From assembly GCF_004010195.1 (NCBI RefSeq), contig NC_057754.1, positions 13,236,224 through 13,300,223 of the forward strand: a stretch of DNA of 64,000 nucleotides, read 5' to 3'. The first letter of the stretch is position 1. Each line of letters begins with the position of its first letter. Source of the stretch: Chiloscyllium plagiosum. Lineage: Eukaryota. Below the pieces are notes generated by a model. It did not search any database. It worked only from the letters and a program-made list of their open reading frames with translations, and was not told where the DNA came from. This document shows, piece by piece, positions 1-64,000 of this stretch. The translations under genes were made by a program, and so were the position numbers.

Positions 1-780
1 CTACTGTCTGTTCCCCATTGCAGTCACCCTGCCCTCCCCTGTCTGTCTCCCATTAAAGACGCTATGGCATCCAATGCCTATATCCCAATGCAGACGCTAT
101 ACCCTCCAATTTCGGTATCTCATTGCAAACGATATGCCCTTCCCCTGTCTGTCTCCCATTGCAGACGCTATGGCATCCAATGTTTATAGCCCATTGCAGA
201 TGCTATACCCTCCAATGTCGGTATCTCAATGCAAACGATATGCCCTCCCCCTGTCTGTATCCCATTGCAGAAGCTGTGCCCTCTAATGTCTGTATCCCAT
301 TGCAGACGTCCTGCCCTCCACCGTCTATATCCAATTGCAGATGCCCTGCCCACACCTCTCTGTATCCCATTGCAGACGCGCTGCCCAGCCCGTCTGTATC
401 ACATTGCAGACGCTCTGCCCTCCCCGTCTGTATCCCATTGCAGACGCTCTGCCCTGCTCCTGCTTGTCTCCCATTGCAGTCACCCTGCCCTCCCCCTGCC
501 TGTATCCCATTGCAGACGATTTGCCCTCCCCCGTTTGCTTCCCATTGCAAATACTCTGCCCTGCCCCGTCTGTCTCCCATTGCAATCACCCTGCCCTCCC
601 CCTGCCTGTATTCCATTGCAGACGATTTGCCCACCCCCGTGTGTATCCCATTGCAGATGCCCTGCCCTCCCCGTCTGTATTTCATTGCAGACGCACTGCC
701 ATTCCCCAGTCTGTATCCCATTGCAGTTGCTCTACCCTCCCCCTGTCTGTTTCCCATTGCAGGCGGTCTGTTTCCATTTG
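1..780. repeat. Minisatellite, ~39-40 bp unit with core TGTATCCCATTGCAGAC; runs off the window start
   Basis: About 20 successive copies of (t/c)cccattgcag with C-rich spacers; explains the repetitive ORFs at 74-812. Confidence 0.95.
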
Positions 781-849
781 ACATCTTATTGAATGACTAT
801 CCTGGTGCATGAGCAAACTGGGCTCTATCCCCTTTATCCAATTCATTGG

Positions 850-1640
850 AGTTCTGTGGACAGAAGTCAATACTGGGAATACATTGGCACACAGACCAGT
901 ACATAGACCCACCAAGTGGGGAGCTGTAACATTGAAAAGGATCTGGGAATCTCCCTGTACACCAGTCACTGAAAGCAATATTGCAGGAACAGAAATCAGT
1001 TAGGAAGGTACCTGGTGTGTTCACCTTCATTTCAGGAGGATTTGAGTCCAGGATTAAGGGTGTCTTACTGCAGCTGGACAGGGCCTTGGTGAGACCCCAC
1101 CTCGAACATTGTGCAGTATTGTGTGCAGATTTGGTCTCCTTACCTAATAAAGGACAAACCTGATATTGAGGGAGAACAGTGAAAAATGACCAGACTGATC
1201 TCTCGGATGACAGAATTGTTGTGGGAGCAAAGTTTGGGACGTCTGAGCCTGTATTCCATGAGGTTTAGGAAAGTGAGTGGAGATATCAGTGAAATATGTA
1301 AAACACTGACAGGGCGAGACAGATTGGAAGCAGGGATGATAATTCCCCAGGCTGCAATGTCTAAAACAAAGGCCCACATTATGAGTACAGGCAGGTCACA
1401 CTGCATTGAGATGAGAATAAATGTCTGCACTCAGAGACTGGTGAACCTGGGAAATTCTCTCCTATGTAAGGCTGTGGAAGACAAGGCACTAAAGACAAAT
1501 AAGGATGTCTAGACACTGAGGGGCTGGGGGAGAGTGCAGGAGTATGGTGTGGAAAAAAGGGTCAGCCATCATTATATTGAATTGGGAATCAAACTCGACA
1601 GACCAAAGGGACTACTGCAGTTCCATTTCATAGCTTCACA
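850..1640 (+). mobile_element. Decayed CR1/L2-group LINE, 3' end of ORF2 and tail
   Basis: Peptide LLQLDRALVRPHLEHC...LGRLSLYS...RGD-like...TQRLVNLGNSL resembles the CR1 ORF2 C-terminus; paralogous to ~22380-23070 and ~39680-40390. Confidence 0.85.
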
Positions 1641-1939
1641 AGGTTAATCACATTAAGGGAGTTGTACAGGGTGTGGGGAAAGTGCATTGAGGAGATGTTC
1701 AGACATGAACTAGAATAGGGGAGGCTTAATGTGCTGTATGGCCTACTCCATTCCCGATGTTTCTGTGCAGTCTGTGGGAAAGCTCTGTAAATGTTGACAC
1801 AAGTTCTCAGATGTTAGGAAGAAGGTCTTTGCCAGGTCGGCAGGACTGTGTTTCCCATTCCTTTTTTCCAATACCGAGGCTGGGGCCTTGTGTTCAGTAC
1901 GGGTTTATCCTTTAAGACCTCGGAGCAGTTTGATACAAT

Positions 1940-2230
1940 TGAGTGTCTTGCTTGGCCGTTTCAGAGACCATTGCGTTTATCACATGGCTGTGTATCTGAA
2001 GTCACTTTTAGCCTAGACCAGGAAAGTACGGGAGATTCACTTCCTGAAAGTACACTGGGGAAGCAAATTGGTGTTTACAATCGGCATTGGCTTCAATGTC
2101 ACTATTACTCACACCAGATTTGAGATCTCGATATTTTATTAATTGTTTTTATCTTCCACCAGCTTCCAGAGCATTGGCCTGTTCTGGATTAGTTTTCCAA
2201 TAATGTTTCCACAACAGCACAATATCCACA
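1940..2230 (-). mobile_element. Old SINE-like element, same family as 16150-16505
   Basis: Reverse complement aligns by eye with 16180-16440; paralogous copies at ~24050-24350 and ~41030-42000. Confidence 0.55.
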
Positions 2231-2239
2231 TGGGGCCTA

Positions 2240-2830
2240 ATCGGAAACCACACTGACCAGGTTATTTTTGTGCTGCTTGACAGTTCTGTCAAAAAAAACT
2301 CCCACCAATTTGACTCTCGTGATGGGACTGATGGGGTAGTAATTTGTCAGATTGTAATTATTCCCCTTTTAGGAAATGGACACAGTTGAGTAATTTTCCA
2401 CATTACCAGGGAGATGTCAGAGTTGGAGCTGGAATGAAACAGCTTCCCAAGGGACACCGCTCGTTGTGCAGCAAAGTATTCAGTCCTATTGCAGGAATGA
2501 AGTCAGGGCCCATTACCTTCGTCGTATCTACTGTGTCCAGCTGTTTCTTCATGCCACGGGCAGTGAATCTAATTGGTTGAAGACTGGCCTGTGAGATTCT
2601 GTGGGCATCATGATGAGGGTGAGGTGGATCCTCGACTCAACATTCCTGGCTGAGGGTGCTACAGATACTATTTCTTTGCTTTTTTACACTGATGTGCAGA
2701 GCTGAATAAATTGACAGGATATGGATAATTGTGGATCCCTCTCCACCAGTTCGTTGTTTAATCGTCTATCACAAGTTTTGGTTGAATGTGGTAGAGCTTC
2801 GATCTGGGTGTGTTAACCTTGTGAGAATTT
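2240..2830 (-). mobile_element. Decayed non-LTR retrotransposon ORF2 fragment (start of RT region)
   Basis: Paralogs at ~24350-25200 and ~42010-42890 translate to DMKKPLNTVDTTKTMDPDTIPAIGLKS and AMWKITQLCPV, typical of the pre-RT KAxGPD region. Confidence 0.7.
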
Positions 2831-2941
2831 CTCCCTCTCTATCGTATGATTTGGTTTAATTTGATTTGATAGGATTTATTGTCGCATGTATCCAAGTAGA
2901 GTGAAGCTCTTTGTTCATACACAGTTCTGGAAGATCATAGT

Positions 2942-4045
2942 GAGAGTTGGAGCTGCCTTTTTTTTAGAGACATGGAGTGTCCGAAATTTAAAAGCCTACT
3001 TCAGCTCTCTGTTTTTGAAGAGCCACAAAACAGCCAGAATTTAAAGTAGATTGCCTCAGCATAAGTGAAAAAATGCCTTTGAGAAGGGAATTATTCCAAA
3101 CAAAAGAAAGGATAACCTGATTCGCAATATTCTGAAAATTGTAATATGGTGATAAAGAAAGTTCTTTTATTTTTGAAATTGATGATTTGTAACAGAACAC
3201 AGGTGAAATAATGAAATTGTATCAGAAACACTTTGAAGTATCATGACAAAAGGTAACTTATTCTGATCTCATTAAGAATGTGTTCAGCCACAAAAACAGC
3301 GAGTGAAATTATCTTTAAGAAGCTAGTTGTGCCTTTGAAACTATTTACAACAGGAAAATTCTAGTTAAAGATTTGGTAAATAATCATGGAGACAGATTTG
3401 AACATAATTATAAAACCCTAAAGAGATGCGTGGCATGTCTTGTCTAATTAGCTGAAAAATGGTTAACAGTATAAATTATATTAATAACACGAGTTTTGTA
3501 ACAGAATCAACTTTTTAATGTAAAATGTGATAATGGAATTTGGTAAGAGATAGCCTGCTCAATGGAGAGTAGAATTAATGCAATCCTTCAAGATCAAAAA
3601 TTCAGGGCATCAGTAAAAAGAGCACAGCCACTAACTTTGGATTGCAACGTATAAAGATCCTAAGGCCGAGAGATATCAAAAATCGTTAAACATCCGAAAC
3701 AAATAAGAACCTAGGGCTGTCCATGGGAGTGTCCATCATTGATCAACTGTTTTACAAGATTGATTCCGCAGAAGGGAAGTGGAGGGGACACTAACAACGT
3801 TGTGTGTAATCATTGCAACGCAGAACGTATCAAGAATACTGTAATTTTGCTGTAAAATCGTAGTGTATCATTGATCGTTCTGTTTATCTGAGCTGAGGAT
3901 TAATGAAACGATTGTCTTCTCTGACAAAGCAAGATTCGCGGAAGATCCTTTGGTACTCTCCCTGCATTAACCGTTTTTTGCTTGAATTAAAGTCCACTCT
4001 GTGCCTGTGTCCTGTCTTTGTCGCTAGCCAGGGAATCTCGCTCCT
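2942..4045 (+). mobile_element. ~1.1 kb insertion, probable solo LTR
   Basis: Splits the Rex1 3' region; flanked by ATAGT at 2937-2941 and 4046-4050; TATA-like GTATAAAG ~3649 and ATTAAA ~3986; the 3' end is not the canonical CA. Confidence 0.5.
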
Positions 4046-4356
4046 ATAGTAAGCAAGGACATACAGATCAGAGCGGAAAGGGAAAACTGAGGCATACAGG
4101 CTACACCACTAATGGCATGCAATAGCCAAGATCAACGTGAGCAAGATCAGCATTATTTGAAGTTAGACAGTACATTCCTCAGTTTATTAATGACTGGGAA
4201 GATGCTGTTCATGAGACGCAGGTTTGTGTGTTCAAGTTTCTGTATTGTCTGCCTGATGGAAGAGATTTTAGGAGATCCAGGGTGCGAGGGATCGTTAATA
4301 ATGCTGTTTGCCTTTCCGCTGCAGCGAGCTGTGTAAATGAAATCAATGGATGGGAG

Positions 4357-4560
4357 CTGAAAATGTGTTGCTGGAAAAGCGCAGCAGGTCAGGCAGCATC
4401 CAAGGAGCCGTAGAATCGGCGTTTCGGGCATGAGCCCTTCTTCAGGGCTCTTGCCGGAAACGTCGATTCACCTGCTCCTTGGATGCTGCCTAGCCTGCTG
4501 CGCTTTTCCAGAAACACATTTTCAGCTCTGATCTCCAGCATCTGCAGTCCTCACTTTTTT
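4357..4560. mobile_element. Penelope-derived fold-back element with hammerhead-like core
   Basis: Imperfect inverted repeat centred ~4440; 14-bp TSD TCAATGGATGGGAG at 4343-4356 and 4561-4574; minus strand reads CTGAAGA-A-GGGC-TCAT-GCCC-GAAAC-GCC. Confidence 0.85.
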
Positions 4561-5984
4561 TCAATGGATGGGAGGTTGGCTTACATGACGGCATGGGCTG
4601 TGCGCACAACCTTCTGTCATTTCTGTTACTGTCCTGGGCTGGGCTGTTGCCACACCAGGACGTTATGCACCCGGATGGTTTGCTCTCAGTGGTGCATTGG
4701 TAGAAATTGGTGAGGGTCGTGTGGACATGCCAAATGCCCTAAGCTGCCGGAGAAAGAAGAGGTGTTTCTGTGCCATCTCGACTGTTACATCTCCATGGGA
4801 AGTCCAGGACAGGATGTCAGTTATCGTCACTCCGAGGAACTTAATTCTATCCACCCTTTCAACTTCAGTTCCATTGATGTAGATGGGGGCGTGTTCTCCT
4901 CCTTTCTTTCTGAAGTCATTGATCAGTTAGTTAGTTTTGCCGACGTTGAAAGAGAGCTTGGTCTCATTGCATCACATCACCAAGCCCTCTATTTCCGCTC
5001 TGTATGTTGACTTGCCTTCATTACATATCTGTCCTACTATGATGGTGTCATCAGTGAACATGCAGATGGCATTCGTTCTGAATTTGGCAATACAGTCGTG
5101 GGTGTACAGGGAGTATAGTAGGGGGCTAAGGACACATCCTCTGGGATTTCAGTGTTGAATGTTATTATGGAAGAGTCACAGTTACTTATCTTCTCTGATT
5201 GTGGACTGTGGGTCAGAAAGCTGAGGATCCTGTTGCAGAGGGCGGAGCCGAGACTGAGGTCACGAAGTTTTGTGATCAGTCTGAAGGGAATAATGGCGTT
5301 GAAGGTGGAGCTATAATCAATGAGCAGGAATCTGACGTAGGTGTCCTTGTTGTCCAGATGTTCCAGGGATATGGTACCGCTATCGACCCATTCTACTGGT
5401 AGGAAATTTGTAGGGGATCGAGGCAGGCTGGGAGACTGGAACTGATGTGCGCCATGAATAGCCTCTCGAAGTACTTCATGCCCCCCTCAGTCTCCTGCGC
5501 TCTAAGGAGAAATGTCCCGGCATATCCAACCTCTGCCTATGACTCAGTCTTGTAAGTCCTTGCAACAACCTTGCAATTTTTCAGTTTAATAACATCCTTC
5601 CTGTAGCAAAGTGACCAAAACTTATCACAGTGTTGAACATGGAACTATTTGGAACTGTAAGTTTTACTCTGTTATCAATTATTGTACTGCTGTGTTATTG
5701 TTTCATTATTTGTGATATTCTGAAATCTTATTATGTTTAAATCCTCTAATGGCAATCCCCTCGGGTGAACGTCCTCCTGACTGCTTGAACTTGAATTTTG
5801 TTTGGACAGGTATTTTGAGGCCGCTGCATATCAGAGAACAGGAGAGATGATGGATGATTGTGCAGTGTGTGTCCTTGACTGGACCGGCTTGTCTCTCCAG
5901 GCACCTAAAGCTTTTATTGTGGGTCAGAGTACCTCAGAATTGTTACATCACAGAAGGAAGCTATTCAGCCCATTGTAGGTCCAT

Positions 5985-7360
5985 GAATATAGAACATTAC
6001 AGCACAGTACAGGCCCTTCGTGTCTCAATGTTGCACCGACCTGTGAAACCAATCTGAAGCCAATCTAACCTACACTATTATATTTTCATCCTTATGTTTA
6101 TTCAATGGCCTTAAATTTGGTGAGTCTCCTACTGTTGGACAGGCAATAAATTCCAAGCTGTCATTACTCTCTGAGTAAAGAAATTAGTTCTGACATCTGT
6201 CTGAAGACTATCACCCATAAATTTAAAATTACATCCCCTCATGCTAGCCATCATCATCCGATGAAAAAGGCTTTCACTTTCCAAAATATCTAATCCTCTG
6301 ATCATCTTGCATGTCTCTCAACGTTCTTGTCTTTAATGAAAACAGCCTCAAGTCTCTCAGCCTTTCCTGTAAGACATTCCCTGCATATCAGGCTTCATCC
6401 TAGCAAATCTGCTCTTCACCTTTTCCAATGCATCCACATCCTTCCTACAATGCAGCGACCAGAACTGTACACAATGCTCAAAATATGGCTGCACCACAGT
6501 TTGTACAGCTGCAGCATAACTTCATGGAGAAGGAAGCCTCCTTCTTCCACTTGACAAGAGATTCAACTTCTTCAGTAAACCACAGCACCCTCACTCGACC
6601 ACTTCCTACTTTCCTGACCGGTATAAACTTATCAAGGACACCCAGTAGCTGTTCCTTGAAAAAGCTACACATTTGAATTGTGCCCATCCCCTGCAGTTTC
6701 CTTCCCCATCCTATGCATCCTAAAACCTTTCCTAATCGCATCATAATTGCCTTTCCCCCAGCTATAACACTTGCCCTGCGGTATGCACCTTTCCATCGCT
6801 AAAGTAAACATACCTGAATTGTCGTCACTATCACCGAGGTGCTCACCTACCTCCAAATCTAACATCTGGTCTGATTCAATACCCAGTACCAAATCCAATT
6901 TGGCCTGTCCCTTGTTGGCAAATCGACACAGTGTCAGGAAATCATTCCGCACACATTGGACAAAACCTGACCCATATAAAATACTTGAACTGTTGCATTT
7001 CCCGTCAATATTTGGAAAGTTAAAATCTTCTGTTACTTTCGCTCCTATACAGTATGATCTTCGTAACCCTGTCCTCTGCATCTCAGGAACTTTTCAGAGG
7101 TCTATAGAGAACTCTTAACAGGTGACCTCTCTGTTTTTGTTTCTAACCTCTTATCATACTACCTCAGTAGACAAGTCCTTATCAAACATCGTTTCTGCCA
7201 CTGTAATACTTTCTTTGATTAACAATGCCACCCTCGCCCCTTTTCGTGCCTTTCGTGTTCTTAATGAAGCATCTGAACCCCGGAACCGACAACAATCATT
7301 CCTGTCCCTGCTCTATCCATTTCTCCAAAATGGCCACACATCAAGCTGGACAACTGAACA
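5985..7360 (-). mobile_element. CR1 (HER1-like) LINE, internally deleted: 3' end plus endonuclease/linker part
   Basis: Peptides DFNFPNID, LDLVLG, GEHLGDSD, WGKGNY, FIPVRK...WFTEEVE; ATAGAAC tail at the left end. Confidence 0.85.
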
Positions 7361-8807
7361 ATTTGGAAACAGGGAGTGATTGGAAGGATGTTAAAAGAGG
7401 GTTAGTTGGATAGATCAGAAGATAACATGAGAGGAGATAGAGAGAAATAGTCAGAAAATTGAAGTTTTATTTAGAAATTCTCACGGACTGCAATGCCTTT
7501 GTGTGATGCCGTACACTGTGAGCACTGTGCTGAGACTGCTATGGTCCCAGATCATTTATCTTCAATAATATCACAGAGCTGAGTCGATGACAGTTAAAAA
7601 GAGATCATAAGGCCAAACGATTTTTTTTTTACCTGGAGAAAGTGGATTAGTTTAAATAGAACAGTAGCAAGAACTGAGAACCTCCCTCGATACAGAGGTA
7701 CAGTGCCAATGAATCTCAGTGAGGTAGATCACTGATAGAGGGGGAATCAGCATCTCAGCTGTGGGTCAAATAATGATTGATAAAGTTTGCACACCATTTC
7801 CACCGTTTTGTAATGCACATTTCAATTTATGCAGCACAATATCATGAGTGTATTTTAGCTATCTTATCTCTATGTTTAGTATGGACAGAAAATCATTTTT
7901 CCCCGTATTTTGTGTTCAATAAACAAATGTCAGTCCTCATTCCTCACTCTAGATGTATCTTTGAATCTGTTCTGCATATGAGTTATAAAGAGTAACATTC
8001 CAATACTGATGACTGGGAAGTATTATTGTCCCTCCCTCCATTCTGAACTGCCATGTCCCTCAATTCTCTCTGTTTTCTGTCTCCTCCACAATGCCATAAT
8101 CACAATGTAATTAAAGTCCAATAAATGACACTTCCACACAGTTCATTAACATCGATAACATCAATAGTACAGGCCTCATCGTCCCTCTCTGATCCTGGAA
8201 TATCAAACTGAATTGCATTTGTCACGTACAATTCTCTGTTAACATATTCATGCCATTTGTCTGTTATAACCCCACGTTGTCTCAGGCAAACATTCCTCTC
8301 AGATCATGAACTATAAAAATTGTCTCACTGTTTTATTGAAATTATAATGCTTGGTCAGTACTTACAGAATGTACATTTCGATTTATAAACAGAGAAGTAT
8401 GTTTATATTCAGATAAACTTATGGCATTACTCCCATGTCCAAGGCAGATTGAATGGTTACACTCAATTGATCTACCAGCCCCAACATTTGTTCCATCAGT
8501 CACCCTCAGATACCCCATCAATAATGCAAAAAAATTAATCATTGTTTTGAATTTTAATAAAACAGCACTGAATTAAAAGGCGTTGGTTGGAACTATTTGT
8601 TCAGCGACTGTGATTGATGTCAGTCTCCATGGATCCTAAATGTGTCACTGGAGGGTTTACCACTTTTATTAATTCGGGACTCCGTTCAATGCATTATCCC
8701 ATAGTATGGGCGGGAATATCACCGACAGCACTAACAGGGAACAGCAGCTCGAGAGACGAGGGAGGAGAGATCAGAATCTGATAATATAAGACTGGAATAT
8801 TCCAATA

Positions 8808-8982
8808 ATGGATCAGAGTCTGAGAACATTAGACTGGATTATTACAATAACAGACAGAAGTTTATCCTGGGGTCTTTACTATCTTTCTCAGCCTTGGACA
8901 TCATTAGCCTCACGGATCGAAGATATCCTTTGGATTATTCAAGGTGGTTACTATCCCATCCTCGCTATAGTTGGTGTTCCTG
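8808..8982 (+). CDS. First coding exon (N-terminus and start of TM1) of a GPR139/GPR142-like class A GPCR; remainder not found in window
   Basis: 58 codons + 1 nt ending IIQGGYYPILAIVGVP-G|GTAAGT (phase-1 donor at 8983); Kozak A at -3 and G at +4; in-frame TAA at 8787-8789; lies in non-repetitive sequence. The YY..L..(L/V)G(L/V)P motif followed by a phase-1 intron is the GPR139-family layout. Confidence 0.8.
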
Positions 8983-9189
8983 GTAAGTCATTCCATCTGA
9001 CCATTAAACCGAGTTGAGCTGAATTGCTGTTCACATTTAAATTTTAGAATTTGGAAGTCATCATTTTCAGATCCAGTCAAAAGTGTTATTCCTTGCAAAT
9101 TATAACTGGCAAATTACTATTCACAACTTACTCAACAATATGCGTGGAGAAACCAGACTGTCCACAAACTCCATGATCTTTTTTTCTCC

Positions 9190-9365
9190 ATTCAGATTTA
9201 CATTTCTACATATTCTCCCCACTCATCAATCCTGCCCAAGACCACTACCAGGATATTTCAGTCTCCTTCTCAGCCTCAGTGCAACTGCTGAATAATCCAT
9301 CGTTTGTGCCTTTGTTAAGTCCAGATATAACCGTTTCAAGTCCCTTCTAACTATGCTTCCGTCAC
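9190..9365 (+). mobile_element. Very old L2 LINE fragment
   Basis: Resembles the L2 motif LS..AAETLIHAFVTSRLDY (ctcagtgcaactgctgaa...tgtgcctttgttaagtccaga). Confidence 0.45.
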
Positions 9366-9479
9366 AAAATATTTGCACTTGAGATGGATAATTTGTGGTC
9401 TCCACAAAATCTGTCAGATGGGCAGAGAGTGCATGGTAGTCAAGTCATTGACTCACAATTGAGAGGCCCAGAATAATAA

Positions 9480-9750
9480 TCTTTTTGTGTCTCGTGAAGC
9501 AAGTTGATGGAATGCAAATGAAATCATCGCCACTTGTTTTAAACAGAAGCCTATCTGTTTGCCTTATGTCCTTTAGAGAAGGCAATGGGTTATCCTTCCC
9601 TGGTCAGGTCTCTGTGTGACTGCAAACCCACAGCAAAGTAATATACTCTTTAATGTCCTGTGGAACAGCTGAAACAGCCACGCAGTTCAAGTTTGGCATA
9701 ACATTCTGGCCTGCCCAGGACTGCACACATCCCGTGAGGGAAGAACAAAA
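9480..9750 (+). mobile_element. Old SINE-like fragment related to 16150-16505
   Basis: Shared block gtcctttagagaaggcaat...tggtcaggtctctgtgtgactgcaaacccacagcaa and 3' end cacatcccgtga. Confidence 0.55.
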
Positions 9751-10399
9751 GGAAAGCTAGCTCCCCTCCTCTGTCTGATTTCCATGTTCCTGCAAGTCAT
9801 TCCCATTCATGTAGGTGACCGTTCCCTGTTTCAAGTGATTTTTTTCTGATTGAGTCTCCCGCCGAGAGTGATTTTCATCTCTATCGGCACCTCTGGTGAT
9901 GACTGACGCAAAGATGTAAGAAACGTCAAAATTTCCACATCATTCGCAGTGTAGAGAGAAGGAATGGCTTTTTACAGCACAGGAAACAAGCTGAGACAGC
10001 TTTGTGAGGGAACAGAATTATTGTGATCAACCCTGAGAGTGTTGCTGAGATGGTATTTGGGGTATTGTGCACAGATTGTCTCTCCTTTGTAAGGAACAAT
10101 CCTCTTGGCAGAAAGAGTGTAAAGGAGTTTCACCAGATTAATTGTTGGGATGATTGTACCATCGGGGGTGCATGAGGATATTAATCTGTAGAGCTTGGAG
10201 GGAATAAGAAGTGATTTCATTGAATCTTAAGGGGATGGACAGTCACTCATTATATTCCAAACAGACAGTGATACGGTGATACATTCCACGGCTTATTTGT
10301 TACTTGGTTTACATGATGGCTTAAAAGCCTCTGAAATCGTTCCTCTCACTCCAAGCAACTCCCCATTTCGATTGAGAGAGAGAGAGAGACAGTTTTGAC

Positions 10400-11400
10400 T
10401 AAACATTTCCCACATTAGTACACTGCATTTGGTGTGTGATCATGTATAGAACTTCACGTTATCCACCATCCCGACAGGAGCCACAATACCTTTACTCTAA
10501 AACAGTTAACTATTCCCACAAGCTTCTGACCCCCACGGAGAACATGGGTCTGTCATCTTGGAGATGGAAGATGCCGCCTTGAGGCTTGGCACAAAATATT
10601 TGGCTTCCTTCCTCACTGCCGGCAAAACACGTTAAAGAATCATTTGTTCCACAGGCAATGGAGCCACGAGGAACATTGTAAGCAGTCTATGAGTGCAGTC
10701 GCTGCTCCATTCGTTTTTCAGGTTGGAGCATCAATGACACCCTTCTGTTCCTGTATAAGTGTCTCGAGGTATGAATGATCTCCTCCTGATTCCATTGCAC
10801 AGGTTTAGGGGTCTGATTGGGCTCTGCCTACTCCTGTTTAACAGCTCAATGTACTGACAAGACCCCTCCCCTTCTTATGGAACAGGCAGCAGGATTGAAT
10901 GGGTTGTCCCTCTTCTCGTTCAGTCGTTTCGATCAACTGAATGGCCTCCACATATCTGGGTGTAACCAGCTTCAGGTGCTGAATGAGCTCCTCTTTTAAC
11001 TGTGGAAATGTGCAGTGTTTGGCCGTGCTGTTACATGAATGTTACAGGCACTTTAGCAGCACAAACCTGAGTGTTGTTTGGGTCTTGCTGAATATGGACA
11101 CAGGCTGGTTCAGGAGCTGAGGTGGGACAAGATGTTCTGAATATTGTGTGATCTTCAGTGATCACCCCGCTTCTGATCTTGTGATGGATGCGGGGCGCCG
11201 TGAGTGGCGGCACGTAGACGTTGACGAAGGAGCTGAAGGTGTTTGTACTGAGGAAGTTAATCTGAGGATCTCCTGAAGAGATGTCCCAGGACTGAGTGGA
11301 TTGCCGGCCACCGACTACAAACATCTTCCATTGTACTCTGAAAGAGCCCATCCAGTGGGGAGGTTACACCTGATTCCCGTTAAGCTCAAATAAGTAGATG
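10400..11400 (+). repeat. Block paralogous to ~59040-59990, including decayed tandem CR1-tail-like units
   Basis: Collinear anchors aaacagtta, ggagatggaaga, gttggagcatc and gtgctgaatgagctcctc...tgtggaaatgt in both regions. Confidence 0.85.
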
Positions 11401-13974
11401 GTCCCGATGACATCCTCAGGTTAAATACTGCCTTGATATCAAGGCCATTCACTCTTCCCTGAGCCCCTGTGTTCACCTCCTGTTCATATCAATAGGTGAC
11501 AGTGTTATGTGTAGAGAGTGTTTTCCTCTCACAGAGGGTAATCAATGTCAGGAATTATCTGGACTTGAGAGTTAGGGGAGCTACATCACTGAAAGTATAT
11601 AAAGAGGTGGTACATGGATTTTTGACCTGCCAGAGATCTGAGGACTGTAAAGAACTGGGCATTAAGGAGGAGTTAATGATAACAGTCGATCAGCCATGAT
11701 CGTATACAATGGCTTGACCGTCCAAATTACCTATTCCTGTTCCTTATGTTCTCATTTTCTTTAATTTCAATGTAAATGGCTGTAATTTTTCTGGATGTTC
11801 TGTTATTGAATGTTGTAATCAGAGAGAGCAAAACATTTTTGAGTCATCTCTGAGTAAGGGATGGAGCTTTATTCATCATGAATCCTGGTCTAGACCAAGA
11901 CCAACAAATGAAGCACAAGTTGCACAGAGGAGGCACTCTGTAAAGAGACAAGAGGCGTCTTTTGAATCCAGCCTGGATTTCCAAATTTTCTAATCCGTAC
12001 CAATCTGTGTGTGACAGTTTGAGGGATTAAATGAGATCCTGTGTTACTGTGGAACGGGTATTTGGAGCAAATGGCCCCCATCTACACCTTGCATGAGCTG
12101 TGAGAGGCTGAATGCACCATATTAACACGGGACTGTGGAGCAAAAGTGGGTCATCAGACACTTTGTCACTGCTCTACCATGCACTATGATCTCATTAAGG
12201 TCTCAGCAGCACTTTTCTGTCAGTGTACCATTTTCCTACATTAATTTGTCTTTCAAATGTCTAACTTCGACAATTTTGAACAAATGGAAATATCCAGGCA
12301 TCACAAACCTCTGGGGAAGGGAATTCACACCTGAACAACACTTTGAGCATCTCTTGTTCGTGTTCTGATCAATGTTGGAGGGTCACTCATTTCGTTTCCC
12401 TTTCCTCTATTGGTGAAAGCAAATCTTAAATGTAACCAGTTGAGTGTTGTGTCCAATGATATTGTTATCCGATTGGGTAATTTTCTAGAAAGATCTGAGA
12501 CACAGAAAGTTGAACTCTGAACAAATGGTAAAATGATAGAGTGTCCCAAATGTTTTCCTGACTTTGAAGTTATTCTACTCACACAAATGTTTGGGAATGC
12601 GGATTTCTTCCCCGAACATCTGAATTGAGCTGAATTCCCTTTGCTTCGAGCTGTGCAGAGATTCCTATGAATCTTCACCAGGCATCCTCCACGAGTGGTA
12701 AAGATGACTCAGGATTTTTCTGCCCTCGCACCTTGTTTTCAAGCAGAACAAAGTAAGAGAGAGAGACCAATTGGCTGCTGCTTCTGAGGCAAGTAACATT
12801 TTTCTCCGTCTCTGTGTGAAAAATACAATAATGTCAACTGAACACCAAACTGGACCATGTGCACTCTCCATGTACATTCTCTGGAATGGATGATAATAGA
12901 CTGCATGCTGTATGCAGCATCATTGCTATTGTTGTGCACAGTGCCTTTAATTAGCAAAAGAAAGAAATGTGCCCGCTTTATAATTTGATGACATGCATAC
13001 ATGCGTCTGCGTAATTTTTCAAAATGGGTTTATATCTTCATAACATTTGTGTTAATGCCAATGCATCTCATTCAAAAAAATGTTATCTAGCTTTAGTCTT
13101 CTTAACAAGAGAAAATATATATCCAGCTGAAAGACTTCTCTGAAAATCTTTGTTCAATAAGATTTCTCAACTAATATCTAAACAAATAATCTCCGATAAC
13201 AAAAGGCCTTCATTTCAAGAATGAGTAAGGGGAAGCATCTTTGAACATCTTTGAAAGGAATTGTATCCTTTTTTTAGCTTAGAGGATCAAAACTGCAACC
13301 AGTGTATTTGATGTGGTCCCAGCAATGCCCTGTACAGATACAGTGAAATATTCCTAATTAAACCCAATACCCGTTGCCACAAATATCATCATTCCACTTA
13401 CGTTCCAAATTTCTTGCTGCATCTGCAGACAGGCTTCATATGATTTCATAATATGAAAAACATCTGCATCACAGAGTTCTGCAATCTCTCTCCATTTAAA
13501 TTGTTTCCGACTGCAACAGACAACTCACGTTATATTATTTGTGCTGAAGGTATGCTCACTACCCTTCCCTGTCTACATCATAGTGCAGATTCACTACCTC
13601 CATTTGAAGATATATTGAATGATCGTTTTGGTGTACAACGTAATTCAGCCTAGATCCATTCAGTCCCTTCATCCCGATATTTGACCGGGATTCTTGATCA
13701 TTGATGACCCCACAGTGATCTCTGAGGCAAAACTAGTTACAGTTTTGTTAAAATAAATCATATATCTCAACTGTCTATTCCCTGTTAGTGACAGAATCCC
13801 TGTTCCTGTGCATCAGTTCAGGCGGGTTGAATGGCCTCCTCCTGGGCTGTGTAATGTACTCAACGAGCTGAATGACTTCATTCTATATTCCTGTGTAATT
13901 CCTTAGAGGGGCAGAATGGTATCCTCCCGTCTCATTGTAACGATATAGTCTGGCTGAATGGGATGTCCTCTACC

Positions 13975-14152
13975 CTGTAATCGCATTGAGGGGTGGATTG
14001 AGGGAACAACACATGAAGTAGGGACAGTAGTATATCTCTTTAACAGCCTCGCGGGGAGAATTGAGGGCATATCACATGGGGTAGGGACAGCAGTATATCT
14101 CTGTAACTGCCGGGAGCATGGATTGAGGGAACAACACATGGGATAGGGACAG
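13975..14152. repeat. ~63-bp tandem repeat, about 3 copies
   Basis: g(g/a)attgaggg...cacatg...tagggacag at ~13995, ~14058 and ~14120. Confidence 0.9.
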
Positions 14153-14860
14153 GAGTTGGCCATTTGGCGGCACGATTCAGAATGCTCAGAATGATCTGAG
14201 TGTGTCTGACCATCTGTCTCCTGTCTGTTCCCAATAAACATTAACTCTCCTGTCCGGCAAAGATCAGTCAAGCTCAATCTAGAATACCTTCATTAACCGA
14301 GTCTTCACTGCTCCCTGAGGATGAGGACACAACAGACAGCACAACCCTAAATGGAAAGGGGCATCCTTCTTTCATTGTGAGACCCATTTTGTAAAAACTG
14401 TGTTAACCTCACATCAAATCACTGCCCCTTTTCGGATATAGTGGTACACTAACTAGGAATAGACATTAACCATTCTGCCCTCCAATCTTTTCCCACATTA
14501 CCACTGACACTTTCCAATCAAATATGCTGCTGCTGCTGTCTCAGGAAGAGAATACCTGATAACAGAACAACGCACGAGCATTAAAAAAGGAGCAGAATTA
14601 GACCATTTGGCCTACTGAATCGGATATGCCATTCAATCATTTCTAATACGTCCCTCGACATCATTCTCCTACCTTCTCCCTAGAATCCTTGGTCTCCTTA
14701 TAAATCAAAAACGTATTTATTTGTGTATTAATGGCACTCATGTCTGTGTCTTAATGTGTATTTATGTGTGTGTATGTCTCCATGTGCTTGTTATCTGTGT
14801 ATTTGCGTGACTATGTCTGTCTGTCTTTGTATCAGCCTGTGTGTTTCTATGTGTGTTTGT

Positions 14861-15155
14861 TAGATTAGATTAGATTACTTACAGTGTGGAAACAGGCCCT
14901 TCGGCCCAACAAGTCCACACCGCCCCGCCGAAGCGCAACCCACCCATACCCCTATATTCACCCCTTACCTAACACTATGGGCAATTTAGCATGGCCAATT
15001 CACCTGACCTCACATCTTTGGACTGTGGGAGGAAACCGGAGCACCCGGAGGAAACCCATGCAGACACGGGGAGAACGTGCAAACTCCACACAGTCAGTGG
15101 CCTGAGGCGGGAATTGAACCCGGGTCTCTGGCGCTGTGAGGCAGCAGTGCTAACC
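14861..15155 (-). mobile_element. Young HE1-type V-SINE (tRNA-derived), 5'-truncated within the A box
   Basis: B box GGTTCAATTCC, V domain, (AATCT)n tail; GTTTGT TSD at 14855-14860 and 15157-15162; absent from the paralog at ~32965. Confidence 0.93.
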
Positions 15156-15299
15156 CGTTTGTGTCGATTTGTGAGTGACTGTATACGTTTTCGTGTGCTT
15201 CTATGTGTGTGCATGCTTATCTCCTGGTATGCATTGTGCATGTTAGTATATTGGGGTATTTACCAATACGTCTGTGTATTTCACTGCCCGCATCTCTGT

Positions 15300-15990
15300 G
15301 CAATGGGATATCTGTTCTTCTGCGAATGAGAGAGGTGAGGTTGGAACTGACAGACGGCTTGAATTGTTCTTTACGGAACACTGCTCCTTATTCGGTTGGT
15401 GGGACGTGGATGTTTCAGAATCTCCACACAAGGCCTCCCGGTCCTCTCCGGTTCATACCAGGGTCCTCCGCACATGTCGGGATAGGGGGATGAGGGAACG
15501 GATATCCGGCACTCCACCACCTGGCTTAGCCCTTTCTGTTCTATTCCAGGCTGTTTCTCCTGGAATGGGAGAAAGGGAGGGAATGATTGAGGGTGGCAGT
15601 GGATGGCGCTGCTGTTAGTGCTGGGGTAGGTGAGGTGTGACATGGTGAGATGGCCGGAGGGTATCTGTCCACAGTGTTTTATCCATGAGTACTATTAGTG
15701 TGCGGGACTATTGCGTCAGGGACAGAAAATGTGGGTGAGGGAAGATGCTGAATTCAACAGTAAGAGTGGTCGTGCTTGAGCCTTATTTAGAGTTAGAGTG
15801 TGAGCCTTGATCGAGGGTAGGTGCTATAAGAGACATACAGTGAGTGTGAGGGAGCAGTGAGGATATACGGTGACACTTATCCTGACAGAGCAGGGTGGAT
15901 ATTGATGCTTGTCCTGTATTGCTGGACATTTCTTCAGATCATCTCAACATAGAGATGAGTCTCCCCGAATGTCTTATCCAAGTCTATGAC
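15300..15990 (-). mobile_element. Probable PIF/Harbinger remnant containing a Myb/SANT-like protein exon
   Basis: Polypyrimidine tract + CAG, then TAWNRTERAKPGGGVPDIRSLIPY (15559 down to ~15480), resembling the ..R.ER.KTGGG.P motif; paralog at ~33090-33830. Confidence 0.5.
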
Positions 15991-16149
15991 TAAGAACGAC
16001 ACAGGCTCTGTCCCTCATATTCCACAGAATCAATTTGGGTGGGTCTTACAAGTAGCAAGGAGAAGCAAACTTGTTGTGTTATATGTCCGAACCAAAACTG
16101 TCGCACAAATATTTTCCATCATATGCTCTGGAAATTAGATATGCAACTA

Positions 16150-16505
16150 TATGCAAAGGAAAGCCATGACATACTCATATTATCGCTGGGCTCTTAACCC
16201 AGAGACCCAGGTAATGTTCTGGGTACATAGACTCAAATCCTGCCAAGGCAGATTGTGGAATTTAAATTCGATAAGTATCTGGAATCGAGGGCTGATGATG
16301 ATCAGGAATCCATTGTTGATTGTTGGAAAAATCTCATCTGGTTCACTGATGTCCTTTAGGGAAGGAAACGGCTGTTCCTTACCTGGTCTGGCTTGCGTGT
16401 CACTCCAGATCCAAGGCAACGCTGTTGACTCTTAACTGCTCTCTGGCATGGCCAGTAAATGCTGGTTATCCAGCGAAGCCCTCATCCTGTGAATAAGTAA
16501 CAAAT
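16150..16505 (+). mobile_element. SINE-like element present only in copy 1
   Basis: Decayed tRNA-like head, LINE-like 3' end (taaatgctgg...ccctcatcctgtgaataagtaa); the flanks are contiguous at ~33950 in copy 2. Confidence 0.75.
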
Positions 16506-17787
16506 ACTCGTGGGTTCTGCTGTAATAATGGATGGTGTCAAGTTGCATCGAAACTGCGTTAACTAAGTGAAAAATGTTGTGAAAAATAAATTCCATAAGT
16601 GTATATCAGGTAGGTTGAAGAGTATGTTGTGAACCAAACGAGAGAGCAGATTATTTCGGATTTGGTATTACTAACCTTGCCCTGAAGCAGCTTTGGAGGA
16701 ATAGTGACATTAATATGTTGTGTTTTACACGGTGTCTGCATACAATATGGAATGTTTGAACAATCTGGTCAAACATTATGGAAGCTCAGACGCTAGAGGG
16801 TCAAGTTAGCTCCGATGAAATGGGGAAGCACAAAATAACATTCAGTGGTTGTTAGACTCATAGAGTCTTACAGCACGGAGACAGGCCATTCGGCCCAAAC
16901 TGGTCCATTCCGAACAAACTGTCCATTCACACTAACCCCATTTCCCTGCCATTTTCCTGTATCCTTCTAATCCTTTCCTACCTGTGTATTTGTCCAAGTG
17001 TTTTTTTAAATTTTGTGAATGTACCCGCCTCGACCACTTCTGCTGGCATGTTCATCCCATATGTGTGTAAAAGAAATTGCCCCTCAGGTTCCCTTTTACT
17101 CTTTCCCCTCTGACCTTAAATTGATGCCTTCGAGTCCGTGATCGCCCAATCCTGCGGAAAAAAAGCGACTGAGTGCATTCACTGTATCCATGCCTCGCAT
17201 GATCTTATACACTACTATCACATCCCTCTCAATCTCATACATGTTAAAGTAAAAACCCCTAGCTTTTCCAACCTCTCCCTATAAGACAGACCATTGAGTC
17301 TTGGCAATATCCTTGTAAATTTCTTCTGCACTCTTTCCAATTTAATAACATCCTTCCTCGAGCAAAGTGAACAAAACTGAACATGACGCTACAAGTATGG
17401 ATTCGCCAGCATCTTGTATAACTGCAACATAACTCCTTAATTTCGATACTCGGTGCTCTGACTGATGAAGGACAGTGTGCAAAATGCCTTTTTCAGTGCC
17501 TTGTCTCATGGGACTCCACTTACAGAGAACCATGCCCTTAAACTCCAAGGTCCCTTTGTTCCACTACACTCCTTAAGACCCTGCCATTCACCATCAAACC
17601 CCTAGCTTGATTTGACTTTCTAAAATGCAAGAACTTACACTCATCTGTATTAAACTCCATTTGCTATTTCACGGCCCACTTCCCCACCTGATCAAGGTAC
17701 TGCTGTAATTTCTGAAATTTCTGATAATCTTCCACACTGTCCACAATCCCGCCTATTATAGTGTCACCTTGAAACTTACAAATCATG

Positions 17788-17999
17788 GAGGAGAAAGTGA
17801 GGTCTGCAGATGCTGGAGATCAAAGTTGAAACTTTATTGCTGAAACAGCACAGCAGGTCAGGCAGCATCCAGGGAACAGGAGATTCGACGTTTCGGGCAC
17901 AGGCCCTTCTTCAGGAAGAAGGGCCTGTGCCCGAAACGTCGAATCTCCTGTTCCCTGGATGCTGCCTGACCTGCTGTGCTGTTCCAGCAATAAAGTTTC
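17788..17999. mobile_element. Young Penelope-derived fold-back element with a minimal hammerhead core
   Basis: 90-bp arms (17823-17912, 17915-18004) with one mismatch and a 2-nt spacer; 15-bp TSD AACTTACAAATCATG at 17773-17787 and 18000-18014; empty site at ~35262-35276. Confidence 0.92.
17880..17917 (-). ncRNA. Putative minimal hammerhead ribozyme (Penelope type)
   Basis: UUC-CUGAAGA-A-GGGC-CUGU-GCCC-GAAAC-GUC-GAA: catalytic boxes, 4-bp stem II, GUC triplet, no intramolecular stem III. Confidence 0.65.
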
Positions 18000-18056
18000 A
18001 ACTTACAAATCATGCCTGTACATTCTCATCTAAATCATAAATATGCGTAATAAGTG

Positions 18057-18081
18057 AATATATATATATATATATATATAT
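18057..18081. repeat. (TA)n microsatellite
   Basis: Directly visible; sits where copy 1 lacks ~100 bp present in copy 2. Confidence 0.9.
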
Positions 18082-18599
18082 TCTTCTTCCTATCATCAAG
18101 CCAATTTTGGATCTTATTTGCCAGTTCCCCCTCAATTCCATGTGATCTAACCTTCCAGAGCAGCATACCATGTGGAAACTTATTGAAGGCCTTACTGAAA
18201 TCCATATAGACTATTTCTGCAACCATGTCCTTATCAAAACTACTGGTCACTTCATCAAAGCACGCTAACAAATTTGTGAGCCATGATCCCCCATGCACAA
18301 AGCCCTGTCTTCCCAAATGCATGTATATCTTCTCTTTCAGAATCTTCTCAAGTAACTTAACTGCTACAGATTTTAGGTTTCCTGGTCTATAGTTCCCCAA
18401 TTTTTTTTGCAGCCCTTCTTGAATAATGGCACAGCATTCGCTACTCGCCAGTCTTCCGGGATCTCACCAGTTGGCTACTGATGATGCAAAAGTAACAACC
18501 AGGGCCATCTATTTCTTCTCTGACCTCTTGAAATGATCCTGAATATATCTGGTCAGTACCAGGAGATTTATACAAATACTACGAAGTCTGAAAAATATG

Positions 18600-21500
18600 T
18601 CTATTTATTTCAGGTAAAAAACACCAAAGAGTGAGAAAGTGATTTAACAATGATTATCATAAGAAATTAAAGATTATATTCATCACAGGAAGTGACTTCA
18701 GAAGAATTCTAGACATTGTGGAATCCTGAGAATTCTCGGAAAATTGTGATCCAGAAAAGGAGCGCCATGAATCTGGTAAGGAAATCAAAAAGTGAACATG
18801 CATGTAAACAAATAGGAACACAAAGACTGAATAAATCCATGATCTATATTTCAAAGGGGAAAAAAAAAAGCATCGTCAAATGTGGAAATTTTCAATTGGG
18901 AGAGACGAGTTTATTGTGGATAACTTGGAAATGACCAAGCAAATAACCAGTTACTTTGCTTCTGTCTTCATGGAGGGAGATCCAGAAAATCACCCAGAAA
19001 TACGAAGTGATCATATAGGTCTTGTGGAACGAAAGACATAAAGTCAATTGATATCAGAAATAAGGCTTTACTTGAACATGCAGCTGGATTGAGCATTGCT
19101 AAGGTTGACAAACCAGACGTACTTCATACTAAAATCTTCAGGAATAAACCACTAATAGAAGTATTAATGTCGATGACTGTGTTCTATTTTCCAGTGCATT
19201 CTGCAGAGTCTGGAAGCCATTGTAGATAAATGGACATTAGTAAATGTGATCCAAGCACTATAGATGAACGGAAGGGATCCAAGTATCTACAAAGGGAAGA
19301 AGATATAGTGTGGAGAACTGCAGACCAATTAACTTGACAATTGTCGGGAAACTGTTGGAATCTATTATATAGGATGTGATATTACTTATTTAGAAATTAA
19401 CATCAACATTGGAGAAAATCAGTATGCACGTCTGAAAGGGAAATTATACTAGACAAGCTTTGGAATTGCTTGAAGTTGATTCTTACAGTATAGATATTGG
19501 GGAACCGTAGAATTGGCAAATTTTCGATTATCAGAAGGCTTTCTATAAGAAATCACACAATGAGTTTGTAAATGTAATGAATGTCAAGGGTATTTGGAGG
19601 AATATATGCAAGTGATAAGTTAAAGTTTGGATTCCCTTCCTTTAAGGGATTCAGAATATAGATGTAAAAACATGTTGAAGCAGTTTAACAGCGTGTTGGT
19701 GAGAACTGTGTCTGGAATATTGAGTACAGTTTTCGTGACCAAATCTGAGAAAGAATATACTGACCACAGAGGAAGTGCAATGGACGTTCTCCAGATTAAT
19801 CCCTCAGTTGGCGAGATTGCGTGTTGAGGAAACTTGGCCTTTGTTCTCGAAACTATCAAAGAATGAGAGGCGAGTCACTGAAATTTATAAAATTCACAAA
19901 ACATGTGACAAGTTGGAAATTAACAGGATGTTTCTCCGGCTGTCTAATCCACATTTAAAATAAATAATGGCAGGATAAAGGACGACCATTTAAAACTGCC
20001 ATAAGGAGGAGATTCTGCCCACGTAGGGGACTAACTAACACAGGGGCATGGAAACTTGCTGACAGGGCAAGATAACGGAGAATGCCCAAAAATTCTACAA
20101 GTGTGTCCAGCAGAACAGAATAATCAGGGAACAGGTAGGACTCATTAGTGACTTGCCAAGTTGCATGCAAATGAACTTTAGTGGTAGGAGACAGAAGGTG
20201 ATGGTAGACGGCTACTTGTGTGACTGGAGGCAAGAGTCCAATGGTATACCACAGGGATCAGTGCTGTGCCCCTTATTATTTGTGATTCGGAGGTGCTGGT
20301 GTTGGACTGGGTGGACAATGCTATAAATCGCATAACACCAGGTTAGAGTCCAACAGGTTTATTCGGTGGCATTAGCTTTCGAAGCGCTGCTTCTTCATCA
20401 AAGCGCACAATCACCTGATGAATCAGCAGCGCTTCGAAAGCGAGTGCCTCCGAATAAACCTGTTGGACACTAACGTGATGTTGCGTGATTTTCCACTTTA
20501 ATATTTGTGGTATTGATACATAATGTAGCTGTGAATATGGAGGAGGTGTAGGGAGTGTTATAAGTCAGTTTGTATTTGATACGCGGATTGGCCGGTCGGT
20601 TGGCAGTGAGGAGGAAGGCCTGAGGTTATGGGAAGATACAGATGGAATGGTCAGCTGGGAAGATCAATGGCAGATGGAATGTAACCCTGATAAATATGAG
20701 GTGATACACTTTGGAAGATGGAACCAGACAGGGGAGGATTCAATAAATGGCAGCATAATAGAAAGCTCAGAGGGTGCTTCTCCACACATCCCTGAATGTA
20801 ACTGTACAGGTTAATACACAATTTGGGAAAGTATAGGGGACTGTAAACATAACCTTGATTCATTGAGGCACAGATTATAAGAGCTATGCAGAACTTTGGT
20901 GAGACCAAGATGTAATACTGTGTGTAGTTCTGGGAACCACATTACAGGAAGGATATGATTGTACTGGAGGGGGTGCAGAGGAGATTCACCAAAATGTTCT
21001 CCGGCTTGGAGCATATCAGCTATGGAGAGAGGCTGGATAAGCTCGGGTGTTTAGTTTGGAGCAGAGAAGGCTGAGGGGGCCGTGATTCAGAAGGATAGCA
21101 TTATGAGGAGCGTGGACAGGGTAATGGACAGCAGCTGTACCTTTTAGTCAAATGGCCACACTTTTAAAGTGAAGGGTTTGCGGTTTAGTGAAGATTTGAG
21201 GATTGTTTTTCACCCAGAGGGTGTTGGGGTCTGAAGTGCACTTCCCGAGAGGGGAGTTCTCATGATAAACTCAAAATCATTAGAAAATACACTGTAGTGC
21301 ACTTGAAATGCCTTAAGACTCACGGCGACGGTTGTTGTGTCGGAAAGTGGGTCTAATGTAGACCGTGCTGTATTTCTGATAGTACACAGTCTTTGCTTCT
21401 GTGATTGTATGACTGTGGAAGGACAATCACTGAGTACCTTAAAATAGGAATTGATAGGTTTATGAAGAATATCTTAACAACGTTTATAAGACAGAACTTG

Positions 21501-23070
21501 TAATATTTTCAGAAAATATGTCAATGGCAAAATTAAGAGACAAAAAATGTGCACCTTTCTTACAGTCTGATACCAGTGAATTGAGGACCGGGAAGTAGCC
21601 GAACTATGGAGCAAATACTTCAGTTATGCCTTCACAGAGGAAAACAAAACAAAAAAGAAAACTTCCTAGCAATACTCGGGAACTTTAGTCTGATGAGAAA
21701 AAGCGAATAGAATGAAATTAACAACTAAACAGTTTAGAGAAAGTATCGGACTGAAATTAATGGGCATAGACAAAGTCAACAGAGATTTGTGAAATGGGAA
21801 TCATATTTGAGAAAGTGGCTTTTAGCAAAATTATGGAGAAGCTGTCAATGCAATATGAGTGTAATCTCAGAAAGATTTTTGATAAAGCCCCAAACCTATT
21901 TTGCAAATTCGAATCCTGTGTGACTGGAGCTATTATATCGTCATGGTTTTCGTAGGGCAAAGCTGGCAGGAAACACTGAGTAGGTATAAAACATTTTTCT
22001 TTAAATGGAAGGCTAGGAAGATATAGCAAGGATCGTGGCTTGGGCCCCAGCTATTCCCAACACACGTCATATATTTGGTTCAGTGTCTCAAATGCAATAT
22101 TCTCAAGTTTGCTGCCAGCACTAAACGATGTCAGCTTGTGAGTGGGTGAGGAGGATGTAAAAAAGCTGAAAGGTGACTAAGACAAGTGAAATGACTGGGC
22201 AAATGCGTGGCAGATGGAGAGCAATGGCAGATATGAGATGTTGTGTACTTTGATGGGAACAATAGAATGGCAGCCTCTCATTTGAAAAGGGAGTGGTTGA
22301 AAAATGTTGCTCTATAAAGGAACTTAAGCAGCATTTTCGTTTATTTCTGAGCAGCCCTCCGAATACATGCAGGACAGTGAGTTCTGAAGCCAGAAGTCAA
22401 TACTGGGAATGGCATTGGGACGCTGACCAGTGTGTATAGACCCCGCAAGTGGGGAGCTGTAACATTGAAAAAAATCTGGATCACCTTTTACACCAGTTAC
22501 TGAAAGCAATATTGCAGGAGCAGAAAGCAGGTAGGCAGATAAATGGTGTATTCACCTTCGTTTCAGGGGAATTGAGTACAGGAGTAAGAGTATCTTACTT
22601 CAACTGTACAGGGCCTTGGTGAGACCCCATCTCGAACATTGTACAGTATTGTGTGCAGTTTTGGTCTCCTTACCCAATAAAGGACAAAACTGACATTGAA
22701 GGAGGGCAGTGAAGGATGACCAGACTGATCTCTGGGATGACAGACTTGTTGTGAGAGCAGAGTTTGGGGCGACGGGACCTGCATTCCATGGGGTTTAGGA
22801 AAATGAGTGGTGATCACAGTGAAATATATAAAACTCTGACAGGCGAGACAGATTGGAAGCTGGCTTGGACTTCGAAAACAAGGGGCCAGAACATTAGGTA
22901 CGTAGAGGCATTGAGATGAGAATAAATGCCTGCACCCAGAGACTGGCGAACTAGGGGTACCCTCTCCCAGCATGGGCTGTGGAAACCAATTGCTGAATAT
23001 AAATAAGGATTTCTGGAAATTAAAGGGATTTGGAGAGAGCGGAGTATCGTGTGAAGATAGAAGATCAGCT
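18600..23070 (+). mobile_element. Nested, heavily decayed CR1/L2-group LINE fragments
   Basis: Remnants of NYRPI.LT, DFQKAF, GIPQGSVL, LVRP.LEYC and LEGVQRRFT motifs in broken frames; paralog ~36000-40390. Confidence 0.8.
20285..20496. mobile_element. Older fold-back element of a second Penelope family, with hammerhead-like cores on both strands
   Basis: Inverted repeat centred ~20407; + strand CTGATGA-A-TCAGC-AGC-GCTTC-GAAAGCGA; - strand TTGATGA-A-GAAGC-AGC-GCTTC-GAAAGCTA; flank CCTTATTATTTGTG at 20271-20284 is repeated imperfectly at ~20497-20509. Confidence 0.8.
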
Positions 23071-23077
23071 ATCAGTC

Positions 23078-23693
23078 CAGGTTGTTCTCCAATAACTCAA
23101 TAGCTGTGTTCCTGTGCAACACTGTGTTGTAGAAAATCGTGCAATATTAATAATGGGGTCTATGGAAAAAAGAGGATAATAGGCGAAACCCCCAAATATC
23201 AGTAAAGCCAAAAATTTAATTTAGTCTAACACACACACACTAGCAGTCTAAATAAATCTTTAAATCACATATTGTAATAAAACAGTGCTGTAAATGTAAC
23301 ACTTTCAAACGACAGGTTTGAAAGGTACACTACAAACGCTTCACCAGAAAGCGCGTGGGGCTGACTGAACACGTGATGCCGATGGGAAAATTCCAGTTCT
23401 CCTCAAGATTCTCCCCACAGTTTGAAATAAAGCTCTTTCTAAATGAATACTACAATTCCCCGTTTCAGGCTCAGTTTCAAAGCTTCCAGAGCGCATTGCA
23501 TTCCTGTTTTAGCTGAACACATTGATTGTACATTTTGCAGACAGAGGATCCTGAGGCTGGGTTTGCTGTTCAGCTGGTTCCCGGCAAGGAATTGCGTCAC
23601 AATGAACGGGAGTTCACTTTATGGAAAAAGGTTCACGAATCACATTGCAGCCAAATTTTATTTAATCAACACGCGTTATCTGAGAACTGCCCG
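23078..23693. mobile_element. Tc1/mariner (Tigger/pogo-like) non-autonomous DNA transposon
   Basis: Imperfect terminal inverted repeats caggttgttctccaataac / gttatctgagaactgcccg followed by TA; interrupts a CR1 tail; absent at ~1575. Confidence 0.7.
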
Positions 23694-25199
23694 TATATTG
23701 AATGGAGGAGCAAAATTGATGGGCTGAAGGGACCACAGCAGTTCTCATTTTATATTTCACAATGTTTAAACATATTAAGGGATATGAATATTGTATGGGA
23801 AAAACTGCAATAAGGAGATGTTCGGCCATTAACTAGCACAGGGAAAGCTCAATGTGTTGTGTGACTACTCCTTTCCCGATGTTTCTGTGCAGTCTGTGGA
23901 AAAGCTCTGTAAATGTTGTCACAAACTCTCAGATGTTAGGAAGGAAGTCTCTGCACGGTCAACAGGATTATGTTTCCCATTCTCTTTTCCGACACCGAGG
24001 TTGGGGCCGCGTGTTCCCTCCAGGTATACCCTTTGAGAACTCGGAGCAGTTTGATACAAATGAGTGCCTTGCTTGGCCGTTTCAGAAACCATTTAAGAGT
24101 TTATCACAGTCTTTGTGTCTGGAGTCAATTTTAGGCCACACCAGAAAAGCATGGGAGATTCACTTCCTGAACGCGCATTGGGGAAGGAGATCGATGTTTA
24201 CAATCAATATTGTACACAAGATCACTATTACTGACACCAGAGTTTAGATCTCGATATGTTAGTAATTGTTTTTAACTTGCACCAGCTGCCCAAGCATTAG
24301 CCTTGTCTGTATTAGTAATCCAATGACAATTCCACAACAGCACCATTTCGACATGGGGACTTATCTGAAACCATACCAAGCTGGTTATTTCTGTGCTGAT
24401 TGACAGTTCTGTTAAAAAGAAATCCCACCAATTTGACTGTTGTGATGGGACTGAGGGGGTGGTAATTTCTCAGATTGTAAATATTCTCATTTTAGGGAAC
24501 TGGACATAGCTGAGTAATTTTCCACATTGCCAGGGAGATGTCAGAGTTGGAGTTGGAATGATACAGCTTTCCCAGGGACATGGTTTGTTGTGCAGCACAA
24601 CTCTTCGGTCTTCTTGCAGGAATGGTGTCAGGGCCCATTGCCGTTGTCGTAACGACTGTGTTCAGCTGTTCCTTCATGTCACGTGCAGCGAATCAAATTG
24701 CTTGAAGACTGACATCTGTGATGCTGTAGGCATCATGAATTGGTTGATGTGGATCAAAACGTCTGGACGAGGATAGTGCAGACACAACATACTTCCATTA
24801 TTTAGGATGGGTATATTTTTGGAGTCAACTCCTCCAGTAAGTTGGTTAATGGTCCATCGACATGTATGCTCGGATTTGGCAGGATGACAGAGCTTAGATC
24901 TGATTTGTTAGTCGTGGGATCACTTCTGCCTCTGTACCAGATGTAAGCTCTGCTGTTTCGAATGTAACCAGTCAAGTGCGGTAGCTTTAATGGGTTGTCA
25001 TCAGGTAAAGGTACACATGGTACTGACCCTGGCATGTTCACCCACACTCGTCACTGAACCATAGATCGGCTTGATGGTAATGGTGGACTGAGGGATTATC
25101 TTGTGGGAAAGGTTGCAGTTTGTCATTGAATACCATTCTGCTTCTGCTGCTGCTGTGATCGACAGCATCAGACGATAACCCAGTTTAAGCTGCAATATC

Positions 25200-25500
25200 T
25201 ACAATTCAATTCTACTGACTATCCCCCAGTTCACACCGAGACCCATTCACCCAACAGCTCTGTATTCAGTGACTTACTCTGGTTTGTGATGCGGTAACAC
25301 TTTCATTTTCATATTCTCCTTCTGCTGAAATTCTTTCCTTGGTGTCACACCTCCAATTTGTTACTTTAACTCAACTATTTAAGGTACTAATCTGAATCTT
25401 TTCCTTTCTGGAATGCCATCTTCTGTGTTTGAAGTGAACGTGTTTCCCTCTGTTTTTCTCCCTGACCATAATTCAGAGCTCTGCAGTGTCAGTGATGCCA
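25200..25500 (+). mobile_element. Old L2 LINE 3' fragment
   Basis: Resembles the PITPVL.DLHWLP..QR..FKIL motif; paralog ~42890-43200. Confidence 0.5.
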
Positions 25501-25779
25501 GGTCATAGGGTGGCAAGGAGGGGGAATGTTGACTATGTGGTATTATGTAGATCTGACCATAGATACGTTTTCATTCTTGAGATCATCACCCCCTTTAGAC
25601 AAAGAAATTCAGATGCTTGACTTTTTATTGGCACTAAGTAAGCGTTTCATGCTGCCTCAGTATTGTAATAAGGAGAAAAGCAAATAACAATATGAAGTTT
25701 GGTATGAGTATAGTTTTACTGTCAAGTTTAATATAGTTTCCAATTTGCAGTACTTATCTTTAAATGTTTGTTCTTGAAA

Positions 25780-27110
25780 TTAGTATCGGATGGAGTGTAG
25801 AAGATTGCCGGCTGATATTATAGAAGTTTATAAAATCATGAGAGGTATGGATCGGGTGAATAGCCAAGATCTTATCCACAGGATGGGAGAGTTCAACCAT
25901 AGAAGGCATAGGTTTAAGTTGAAAGGGGGAAGATTTAAATGGGACGAAGGGGCATTGTTTTCGTACAGAGGGTGGTGTGGGTATGGAATGAGCTTCCAGA
26001 GGAAGAGTGGTAGATCCATGTACAACTGCAACATTTAAAACTCATTTGGACAAACATATGAATGGGAAACATTTAGAGGCCTGTGTGCCAAATGAAAGCA
26101 GATGGGGCTAGTTTAGTTTGGAAAACCTGGCCAGCATGGTCATTCAGGAAAGCTTCACGCAGAGTCAGTGTGGTTTTGTGAAAGGGAAATTATATTTTGC
26201 CCTGTAAGATCATGCAAAGTTTTTCCTGGAGGTGCCTAAAAGGTAACAAGTGGACTTGATAAAGGGGATCTGGTAGACAAGAGGCTTTCCAGAGATTTTC
26301 CACAGGGTATTACAAAACAAAAGATCTTACTCAAGCCAGAAGCTCGTAGGATGATGGATAATGTATTAACACGCGATGATGATTGGTTAACACATATAAA
26401 TCGGAGAGTCAGGATTAATAAATCTTCATAATAAAGATGTATCTACTGGAGTGCCACAGCTATCAGTCCGATGGCATCAGTTATTTACAATCTATACTGA
26501 CAACCTGAAGGAGGGAGCTGAGTGCAATATACATCCGAGTTTGTGGATGACACTGAGAACCAAAAGGCAGGCTTTTATTTAATGGAGAGGACTTCCAGAA
26601 AAGGAGCAGTACAAAGAGATTAGAGTGTTCCTGTGTATGAAATATAAAGTCAGCATGCTGATGCAGCAAGTAGCTAGCTTGGTTAATTAGCCGGCTTCCA
26701 GGGATGAAAGGGTTGAGTTATTCAGAATCTCTATAATGGTGAGGTGGTTATTCATTGGGGTTCAAATGAATTAAGAGTGATTCTGCTGAAATATATAAGA
26801 TACAAAGTGGGCTTGAGAAGGTAGATGTTGAGAAGTTGTTTCCATTCCGAGGCAGAGTGTCGTACTCGAGGGCATATTTACCGAATAAGGAGCATCAATT
26901 TCAATCTGAGGTGCAAATTGATGTATTGTCTCAGAAGGTAGTGCTGTCTGGAATTCCCTAAACCAGAGAGGTGTGGAGGGATAAAGGAGTCGGCAAGAAA
27001 GTGGAGTTGAGCCCTGAAATAGATCAGCCATGTTCTTATTAAATGACAGGGCTAGCTTGATGGGCCGAATTACCTACTCCTATTCCTATTTATTAAGTTC
27101 ACATGTTATG
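25780..27110 (+). mobile_element. CR1 3' fragment followed by a decayed CR1/L2 RT fragment
   Basis: DIIEVYKIMRGMDRVN...RRHRFKLKGGRF; GVPQ and gatcagccatg tail; paralogs ~44055-45350, ~49880-50750 and ~62240-64000. Confidence 0.85.
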
Positions 27111-27884
27111 CTTTTGGAAATTAACTGGTTATTTTCCTAGTCATGGTGTTGGACAATGTTGCATTCAGGGACAGCAGAGGATTCGTTTGGGTTAACCCTG
27201 GGTGGAGTATGGGGGCTGTATTCCCAGCGTATCTGGGCCTGTAACATGACCCACATCTGGAGCAGAGGTTACAGAGGGGGAAAGCCTGGAAAGAGGTCTT
27301 GGGGGTGGGGGTCGGTTCCTGACCCAGCCTGGATTTACCAAGTACATTTCTGAAACGACACCTAACCATCGGAGTGGCCTCGATCTGCCCTTGTGTAGCA
27401 GGCCCGAAAGGCTGAACGTAACATCAGAACACAGGGCTGACGGACACGACTGGGCCATTCGGCCATTTGACACTACTCCACCAGTAAATAAGGTCGTGGT
27501 TCATCTCATTGTGTACCCAGCTGCACTTTGCTCTCCATGTACCATTATCCCTGATTCACCTGTCTATGGAAAATTAGACGAAACCAGTCTCGATATAATA
27601 ATAAGATTCAGCCATCCCAAACCTCTGGGAAAGAGAATTCCCACTGGAATGAATTCCCACTTGGTGAATTTCACCTAATTCCTGCTCTGACTGAGGTTGG
27701 AGGGTGTCACTGTTTCCTTTTCTAGTCCCACTCCTCCACTGCTCCCAACAAATTTTAAATGTAACCAGGTTGGTGATATTTTCGATCATAAAGGTCTCAG
27801 ACTGGGTCAGGTTCAATGACAGGAACAAGTCAGGCAGGTTTCTTTAGTCAGCCACAAATAACTAATAGAACTAACGAATGTACA

Positions 27885-28235
27885 TGGTGGACCTGTGGTT
27901 CGCACTGCTACCTCCCATCACCAAGGAGCTGGGTTCAATACCAACCTCGGGTGAAGGTCTCTGTGGAGTTTGAGTATTCTCTATGCAGGTATCTGTGTGG
28001 GTTTCCTCCAAATGCTCCAATTTCCTCCCACAGTCCAAAGATACGCAGCTTTGAGTGGATTGGAGATACTAAACTGCCCATCGTGCCCAGGGATGTGTAG
28101 GTTAGGTAGGTTAGTCATGGGAAATGAAGGGTCACATGTATAGGGTAGGGGTGCAGATCCGGGGGAATGCTGTTCGGCGGTTCAGTGTGGACTTGATGGA
28201 TGGGATGTCCTGCTTCCATACTGTAGAGATTCTGT
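27885..28235 (+). mobile_element. Older HE1/V-SINE copy
   Basis: gtggttcgcactgct, B box gggttcaatacc, tgtggagtttg...ttcctcccacagtccaaagat; paralog at ~51503-51845. Confidence 0.85.
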
Positions 28236-28729
28236 GAAAATGTCAAGAAATTTGGACTATTCCCAGTGGGTATCTATCTGATCCACTCTCTTCTAGGTCT
28301 TGTATGTTTCAATAAGTTCACCTCTCTTTCCAAGAGTGACCTTGGAAAGCCTTCATAATATAAGGTACTCATTCCTGGAATACGTGAAGCGAAACATCTC
28401 CAAACTGCTTCCAATATAATTATATCCTTTCTCAGATAAGGAGACAAAGAAAAATTAATCTCACACTCAGATCTTGAGTTCTATTTTTGTTGTCTCAGTG
28501 TTGTGATTCTTTGTAACAATCTTCCCCACAGAGCATTGGAGGCAGATATATTGAATAATTTTGAGGCACAGACAGAAGATTCATAAATAACAAAGCTGTC
28601 GAGGATTATCGGGGATTGGCAGGAATGTGTGGTGTTCAGCAAAATGTAGACAGTGGTGCCAAATGACACGGCTCCAGAACATCCAGGAATATAATTCAAA
28701 ATGAGCCAATAATATCGATAAAATGTTAT

Positions 28730-31700
28730 GGGGGAATCCAAGATGGCGGCGATCCGGAAGGTCTGCTTTACTGGGGTCTGCATCACAGCACGGGTAAAGT
28801 GGTTTTCTAACCCACCCCATCCCAGCCATTTACTTAACATTCAACACTAAAAAGAGCGATAGAAGCTTTACTAATCCCGTTTTGCCAAGTGGAAATGACA
28901 AAACACGGGAGAGGATCGAGTAAGTCCCAACACGCGGTGTACCCGTCAGAAACATCGAGCATGCATGAGGCTGTAGCTGCAACCCACTCTGCTAGTTCGA
29001 AGGACCCAGTTACTCACCAGGCCTTGGTCACTGAGTTCACCAATTTACTTGCAATGATTGAAGGTATGATTGAACAAAAGTTCAGCTGTGGTGAGAACCG
29101 CTGTCAGACGTGCTCCAAAAACATGAGCAGCAACTAGACAGCCTTGAAACAGAACAGACAATGTCATGCACAGAAGCATTGACAGAGACTGTGATCGATT
29201 CTTCTCGGGAGAGGATCCTCCCCCTTGAAATGCAGGTCCGTACCTTAGATGAACAGGGACAGGATGAAGAATGTTCACATCGTCGGTCTGCTGGACCAGA
29301 CGGCAGGTGGTCAGCTAGTGAGTTTCTTCGAGATCTGGCTGCTGTGATTCCTTCAGTTCGAAGCTGAAGAGGGACGTGTGAAGACTAAGACAGTTCATCG
29401 GGTTACGACGCGGAGGTTAGACTCAGACCAACGCCTTCGCCCTTTCCTTGTGCAGTTACATAGTTTTAGGAATAAGCAAAGACTGATGGAAGCTCAGTGT
29501 GGTTTCCGATGGCTTTAATTCACGAGAACTCCAGGATTATGTTCTTTCAGGACTTTTTAGCAGTGGTGATTCCGAAAACAAAACCTTTTGATGATATCAG
29601 TAGAAGAGTAAGGGAACTCGGGATTCAGTATTCCTTACGGTTTCTAGCGGTGCTCCGTATTGCTTTGAGTGGATCAATGAACTCGTCTAACTCCCCAGAG
29701 AAAGCGAAAATTTTGTGGACATTTTAAAGTAAGCTGAATGTTTAGATAATCATGTTTCTCTCTTAAAAAAATTTTATTGGAATTTTCTGGTATTAACCAG
29801 TGTTAAATTATAGTCGGGGATGGGTAGAGTACACACTATTAACTTCTTCATTAGTATTACTACTCGTTTTCTCTTTCTTTGCTTGTGTCTGAGGTGTGGC
29901 CCAAGCTGGAAGGAGTTAGAATGGTATTTGTGATGACTAAGTGCCGACCAAAGGGCAGTTGACGCCCGATATTTGTTATTAATTGCCCTGGATGCCATTT
30001 TGGTAGCGGGCAGAAGATAAAGTTTTGTGATATGTAAGCGTCCCCATTTGGCAGGGTGTGGGGGGGGGGTGGTAATTCCCCTATAAAGTGTCATTGGCAC
30101 TTTGGATTTGTTTCGTTCTTTGTTTTTTATGTGGCTAGCTTTGGAAAGTACTGAGAGCTTGTTAGCTGTAATAGTTTTAGTTTGTACAGTTTTTAGGCTC
30201 GATGAGTCATTTGTCATTAATGCTCAGCGATGTGCAATTCGATGTGAAACACTCTCGAGTTCAAATGTTGCTACAGAGTGTTATGGATAATTATGTGCTT
30301 AAATGGTGTACCTGAAACATTAAGGGGAGCCACCTGCCAGTCAAGAGGAAAAATGTAATTTCTCGTCTTAAAAAAACAGAGGGTGGATGTTGCCCTATTG
30401 CAGGAGATACATTATGATGACAAGGAACATTTGACGTGACAGCAGGGCTGCTTTGATCGGGTTTATTTCTCGCATTTTAATACTAGGAGTAGGGGAAAAG
30501 TCATAATGGATACGAAGAGCCTTCCATTTAAATAACGAGATTGTATTAAACACTCACGGATGGATCATAATCCTCAAAGCCTTAAACTATGGGAATTAAT
30601 ACAGTATTTTGAATGTTTATGACCACCCGGCGCATCCTCTTAAAATCCTGGTAGATGCATTTCCCAAATTAAGTTATCTTGCATCGTGGAACCTTATTGT
30701 AGAAGGAGATTTCAACTGCCTTATGGACACCACGGTAGACAGAATGTCCAAAGGTCCCCCAATACCCTCATTATAATGTAAGCAATTAGTGAATTTGTGT
30801 GCAGAACTTCAACGCGGTGGATGTCTGGAGGCAGATCAACCTCACAAGTAGGGATTTTATTTTCTTCTTTAACCCGCAGAAATGGCACACGAGGGTTGAC
30901 CTCTTCCCCATACCTGCAACAATCTTGGATTCGGTGGCATCCTGTAAAATTGGGAATATTACCCGAACATACCTTCCCCAGAGGTGGGATAGAAGTCACA
31001 TAAGATTATGTTGTATGCAGATGAAGGTCTTATATTTTTGTCAAATCATGCAATTTTGGTAGCTCCCGTGATGCAATGCATTAATTCGCTTGTCGCCATT
31101 TCGGGCTTTAAGATTAATTTCACAAAGTTTGAGGCCATGCCTATGGGAGGTCTTGGGAAAATACCTGATGTTGAGGGCAAATCTTGGTTTCTTTTTAAAT
31201 GGTCACGGGGGTGTGGGGGGGGGATGATTTGTCTATTTCAGTGTATCATTACATCCGGTTTTGATCATTTATTTAACGTGAACTATATCCATTTGTTTGA
31301 CAAAATTAAACAAGACTTTCAAAGATGGGAGGCATCTCCAATATCCTGCCTAGGTCGGATAGCTGTTCTTAAAATGAATGTCCTGCCTAATTTACTATAC
31401 CCCGTGTGAATGCTTTCTTTGATGTTTCCCAGACAGACATTTAGGGACTTTGTGGCTGGTTTAGCTCTTTTATTTAGCATCATAAGCGACTCTTTATCAA
31501 GCTAACCAAATTGTAACTACCTCACAGATTGTGGGGAGTAGATCTCCCAGATTAAAAGCTATGAATTCAGCTCTTTCTTATCCTATGTTAGCGCCTGAGC
31601 CGCTGAGGACTCGGCGTCAATAGGGTTAAATATTGAACCATTTCAGACAAAGTGAACCCTTATTAGTCTGTTGGTCTTAGACAAAATGACAACATTTATG

Positions 31701-31736
31701 GAGTATTGTCATAACCCAATAATTATCAATACCGTA
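28730..31736 (+). mobile_element. L1/Tx1-type LINE, decayed, with internal deletion (copy 1)
   Basis: 5' GGGGGAATCCAAGATGGCGGC; ORF1 from ATG 28895; endonuclease motifs QET and GDFN; then RT LYADE, GFKINFTK and LGRIAVLKMNVLP. Confidence 0.92.
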
Positions 31737-32236
31737 NNNNNNNNNNNNNNNNNNNNNNNNNNNNNNNNNNNNNNNNNNNNNNNNNNNNNNNNNNNNNNNN
31801 NNNNNNNNNNNNNNNNNNNNNNNNNNNNNNNNNNNNNNNNNNNNNNNNNNNNNNNNNNNNNNNNNNNNNNNNNNNNNNNNNNNNNNNNNNNNNNNNNNNN
31901 NNNNNNNNNNNNNNNNNNNNNNNNNNNNNNNNNNNNNNNNNNNNNNNNNNNNNNNNNNNNNNNNNNNNNNNNNNNNNNNNNNNNNNNNNNNNNNNNNNNN
32001 NNNNNNNNNNNNNNNNNNNNNNNNNNNNNNNNNNNNNNNNNNNNNNNNNNNNNNNNNNNNNNNNNNNNNNNNNNNNNNNNNNNNNNNNNNNNNNNNNNNN
32101 NNNNNNNNNNNNNNNNNNNNNNNNNNNNNNNNNNNNNNNNNNNNNNNNNNNNNNNNNNNNNNNNNNNNNNNNNNNNNNNNNNNNNNNNNNNNNNNNNNNN
32201 NNNNNNNNNNNNNNNNNNNNNNNNNNNNNNNNNNNN
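31737..32236. other. Assembly gap, exactly 500 N
   Basis: N run. Confidence 1.
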
Positions 32237-32420
32237 GGTGGAGGCTGGTACAATTGCAACATTTGAGAGGCATTTGGGATGGGTATATGAATTGGAAGGG
32301 TTAGGAGGTATATGGGCCAGTTTCCGGCAGGGGGGACTAGATTGGGTTGAGATATCAGGTCGGCATGGACGGGTTGGCCTGAAAGGTCTGTTTCCATGCT
32401 GTACATCTCTATGACTCTAT
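32237..32420 (+). mobile_element. Young CR1/HER1 3' end
   Basis: VEAGTIATFERHL, 3' UTR ending ...gtttccatgctgtacatctctatgactctat. Confidence 0.9.
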
Positions 32421-35400
32421 ACACGAGTCTTAACTGCTCCCTGAGGATGAGGACACCACAGGTAGCACAACACTAAAGTGAAAGGTACGTCCTTATTTCT
32501 TGGTGGGACCTGTTATTTTAAAACTTTGTTAACTGAACTTCAAATCACCACCTCTTTGCAGATATAAGGACAGAATAATTATGAATAAACATAAACCATT
32601 CCGGGCTCCAAACCTGTCCCACATTCCCACTGAACCTTTCCAATTGAATATGTTTCAAACCCAGCCTCTGCTGCTGTCTCAAGAAGAGAATACCTGTTAG
32701 CATAGCACCACATGAAAAAAAGGAGTAGAATTAGGTCATTCGGCCCATCGATTCTGATATGCCATTCAATAATTTCTTATATGTTCCTCAACCTCATTCT
32801 CCTGCCTTCCCCCAAGAATTCTTGATCCCGTTATAAAACAAAAAACTTATCAATTTGTGTCTGTGTCTACATGTGCGTATGTTTGTCCATCTGCTTGTCA
32901 TCTGTGTATTTGTGCATCTACGTTTGTCTTTCTGTGTATCAGCCTGTGTGTTTCCATCTATGTTTGTGTCTATTTGTGTGTGACTCTATATGTCTGCGTG
33001 TGTTCTTACGTGTGTGTATGCCTATTCCCTTGTATGTATTGTGTTGTTCGTATATTGGGGTGATACCAATGATACTGTGTATTTCTGTGTCTCCATCTCT
33101 GTGCAGTGAGGTAACTGTATTTGGGGGGGGGGGGGGGGTGGTGGTGGTGGGAGTTAAGGGACTGTCGTGAGAATTGCATTTCACTGAGCACTGCTCCTTA
33201 ATCGGTCAGTGGGACATGGATGTTTCAAAAATTTCACGCGAGGCATCCCAGTCCGCTTCATCTTGTATTAGGTTCCTCCCGACATGGCGGATGTGGGGGA
33301 GGGGTGAGGGAATGGATATTGGGTACTCCACCACCCGGCTTGGCCATTTCTGTCCTATTCCAGGCTGTTTCTCTTGGAATAGAAGAAAGGGATGGAAGGA
33401 GTGAGGGCAGGAGTGGATGTCCTTGCTGTTAGTGCTGGTGGAGGTGGATCTGGGAGGAATTGTGAGGCGTCCAGAATAAGGCAGTCGACAGTTTTGAATC
33501 CATATTATATTATTAATGTGTGGGCGTATTGCGTAGGTGACAGAGAAAGTGTGGGAAGGAAGTTGCTGAATTCAATAGTGAGAGTGGTAGTGCCTGAGCC
33601 TTATTTGGAGATAGAGCATGAGAATTTTCTGGGGGTAGGTGCTATAACAGATATACAGAGAGGGTGACGGAGCAGAGAGAATTCGGTGACCATTATCCTG
33701 ACAGAGTGGGGAGGATATTGATGCTTGTCCTGTACTGATGGAGATATCTTCAGATCATCTCAGCGTCGAGATGAGCCTCCCCGAATGTCCTGTCCAAGTC
33801 TATCACTAATAATGACACAGACCTGTCCCTCAGATTCCACATAATCAGTTTATGTAGAACTCACAAATAGCAAGGCGCAGCAAATATTGGTGTGTTCTAT
33901 ATCGGTTGCAGAAAATCTGAGCATCATATGCTCTGGAAATTAGATATGCAAGTATCATGGATACTGCAGTTTTATTGGATATTCTCAAGTTGCATCTAAA
34001 CTGTATTAACTCAGTGTCTGTTTATGCTGTGCAAAATAAATTCTGCACGTGTATGTGAGGTGGGTTGAAGAGTATGTTGTGAAGCAAACTATAGAGCAGT
34101 TTAATTTGGGTTTGGTGTTGTGTAATCAGAAGGAAGAATTAATAACCTTGCTCTGAATCAGTTTTGAAAGAATAGAGACGTTAATAAGGTGCATTTTACA
34201 TGGTGTCTGCATGAATATAGAATGCTTGAACGTTCTGGTTAAACATCATGGTCGCCTGGAGGCTAGAGGGTCAAGTTCACTCCAGTGAATTGGGAAAGTA
34301 CAATATAACATATAGTGGGAGCCAAGCAATATTTGTTGGAGTCATAGAGTCAGACAACACGGAGACAGGCCCTTCGGCCCAAACACGTCCATTCCGACCA
34401 AAATGTCCATCCACGCTAACCCCATTTCCCTGCCGTTGTCCTGTATCTTTCTAATCCTTTCCTGTCCATGTATTTGTACCAATGCCTTTTAAATGTTGTG
34501 AATGTTCCCGCTTCAACCACTTCCGCTGGCACATCATTCCTTATGCATATCACCCCTGTGTGAAAAGCAGTTGGTCCTCAGGTTCCCTTTTATTGTTCCC
34601 CCTCTGACCTTAAACTGATTTCCTCTTGTCCGTGATTGCCTAACCCTGGAAAAAAAAAACAGAGTGCATTCACTCTGTCCGTCCTTTCCATGACCTTATA
34701 CACTTCTCTCAGATTCCCCCTCAGCCTCATACATCTAAAGTAAAAAGTTCTAGCTTGTCCAACCTCTCCCAATAACTCAGAACATTGAGTCCTTGGCAAC
34801 ATTCTTGTAAATTTCTTCTGCACTCTTTCCAGTTTAATACCATCCTTCCCATAGCAAAGTGAACACAGCTGACCATAACGCTCCCAGTATGGCCTCACCA
34901 GCATCCTTTATAATTGTAACGTAACTCCCTAATTTACATACTTAGTGATATACACTGATGAAAGCCAGCGTGCCAAAAGCTTTCTTCACTGCCCTGTCTA
35001 CCTCTGAATCAATTTTCAGAGAACTATGCATATGAATTCCAAGGCCCGTCTGTTCCACTACACTCCTTCGGACCCAACCATTCACCATGCAACTCCAACC
35101 TTGATTTCACTTCCTAAAATGCAAGAACTTACACTGATCTATATTAAAATCCATTTGCCATTTCTCAGCCACTTCTCCAGGTGATCAGGCTACTGCTGTA
35201 TTTTCTCTGAAATTTCTGATAATCTTCCTCACTCTCCATGATGCTGCCTATTTTGTCTTCAAACTTACAAATCATGCCTGTACATTCTCATCTAAAACAT
35301 AGATATATGTAATATGTAGTGGACCCAGCACTAACCCATGAGGCTTTCCATTAATCACAGGCTTTCAGGCTGACAAGCATCCTTCCACTATTACCCTCTG

Positions 35401-35616
35401 CTTCCCACCATCAAGACAATTTTGCATCTAATTTGGCAGCTCCTCCTCAATTTCATGCGATCTAACCGTCCAGAGCAGCGTACCATGTGGAACCTTATTG
35501 AAGGCCTTACTGGAATCCATAAAGACTACATACACCATCCTGCCCTCCTCAACGTTGCCAGTCACTTAATCAAAGAATTCGAACAAATTTGTGAGCCATG
35601 ATCTCCCATGCACAAA

Positions 35617-35710
35617 GCCGGGCTTTTCCCCAAAACATTGATCTTCCTGTTCCTCGGATGCTGCTTGACCTGCTGTGCTTTTCTAGCACCACTCTAATCT
35701 TGCTCCTAAT
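35617..35710 (+). mobile_element. Single arm of a Penelope terminal-repeat fragment
   Basis: gggcttttccccaaaacattgatcttcctgttcctcggatgctgcttgacctgctgtgc matches the arm of the 17788-17999 family; missing at ~18303. Confidence 0.7.
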
Positions 35711-37283
35711 CACACCCTGTCTTTCAAAATGCATGTATATCTTATCTCTCAGAACCTGTTCAAGTAAGTTATCTACAACAGATTTTACGTTTCGTGGTCT
35801 ATAGTTCCCACGTTTTTCTTTGTAACCCTTCTTGAGTAAGGACACAGCATTCGCTGTCCTCCAGTCCTTCGTGACTTCGCCCGTTGGCCAGCGATGATGC
35901 AAAAATATCAGTCAGGGCTCCGGCAATTCGTTCTTTGTCCTCCTGCAGTGTTCCTGAATATATCAGGAAATTTATAGAAATGTTGCAAAATATTTTTATT
36001 TCAGATACAAGCACCAAAGAATGGGAAAGTGACACAATGATGTTTAACATAACAAATTAGAAAATGTAATAATCATGGGAAATGACTTCGGAAGAATTTC
36101 AGTCATTGTGGAAACCTGAGAACTCTCAGAAATTCACGACCCAGAAACAAGGGACCTGAAACTGATAAGGAAATCAAAAATAGAACATGAATGCTAACAA
36201 ACAGGAACAAAAACACTGCATTAATCTACAATGTGTATTTCAAAGGAAACAAAGTAAAAGCAAGTTCAAATATGGAAATTGGTAATTGGGAGAGGAGAGA
36301 GTTTATTGTGAAGAACAAGGAAATGGCCAAGAAAATAATCATTTGTTTTGTATCTGTCTTCAAGGCGGAAGATCCATAAAATCAGCCAGTAATACCAAGT
36401 GATCATGTAACGCTTGTGCAACTGAAGAAAAAAGTCAATTTATATCAGTAACAAGGTAGTATTTGAAAGTGTAACTGGATTGAGTATTGCTGAGTCTGAC
36501 AAACCTGACGTACTTCATATTAAAATGTGACATAAATCAGCAACAGAAGTATTAATTGCACTGTCGATGACTGCGTTGCCACAGGAAATGACATCAACAA
36601 CCCAAAGAAACCCTTTAAAAGAAAGCAGGAATGTGTAGCATCACTTCGCCAGAGGTCCAGTGAAGATGTTACCTAGTATGGTAAGGAAACGTCGGGAAAT
36701 GAACTGCCTGCTTAGCGAGCAAACCTGCATCCATTGTGTACAGTGTTGGTGACCCAATCTGAGAAAGAATATACTGACCACAACAAAACTGCAATGGACG
36801 TTCTCCAAATTAATCCCACAGATGGAGAGAATGTCTGATGAGGAAACTCGGCCTATGTTCTCGAGCGTTTCAACGAATGAGAGGTGGGTCACAGTGAAAT
36901 TTACAAAATTCACAAAACATATGACAAATTGGAAATTATCAGGATGTTTCCCTGGCTGCCCAATCCAAACTCAAGGCAAATAATGGCAAGATAAGGGATT
37001 GGCCACTTAAGACCGTAATTTTGAGGAAATTCATCACTCGGTGAGAACTGCCTAAAACAGGGTCATAGAAACCTGCTGGCAGGGTAAGATTAAGGAAAAT
37101 CTCCAGATATTCTGCAAGTGTGTCAAGCAGAAATGTATAACAAGGGAACAGGTACGAGTCATTATTAACTTGCCAAATGCATCCAAATCAACTTAGTGTT
37201 AGGAGACAGAGGGTAGTGGTTGAAGGCTGTTAGTGTGACTCGAGACCGATGTCCAATGGTGTATCACAAGGATCAGTTCTGTG

Positions 37284-37475
37284 ATTCGGAGGTGCTGGTG
37301 TTGAACTGGGGTGAACAAACCTAAAAATCACAGAACACCAAATTATAGTCCAGCAGGTTTATTCAGAGGCACGAGCTTTCAAAGCGCACAACCACCTAAT
37401 GAAGAAGCAATGTTTCGAAGTTAGTGCCTCCGAATAAACCGGTTGGACTGTAACCTGGTGTTGTGTGATCGTTAA
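37284..37475. mobile_element. Paralog of the 20285-20496 fold-back element, more decayed
   Basis: Same position in the host CR1; right flank CCTTATTATTTGTG at 37476-37489. Confidence 0.8.
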
Positions 37476-38255
37476 CCTTATTATTTGTGGTATTCATAAA
37501 TGATGCAGCTGTGAATATAGACGGGAGTGGTGGGAGTGTAACAACTAAGTTTGATACAAAGATTTGCCGGGTGGTTGGCAGTGAGGAGGAAGGTCTTATG
37601 TTGCAGGAAGATACAGATGAAATGGTCAGATGGGCAGAGCAATGGCAGATGTAATGTAATCTTGATAAATATGATGTGATACACTTTGGATGAAGGAACT
37701 GGACAGGGAGTACTCAATGAATGGCAGCACACGAGGAAGCTCAGAGGGTGTTTTTTCACACTTCCCTGAATGTGACAAAACAACTTAATGCACAATTTTG
37801 AGAAAGCATAAGGGACCGTAACATAATCTTTATTCATCAAGGCATAGATTATAAGAGCTATGCGGAACTTTGGTTTGGCCAAGATGGAATACTGTGTGTA
37901 GTTCTGGGAACCACATGACAGGAAAGATCTGATTGTAGTGGAGGGGGCTCAGAGGAGATTCACCAGGATGTTACCAAGGATGGAGCATATCAATTATGGA
38001 GAGAGGCTGAATAAGCTCGGGTTGTTTAGTTTGGAGCAGGGAAGGCTGAGGGGGCCGTGATTCAGATGGATAGGATTCCGAGGGACATGGACAGGGTAGA
38101 TAGACAACAGCTGTTCTTTTTAGTCAAAGGGCCAAGAACAATGCAGCACATTTTAAAGTGAAGGGTTTGACATTTGGAGGGAATTGAGGTTTGTTTTTCA
38201 CCCAGAAGGTGTTGGGGTCAGGAATGCCCTTCCTGAAAGAGGAGTTGTCATGGTA

Positions 38256-38560
38256 AGATTAGATTAGATTAGATTAGATTACTTACAGTGTGGAAACAGG
38301 CCCTTCGGCCAACAAGTCCACACCGCCCCGCCGAAACACAACCCACCCATACCCCTACATGTACCCCTTACCTAACACTACGGGCAATTTAGCATGGCCA
38401 ATTCACCTGACCTGCACATCTTTGGACTGTGGGAGGAAACCGGAGCACCCGGAGAGAACGTGCAAACTCCACACAGTCGGTCGCCTGAGGCGGGAATTGA
38501 ACCCGGGTCTCTGGCGCTGTGAGGCAGCAGTGCTAACCACTGTGCCACCGTGCCGCCCAC
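38256..38560 (-). mobile_element. Young HE1-type V-SINE with intact 5' end
   Basis: A box TGGCACAGTGG, B box GGTTCAATTCC, (AATCT)5 tail; ~20-bp internal deletion relative to 14861-15155; absent at ~21266. Confidence 0.95.
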
Positions 38561-40397
38561 AAACTTCACAACCATTAGAAAATACAAGTCTGTGCACTTG
38601 AAATGCCATAAGACTCACGGCTATGGGTCTTGTTTTGGAAAGCGGGACGAATGTAGACCGTGCTGTATTGTTGATGGTACAAAGTCTGTGTTTCTGTGTT
38701 TGTATGGCTGTGGAAGGTCAATCATTGAGCAGCTGAAGATAGGAATTAATGGGTTTCTGAAGAGTATATTAACAAGGGATTTAAGATTGAACTTGTAATA
38801 TCTTCTGAAAATATGTCAATGGCAAAATTAAGGGGAAAAAAGGTGCAGCTTTCTTACAGTCTGATACCAGAGAATTGAGGACAGGGAAAAAGGCAGAACT
38901 ATGGAGCAAATACTTTAGTTATGTCTTCACAGAAGAAAACAAAACAAAAAAGAAAACTTCCCAACAATACTAGTGAACATTAGTCTGTTGAGAAAAAGGG
39001 AATAGAATGAAATTTTCAACCAAACAGTTTTAGAGGAAGTATTGGAACTGAAAGTAATGGGCACAGACATTTTCAACAGAGATTGATCAAATGGGAATCA
39101 TATTTGAGAAAGTGACGTTTAGCATAATTATGGAGAAGCAATCAATGCAAAATGAATGCATTTTCAGAAAGGTTTTTGACAAAGCACCAAGACTATTATG
39201 CAAATTCAAATCCTCTGGGACTGGGACTAATATGGTTTTAGAACGGGACAGCTGGTTGGAAGCAGTGAGTAGGAATAAAACAATAAGTTTTTTTTGAAAG
39301 GAATGCTTGGAGGATATAGCAAGGATCGGGGTTTGGGCTCCACCTATTCCCAATACACATCATACATTTGATTGAGTGGATCAAATTCAATATTTCCAAG
39401 TTTGCTGAAATATCGGATTGTGAGTGGGTGAGCAGGATGTCAAAAGCTCCAAGGTGATTGAGACAAGTGGAGTATCTGGGAAAATACGTGGCAGATGGAG
39501 AGCAATGGGGAGGGGAGGAGTGGGATATGTGATATTGTGACCTTTGATGGGAAAAACAGAACGGGAGCCTATCATTTGAAAAGGGATTTTTTTGAAAAAT
39601 GTTGATCTATAAATGAACTTAAGCTGCATTTTTGTTTCCTTCTGTGCAGCCCTCCGAGTTCAGTGCAGTGCATTCAGATCTGAATCCAAAAGTCAATACT
39701 GGGAATGGCATTGGGACACTGACCAGTGTACACAAACCCAAGAAGTGGGGAGCTGTAACATTGAAAAGGATCTGGATCTCCCTGTGCACCAGTCCTGAAA
39801 GCAATTTTGCAGGAGCAGAAAACAGAAAAGCCGATAAATCGTGTATTCACCTTCATTTCAGGGGGATTTGAATCCAGGAGTAAGGGTGTTTTACTGCAGC
39901 TGAGCAGGGCCTTGGTGAGACCTCATCTCGAACATTGTGCAGTATTTTGTGCAGTTTTGATCTCCTTACCTAATAAAGGAGAAACCTGACATTGAGGGAT
40001 AGCAGTAAATGATAACCAGACTGATCTCTGGGATGACGGGCTTGTTGTGGGAGCAGAGTTTGGGGCGGCTATGCCTGTATTCCATGGGTTTTAGGAAAAT
40101 GAGTGGAGATCTCAGTGAAATATATAAAACTCTGCTAGGGCAGGACAGATTGGAAGCAGGGGTGACAATTCCCCTGGCTGGGAATCAAAACAAGGGGCCA
40201 CAGTATTAGGTACAGACAGGCCACTCTGAATTGAGATGAGAATAAATGTCTGCACTCAGAGACTGGTGAGCCTAGGGTATTTTCTCCCATATCAGGCTGT
40301 GGAAACCAAGGCACTGAATATAAATAAGGATTTCTGGAAACTAAAGGGATAGGGAGAGGCAGGGTATGGTATAAAGATAGAGGATCAGATATCATTA

Positions 40398-40671
40398 CTG
40401 AATGTTCTCCAATAACGTGATAGCTGTCTTCCTGTGCAACACTGTGTTGCAGAAAATCATGCAATATTAATGATGTGCTCTATGGGGAAAAGAGGATAAT
40501 GGGCGAACCGCAAAATATCAGTAAAAAACAAAAAATAAAGTTAGTCTAACACACACTAGCACAGTCTAATTAAATATTTAAATTCACTTTATAGAAAAAA
40601 GGTGCACAATTCACGAATCGCATTGCAGTCAAATCACGTTTGATAAACACGCGTTATCAGAGAACTGCCTG
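40398..40671. mobile_element. Internally deleted paralog of the Tigger-like element
   Basis: TA on both sides; right end cgcgttatcagagaactgcctg|ta. Confidence 0.7.
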
Positions 40672-41181
40672 TATATTGAATCGAGGAGCAAGATTGATGG
40701 ACTGAAGGGACTACAACAGTTCTTATTTTATATTTCACAGTGTTTAAACATATTAATGGATATGAACACTGTGTCGGGAAAACTGCATTGAGGAGATTTT
40801 CTCTATGAACTAGAATGGGGAAGTCTCAATGTGTTGAATGGCCTACTCCTTTCGCGATGTTTCTGTGCAGTCTGTGGGAAAGCTCTGTAAATGTTGTCAC
40901 AAGCTGTCAGATGTTAGGAAGGAGGTCTCTGCAGGATCAACAGGACTGTGATTCCCATTCCCTTTTCTGATATCGTGGCTGGTGCCGGGTATTCTGTCTG
41001 TTTTTTTCCTTGAAGATCTTGGAGCAGTGTGATACAATTGAGTGTCTTCCTTGGCCGGTTCAGGGATCATTGAAGAGTTTATCACATGTCTGTGTGTCTG
41101 GAGTCACTTTTAGGCCAGACCAGGAAAGCACGGGAGATTCACTTACTGAAAGTACGTTGGGGAAGGAGATTGAAGTTTACA

Positions 41182-41892
41182 NNNNNNNNNNNNNNNNNNN
41201 NNNNNNNNNNNNNNNNNNNNNNNNNNNNNNNNNNNNNNNNNNNNNNNNNNNNNNNNNNNNNNNNNNNNNNNNNNNNNNNNNNNNNNNNNNNNNNNNNNNN
41301 NNNNNNNNNNNNNNNNNNNNNNNNNNNNNNNNNNNNNNNNNNNNNNNNNNNNNNNNNNNNNNNNNNNNNNNNNNNNNNNNNNNNNNNNNNNNNNNNNNNN
41401 NNNNNNNNNNNNNNNNNNNNNNNNNNNNNNNNNNNNNNNNNNNNNNNNNNNNNNNNNNNNNNNNNNNNNNNNNNNNNNNNNNNNNNNNNNNNNNNNNNNN
41501 NNNNNNNNNNNNNNNNNNNNNNNNNNNNNNNNNNNNNNNNNNNNNNNNNNNNNNNNNNNNNNNNNNNNNNNNNNNNNNNNNNNNNNNNNNNNNNNNNNNN
41601 NNNNNNNNNNNNNNNNNNNNNNNNNNNNNNNNNNNNNNNNNNNNNNNNNNNNNNNNNNNNNNNNNNNNNNNNNNNNNNNNNNNNNNNNNNNNNNNNNNNN
41701 NNNNNNNNNNNNNNNNNNNNNNNNNNNNNNNNNNNNNNNNNNNNNNNNNNNNNNNNNNNNNNNNNNNNNNNNNNNNNNNNNNNNNNNNNNNNNNNNNNNN
41801 NNNNNNNNNNNNNNNNNNNNNNNNNNNNNNNNNNNNNNNNNNNNNNNNNNNNNNNNNNNNNNNNNNNNNNNNNNNNNNNNNNNNNNNNNNNN
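41182..41892. other. Assembly gap, 711 N
   Basis: N run. Confidence 1.
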
Positions 41893-43289
41893 AGATCTTG
41901 ATATTTTATTAATTGTTTTTAACTTCCACCAGCTACCAGAGCATTATCCTGTATTGGATTAGTAATCCAGTGACATTTCCACAACAGCACCACAGCACCA
42001 TCTCCACATAGAAACCTACCGGAAACCACACTGAGCGGGTTATTTCTGGACTGCTTGAGAGCTCTGTCAAAAAGAACTCCCACCAATTTGATTATCGTGA
42101 AGGGACTGAGGCGGTGTTAAATGGTCAGAATGTAATTATTCACCTATTAGGGGACTGGACATTGTTGAGTAATTTTCCACATTGCCGGAGAGTTGTCAGA
42201 GTTGGAGCTGGAATGAAACAGCTTCCAGGGACACGGCTTGTTGTGCAGCATAAGACTTCAGTCCTATTGCAGGAATGGTGTCAGGGTCCATTGTCTTTGT
42301 CGTATCTACTGTGTTCAGCGGTTTCTTCATGTCACATGCAGCGAATTGGTTGAACACTGCCATCTGTGATTCTGTGGATATCATGGCGAGGGTGAGGTGG
42401 ATCATCCATTCTACACCTCTGGCTGAGGATGGTGCAGATGCTACATCCTTGTCTTTTACACTGATGTACAGGGCTGTTCCGTTATTTAGGATGGGGATAT
42501 TTCTGGTGGCCTCTCCTCCAGTAAGACATTTAATAGTACACCGACATTTATGTCTGGATGTAACAGGACTGCAGAGCTTAGATCTGATCTGTTGGTCTTT
42601 GGATCATTTCGTCCTCTCTTTCAGATGTTAGTTCTGCTGTTTGGAATGAATCCACTCAAGCGCCGTAGCTGTAACGGTTTGTCATCAGCTTTAGGTACTC
42701 ATGGTTCTGACCTTGGCATGTTCACCCACACTCCTCACTGAGCCATCACTCGGCTTGATGGTAATGGTAGACTGATGGAATATCCTGGAGAAAATGTTAC
42801 AGATTATGTTTGAATACAATCCTGCTTCTGTTGCTGCTGTTGTCTACAACATCACGTGAAAGCCCAGTTTGAGCTGCAATATCTGCAATTCAATTCTCCT
42901 GACTGTCCCCAGTTCACATCGGGACCCAGTCACCGATCATCCGTGTACTCAGTGACCTCACCTGGTTTCTGATGCCGTGATACGTCCATTTTCATATTCT
43001 CATTCTGCTGAGGGCTCCCCTTGGTGTCATGCTTCCAATTTGTTACGTTACTCAAACCCTTTAACATATTAATCTGAATCTTTTCCTTGCTCGTCGTGCC
43101 ATCTGCGATTGAATTGAATGTGTTTCCCTCTCGTTTTCTCCCTGACCATGATTAAGAACTCTGTAGTGTCAGTGATGCCAGCCTTTTGCAGTTTCTGAGC
43201 GAATGAATGTGTGCACTTCAGTTCCCAGTGTAGGACGTTCCGTATTGGACAGGGCATTTGAGCAGCTTTCAAATACGTCATTGGAACTT

Positions 43290-43800
43290 GTTCAAAAACA
43301 GAAATTGCTGAAGAAATAAAGCAGTTCTGGCGGCATCTTCTGTAGTGAATGTCGAGCTAATCCTTCGAGTCCAGTGGCCCCCTACAAAGCCCGCAGTTTC
43401 TTCAGCAATTTTTGTATTTATTTAGTATTTATTTCCAGTATCCATAGTTATTTGTTTCATTGAAAATTTGTACTGTGCTTATTCGTTTCTGAAGAGCCTC
43501 AGCAGGTCTGGCAGAATCTGCAGAGACAGAGAAACAGAGTTAGCGTAACAAGTCAAATGTGACTTGTTCTGAACTGAAACGGGTTGGACACTGGGCTTTT
43601 TAATCCCTTGCCGGAGATGGGGGATGGGTGACTTGGAAAAGAGGGTGTGGCAAAAGATAAACGGGCTATTGGCACTTGTGAACGAGAAGATGATGCAAAA
43701 TGGGTTTAAATTAAGGTGTGAATGGGGGAAAGGGGTTCTCTCTAACTGAGTCAAAAGATAAAGAAGACACAACCACACAGGGCCATAGGGAGAACAGGAG
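43290..43800 (-). mobile_element. Decayed Penelope terminal-repeat fragments
   Basis: cagaaattgctg...gcagttctggcggcatc and cagcaggtctggcagaatctg match 60098-60200. Confidence 0.6.
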
Positions 43801-46092
43801 AGAGAATGTTGACAATGTGGTATTTTATAGATCTAGATCTATTCGTTTTCACAGGAGACATCATCACTGCCTTCACATTATGGGATTCAGGTGCTTGATC
43901 TTTTATTGGCACTTGTAAGAGTTTCATGCTGCCTTAGTTTTGTAACATATTGCAAAACTAACAGTATGAAGTTTGGGCTGTTTTCTACACCTGTCATTTT
44001 TAATATTCTTTAAAACTTGCAGTGCTTATCGTTAAACGTTTGATCTTGAAGTTAGTATCAGATGGAGTGTACGAGGTTGAGGGGTGGCATTCTAGAAGTT
44101 TATAATATCATAGGAGGCATGGATAGAGTGAATAGCGAAGGTCGTTTCTGCAGGATCGAGGAGTTCAAACACAGATGCATCGCTTTAAGGTGAAAGGGGG
44201 AAAACTTGAAACGGACGAAGGGGCAACATGTTTTGCACAGAGTGTGATGTATGTATGAAATGAGCTGCCAGAGGAACAGTGGGAGATGCAAGTACAGGTA
44301 CAATATTTCAAAGACCAACATACGAATGGGAAACGTTTAGAGGCATATGGGCCAAGTGCAAGCAGATAGGATTAGTTTAAAACCTGGAAAACCTGGTCAG
44401 CATGGACAAGTTGGACCAAAGGGTTTGTTTGTGCACGATATGACTGTATGAATGTAGAAATTGAGGAAGATGTACGAAAAGACATGATGTAATCCCTGAG
44501 AAAGTGACAAGCAGATTTGATAAAGGGAACTGGTCAACATGAGGCTTTCCAGAAAGTTTTCACAAGGTATCACAAAATAAACGTGATAGAGTCTTGTAGT
44601 ATGATGAATAATATATTTGCATGGGATAATGGTTGCTTAACACAGAGAAGTCGGAGAGTCAGGATTAATGGATCTTTATGATAAAGGTGTATCGACTGGA
44701 TTACCACAAATGTCAGGCCGATGGCATCAGTTATTTACAATTTATACTGATAGTCTGATGGCAGGAGCTGAGTGCAATATACATCGGATTTGTGGATGAC
44801 TTTGAGAACCAAAATGCAGACTGCTATTTAATGAAGAGGACTCCCAAAAAAGGAGTAGTACAAAGGGATTGGAGTGTTCCTAACTATGAAACGTAACGTC
44901 AGCATGCTGATGCACCAAGTAACTAGGGTGGTTCATGAGGCGGCTTCCTGGGATGGAAGGGTAAAATTATTGAATACATTTAAAATGGTGAGGAGATTAT
45001 TCATTGTGGTTGAAATGAATGAGGGTGATATTACTGAAATGTACAAGATACAGAGGGGGCTTGACAAGGTAAATGCTGAGAAGGTGTTTTCCCTGAGTCT
45101 CGAACTCGAGGTGGTAGATACCGAATAAGGAACATCGATTTCAATCTGAGGTGAAAAATGATGCATTCTCTCAGAAGGTAGTGAATGTCTGGAATTCCCT
45201 AACCCAGAGAGTTGTGGAGAGATGTAGGAAATTGGGTAGGAAAGTGGAGTTGAGCCTGGAAGTATATCAGCCATGATCTTATTGAATAAAATTTCAGTCT
45301 TGAGGGGCCGAATAGCCGTCTCATGTTCCTATTTCTTCGTTTTTTATGTCTTGCTTTTGGAAAGTAATTGGTTATTTTCCTGGAAGTCGTGTTGTACAAT
45401 GTTGCATTCGGGAGAGGAGAAACTTTGCCTGAGTTAACCCTTGATGGGATATGGGAGCTGCATTCAAAGCAATTCCAGAGCAGAAGTTAGAGAGTGGGGA
45501 AGCATGGAAAAATGGATAGCGGATGGGGGTCACTTGCTGACCGAGCCTGGAATTTCCAAGTGCATTTCCGAAACTACACCTAACCATCGCCGTGGCTTCG
45601 ATCTGCCTTTTTGTAGCAGGTCCAAAGGGCTGAATGGAACATCAGAACATAGGGCTGAGGGACACGAGTGGGCTAAACGGCCCTTTGACACTACCCCACC
45701 AGTAAATAAGGTCATGGCTCATCTCATTGTGGCCCCAGCTGCACTTTTCTCTCCATGCACCATTATCCCTGATTCACCTGTCTGTGGAAAATCAGACAAA
45801 GCCAGCCTCTATATAATATAAAGATTCAGCCATCCCAAATTTCTGGGGAAGGGAATTCCCACTTGAGTGAAATCCGGCTTTGTGACTTTTGGAACACTTC
45901 CCGGCAGACCATTCGAGGCAGAGATATTGAATATTTTTGAGGCAAGTTTCACGAATAACAGATGAGTCAAGGATTATCGAGGAGTGGGCAGCAATGTGCA
46001 GTGTTGGGGAAACTGTAGACAGTGGTACTGAATGACACGGCTCCAGAATATCCAGAAATTAAACAAAATGATAACATCGATAAAGTTTTAAA

Positions 46093-49000
46093 GGGGAAAC
46101 AAGATGGCAACGATCTGAAAGGTCAGCTTTGCTGATCTCTGCATCACAGTAATGTTCTATCCCACCCCACCACAGTCATTTACTTACAATTGAACACTAA
46201 AAGAGCGATAGAATCCTTACTAATGCCATTTTGTCAAGTGGAAATGACAAAACATGGGAAAGGATTGAGTAAGTCCCAACACGCAGCGCACCCGTCAGAA
46301 GCTGTCAGCATGCCTGGGGCCGCACATGTAACACCCTCTTCTCGTTCAATGGACCGAGTTACTCACCAGGCCTTGGGCACCGAGTTCACCAAGTTATGGA
46401 AATGATTGAAACCATGATTGAAGAAAAAATCAGCAGGAAGATAGAACCACTCTCAGCAGTGCTCCAAAAACATGAACAACAACTTGAAAGCCTTGGAAAC
46501 AGAACGGATGAGGTCGAGAGCCAAACTGCAGGGGCAGAGACTGTGACCGATTCCTGTAAGGAGCGGATCCTCACCCTTGAAAAATAGGTCCGTACCTTAA
46601 CTGAACAAGGTGACGACCTCGAGAACAGGGGCAGGATGAAGAATGTTCCTATCATTGGTCTGCTGGACCGGACATAAGGTGATCAGTCAGTGAGTATTTT
46701 TGCGAGAACTGGCTGCAGAGATTCCTTCACTTTGAAGCTGAAGAGTGAAGAGTGAGACAGTTCATCGGGTTACGGTGCGCAGGTCAAGCTCAGACCAACG
46801 CCCTCACCCTGTCCTTGTGCGATTACATTGTTGCAGGGACAAACAAAGACTTAGGGAAGCTTCCAGAACACAGGGAAGAGACCCGAAGAGGGCTCCATGA
46901 TTATGTTCTTCCAGGTCTTTTCAGCGGCAGTGATTCAGAAAAGAAAATCTTTTGATGATATCAAGAGAAGATTAAGGGAACTTGGGATTCAGCATTACTT
47001 AATGAACTCAGCGGTGCTCCGTATGCACTAGTGGAGCTTTCAATAGATCCACTGACTCTCCAGAGGATGTGAAAACATTGTGGACACTTTAAAGTAGGCT
47101 GGATGCGTTAATGGAAAGCGATAAACTTGTTTCTCATTTTTAAAAGAAAGTTTGTTGAACCTTTCTGGTATTAAGCAGTGTTAAATTATAGTCGGGAATG
47201 GGTAGAGTACATACTTTTAACTTCTTCATTAGTATCACTACTCGTTTTTCTCCTGCTTAGTTTGTGTTTCGGGTTCGGCTCAAGCTGGAGGGAGTTACGA
47301 AGGTGATCGTGATGACTGAATGCCTACCTAAGGACAGTTCAGGCCCGATGTTTGTGATTAATTGTCCTGGATGCAGTATTGATAATGGGGCAGAAGACAG
47401 AGATTTGTGACGTGCAAATGCCCACAGTCGACGGGGGTAAATGCCCCTCCTGAGTGCCATTGGCACTTTGTATCTTTTTTTTGTTTTTGTATGGATTTAG
47501 TTTTGGAACGTTTTGAGAGCTTGTTAGTTGTAGTAGCTTTAGTTTGCATGTTTTTTAAGCTCTACGATTCTTTTTTCATTGGTGCTCAGCGATTTGTAAT
47601 TCGAGTTCTTCCTCTCTGGATTTCAAATATTGTTTCAGTGAGTAATGGCTAATGTCGTGCTTAAATGGTGTATCTGGAACATTAAGGGGAGCCATTCGCC
47701 AGTTAAGAAAAAGGAGAGGGTGGATATTGTCGTATTGTAGAGATGCACTTTGATGACAAGGAACATTTGACATTAAAGCAAGGTGGGTTTGATCGGGTTC
47801 ATTTCTCGTCTTTTAACACTAGGTATAGGAGAGAAACCATACTGGTGAGGAAGAAACTTTCATTTAAATTAGTAGATTGTATTAGACACCCACGGGAGGA
47901 TAATAACCCTTAAAGATATATGGGGAAGAAAGCAGTAGTTTGAATGTTCATTGCCCCCAGCTCACTGCCTTAAATTCCTTATAGATGCATTTTCCAAATT
48001 AAGTAATCTTTATTCGTAGCACTTTATTGTAGGAGGAGATTTCAATTGTCTTTTGCACTCACGGTGGACAGCATGCTCAAAGGCTCCCAGCACCATCTTT
48101 CCAATCTAAGCAATTCGTGGATTTTTGTGTGGAACTGGGGCTGGTGGATGTATGGAGGCAGATCTACCTCATAAATAGGGATTTTACTTTCTTCTTTAAC
48201 CCGCAGAAATACAACACTAGTGTTGATCTCTTCCTCACCTTGCAGCAATCTTCGATTCAGTGGTTTCTGTACAATTAGGAATATTACCAATTCTGACCAT
48301 GCAGCAGCATACTTACTGGTTAAGATTAAGGGCAATATAGCAGGTTCGAAACAGTGGCGAATCCCTTTATTCTTAAGGATAGTAAGTACATTGAGTATTT
48401 CTGTAATGAATTCAGATCTTTCTTAGCCATTAATTCAGATTCAACCAGTAACACATCCATTCTGTGGAAAATTGCTGAGGCTTATGCCAAAGGAATAATT
48501 CCTTAGGATGCGGCAGAAGCTGGAGCAGGAACACTTGTTCCAGACATGGTTGAAGGCAGCCGAGAGGGCATACTGTGGTAGACCCTCGGTGGCTAGGCTG
48601 CAGGTGAATTCCATGCTCACACAGACAGCCAAGGAGGAACGTACTTTTGTACTTTTGCAAAACAAAGGATGTATGAGCATGGTGATAAACCGGGCAAGTA
48701 TTTAGCCTATCTTGCAATGGAAAAGAGACCCCAAAGCCATTACCTCAATTAGGGAAGGTACTGGGACCCTTTCCTGCGATCCCATAAAGATTAAAGCAGC
48801 ATTTCGGAGATTTTACTCTGAATTATATCAGACTGAGCATTATGAGGATAGATGGATTAAGATGGAATATTTCTTCAAGAACTTGGACCTTCCAGAGGTA
48901 ACCCCCAAATAAGTGTCTTGCCTTAATGCACCATTGCCAGTGCTGGAGGGTGTAAAACAGCTTCCAGGCGGAAAGGCGCCCGGTCCTGACGGATGTCCAC

Positions 49001-49378
49001 GTGAGTTTTATGAGGAATTTATAAACCTGTTGTCAGAGCCGATGCTTACTATGTTCGTCACTCACACAGTCACGACTGCGTCCCACCATCCTTAAAAGAG
49101 GCTCATATCTCTCTTATTTTTAAGAAAAGGAAGACACCAAAAGATTGTGCTTCCTATGGGTCCATCTCACTTCTCAATGTTGATTTCAAAATTCTGTCTG
49201 AGTCCCTTACACTAAGGATGGAAACTATTTATCCTTCCATTGTCGAAGTATAACAAACCGGCTTCTAAAAGGCTGCAGATATTCCAACAATGTTTGGAGA
49301 TTACTCAATATGATCCAAGCATGCCAACAGCAAATTATACAGGTATTAATGATCTCTTTAGATGCAGAGAAGGCATTT
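46093..49378 (+). mobile_element. L1/Tx1-type LINE, decayed (copy 2), cut by a gap
   Basis: ORF1 DDLENRGRMKNV.IIGL; ORF2 from ATG 47645 (MANVVLKWCIWNIKG), SDHAAA, GKAPGPDG, ISLDAEKAF. Confidence 0.93.
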
Positions 49379-49878
49379 NNNNNNNNNNNNNNNNNNNNNN
49401 NNNNNNNNNNNNNNNNNNNNNNNNNNNNNNNNNNNNNNNNNNNNNNNNNNNNNNNNNNNNNNNNNNNNNNNNNNNNNNNNNNNNNNNNNNNNNNNNNNNN
49501 NNNNNNNNNNNNNNNNNNNNNNNNNNNNNNNNNNNNNNNNNNNNNNNNNNNNNNNNNNNNNNNNNNNNNNNNNNNNNNNNNNNNNNNNNNNNNNNNNNNN
49601 NNNNNNNNNNNNNNNNNNNNNNNNNNNNNNNNNNNNNNNNNNNNNNNNNNNNNNNNNNNNNNNNNNNNNNNNNNNNNNNNNNNNNNNNNNNNNNNNNNNN
49701 NNNNNNNNNNNNNNNNNNNNNNNNNNNNNNNNNNNNNNNNNNNNNNNNNNNNNNNNNNNNNNNNNNNNNNNNNNNNNNNNNNNNNNNNNNNNNNNNNNNN
49801 NNNNNNNNNNNNNNNNNNNNNNNNNNNNNNNNNNNNNNNNNNNNNNNNNNNNNNNNNNNNNNNNNNNNNNNNNNNNNN
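49379..49878. other. Assembly gap, exactly 500 N
   Basis: N run. Confidence 1.
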
Positions 49879-52800
49879 CGTTCATCAGGCATCCCTGAGA
49901 AAGTGACAAGCAGATTTGATAAAGGGCACTGGTCAACATGAGGCTTTCCAGAAAGTTTTCACAAGGTATCACAAAATAAACGTTCTGACACAAGACAGAG
50001 GCTTGTAGTATGATGAATAATATATTTGCATGGCATAATGGTTGCTTAACACATAGAAATCGGAGAGTCAGGATTAATGGATCTTTATGATAAAGACGTA
50101 TCTACTGGATTACCACAAATATCAGGCCGATGGCATCAGTTATGTACAATCTATACTGATAGCCTGACGGCGGGAGCTGGGTGCAATATACATCGGAGTT
50201 TGTGGATGACTTTGAGAACCAAAATGCAGGTTGCTATTTAATGAAGAGGACTCCCAAAAAAGGAGTAGTACAAAGGGATTGTAGTGTTTCTGAGTATGAA
50301 ACGTAACGTCAGCATGCTGATGCAGCAAGTAACGAGATTGGTTCATGAGGCGGCTTCCTGGGATGGAAGAGTTGAATTATTGAATACATTTAAAATGATA
50401 AGGAGATTATTCATTGTGGTTGAAATGAGGGTGATATTACGGAATGTACAAGATACAGAGGGGCCTTGACAAGGTAGATGTTTCCCCTGAGTTTCGAACT
50501 CGAGGTGGTAGTTACAGAAAAAGAAACATCGACTTCAGTCTGAGGTGAAAAATGATGCATTCTCTCAGAAGGTAGTGAATGTCTGCAATTCCCTAACCCA
50601 GAGAGTTTTGGAGGGATGCAAGAAATTGGGTAGGAAAGTAGAGTTGAGCCCGGAAATGAATCAGCCATGTTCTTATTGAATGAGAGTTCAGTCTTGAGGG
50701 GCCGAATAGCCGTCTCATGTTCCTACTTCTTAGTTTTTCATGTCATGCTTTTGGAAAGTAATTGATTATTTTCCTGCAAGTCGTGTTGTACAATGTTGCA
50801 TTCGTTAGAGGAGAAAATTTGCCTGAGTTAACCCTGGATGGGATATGGGAGCTGCATTCAAAGCAATTCCAGAGCAGAAGTTACAGAGTGGGGAAGCATG
50901 GAAAAAGGGATAGCGGCTGGGGGTCACTTCCTGACCGAGCCTGGAATTTTCAAGTGCATTTCCGAAACTACAACTAACCATCGGCGTGGCTTCCATCTGC
51001 CTGTTTGTAGCAGGTCAGAAGGGCTGAATGGAACATCAGAACATAGGACTGAGGGACACGAGTGGGCTAAACGGCCCTTTAACACTACCCCACCAGTAAA
51101 TAAGGTCATGGCTCATCTCATTGTGGTCCCAACTGCACTTTTCTCTCCATGCCGCATTATCCCTGATTCACCTGTCTATGGAAAATCAGACAAAGCCAGC
51201 CTCGATATAATATAAAGATTCAACCATCCCAAACTTCTGGGAAAGGGAATTCCCACTTGAGTGAAATCCGACTTTGTGAATTTTTCCTCACTCCGGTTCT
51301 GACTGAGGTTGGAGAGTGTCACTGTTTCCTTTTCTCGTCTCACTCCTCCACTGCTCACAACAAATTTTAAATGTAACGGGGTTGGTGATATGACCGATGA
51401 TAAAGGTCTCAGACAGGGTCAGTTTCAGTGATAGGAACAAGTCAGACAGATTTATTTCGTCAGCCGCAGGTAACTAATAGGGCTAATGGAGCAGCCTGTT
51501 AGATTTGTGGTTAGCACTGCTGCCTCATATCAGCAAGGAGCTGAGCTCAATTCCAGCCTCGTCCGACATTCTATGTGGAGTTTGAACATTCTTCCCGTGT
51601 CTGTGTGGGTTTCTTCCCAGTTCTCCAGTTTCCTCCCACAGTTCAAAGATGTGCAGCTTAGTATTATTGGCCATGCTAAATTACCCAGAGTATCAGGGAT
51701 GTGAAGGTTAAGTGGGTTAGTCATGGGAAATGCAGGGTTACATGGATAGGGCAGGGGGACTGGTCTGGTAGGAAACTGTTCAGTGGGTTGGTATGGACTC
51801 GATGGGTCGAATGTCCTGCTTGCACACTGCAGGGGTTCAATGACAACAGCATCAAGTTTGGGCTGTACAAACTTCCAGTCAGTATGTACCTGGTTCACTC
51901 GCCTCAAGGCTTTGCATATTTCAATACAATCAGCTCTCACTCCAAGGGTAACCTGTTAAAGTCCACATAATATCAGCCCTTCATGCATGGAATAAATGAA
52001 GTGAAACATCTCTGAACTGCTTCCAGTGTTACTATACACTTTCTCAGATAAGGATGCAAAACTAAAAGTAATCTCACACACCGTTGAGTCGATTTATTTT
52101 TGTTTGCTCAGGGTGCAGTGAGTCTTTGGAACACTCTTCCCTGCAGACCATTCGAGACAGAGATATTGAATATTTTTGAAGCAAGGTTCACGAATCACAA
52201 AGGAGTCAAGGATTATCGAGGAGTGGGCAGCAATGTGCAGTGTTCGGGAAAATGTAGACAGTGGTACTGAATGACACGGCTCCAGAATATCCAGGAATTA
52301 AACGAAATGATAACATCGATAAAGTTTTAACTGGGAACAAGATGGAAGCGATCTGAAAGGTCAGCTTTGCTGATCTCTGCATCACAATAATGCTGTACCC
52401 CACCCCACCACAGTCATTTACTCACAACTGAACACTAAAAGAGCTATAGAATCCTTACTAATGCCATTTTGTCAAGTGGAAATGACAAAACATGGGAAAG
52501 TTTCGAGTAAGTCCCAACACGCAGCGAACCCTTCAGAATCTTTCAGCATGTCGTGGCCGCACTGGTAACACCCTCTGCTCGTTCAACGGACCGAGTTACT
52601 CACCAGGATTTGGTCACCGAGTTCACCAAGTTACGGGAAATAATTGAAACCATGATTGAAGAAACATCCAACAGTAGGATAGAACCACTCTCAGCACTGC
52701 TCCAAAAACATGAACAGCAACTTGAAAGGCTTGGAAGGGCGAGGTCGAGCACCAAACTGCAGGGGCAGAGTCTGTGATCGATTCCTCTAAGGAACGGACC

Positions 52801-54355
52801 CACGCCCTTGAAAAACATATTCGTACCTTAACTGAACAAGGTGGCGAACTCGAGAACAGGCGCAGAATGAAGAATGTTCATTTCATCGGTCTGTTGGAGA
52901 CATAAGCTGTTCAGCCAGTGAGTTTTTTTTCGAGAACTGACTGCCGCAATTCCTTTACTTCGAAGCTGAAGAGGGACGGGTGAACAGTGAGGCAGCTCAT
53001 CGCGTTGAAGCGTGGTGGTCAGACTCGACCAACGCCTTCGCCCTGTCCTTGTACGATTACATACTTGCAGGGACAAACAAATACTTATGGAAGCTGCCAG
53101 AATACAGGGAAAAGATCCGACGAGGGCTCAGGATTATGTTCATCCAGGTCGTTTCAGCGGCAGTGATTCAGAAAAGAAAATCTTTTGATGATATCAAGAG
53201 AAGACTAAGGGAACTTGAGATTCTGTACTCGTTATTGAATTCAGCAGTGCTCCGTATGTTATCAATAGATCCAAGCACTCAATAGATCCACTGACTCTCC
53301 AGAGGAAGCGAAAACTTTGTGGACACTTTAAAGTAGGCTGGATGCTTTAATGGATATCGATAATCATGTTTCTCTCTTTTTAAAGAAAGTTTGTTGAATG
53401 TTTCTGGTATTAAGCAGTGTGAATTTATAATCGGGGATGGGTAGAGTACACACTTTTAACTTATTCATTAGTATTACTACTCGTTTTTGTCTTGCTCAGT
53501 TTGTGTGTTGGGTTTGGCTCAAGATGGAGGGAGTTATGAAGGTGATCGTGATGACTAAAAGCCTACCTAAGGGCAGTTCAATCCCGATATATGTGATCAG
53601 TTGCCCTGGATGCAGTATTGATAATAGGGCAGAAGACAAAGATTTGTGACGTGCAAATGCCCCCAGTGGGCGGGGGGTAAATGCCCTTCCTGAGTGCCAT
53701 TGGTACTTTGTATCTGTTTTTTTGTTTTTGTATGTATTTAGTTTTGGAACGTTTTGAGAGCTTGTCAGTTGTAGTAGCTTTACTTTGTATGTATTCTTAG
53801 GCTCTATGAGTCTTTTTTCATTGATACTCAGAGATTTATATTTCGAGTTCTTCCTCTCTGGAGTCCATATATTGTTTCAGTGTGTTATGGCTAATGTCGT
53901 GCTTAAATGGTGCATCTGGAGCATTAAGGGACCCAGTTCAGAGATAAAAGGTACTTTCTAGTCTTAGAAAGGAGAGGGTGAATATTGCCGTATTGCAGGA
54001 GATGCACCTTGATGACAAGGAGCATTTGACATAACAGCAGGTCGGGGTTGATCAGGTTTATTTCTCGTCTTTTAATACTTGGAGTAGGGGATAAGCCATA
54101 CTGGTGAGGAAGACTTTTCCATTTAAGTTACTAGATTGCATTTGACCCCCACGGGAGGATCATAATCCTCAAAGATATATGGGGAAGAAAACGGTACTTT
54201 GAAAGTTTATTTCCCCCGGTGCACAGTTCTAAATTCATGGTAGTTGCATTTTCCAAATTAAGTAATCTTTCTTCGCAGCACATTATGGTCGGAGGAGATA
54301 TCAATGATCATTTGCGCCCACGTTGGCCAGAATGCCCAGAGGCCACCAGTACCAT

Positions 54356-56039
54356 AGAACATAGAACATTACAGCGCAGTACAGGCCCTTCGGCCTCGAT
54401 GTTGCGCCGCCCTGTCATACTAATCTGAAGCCCATCCCACCTACACTATTCCATGTCCGTCCATNNNNNNNNNNNNNNNNNNNNNNNNNNNNNNNNNNNN
54501 NNNNNNNNNNNNNNNNNNNNNNNNNNNNNNNNNNNNNNNNNNNNNNNNNNNNNNNNNNNNNNNNNNNNNNNNNNNNNNNNNNNNNNNNNNNNNNNNNNNN
54601 NNNNNNNNNNNNNNNNNNNNNNNNNNNNNNNNNNNNNNNNNNNNNNNNNNNNNNNNNNNNNNNNNNNNNNNNNNNNNNNNNNNNNNNNNNNNNNNNNNNN
54701 NNNNNNNNNNNNNNNNNNNNNNNNNNNNNNNNNNNNNNNNNNNNNNNNNNNNNNNNNNNNNNNNNNNNNNNNNNNNNNNNNNNNNNNNNNNNNNNNNNNN
54801 NNNNNNNNNNNNNNNNNNNNNNNNNNNNNNNNNNNNNNNNNNNNNNNNNNNNNNNNNNNNNNNNNNNNNNNNNNNNNNNNNNNNNNNNNNNNNNNNNNNN
54901 NNNNNNNNNNNNNNNNNNNNNNNNNNNNNNNNNNNNNNNNNNNNNNNNNNNNNNNNNNNNNNNNNNNNNNNNNNNNNNNNNNNNNNNNNNNNNNNNNNNN
55001 NNNNNNNNNNNNNNNNNNNNNNNNNNNNNNNNNNNNNNNNNNNNNNNNNNNNNNNNNNNNNNNNNNNNNNNNNNNNNNNNNNNNNNNNNNNNNNNNNNNN
55101 NNNNNNNNNNNNNNNNNNNNNNNNNNNNNNNNNNNNNNNNNNNNNNNNNNNNNNNNNNNNNNNNNNNNNNNNNNNNNNNNNNNNNNNNNNNNNNNNNNNN
55201 NNNNNNNNNNNNNNNNNNNNNNNNNNNNNNNNNNNNNNNNNNNNNNNNNNNNNNNNNNNNNNNNNNNNNNNNNNNNNNNNNNNNNACTTCAATCCAAGTT
55301 CTCGCTTGCCAGTGTCAGATACTTGATTTTAGAACTCCCTACTCTCATCCTCTTCCGTACATTTTCTACAATTTTGGTTCCCATCCCCCTGCTCTATTAC
55401 TTCAAACACATTTTAATAGCTTTCGTGAATTTCCCACCCAGGATAATGGTACGCCTCTGGTTTAGATGAAGACCATCCTGCTTGTAGAGGTCCCACCTAT
55501 CCCAGAATAAACTCCAATTATCCAAAAACCCGAAACCCTCCCTCCTGCACCATCCCTGTAGCCACGTGTTCATCTCTTTTCTCTCCATATTCCTCACCTC
55601 ACTAGCACGTGGCACGGGCAGCAAACCAGATAAAATAAGTCTGTTTGTCCTAGCTCGAACCTTCCATCCTAGCTCCCTGAATTTCTGCCTCAAGTTCCCA
55701 TCTCTCTTCCGACCTATGTGGTTGGTGCCAATGTGGACCACGACTTGGGGTGACTCTCAACCACGCAAATATAAACTGTTCTACTTACCCTTCCCAGAAG
55801 TCCTTTGCTCGCTCCTTCCTCGCTGGCCTGAAGGTAAGAAGTTTAAATCTACTTACCGGCCTTCCTGACAATCACCTCGTACAAACGTCACGTCCTCCAG
55901 GCTCCCGCCTCTCGCTGCTCCGAAATGGACAGTTGGCCTGAAGATAAGAAGGTTAAATATACTTACTGGCCTTCTTGACAATTACCTCGCACCAATGTCA
56001 CATCGTCCCGGCTCCCGCCTCTCGCTGCTCCGAAGTGAG
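54356..56039 (-). mobile_element. CR1/HER1 LINE retaining 5' UTR, SGNH-esterase part of ORF1 and tail; middle lies in a gap
   Basis: ORF 55397-55741 VHIGTNHIG...LSGLLPVPR...WCRREGFGF...DGLHLN; (CATAGAA) tail at the left end; CAT on both flanks; empty site at ~48093-48097. Confidence 0.92.
54465..55285. other. Assembly gap, 821 N
   Basis: N run. Confidence 1.
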
Positions 56040-57719
56040 CATCTTTACAATCTAGGCAATTAGTGGATTTTTGTGTGGAACTGGGGCTGGTGGATGTTTG
56101 ACGGCAGATCCACCTCACACATAGAGATTTTCCTTTCTTCTTTAACCTGCAGAAATGCCACATTGTTGGTCTCTTCCACACCTTGCAGCAATCTTTGATT
56201 CGATGGCGTTCTGTAAAATTGGGAATATTACCATTTCTGACCATGCAGCAGTATACTTATTGGTTAAGATTAAGGGCAATATTGCAGGTTCGAGACACTG
56301 GCGAATTGATCCCTTTATTCTTAAGGAGAGTAAGTTCATTGAGTATTTTTGTAATTAATTCGGAGCTTTCTTAGCCATTAATTCAGATTCAACCAGTAAC
56401 CCATCCATTCTATGGGAAATTGCTAAGGCATACGCCAAAGGAATAATTATTCCTTCGGATGCTGGAAGCTGGAACAGGAACGCTTGCTCCAGGCACTGTT
56501 GAAGGCAGCGAAGAGGGCATACTGTGATAAACCCTCGGTGGCTAGACTGCAGACGATTCAGTCTGCAGTGAATTCTATGCTCACACAGACATCCAAAGAG
56601 GAACTTACTTACAAAGGCTGTTTGAGCATGGTGATAAGCCAGGCAAGTATTTAGCCTATCTAGCGAGGACAAAGAGCATCCCAAAACCATTAATTCAATT
56701 AGCGAAGGTACTGGAACCTTTACCTGTGATCCCATAAAGATGAAAGCAGCACTTCGGAAATTTTAGCCCGAACTATATCAGACTGAGCATTATGAGGATA
56801 GGTAGATTAAGATGGAATCTTTCTTCAAGAACTTGGATTTTCCAGGGATAATCCCCAACACGCATCTTGCTTTAACGCACCATTGTCAGTGCTGGAGGGT
56901 ATAAAGCAGATTCAGCGCGGAAAGGCGCCGAGTCCTGACGGATTTTCAAGTGATTTTTATGAGGAATTTATAAACCTATTATCAGGGTCGATGATTACCA
57001 TGTTAGTCACTCACAGAGTCACGACTACCTCCCACCATCCTTTTCAACAGAGGAACTGTTACTGTGGGACTGTGCAGAGATGAAACCGTTTTCTCAGCCA
57101 GGAAGAGAAACTGAGGAAAGAGAGGTATTTTCAACACTAAATGGGTGCATCATGGGTGTGGGGATTTGACTTGCTCCTGTCATTGGATAGTCAGCAGAGT
57201 TTCTGTGGATGGTGTTCCCGGGTTTGTTTTGTTAGCTGCTTGGTTTATTTAGGGACACCCGACGGTCTGGCGACGGCACTGTGGACACTACATTTACAGA
57301 GTGTCTGGGTCCATGGTAAACAAATAGAGCTGAGACTACACAGAAGTGAAGTTCTGTAAATAGGAGGAAGTAGGCACTGCACTATCCTCCCCGGGATTTC
57401 CAGGCACATTTGTCGACGCTGGTCTCATTCCAAGTATAAAGTGTGAAACCAATTTGTTTCAGATATGAGGTTGTCACCGAGCTGTGTACCCTCCTTCAGT
57501 ATATCCTGTAGCCTCAAACCAGGAACACGACTGTGAACTGGATTAATTGTGGAATTTTACAGCGCAGGGGTGGGTGGCATATGCATTATCTCCGGAGTGC
57601 AGTCCTCTGATGTATCACTCGCTGAGAGAAGCCATCTGCTCCGCTGAGAGGAATATGTTGGCTCTGTCTCCACAGAGGAACTTACAGAAACAAACTAGGG
57701 AACAGAGTGGCTGGTGTAA

Positions 57720-58850
57720 AAGGTGAATAACAGGAAATTAGAATTATAAAAAAAATGTATTTGAAAGTATCATTGAACTGAAGGTTTGTAATTTGATGCA
57801 TCTGATGAGCTACTTCCAAGAGTATTGAGGAAGTACCAACAGAGCTAGTAAAATAATTATTGATTATTTTTCAAAGCTGCTTCGATTCTGGAAATGATCC
57901 TCTGACTGGAAAGCAGCTATAGTGAAACTAAATATTTGAAACAGATCGGAGTGAAAAAAAAACAAACAGAAAACTAGATACCTTGATGTCAGCTGTGAGG
58001 AAAAAATATAATTGTAGCCTGTTATAAGAATGTAGATTAGTGGTGCTAGAAGAGCACAACAGTTCAGGCAGCATCCAAGGAGAAGCAAAATCGACGTTTG
58101 GGGCAAAGGCCCTTCTTCATAAGAATGGGACTACTTAACACTTGGAGAATAATTATTTGATTTGGTAGAGTTGGCCTATATTCAGGAAAGGGAAATAATC
58201 TTTGATAAACGTGCTGGGGTTTGCGGAGATTGTCCGTTGTGACATCACTAATTGAGAACCAATGGGAGTGGAGTATTCGAATTTTCAGCAGTCGCTTGAC
58301 ATGAATGAATACAGGTGTGGAGGGAATGTTAGTGTCCATGGGTAGCTAGGGGTGGAATATATGCCATCTGGCTAAAAATTGGGTAATGGAGATACGAGAA
58401 GAGTAGTGTTTTTCTCTGGACTGAAGTCTTGTTAGTTATCAGATGGATCACTGTTTGGACAATAGCTGTTCACATGGTATAAAATGATTCAGATGCGAAC
58501 AACAAATATCATTATTCTATATTTATATTTCTTGAATAGTGCGACAATGGGTAGTGCTGTTTTTGAAAAGGACCTGGATGTCCTTGGTCAAAAGTCACAA
58601 ACAGAATTCTTACGGGGCAGGAAGTAGATGATACGTGCGTCTTCATGCAAAATCATTGAAGTACCAGAGTTAGTATATCTTTCACAATGGTAGTGTTTTG
58701 TTGAGGGAGCATTTGCTGCTTTGTGTACATATTTGTTCTGCTTTTTAAATCATGATCTCTTTGTCACGGAGACAATGCAAAGGAGGACTAAACCCTGGCA
58801 TGATAGTACCATCAGGAGAGAGTGCAGTAACTCTGTTTTCAATCTGTAGC
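57720..58850 (+). mobile_element. Very decayed CR1/L2 RT fragment containing a Penelope-arm fragment at ~58030-58122
   Basis: LLPRVLR, DWKAAIV and KDLDVL remnants; caggcagcatccaaggagaagcaaaatcgacgtttggggcaaaggcccttcttca. Confidence 0.65.
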
Positions 58851-60097
58851 GCTGTGAGAGAATAGGAAAATGAAACTTGATGGTTATGGGCGGACACGCA
58901 TTATGTCTCAAGCAGCTGAATAATGTGAAAATTCCATACTTTTCATTGGATGTTTGATTCCAGATAGTTTAGATGCATCTGCAGAGCCCCACATGTCGAT
59001 TGACAGAGGTGCAGGCTCTGAATTAACTCTGAACACTTTAATGCACAATTACTGCGTGACACTGCATTGATTGTCATTTGTACGCAATCCTGTCAGCAGC
59101 TAAAATAACCTCATCCTGAAACAGTTAGCCATTCTGACCTCCATGGAGACCATGGTTCTGCTCTATTGGAGATGGAAGACAACTGAGAGAATGGCTGAAA
59201 ATGTCGGCTGTATGCCTACTCAGAAAACCATATTAAATTAATATTTAAGTACTATGAGTAATTAAGCCACTTGGTTCAATTTGAACCAGTCTATCTGTGC
59301 AGTTCCTGCATTATTTGATTGTGATGTTGGAGCATCTTTCAGCTCTTACTGTTCCTGTGTTAGTGGCTTGTGAAACTGAGTGACCTCTTCCTGTTCCTTT
59401 GTAAGTGATTCCAAGTGTGAAATGCTCTCGTTCTGATCACGTGTAAGTGACGTATGGGAGTGAGCAGACTACTTATCTTCCTGTGTAACGGCAGGAGGGA
59501 TTGAATGAACTATCATATGTCTTGCCAAGTAGTTTAGTTTGGCTGAAAGACTTCCCCATATTTCTGTGAACCCAGAATAAGGTGCTGAATGAGCTCCTCC
59601 TTTTATTGTGGAAATGTACAGTGCTGTTTTATGAATGTTACCCAGACTTTAACAGCACGATATATAATGTTGTCCAGGTTTTTTTTTTAGATATGAACAC
59701 AGATTGCTTCTGGAGCTGCAGGGGGACAATTTGTTCTGAACATTATTCAAACTTCAAAGATATCCCCACTTCTGCGCAGTTTGGACTCAATGGGCTGAAT
59801 GGCCTCATTCCACACTGCAGGGATTGTTTGATGATAAATTGGAGATACCTGTTCTAAAGGAGCTACCATGAGGATCCCCTGCAGTGATGTCCCACACCAG
59901 GGATGATTGATGCCCTCTGATAATAAACATCTTCCCTTGTGCTGTGAATGACTCCAGTAGTGGAGCGATCACAATCAATTATCATTAAGTGCGATTTTGG
60001 TACTGAATTTGTGCATCTTGCATTATTGCTCACTTCCTGGTTTATGGCGCTATATGTTGCATAGGGCGTTTGAGCAGCTTTGACAAGTTATTAAACT

Positions 60098-61235
60098 CAG
60101 AAATTGCTGGAGAAACCTAGCAGGTCTGGCTGCATCTGTGGATACAGAGAAACAGAAATAATGTTTCAAGTCCAGCATGGCCACATTTCCGAACAAAAGT
60201 GGACAAAGGATGAGGGGAAACAGAGCATGTGGAGGTGCAATGCCACAGAGGAGTGGCTTTTGATTGTGGTGTAAGAGAAACTGACGTAAAATAGGTGTAA
60301 ATTAAAGTGTGAATCGGAAAAATGCGTTGTTTGTATTGTGCGTAAGATAAACAAGACAAAGACAAGCTCATTGGGAGACAAGGAAAATAGGGAAACCAGG
60401 AAGCAGAATGCATGAAGAATGGAGAACAGCCATAGTTGCTCCAGGCTGTGAAGTTATGGAATGTAATATTAACTCCTCTCGGTGGAAAAGTACCAAAGTG
60501 TAAAATGAGGTGTTACTCGAGCTGGGGTTGTGCTTCATTGGAACATTGAAGCAGCCCAGGACCGATACGTTAGCATGAGAGCAATGTAGGTTATTGAAAT
60601 GGGAAGCAATGAGTGTGTCATGGTTATTACTACTGACAGAGTGAGAGTGTTCCTCAATCCAGTCTCTGTTTGGTCTCCCCAGTGTAAAGGAGACTGTATT
60701 ATGAGCAGCAATGACAGGAGAATGGAGTTAATGATTACAAGTGAAATCTTGCTTCACATGAGAAGTGTGATTGGGGCCTTGGACATTGAGTAGGGAAGAG
60801 GTGAATGAGGATGTGTTGCAGCTTCTGCAATTGCATGGGAAGGTGCCATGGAGGGAGTGGTGAAGTGGTCGGGGTGAAGGAAGGTGTCACAGAGGAATAG
60901 TCCCTGTGAAATGCTGACAGTGGACGGGAGGGGAAAATGTGGTTAATGGTGGTGTCCTGCTGGAGGTGGTGGAAATGGCGGAGGATGATTCCGTGAATGT
61001 GGAATTTAGTGCAGTAGGAAGTGAGGACAAGGGGAGATCTCTCATTGTTCTGGGAAGGAGGGGGTAGAGTGAGGGCAGAAGTGAGGGAGACGGGACAGTG
61101 ACTGCTGAAGGCCCTGGGCACCGGAGTTTGGGGTTCTGGTTTGAAGGAAAAGGAGGTCACGTCACAGGCAGTTCATTGGAATGTGGCATGATCAACCAGA
61201 AACAACAAAGATGGAGAAACTGGGAGAATGGAGTC
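60098..61235 (-). mobile_element. Penelope-like element, 3' part: linker, GIY-YIG endonuclease remnant and terminal repeat
   Basis: ERSPLVLTSY...IILRHFHHLQQD...HIFPSRPLSAFHRD, then GTFPCNCRSCNT...LLYTGETKQRL across frameshifts. Confidence 0.88.
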
Positions 61236-62039
61236 AGCCTCCGCTGATCATGTGTTCAGCCACATGCACAAGTTCCCACTGAATGATTGAAAATAACCAG
61301 GCATCTAAATTGAGGATTTCTCTCTCAGACCTGCTCTGAAGCGGGATGTGGAAGTAGACCCAGAGGAAGGTCAGTGGATGTACATGGGCACACATTCAAG
61401 CAGATATTCCATAATATTCAGAGATTATTGTTTTTGTTCAAAAAGAAGGACTCGATAAGAAGATGAACCAACCATGGTTGACAAAAGCTGTAAAGGATAC
61501 TATTCAATCACAATGTGATGAGTGTTTGTGTAGGATCGGGTTTAGGATGTTTAATTTAAAGACAAAAAGCAGATGCTGGGCATGCATTTAAGCTGCGCTT
61601 CCTGAATTCTCTCCCCCCCCCCCCAACCCCAAGAAACCACTGCCATTAATGCTCTATCTTCTTCCCTGCTCGTCTCCCCTTTCTGATCCCAGGTTCTCCC
61701 TCTCAAATTACAGAGTACATTCTCTCACATTGTGGACCCTCCGCACTTCACCTGAAACTCTTTGATCAAGTCTTCCTTCGCTGCACTCGCATCAAGCTGT
61801 GTTTTGAGACGCCACTTTGCCTCGGGTGTTAATGTGGCACGGCCTCTCCATTCTTGCTCATTCAGGAAATTTTTCTTCTTGGAATAAATATAATTGAAAT
61901 CACCTCTCCACCTTTGCACTGAATTTACAGTTAATCCAAATTTCCAAAAGTATATTCAGCCTTCATTTCACTCTGCTAAAGGCTGTCCGTCTGGTATAAT
62001 AATTTCGTCTCTCACAAAGATCTATCTAGAGCAACGTTT

Positions 62040-64000
62040 TCACTGTCAACATCATCATCCCTTTTCGACAAAGGATTTCAGGTGTTTTACTTCTTCTTGG
62101 CATGAGTAAGCGTTTCATGCTGCATTAGTATTGTAACAGAGAAAAGCAAATCACAACATGATGTTGGTTTACCTGTCATTTTCGATATTGCTTCAACTTT
62201 GCAGTGCTTAGCTCGAAATGATTGTTCTTAAAGTTAGTATCAGATCGAGTGTAGGAGGTTGAGGGGTGAAATTCTAGAAGTATATAATATCATGAGTGCC
62301 ATAGGGTGAATAGTCAAGGTCTATTCCACAGGGCAGGGGAGATCAACATAGAGTACATAGGTTTAAGCGTTAAGGGGGAAGATTTAAAAGTGACAAAGGG
62401 GCAACGTTTTCACACAGAGAATGGTATGTGTCTGGAATGAGATGCCAGAGGAAACGTCGTAGGTGCAAGTATAGTTACAACATTTCAAAGACATTTGGAC
62501 AAACATATGAATAGGAAATGTTTAGAGACATGTGGGACCCGTGCAAGCAGATGGGACTCGTCTGTTTTGGAAAACCTGGACAGCATGAACAAGATAGATC
62601 AAAGGGTCTGTTTGTGTGCGATATGACTGTGTGAATCTAGAAAGCGAGAGAAAAGAAAGAAAAGACATGATGTAATTAAATTGGCAAGAAATATAAAAGC
62701 AAGCATTTTGAGCTTTTCTGTGTGTATGAAAACATGTTCAAGGTGAGTGTGTGACCTTTGGTAGAAATAAAGTCAGGAAAGTATATTAAGAACATCTGGA
62801 GGGTGTGACTGGGGACCTGGCTACTGAGAACAGGCAGATAACTTCCACCGGTATTATACATTCATTCCTGACAGGGGAAGGCACTGTAAGCATTTCAACG
62901 ATATAAACAAAATGGTAATAAGAGAGGCGTTCTTGAACAGTCTCTAACCAATAAGATCAAGTTTTTTTTCAACAGATAAAACTTAAGGTAGGCAGGTCAC
63001 CAGTAATTCATAGCTGGCTTTAATAGAAGTGGTTACAGAGGGAATAGTGGCGCTGTGTGAAATATTCCATAACTCTCTGGATTACAGGAATGTTCCAGTG
63101 AAACTGGAGAACCTTCAATGTGTTCGTGATGAAGGGGCACTTGTAGACACGAGGCTTTTTCAGAGTTTTTCCACATGTTATCACAAAATTAAGGCTCCTA
63201 CACAAGACAGAAGCTCATAGAAGCTCACATCCAGAAGCTGGATAATGTATTAGCATTGGACGACGGGTTGGTTAACACATAGAAATCGCAGAGTCAGGAA
63301 TAATCAATCTTTCTGACAAAGACGTATCTACTGGAGTAACACAAATATCAGTCCGGTACCTTCAGTTATTTACAATCCACATTGATAGCCTGTTGGCGGG
63401 AGCTGAGTGCAACATACATCCGAGTTTGGGGATGACACTGAGAACCAAAACGTAGGTTTTTACTTAATGAAGAAGACTCCCAAACTAAAGAACAGTACAA
63501 AGGGATGGGCGTTTTTCTTTGAAAGAACCATAAAATCAACATGCTGATGCAGCAAGTAACTAGTTTATTTCATGAGGCGGATTTCTGGGATAAAAGGGTT
63601 CAATTATTGAGTACATCTAAAATGGTGAGGTGTTTGTTCATTGTGTTTGAAATTAATGAGGGTGATGTTATTGAAACGTACAAGATACAGAGGGGAATTG
63701 ACAAGGTAGGTGTTAAGTTGTGGTTCCATTCCTGGGCAGAGTCTCGAACTCGGGGATACAGGTACAGCATTAGGGATATCGATTTCAAACTGAGATGTAA
63801 ATAAATGTCTCCACTTAGAAGATAGTGAATATCCAGAATTCCCTAACTCAGTGAGTCACTGAATGTATTTACCGACGGGGTGGATTCGGTTTTGACACAT
63901 TAGCGAGTTGAGGGATACTAGGGGTTAGATGGAAAGTGGAGTTGAGCCCTGGAGTAGATCAGCCGTGCTCTTATTGACCGACAGTCCAGGCTTGAGGGGC
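62040..64000 (+). repeat. Segmental duplication, partial copy 4; continues past the window end
   Basis: Collinear with ~25570-27070 and ~43850-45310 (catcatca, taagcgtttcatgctgc, ttagtatcagat, final cttgaggggc). Confidence 0.9.

What the first reader, a model, noticed from the sequence alone, without database searches (positions are those of the whole stretch)
17773..18014. Near-perfect 90-bp hairpin retro-insert carrying a minimal hammerhead ribozyme, with its empty site in the same window
Seen: a 212-bp insert with two 90-bp arms (1 mismatch, 2-nt spacer), a 15-bp TSD and the uninterrupted target at ~35262. The minus strand reads CUGAAGA-A-GGGC(CUGU)GCCC-GAAAC-GUC. The right arm ends in AACTT, which is also the start of the TSD. 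Known: Penelope-like element terminal repeats carry minimal hammerheads lacking stem III, proposed to cleave as dimers. Inference: either a recently mobile non-autonomous fold-back derivative or a 5'-inverted truncated Penelope insertion. A transcript through it would form long dsRNA that sequesters the ribozyme.
Basis: partly seen in the sequence, partly recalled or inferred. Interest (0 to 1): 0.7.

Follow-up and report, generated by a model that had tools for sequence, protein, structure and literature searches.

The report
Head-to-head Penelope retrotransposon stub
This 212-base hairpin is a real, young insertion whose layout matches that already described for Penelope-type jumping genes (two mirror-image end pieces, a one-sided 35-base tail, a duplicated target); it is likely a dead stub built at landing, and its ribozyme is predicted to be inactive, so it is mostly ordinary.

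Summary
Observation confirmed: insert 17788-17999, arms of 90 bp (89/90 alike), exact 15-bp target duplication (TSD), complete minimal hammerhead core on the minus strand only. The 'empty site' is a paralog in an old tandem duplication (77.5% identical), not an allele. Head-to-head terminal repeats plus a one-sided 30-40-bp tail plus TSD is the published signature of endonuclease-positive Penelope-like elements. A second hairpin of this family (4349-4557) has the same tail end but another centre; two single-arm copies also lie in the window, and RNA reads of a related organism show four further centres. All six arms stop 19-30 nt upstream of the predicted cut, so the template was likely uncut RNA. 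Best model (inferred): both nicked target strands prime copying at the element's two known start sites, and the two cDNAs join by 3-nt microhomology. A self-propagating hairpin family is unlikely. No link to the parent RT/GIY-YIG gene could be tested. The scan noted this pattern before on other DNA (166 findings, at least 20 genomes). Interest low.

The parts
17773..17787 (+). left target-site duplication, 15 bp
17788..17822 (-). one-sided 35-bp tail; its outer end matches the family's sharp 3' end (likely the outer reverse-transcription start)
   Evidence: loose ends pile up at 17788-17790 in 4 of 4 DNA runs and tail-tail tandem joints 17821/17822 to 17787/17789 occur; tail definition in PMC8557442 and PMC11167929
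17823..17917 (-). long (tailed) arm: terminal-repeat fragment, sense on minus, 5' end 3 nt upstream of hammerhead C3
   Evidence: relatives' contigs continue upstream with other letters (table 7)
17884..17917 (-). minimal type I hammerhead motif: core 17914-17908, extra A, 4-bp stem II, palindromic ACGU in place of stem III, predicted cut between 17887 and 17886, stem I 3 bp
   Evidence: features as in PMC4209133
17915..17917 (+). 3-nt microhomology (GAA) at the head-to-head junction, shared by both arms
   Evidence: sequence
17915..18004 (+). short (tail-less) arm, sense on plus, starts at core G5 so its hammerhead lacks C3-U4; ends in a 5-nt overlap with the TSD
18000..18014 (+). right target-site duplication, 15 bp
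35262..35276 (+). single, uninterrupted target in the paralogous unit
4349..4557 (.). older hairpin copy of the same family (B): arms 79/90, 14-bp exact TSD (4343-4356, 4561-4574), tail on one arm, different centre
58034..58119 (-). single-arm, tail-less copy (C), 5' end at U4, possible 8-9-bp TSD
35620..35700 (+). single-arm, tail-less copy (D), 5' end at stem II, no TSD found, absent from the paralog near 18303
18038..18463 (-). decayed LINE reverse-transcriptase fragment: the host sequence next to the insert, not its parent
   Evidence: Pfam RVT_1 E 4e-7, translation; CR1-like assignment is recalled

Best explanation
The insert has the published layout of an endonuclease-positive Penelope-like element (PLE) insertion and is likely a dead stub assembled at landing from two short cDNAs of uncut element RNA. 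Inferred steps: the PLE enzyme nicks both target strands 15 nt apart; the top-strand 3' end primes at the outer start site and gives the tailed arm; the bottom-strand 3' end pairs over 5 nt with the RNA at the inner start site, 35 nt upstream, and gives the tail-less arm; both cDNAs stop at or just before the hammerhead core (probably near the 5' end of the RNA) and are joined through a 3-nt microhomology; fill-in yields the 15-bp TSD. The hammerhead is a passenger: it did not define the ends and is predicted not to cut in this copy.
For: Shown here: arms, tail, TSD, both microhomologies. Copy B repeats the design with its own centre, the tail-less arm ending at the same place of the repeat (offset +90 vs +91) and a 3-nt overlap with its TSD. 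The family's outer end is sharp: 977, 670, 1101 and 680 contigs have unrelated flanks before 17789 in 4 of 4 DNA runs of relatives (of 32770, 34403, 39276 and 29671 laid), and many copies continue upstream of the core. Raw RNA reads: 16 of 2958 laid reads show four strand-switch joints (17883, 17899, 17906, 17907, each with 17917), none equal to this copy's. All 6 of 6 arms in the window have 5' ends at -3 to +8 from C3, while the predicted cut is at +27/+28. In B the unpaired centre belongs to the tail-less arm, which simple fold-back of the tailed strand cannot give. Published: inverted 5'-truncated copy and one-sided 30-40-bp tail (PMC8557442, passages); inverted pLTR, 31-bp tail, 8-10-bp TSDs, palindromes at head-to-head junctions (PMC3846280, passages and Discussion); the purified anole enzyme cuts and extends both strands, starts at two sites whose distance is the tail, and uses uncut RNA, hammerhead mutants being as good (PMC11167929, parts 1-2 of 4).
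Against: No parent element was seen: none of 81 window ORFs hit a GIY-YIG family and the one RT hit is the flanking LINE, so PLE origin rests on layout and motif. This copy's own junction is a small palindrome and fits fold-back equally well. Hairpin centres are remodelled after insertion: two paralogous copies of one insertion of a second family differ by 19 bp at the centre, so differing centres, and B's asymmetry, could partly be later deletions. In vitro, priming was at sites not homologous to the target and did not differ between strands, whereas here both tail-less arms of hairpins show 3-5-nt overlap (n = 2). The read joints come from one run of a related organism, each class may be one locus, and 17917 was the end of my reference. 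Confidence splits: PLE stub about 0.9; two-primer assembly about 0.55.
Confidence: 0.6

Rival explanations
1. A PLE stub in which the mirror arm arose by fold-back self-priming: one strand (the first cDNA, or an antisense RNA as Arkhipova et al. propose) snaps back at TTC-AG-GAA, copies itself for 90 nt and is joined to the second target end through the 5-nt overlap.
For: The junction is a palindrome and the tailed arm reaches furthest 5' in this copy; arms are 89/90 identical and share subfamily variants in both hairpins; PMC3846280 reads junction palindromes as self-priming.
Against: In B, and in the second family's hairpin, the extra centre bases belong to the tail-less arm; fold-back gives no reason for the short arm to stop at the same repeat position in A and B, nor for tail-less single-arm copies C and D.
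Confidence: 0.27
2. A self-propagating non-autonomous hairpin element: the whole 210-nt unit is transcribed and re-inserted by a PLE enzyme, with centres diverging later.
For: A and B have the same outer ends and near-equal size; centres can change after insertion; 2 of 4 insertions of the family in the window are hairpins.
Against: Six different centres (A, B, four read classes); single-arm copies; outer ends are explained by the two published start sites; the template would be a duplex of about -181 kcal/mol; A and B belong to different sequence variants (80% alike).
Confidence: 0.07
3. Ribozyme cleavage sets the element's ends (retrozyme-like unit), and the hairpin is an off-switch.
For: Intact core on the minus strand; family variants above 10% in the motif fall at N7, loop II, one stem I position and one CpG, not in the core; one read class (3 reads) turns at 17883, which with the stem I overlap is the cut site.
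Against: All 6 arms extend 19-30 nt upstream of the cut; no head-to-tail tandem; the plus-strand core is broken; such motifs cut weakly and only as dimers or with protein.
Confidence: 0.04

Closest known systems
Insertions of endonuclease-positive PLEs with inverted pLTR, one-sided tail and TSD (Adineta vaga Pen2a/Pen3a, PMC3846280; Fig. 2 legend of PMC8557442; passages read)
   Same: Head-to-head terminal repeats, palindrome at the junction, 30-40-bp tail on one side, TSD.
   Different: No ORF at all between the repeats; arms of only 90 bp; TSD 14-15 bp against 8-10 bp.
Poseidon element of Anolis carolinensis (PAc), PMC11167929 (parts 1-2 of 4 read; supplements searched, no hits)
   Same: Two start sites one tail apart; both target strands cut and extended; hammerhead without stem III; uncut RNA used.
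   Different: The parts read do not show head-to-head products; priming there needs no homology; clade of this family not determined.
Minimal hammerheads (min-HHR) of metazoan PLEs, PMC4209133 (parts 1-2 of 4 read)
   Same: Core, extra nucleotide between 9 and 10.1, G10.1-C11.1, palindromic 15.2-16.2; pairs on opposite strands 100-700 bp apart are mentioned there.
   Different: Stem I is 3 bp here (4-5 there); stem II 4 bp; the second core is truncated.
Non-LTR retrozymes (bioRxiv 10.64898/2026.07.22.740005; part 1 of 5 and passages read)
   Same: Non-coding, PLE-related, type I hammerhead.
   Different: Retrozymes are head-to-tail tandems with a complete motif in each unit; this is one inverted pair with one complete motif.
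Twin priming of LINE-1 (recalled, from no call)
   Same: Second target end primes inside the RNA by microhomology and makes an inversion.
   Different: In L1 the two parts do not overlap; here the same 90 nt are copied twice, which needs two RNAs or re-use of one.

Membership tests
EN+ Penelope-like element insertion | terminal repeat carrying a hammerhead motif | tested here: met
EN+ Penelope-like element insertion | adjacent inverted 5'-truncated copy, head to head, with palindromic junction | tested here: met
   definition
EN+ Penelope-like element insertion | 30-40-bp tail at one end only | tested here: met
   35 bp in A, also in B; sharp outer end in relatives
EN+ Penelope-like element insertion | target-site duplication | tested here: met
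   15 bp in A with empty paralog, 14 bp in B
EN+ Penelope-like element insertion | repeat continuous with an RT + GIY-YIG ORF in long copies | not testable with these tools
   no genome held; 0 of 81 window ORFs with GIY-YIG; 17 metagenome and 0 viral pattern hits, none longer than 31 nt
minimal hammerhead (min-HHR) | core CUGANGA / GAAA / NUH, extra base before stem II, G10.1-C11.1, palindromic 15.2-16.2 | tested here: met
   minus strand only
minimal hammerhead (min-HHR) | stem I of 4-5 bp | tested here: not met
   3 bp, the upstream strand being cut by the junction
minimal hammerhead (min-HHR) | self-cleavage as dimer or with protein | not testable with these tools
   predicted buried in the hairpin
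Rfam hammerhead families | covariance-model match | tested here: not met
   0 hits at gathering score in the window; none of 16 hits at E up to 10 in 17700-18100 is a hammerhead
non-LTR retrozyme | head-to-tail tandem units, each with a complete hammerhead | tested here: not met
MITE / fold-back DNA transposon | symmetric fixed termini on both sides (criterion recalled) | tested here: not met
   one-sided tail, single-arm copies, variable centres

The most novel reading that the evidence does not exclude
Such stubs are a fossil record showing that PLEs insert by double target-primed reverse transcription: each nicked strand primes at one of the two start sites on uncut RNA, both cDNAs run off just upstream of the hammerhead core, and they fuse by microhomology. 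That one mechanism would explain the inverted ends, the one-sided tail and the junction palindromes of the whole class. My searches found no paper stating it, though other agents of this scan proposed it.
Probability: 0.45. Interest if true: 0.5.

Novelty: new member of a known kind. Interest (0 to 1): 0.2.

Why it matters
As a single locus it matters little: it is one of very many copies of an abundant repeat, in LINE debris, with a published architecture. Its value is as a clean, young example with a known empty target. PMC8557442 calls the origin of PLE tandem and inverted structures 'still undefined'; counted genome-wide, such stubs can decide between two-primer assembly and fold-back, and can show that the hammerhead does not set the ends.

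Tried and rejected
Whole-genome copy survey: no genome held. Rfam: no hammerhead hit; the miRNA hits are generic hairpin matches below gathering score. Parent search: the 17 metagenome hits match over at most 31 nt and were dropped as chance; 0 viral hits. Pfam on 81 of 109 ORFs of 95 aa or more (28 left out: those over N gaps or the tandem array at the window start) gave only LINE-type RT and an esterase-like domain. No host exon was identified in 14.3-31.7 kb, so no transcript through the insert is known. No RNA holder was listed for the stretch; run X22 laid 0 reads (no test); no pile-up of read ends in X21, which a fragmented polyA library would not be expected to show. A>G differences at 17823, 17843 and 17876 occur in DNA contigs too, so they are no evidence of editing. 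Both strands of the family are present in RNA, but no read was tied to this locus. No listed contig settled whether relatives carry this insertion (tables cut). Depth decline towards 17917 was not used, being confounded with the end of the reference. Unconstrained co-folding of two single arms gave no hammerhead dimer fold. Lunse et al. 2016 was not held; dimer cleavage is cited from PMC4209133 and passages of PMC6765202. The label 'shark' is recalled and stated in earlier notes; I did not test it.

Full report
Observation. Every sequence claim holds. The insert spans 17788-17999 (212 bp) between exact 15-bp repeats; arms 17823-17912 and 17915-18004 are 89 of 90 complementary around a 2-nt spacer; the right arm's last 5 nt are the TSD's first 5. 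The strand folds at -191.5 kcal/mol, z -27. A strict minimal-hammerhead descriptor finds one hit in the window, on the minus strand at 17914-17887, against a mean of 0.0 in 40 random windows. Rfam does not see it.

Setting. The window is largely a tandem set of paralogous units 75-92% alike, full of old repeats. The target at 35262 is in the next unit (77.5% identity over the 1.3-kb left flank), so it shows the pre-insertion state but is not an allele. With arms at 99% and an intact TSD, the insertion is far younger than the duplication. The flank is a decayed LINE (RVT_1 at 18038-18463, minus). No host gene was identified.

Anatomy. Read in element sense, the two arms diverge from the centre (head to head). 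The minus-strand arm begins 3 nt before C3 of the core and carries 35 extra bases at its 3' end; the plus-strand arm begins at G5 and lacks them. Three bases at the junction belong to both arms. Only the minus strand has a full core, its stem I is 3 bp, and in a transcript of either strand the core and stem II are predicted paired.

Other copies. Copy B (4349-4557) has the same design: arms 79 of 90, exact 14-bp TSD, tail on one arm, tail-less arm ending at offset +90 (A: +91), but its centre differs and the unpaired bases belong to the tail-less arm. C (58034-58119) and D (35620-35700) are single arms without tail. The six 5' ends lie at -3, +2, -1, +7, +1 and +8 from C3; the predicted cut is at +27/+28. 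In four DNA contig runs of related organisms the repeat is very abundant, ends sharply at 17788-17790 with unrelated flanks, often continues upstream of the core with a CUGAUGA version, and shows tail-tail duplications of 33-36 bp. In one raw RNA run 2958 of 12,955,460 records were laid, on both strands; 16 of them mark four strand-switch joints, none equal to this copy's, each with one arm reaching the end of my reference just upstream of the core. The second run laid none.

Comparison. PMC8557442 describes an inverted 5'-truncated copy and a 30-40-bp tail often at one end only (passages). PMC3846280 gives the same with TSDs and junction palindromes, and proposes self-priming on an antisense template (passages and Discussion). 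PMC11167929 shows that a purified PLE enzyme cuts and extends both strands, starts at two RNA sites whose distance is the tail, and does not need hammerhead cleavage (parts 1-2; its text supplements gave no hits for my terms, and figures are not held). PMC4209133 defines the minimal motif, notes pairs on opposite strands, and finds no cleavage as monomer and little as dimer (parts 1-2). The layout and the motif are therefore known. The link to an RT + GIY-YIG gene could not be tested.

Mechanism. Most likely both nicked target ends primed copying, one at each start site, on uncut RNA; the cDNAs stopped near the core and were joined by microhomology. This accounts for tail asymmetry, the shared inner end, tail-less single arms and B's centre. 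Against it: A alone fits fold-back equally; and paralogous copies of one insertion of a second hammerhead family (20325-20491, 37324-37469) differ by 19 bp at the centre, so centres change after insertion and are weaker evidence than they look. Why the 5' ends cluster is untested; run-off at the RNA's start is a lead from earlier notes, and the extra G that one note predicts was not seen in C or D.

Verdict. A real, young, ORF-less PLE-type stub; new member of a known kind. My reading was set before the first look-up; 166 earlier findings in at least 20 genomes hold the same search words, and these are not independent evidence. Searches for a two-primer model in print returned none, within a library that lacks most subscription journals. 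Interest 0.2.

Noticed in passing
window 20325-20491 and 37324-37469: A second hammerhead-bearing family forms a head-to-head hairpin with a one-sided tail and about 12-bp TSD; its two paralogous copies differ by 19 bp at the centre between 6-bp direct repeats, showing remodelling after insertion.
   Followed up: partly
window 14300-64000: Tandem paralogous units of up to about 18 kb at 75-92% identity, with four N gaps; no host gene identified.
   Followed up: partly
window 29784-29873, 27474-27574, 27684-27774, 21013-21102: Short stretches at least 92% identical between otherwise 75-79% alike units; possible small exons or regulatory elements.
   Followed up: no
window 14860-15155, 27883-28085, 38264-38552, 51507-51697: Four copies of another dispersed repeat of 200-300 bp, SINE-like by recall.
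   Followed up: no
window 55400-55756 (minus): ORF fragment with a GDSL-like lipase/esterase match (E 3.4e-9), probably ORF1 of a LINE (recalled), next to a 110-bp tandem duplication at 55824-56034.
   Followed up: no
window 4-770: Degenerate 35-bp tandem array, about 22 copies.
   Followed up: no
run X21 reads on window 17883/17917: Three reads turn strand at the two halves of stem I, which is also the predicted cut site; either a cDNA of cleaved RNA or plain microhomology.
   Followed up: no
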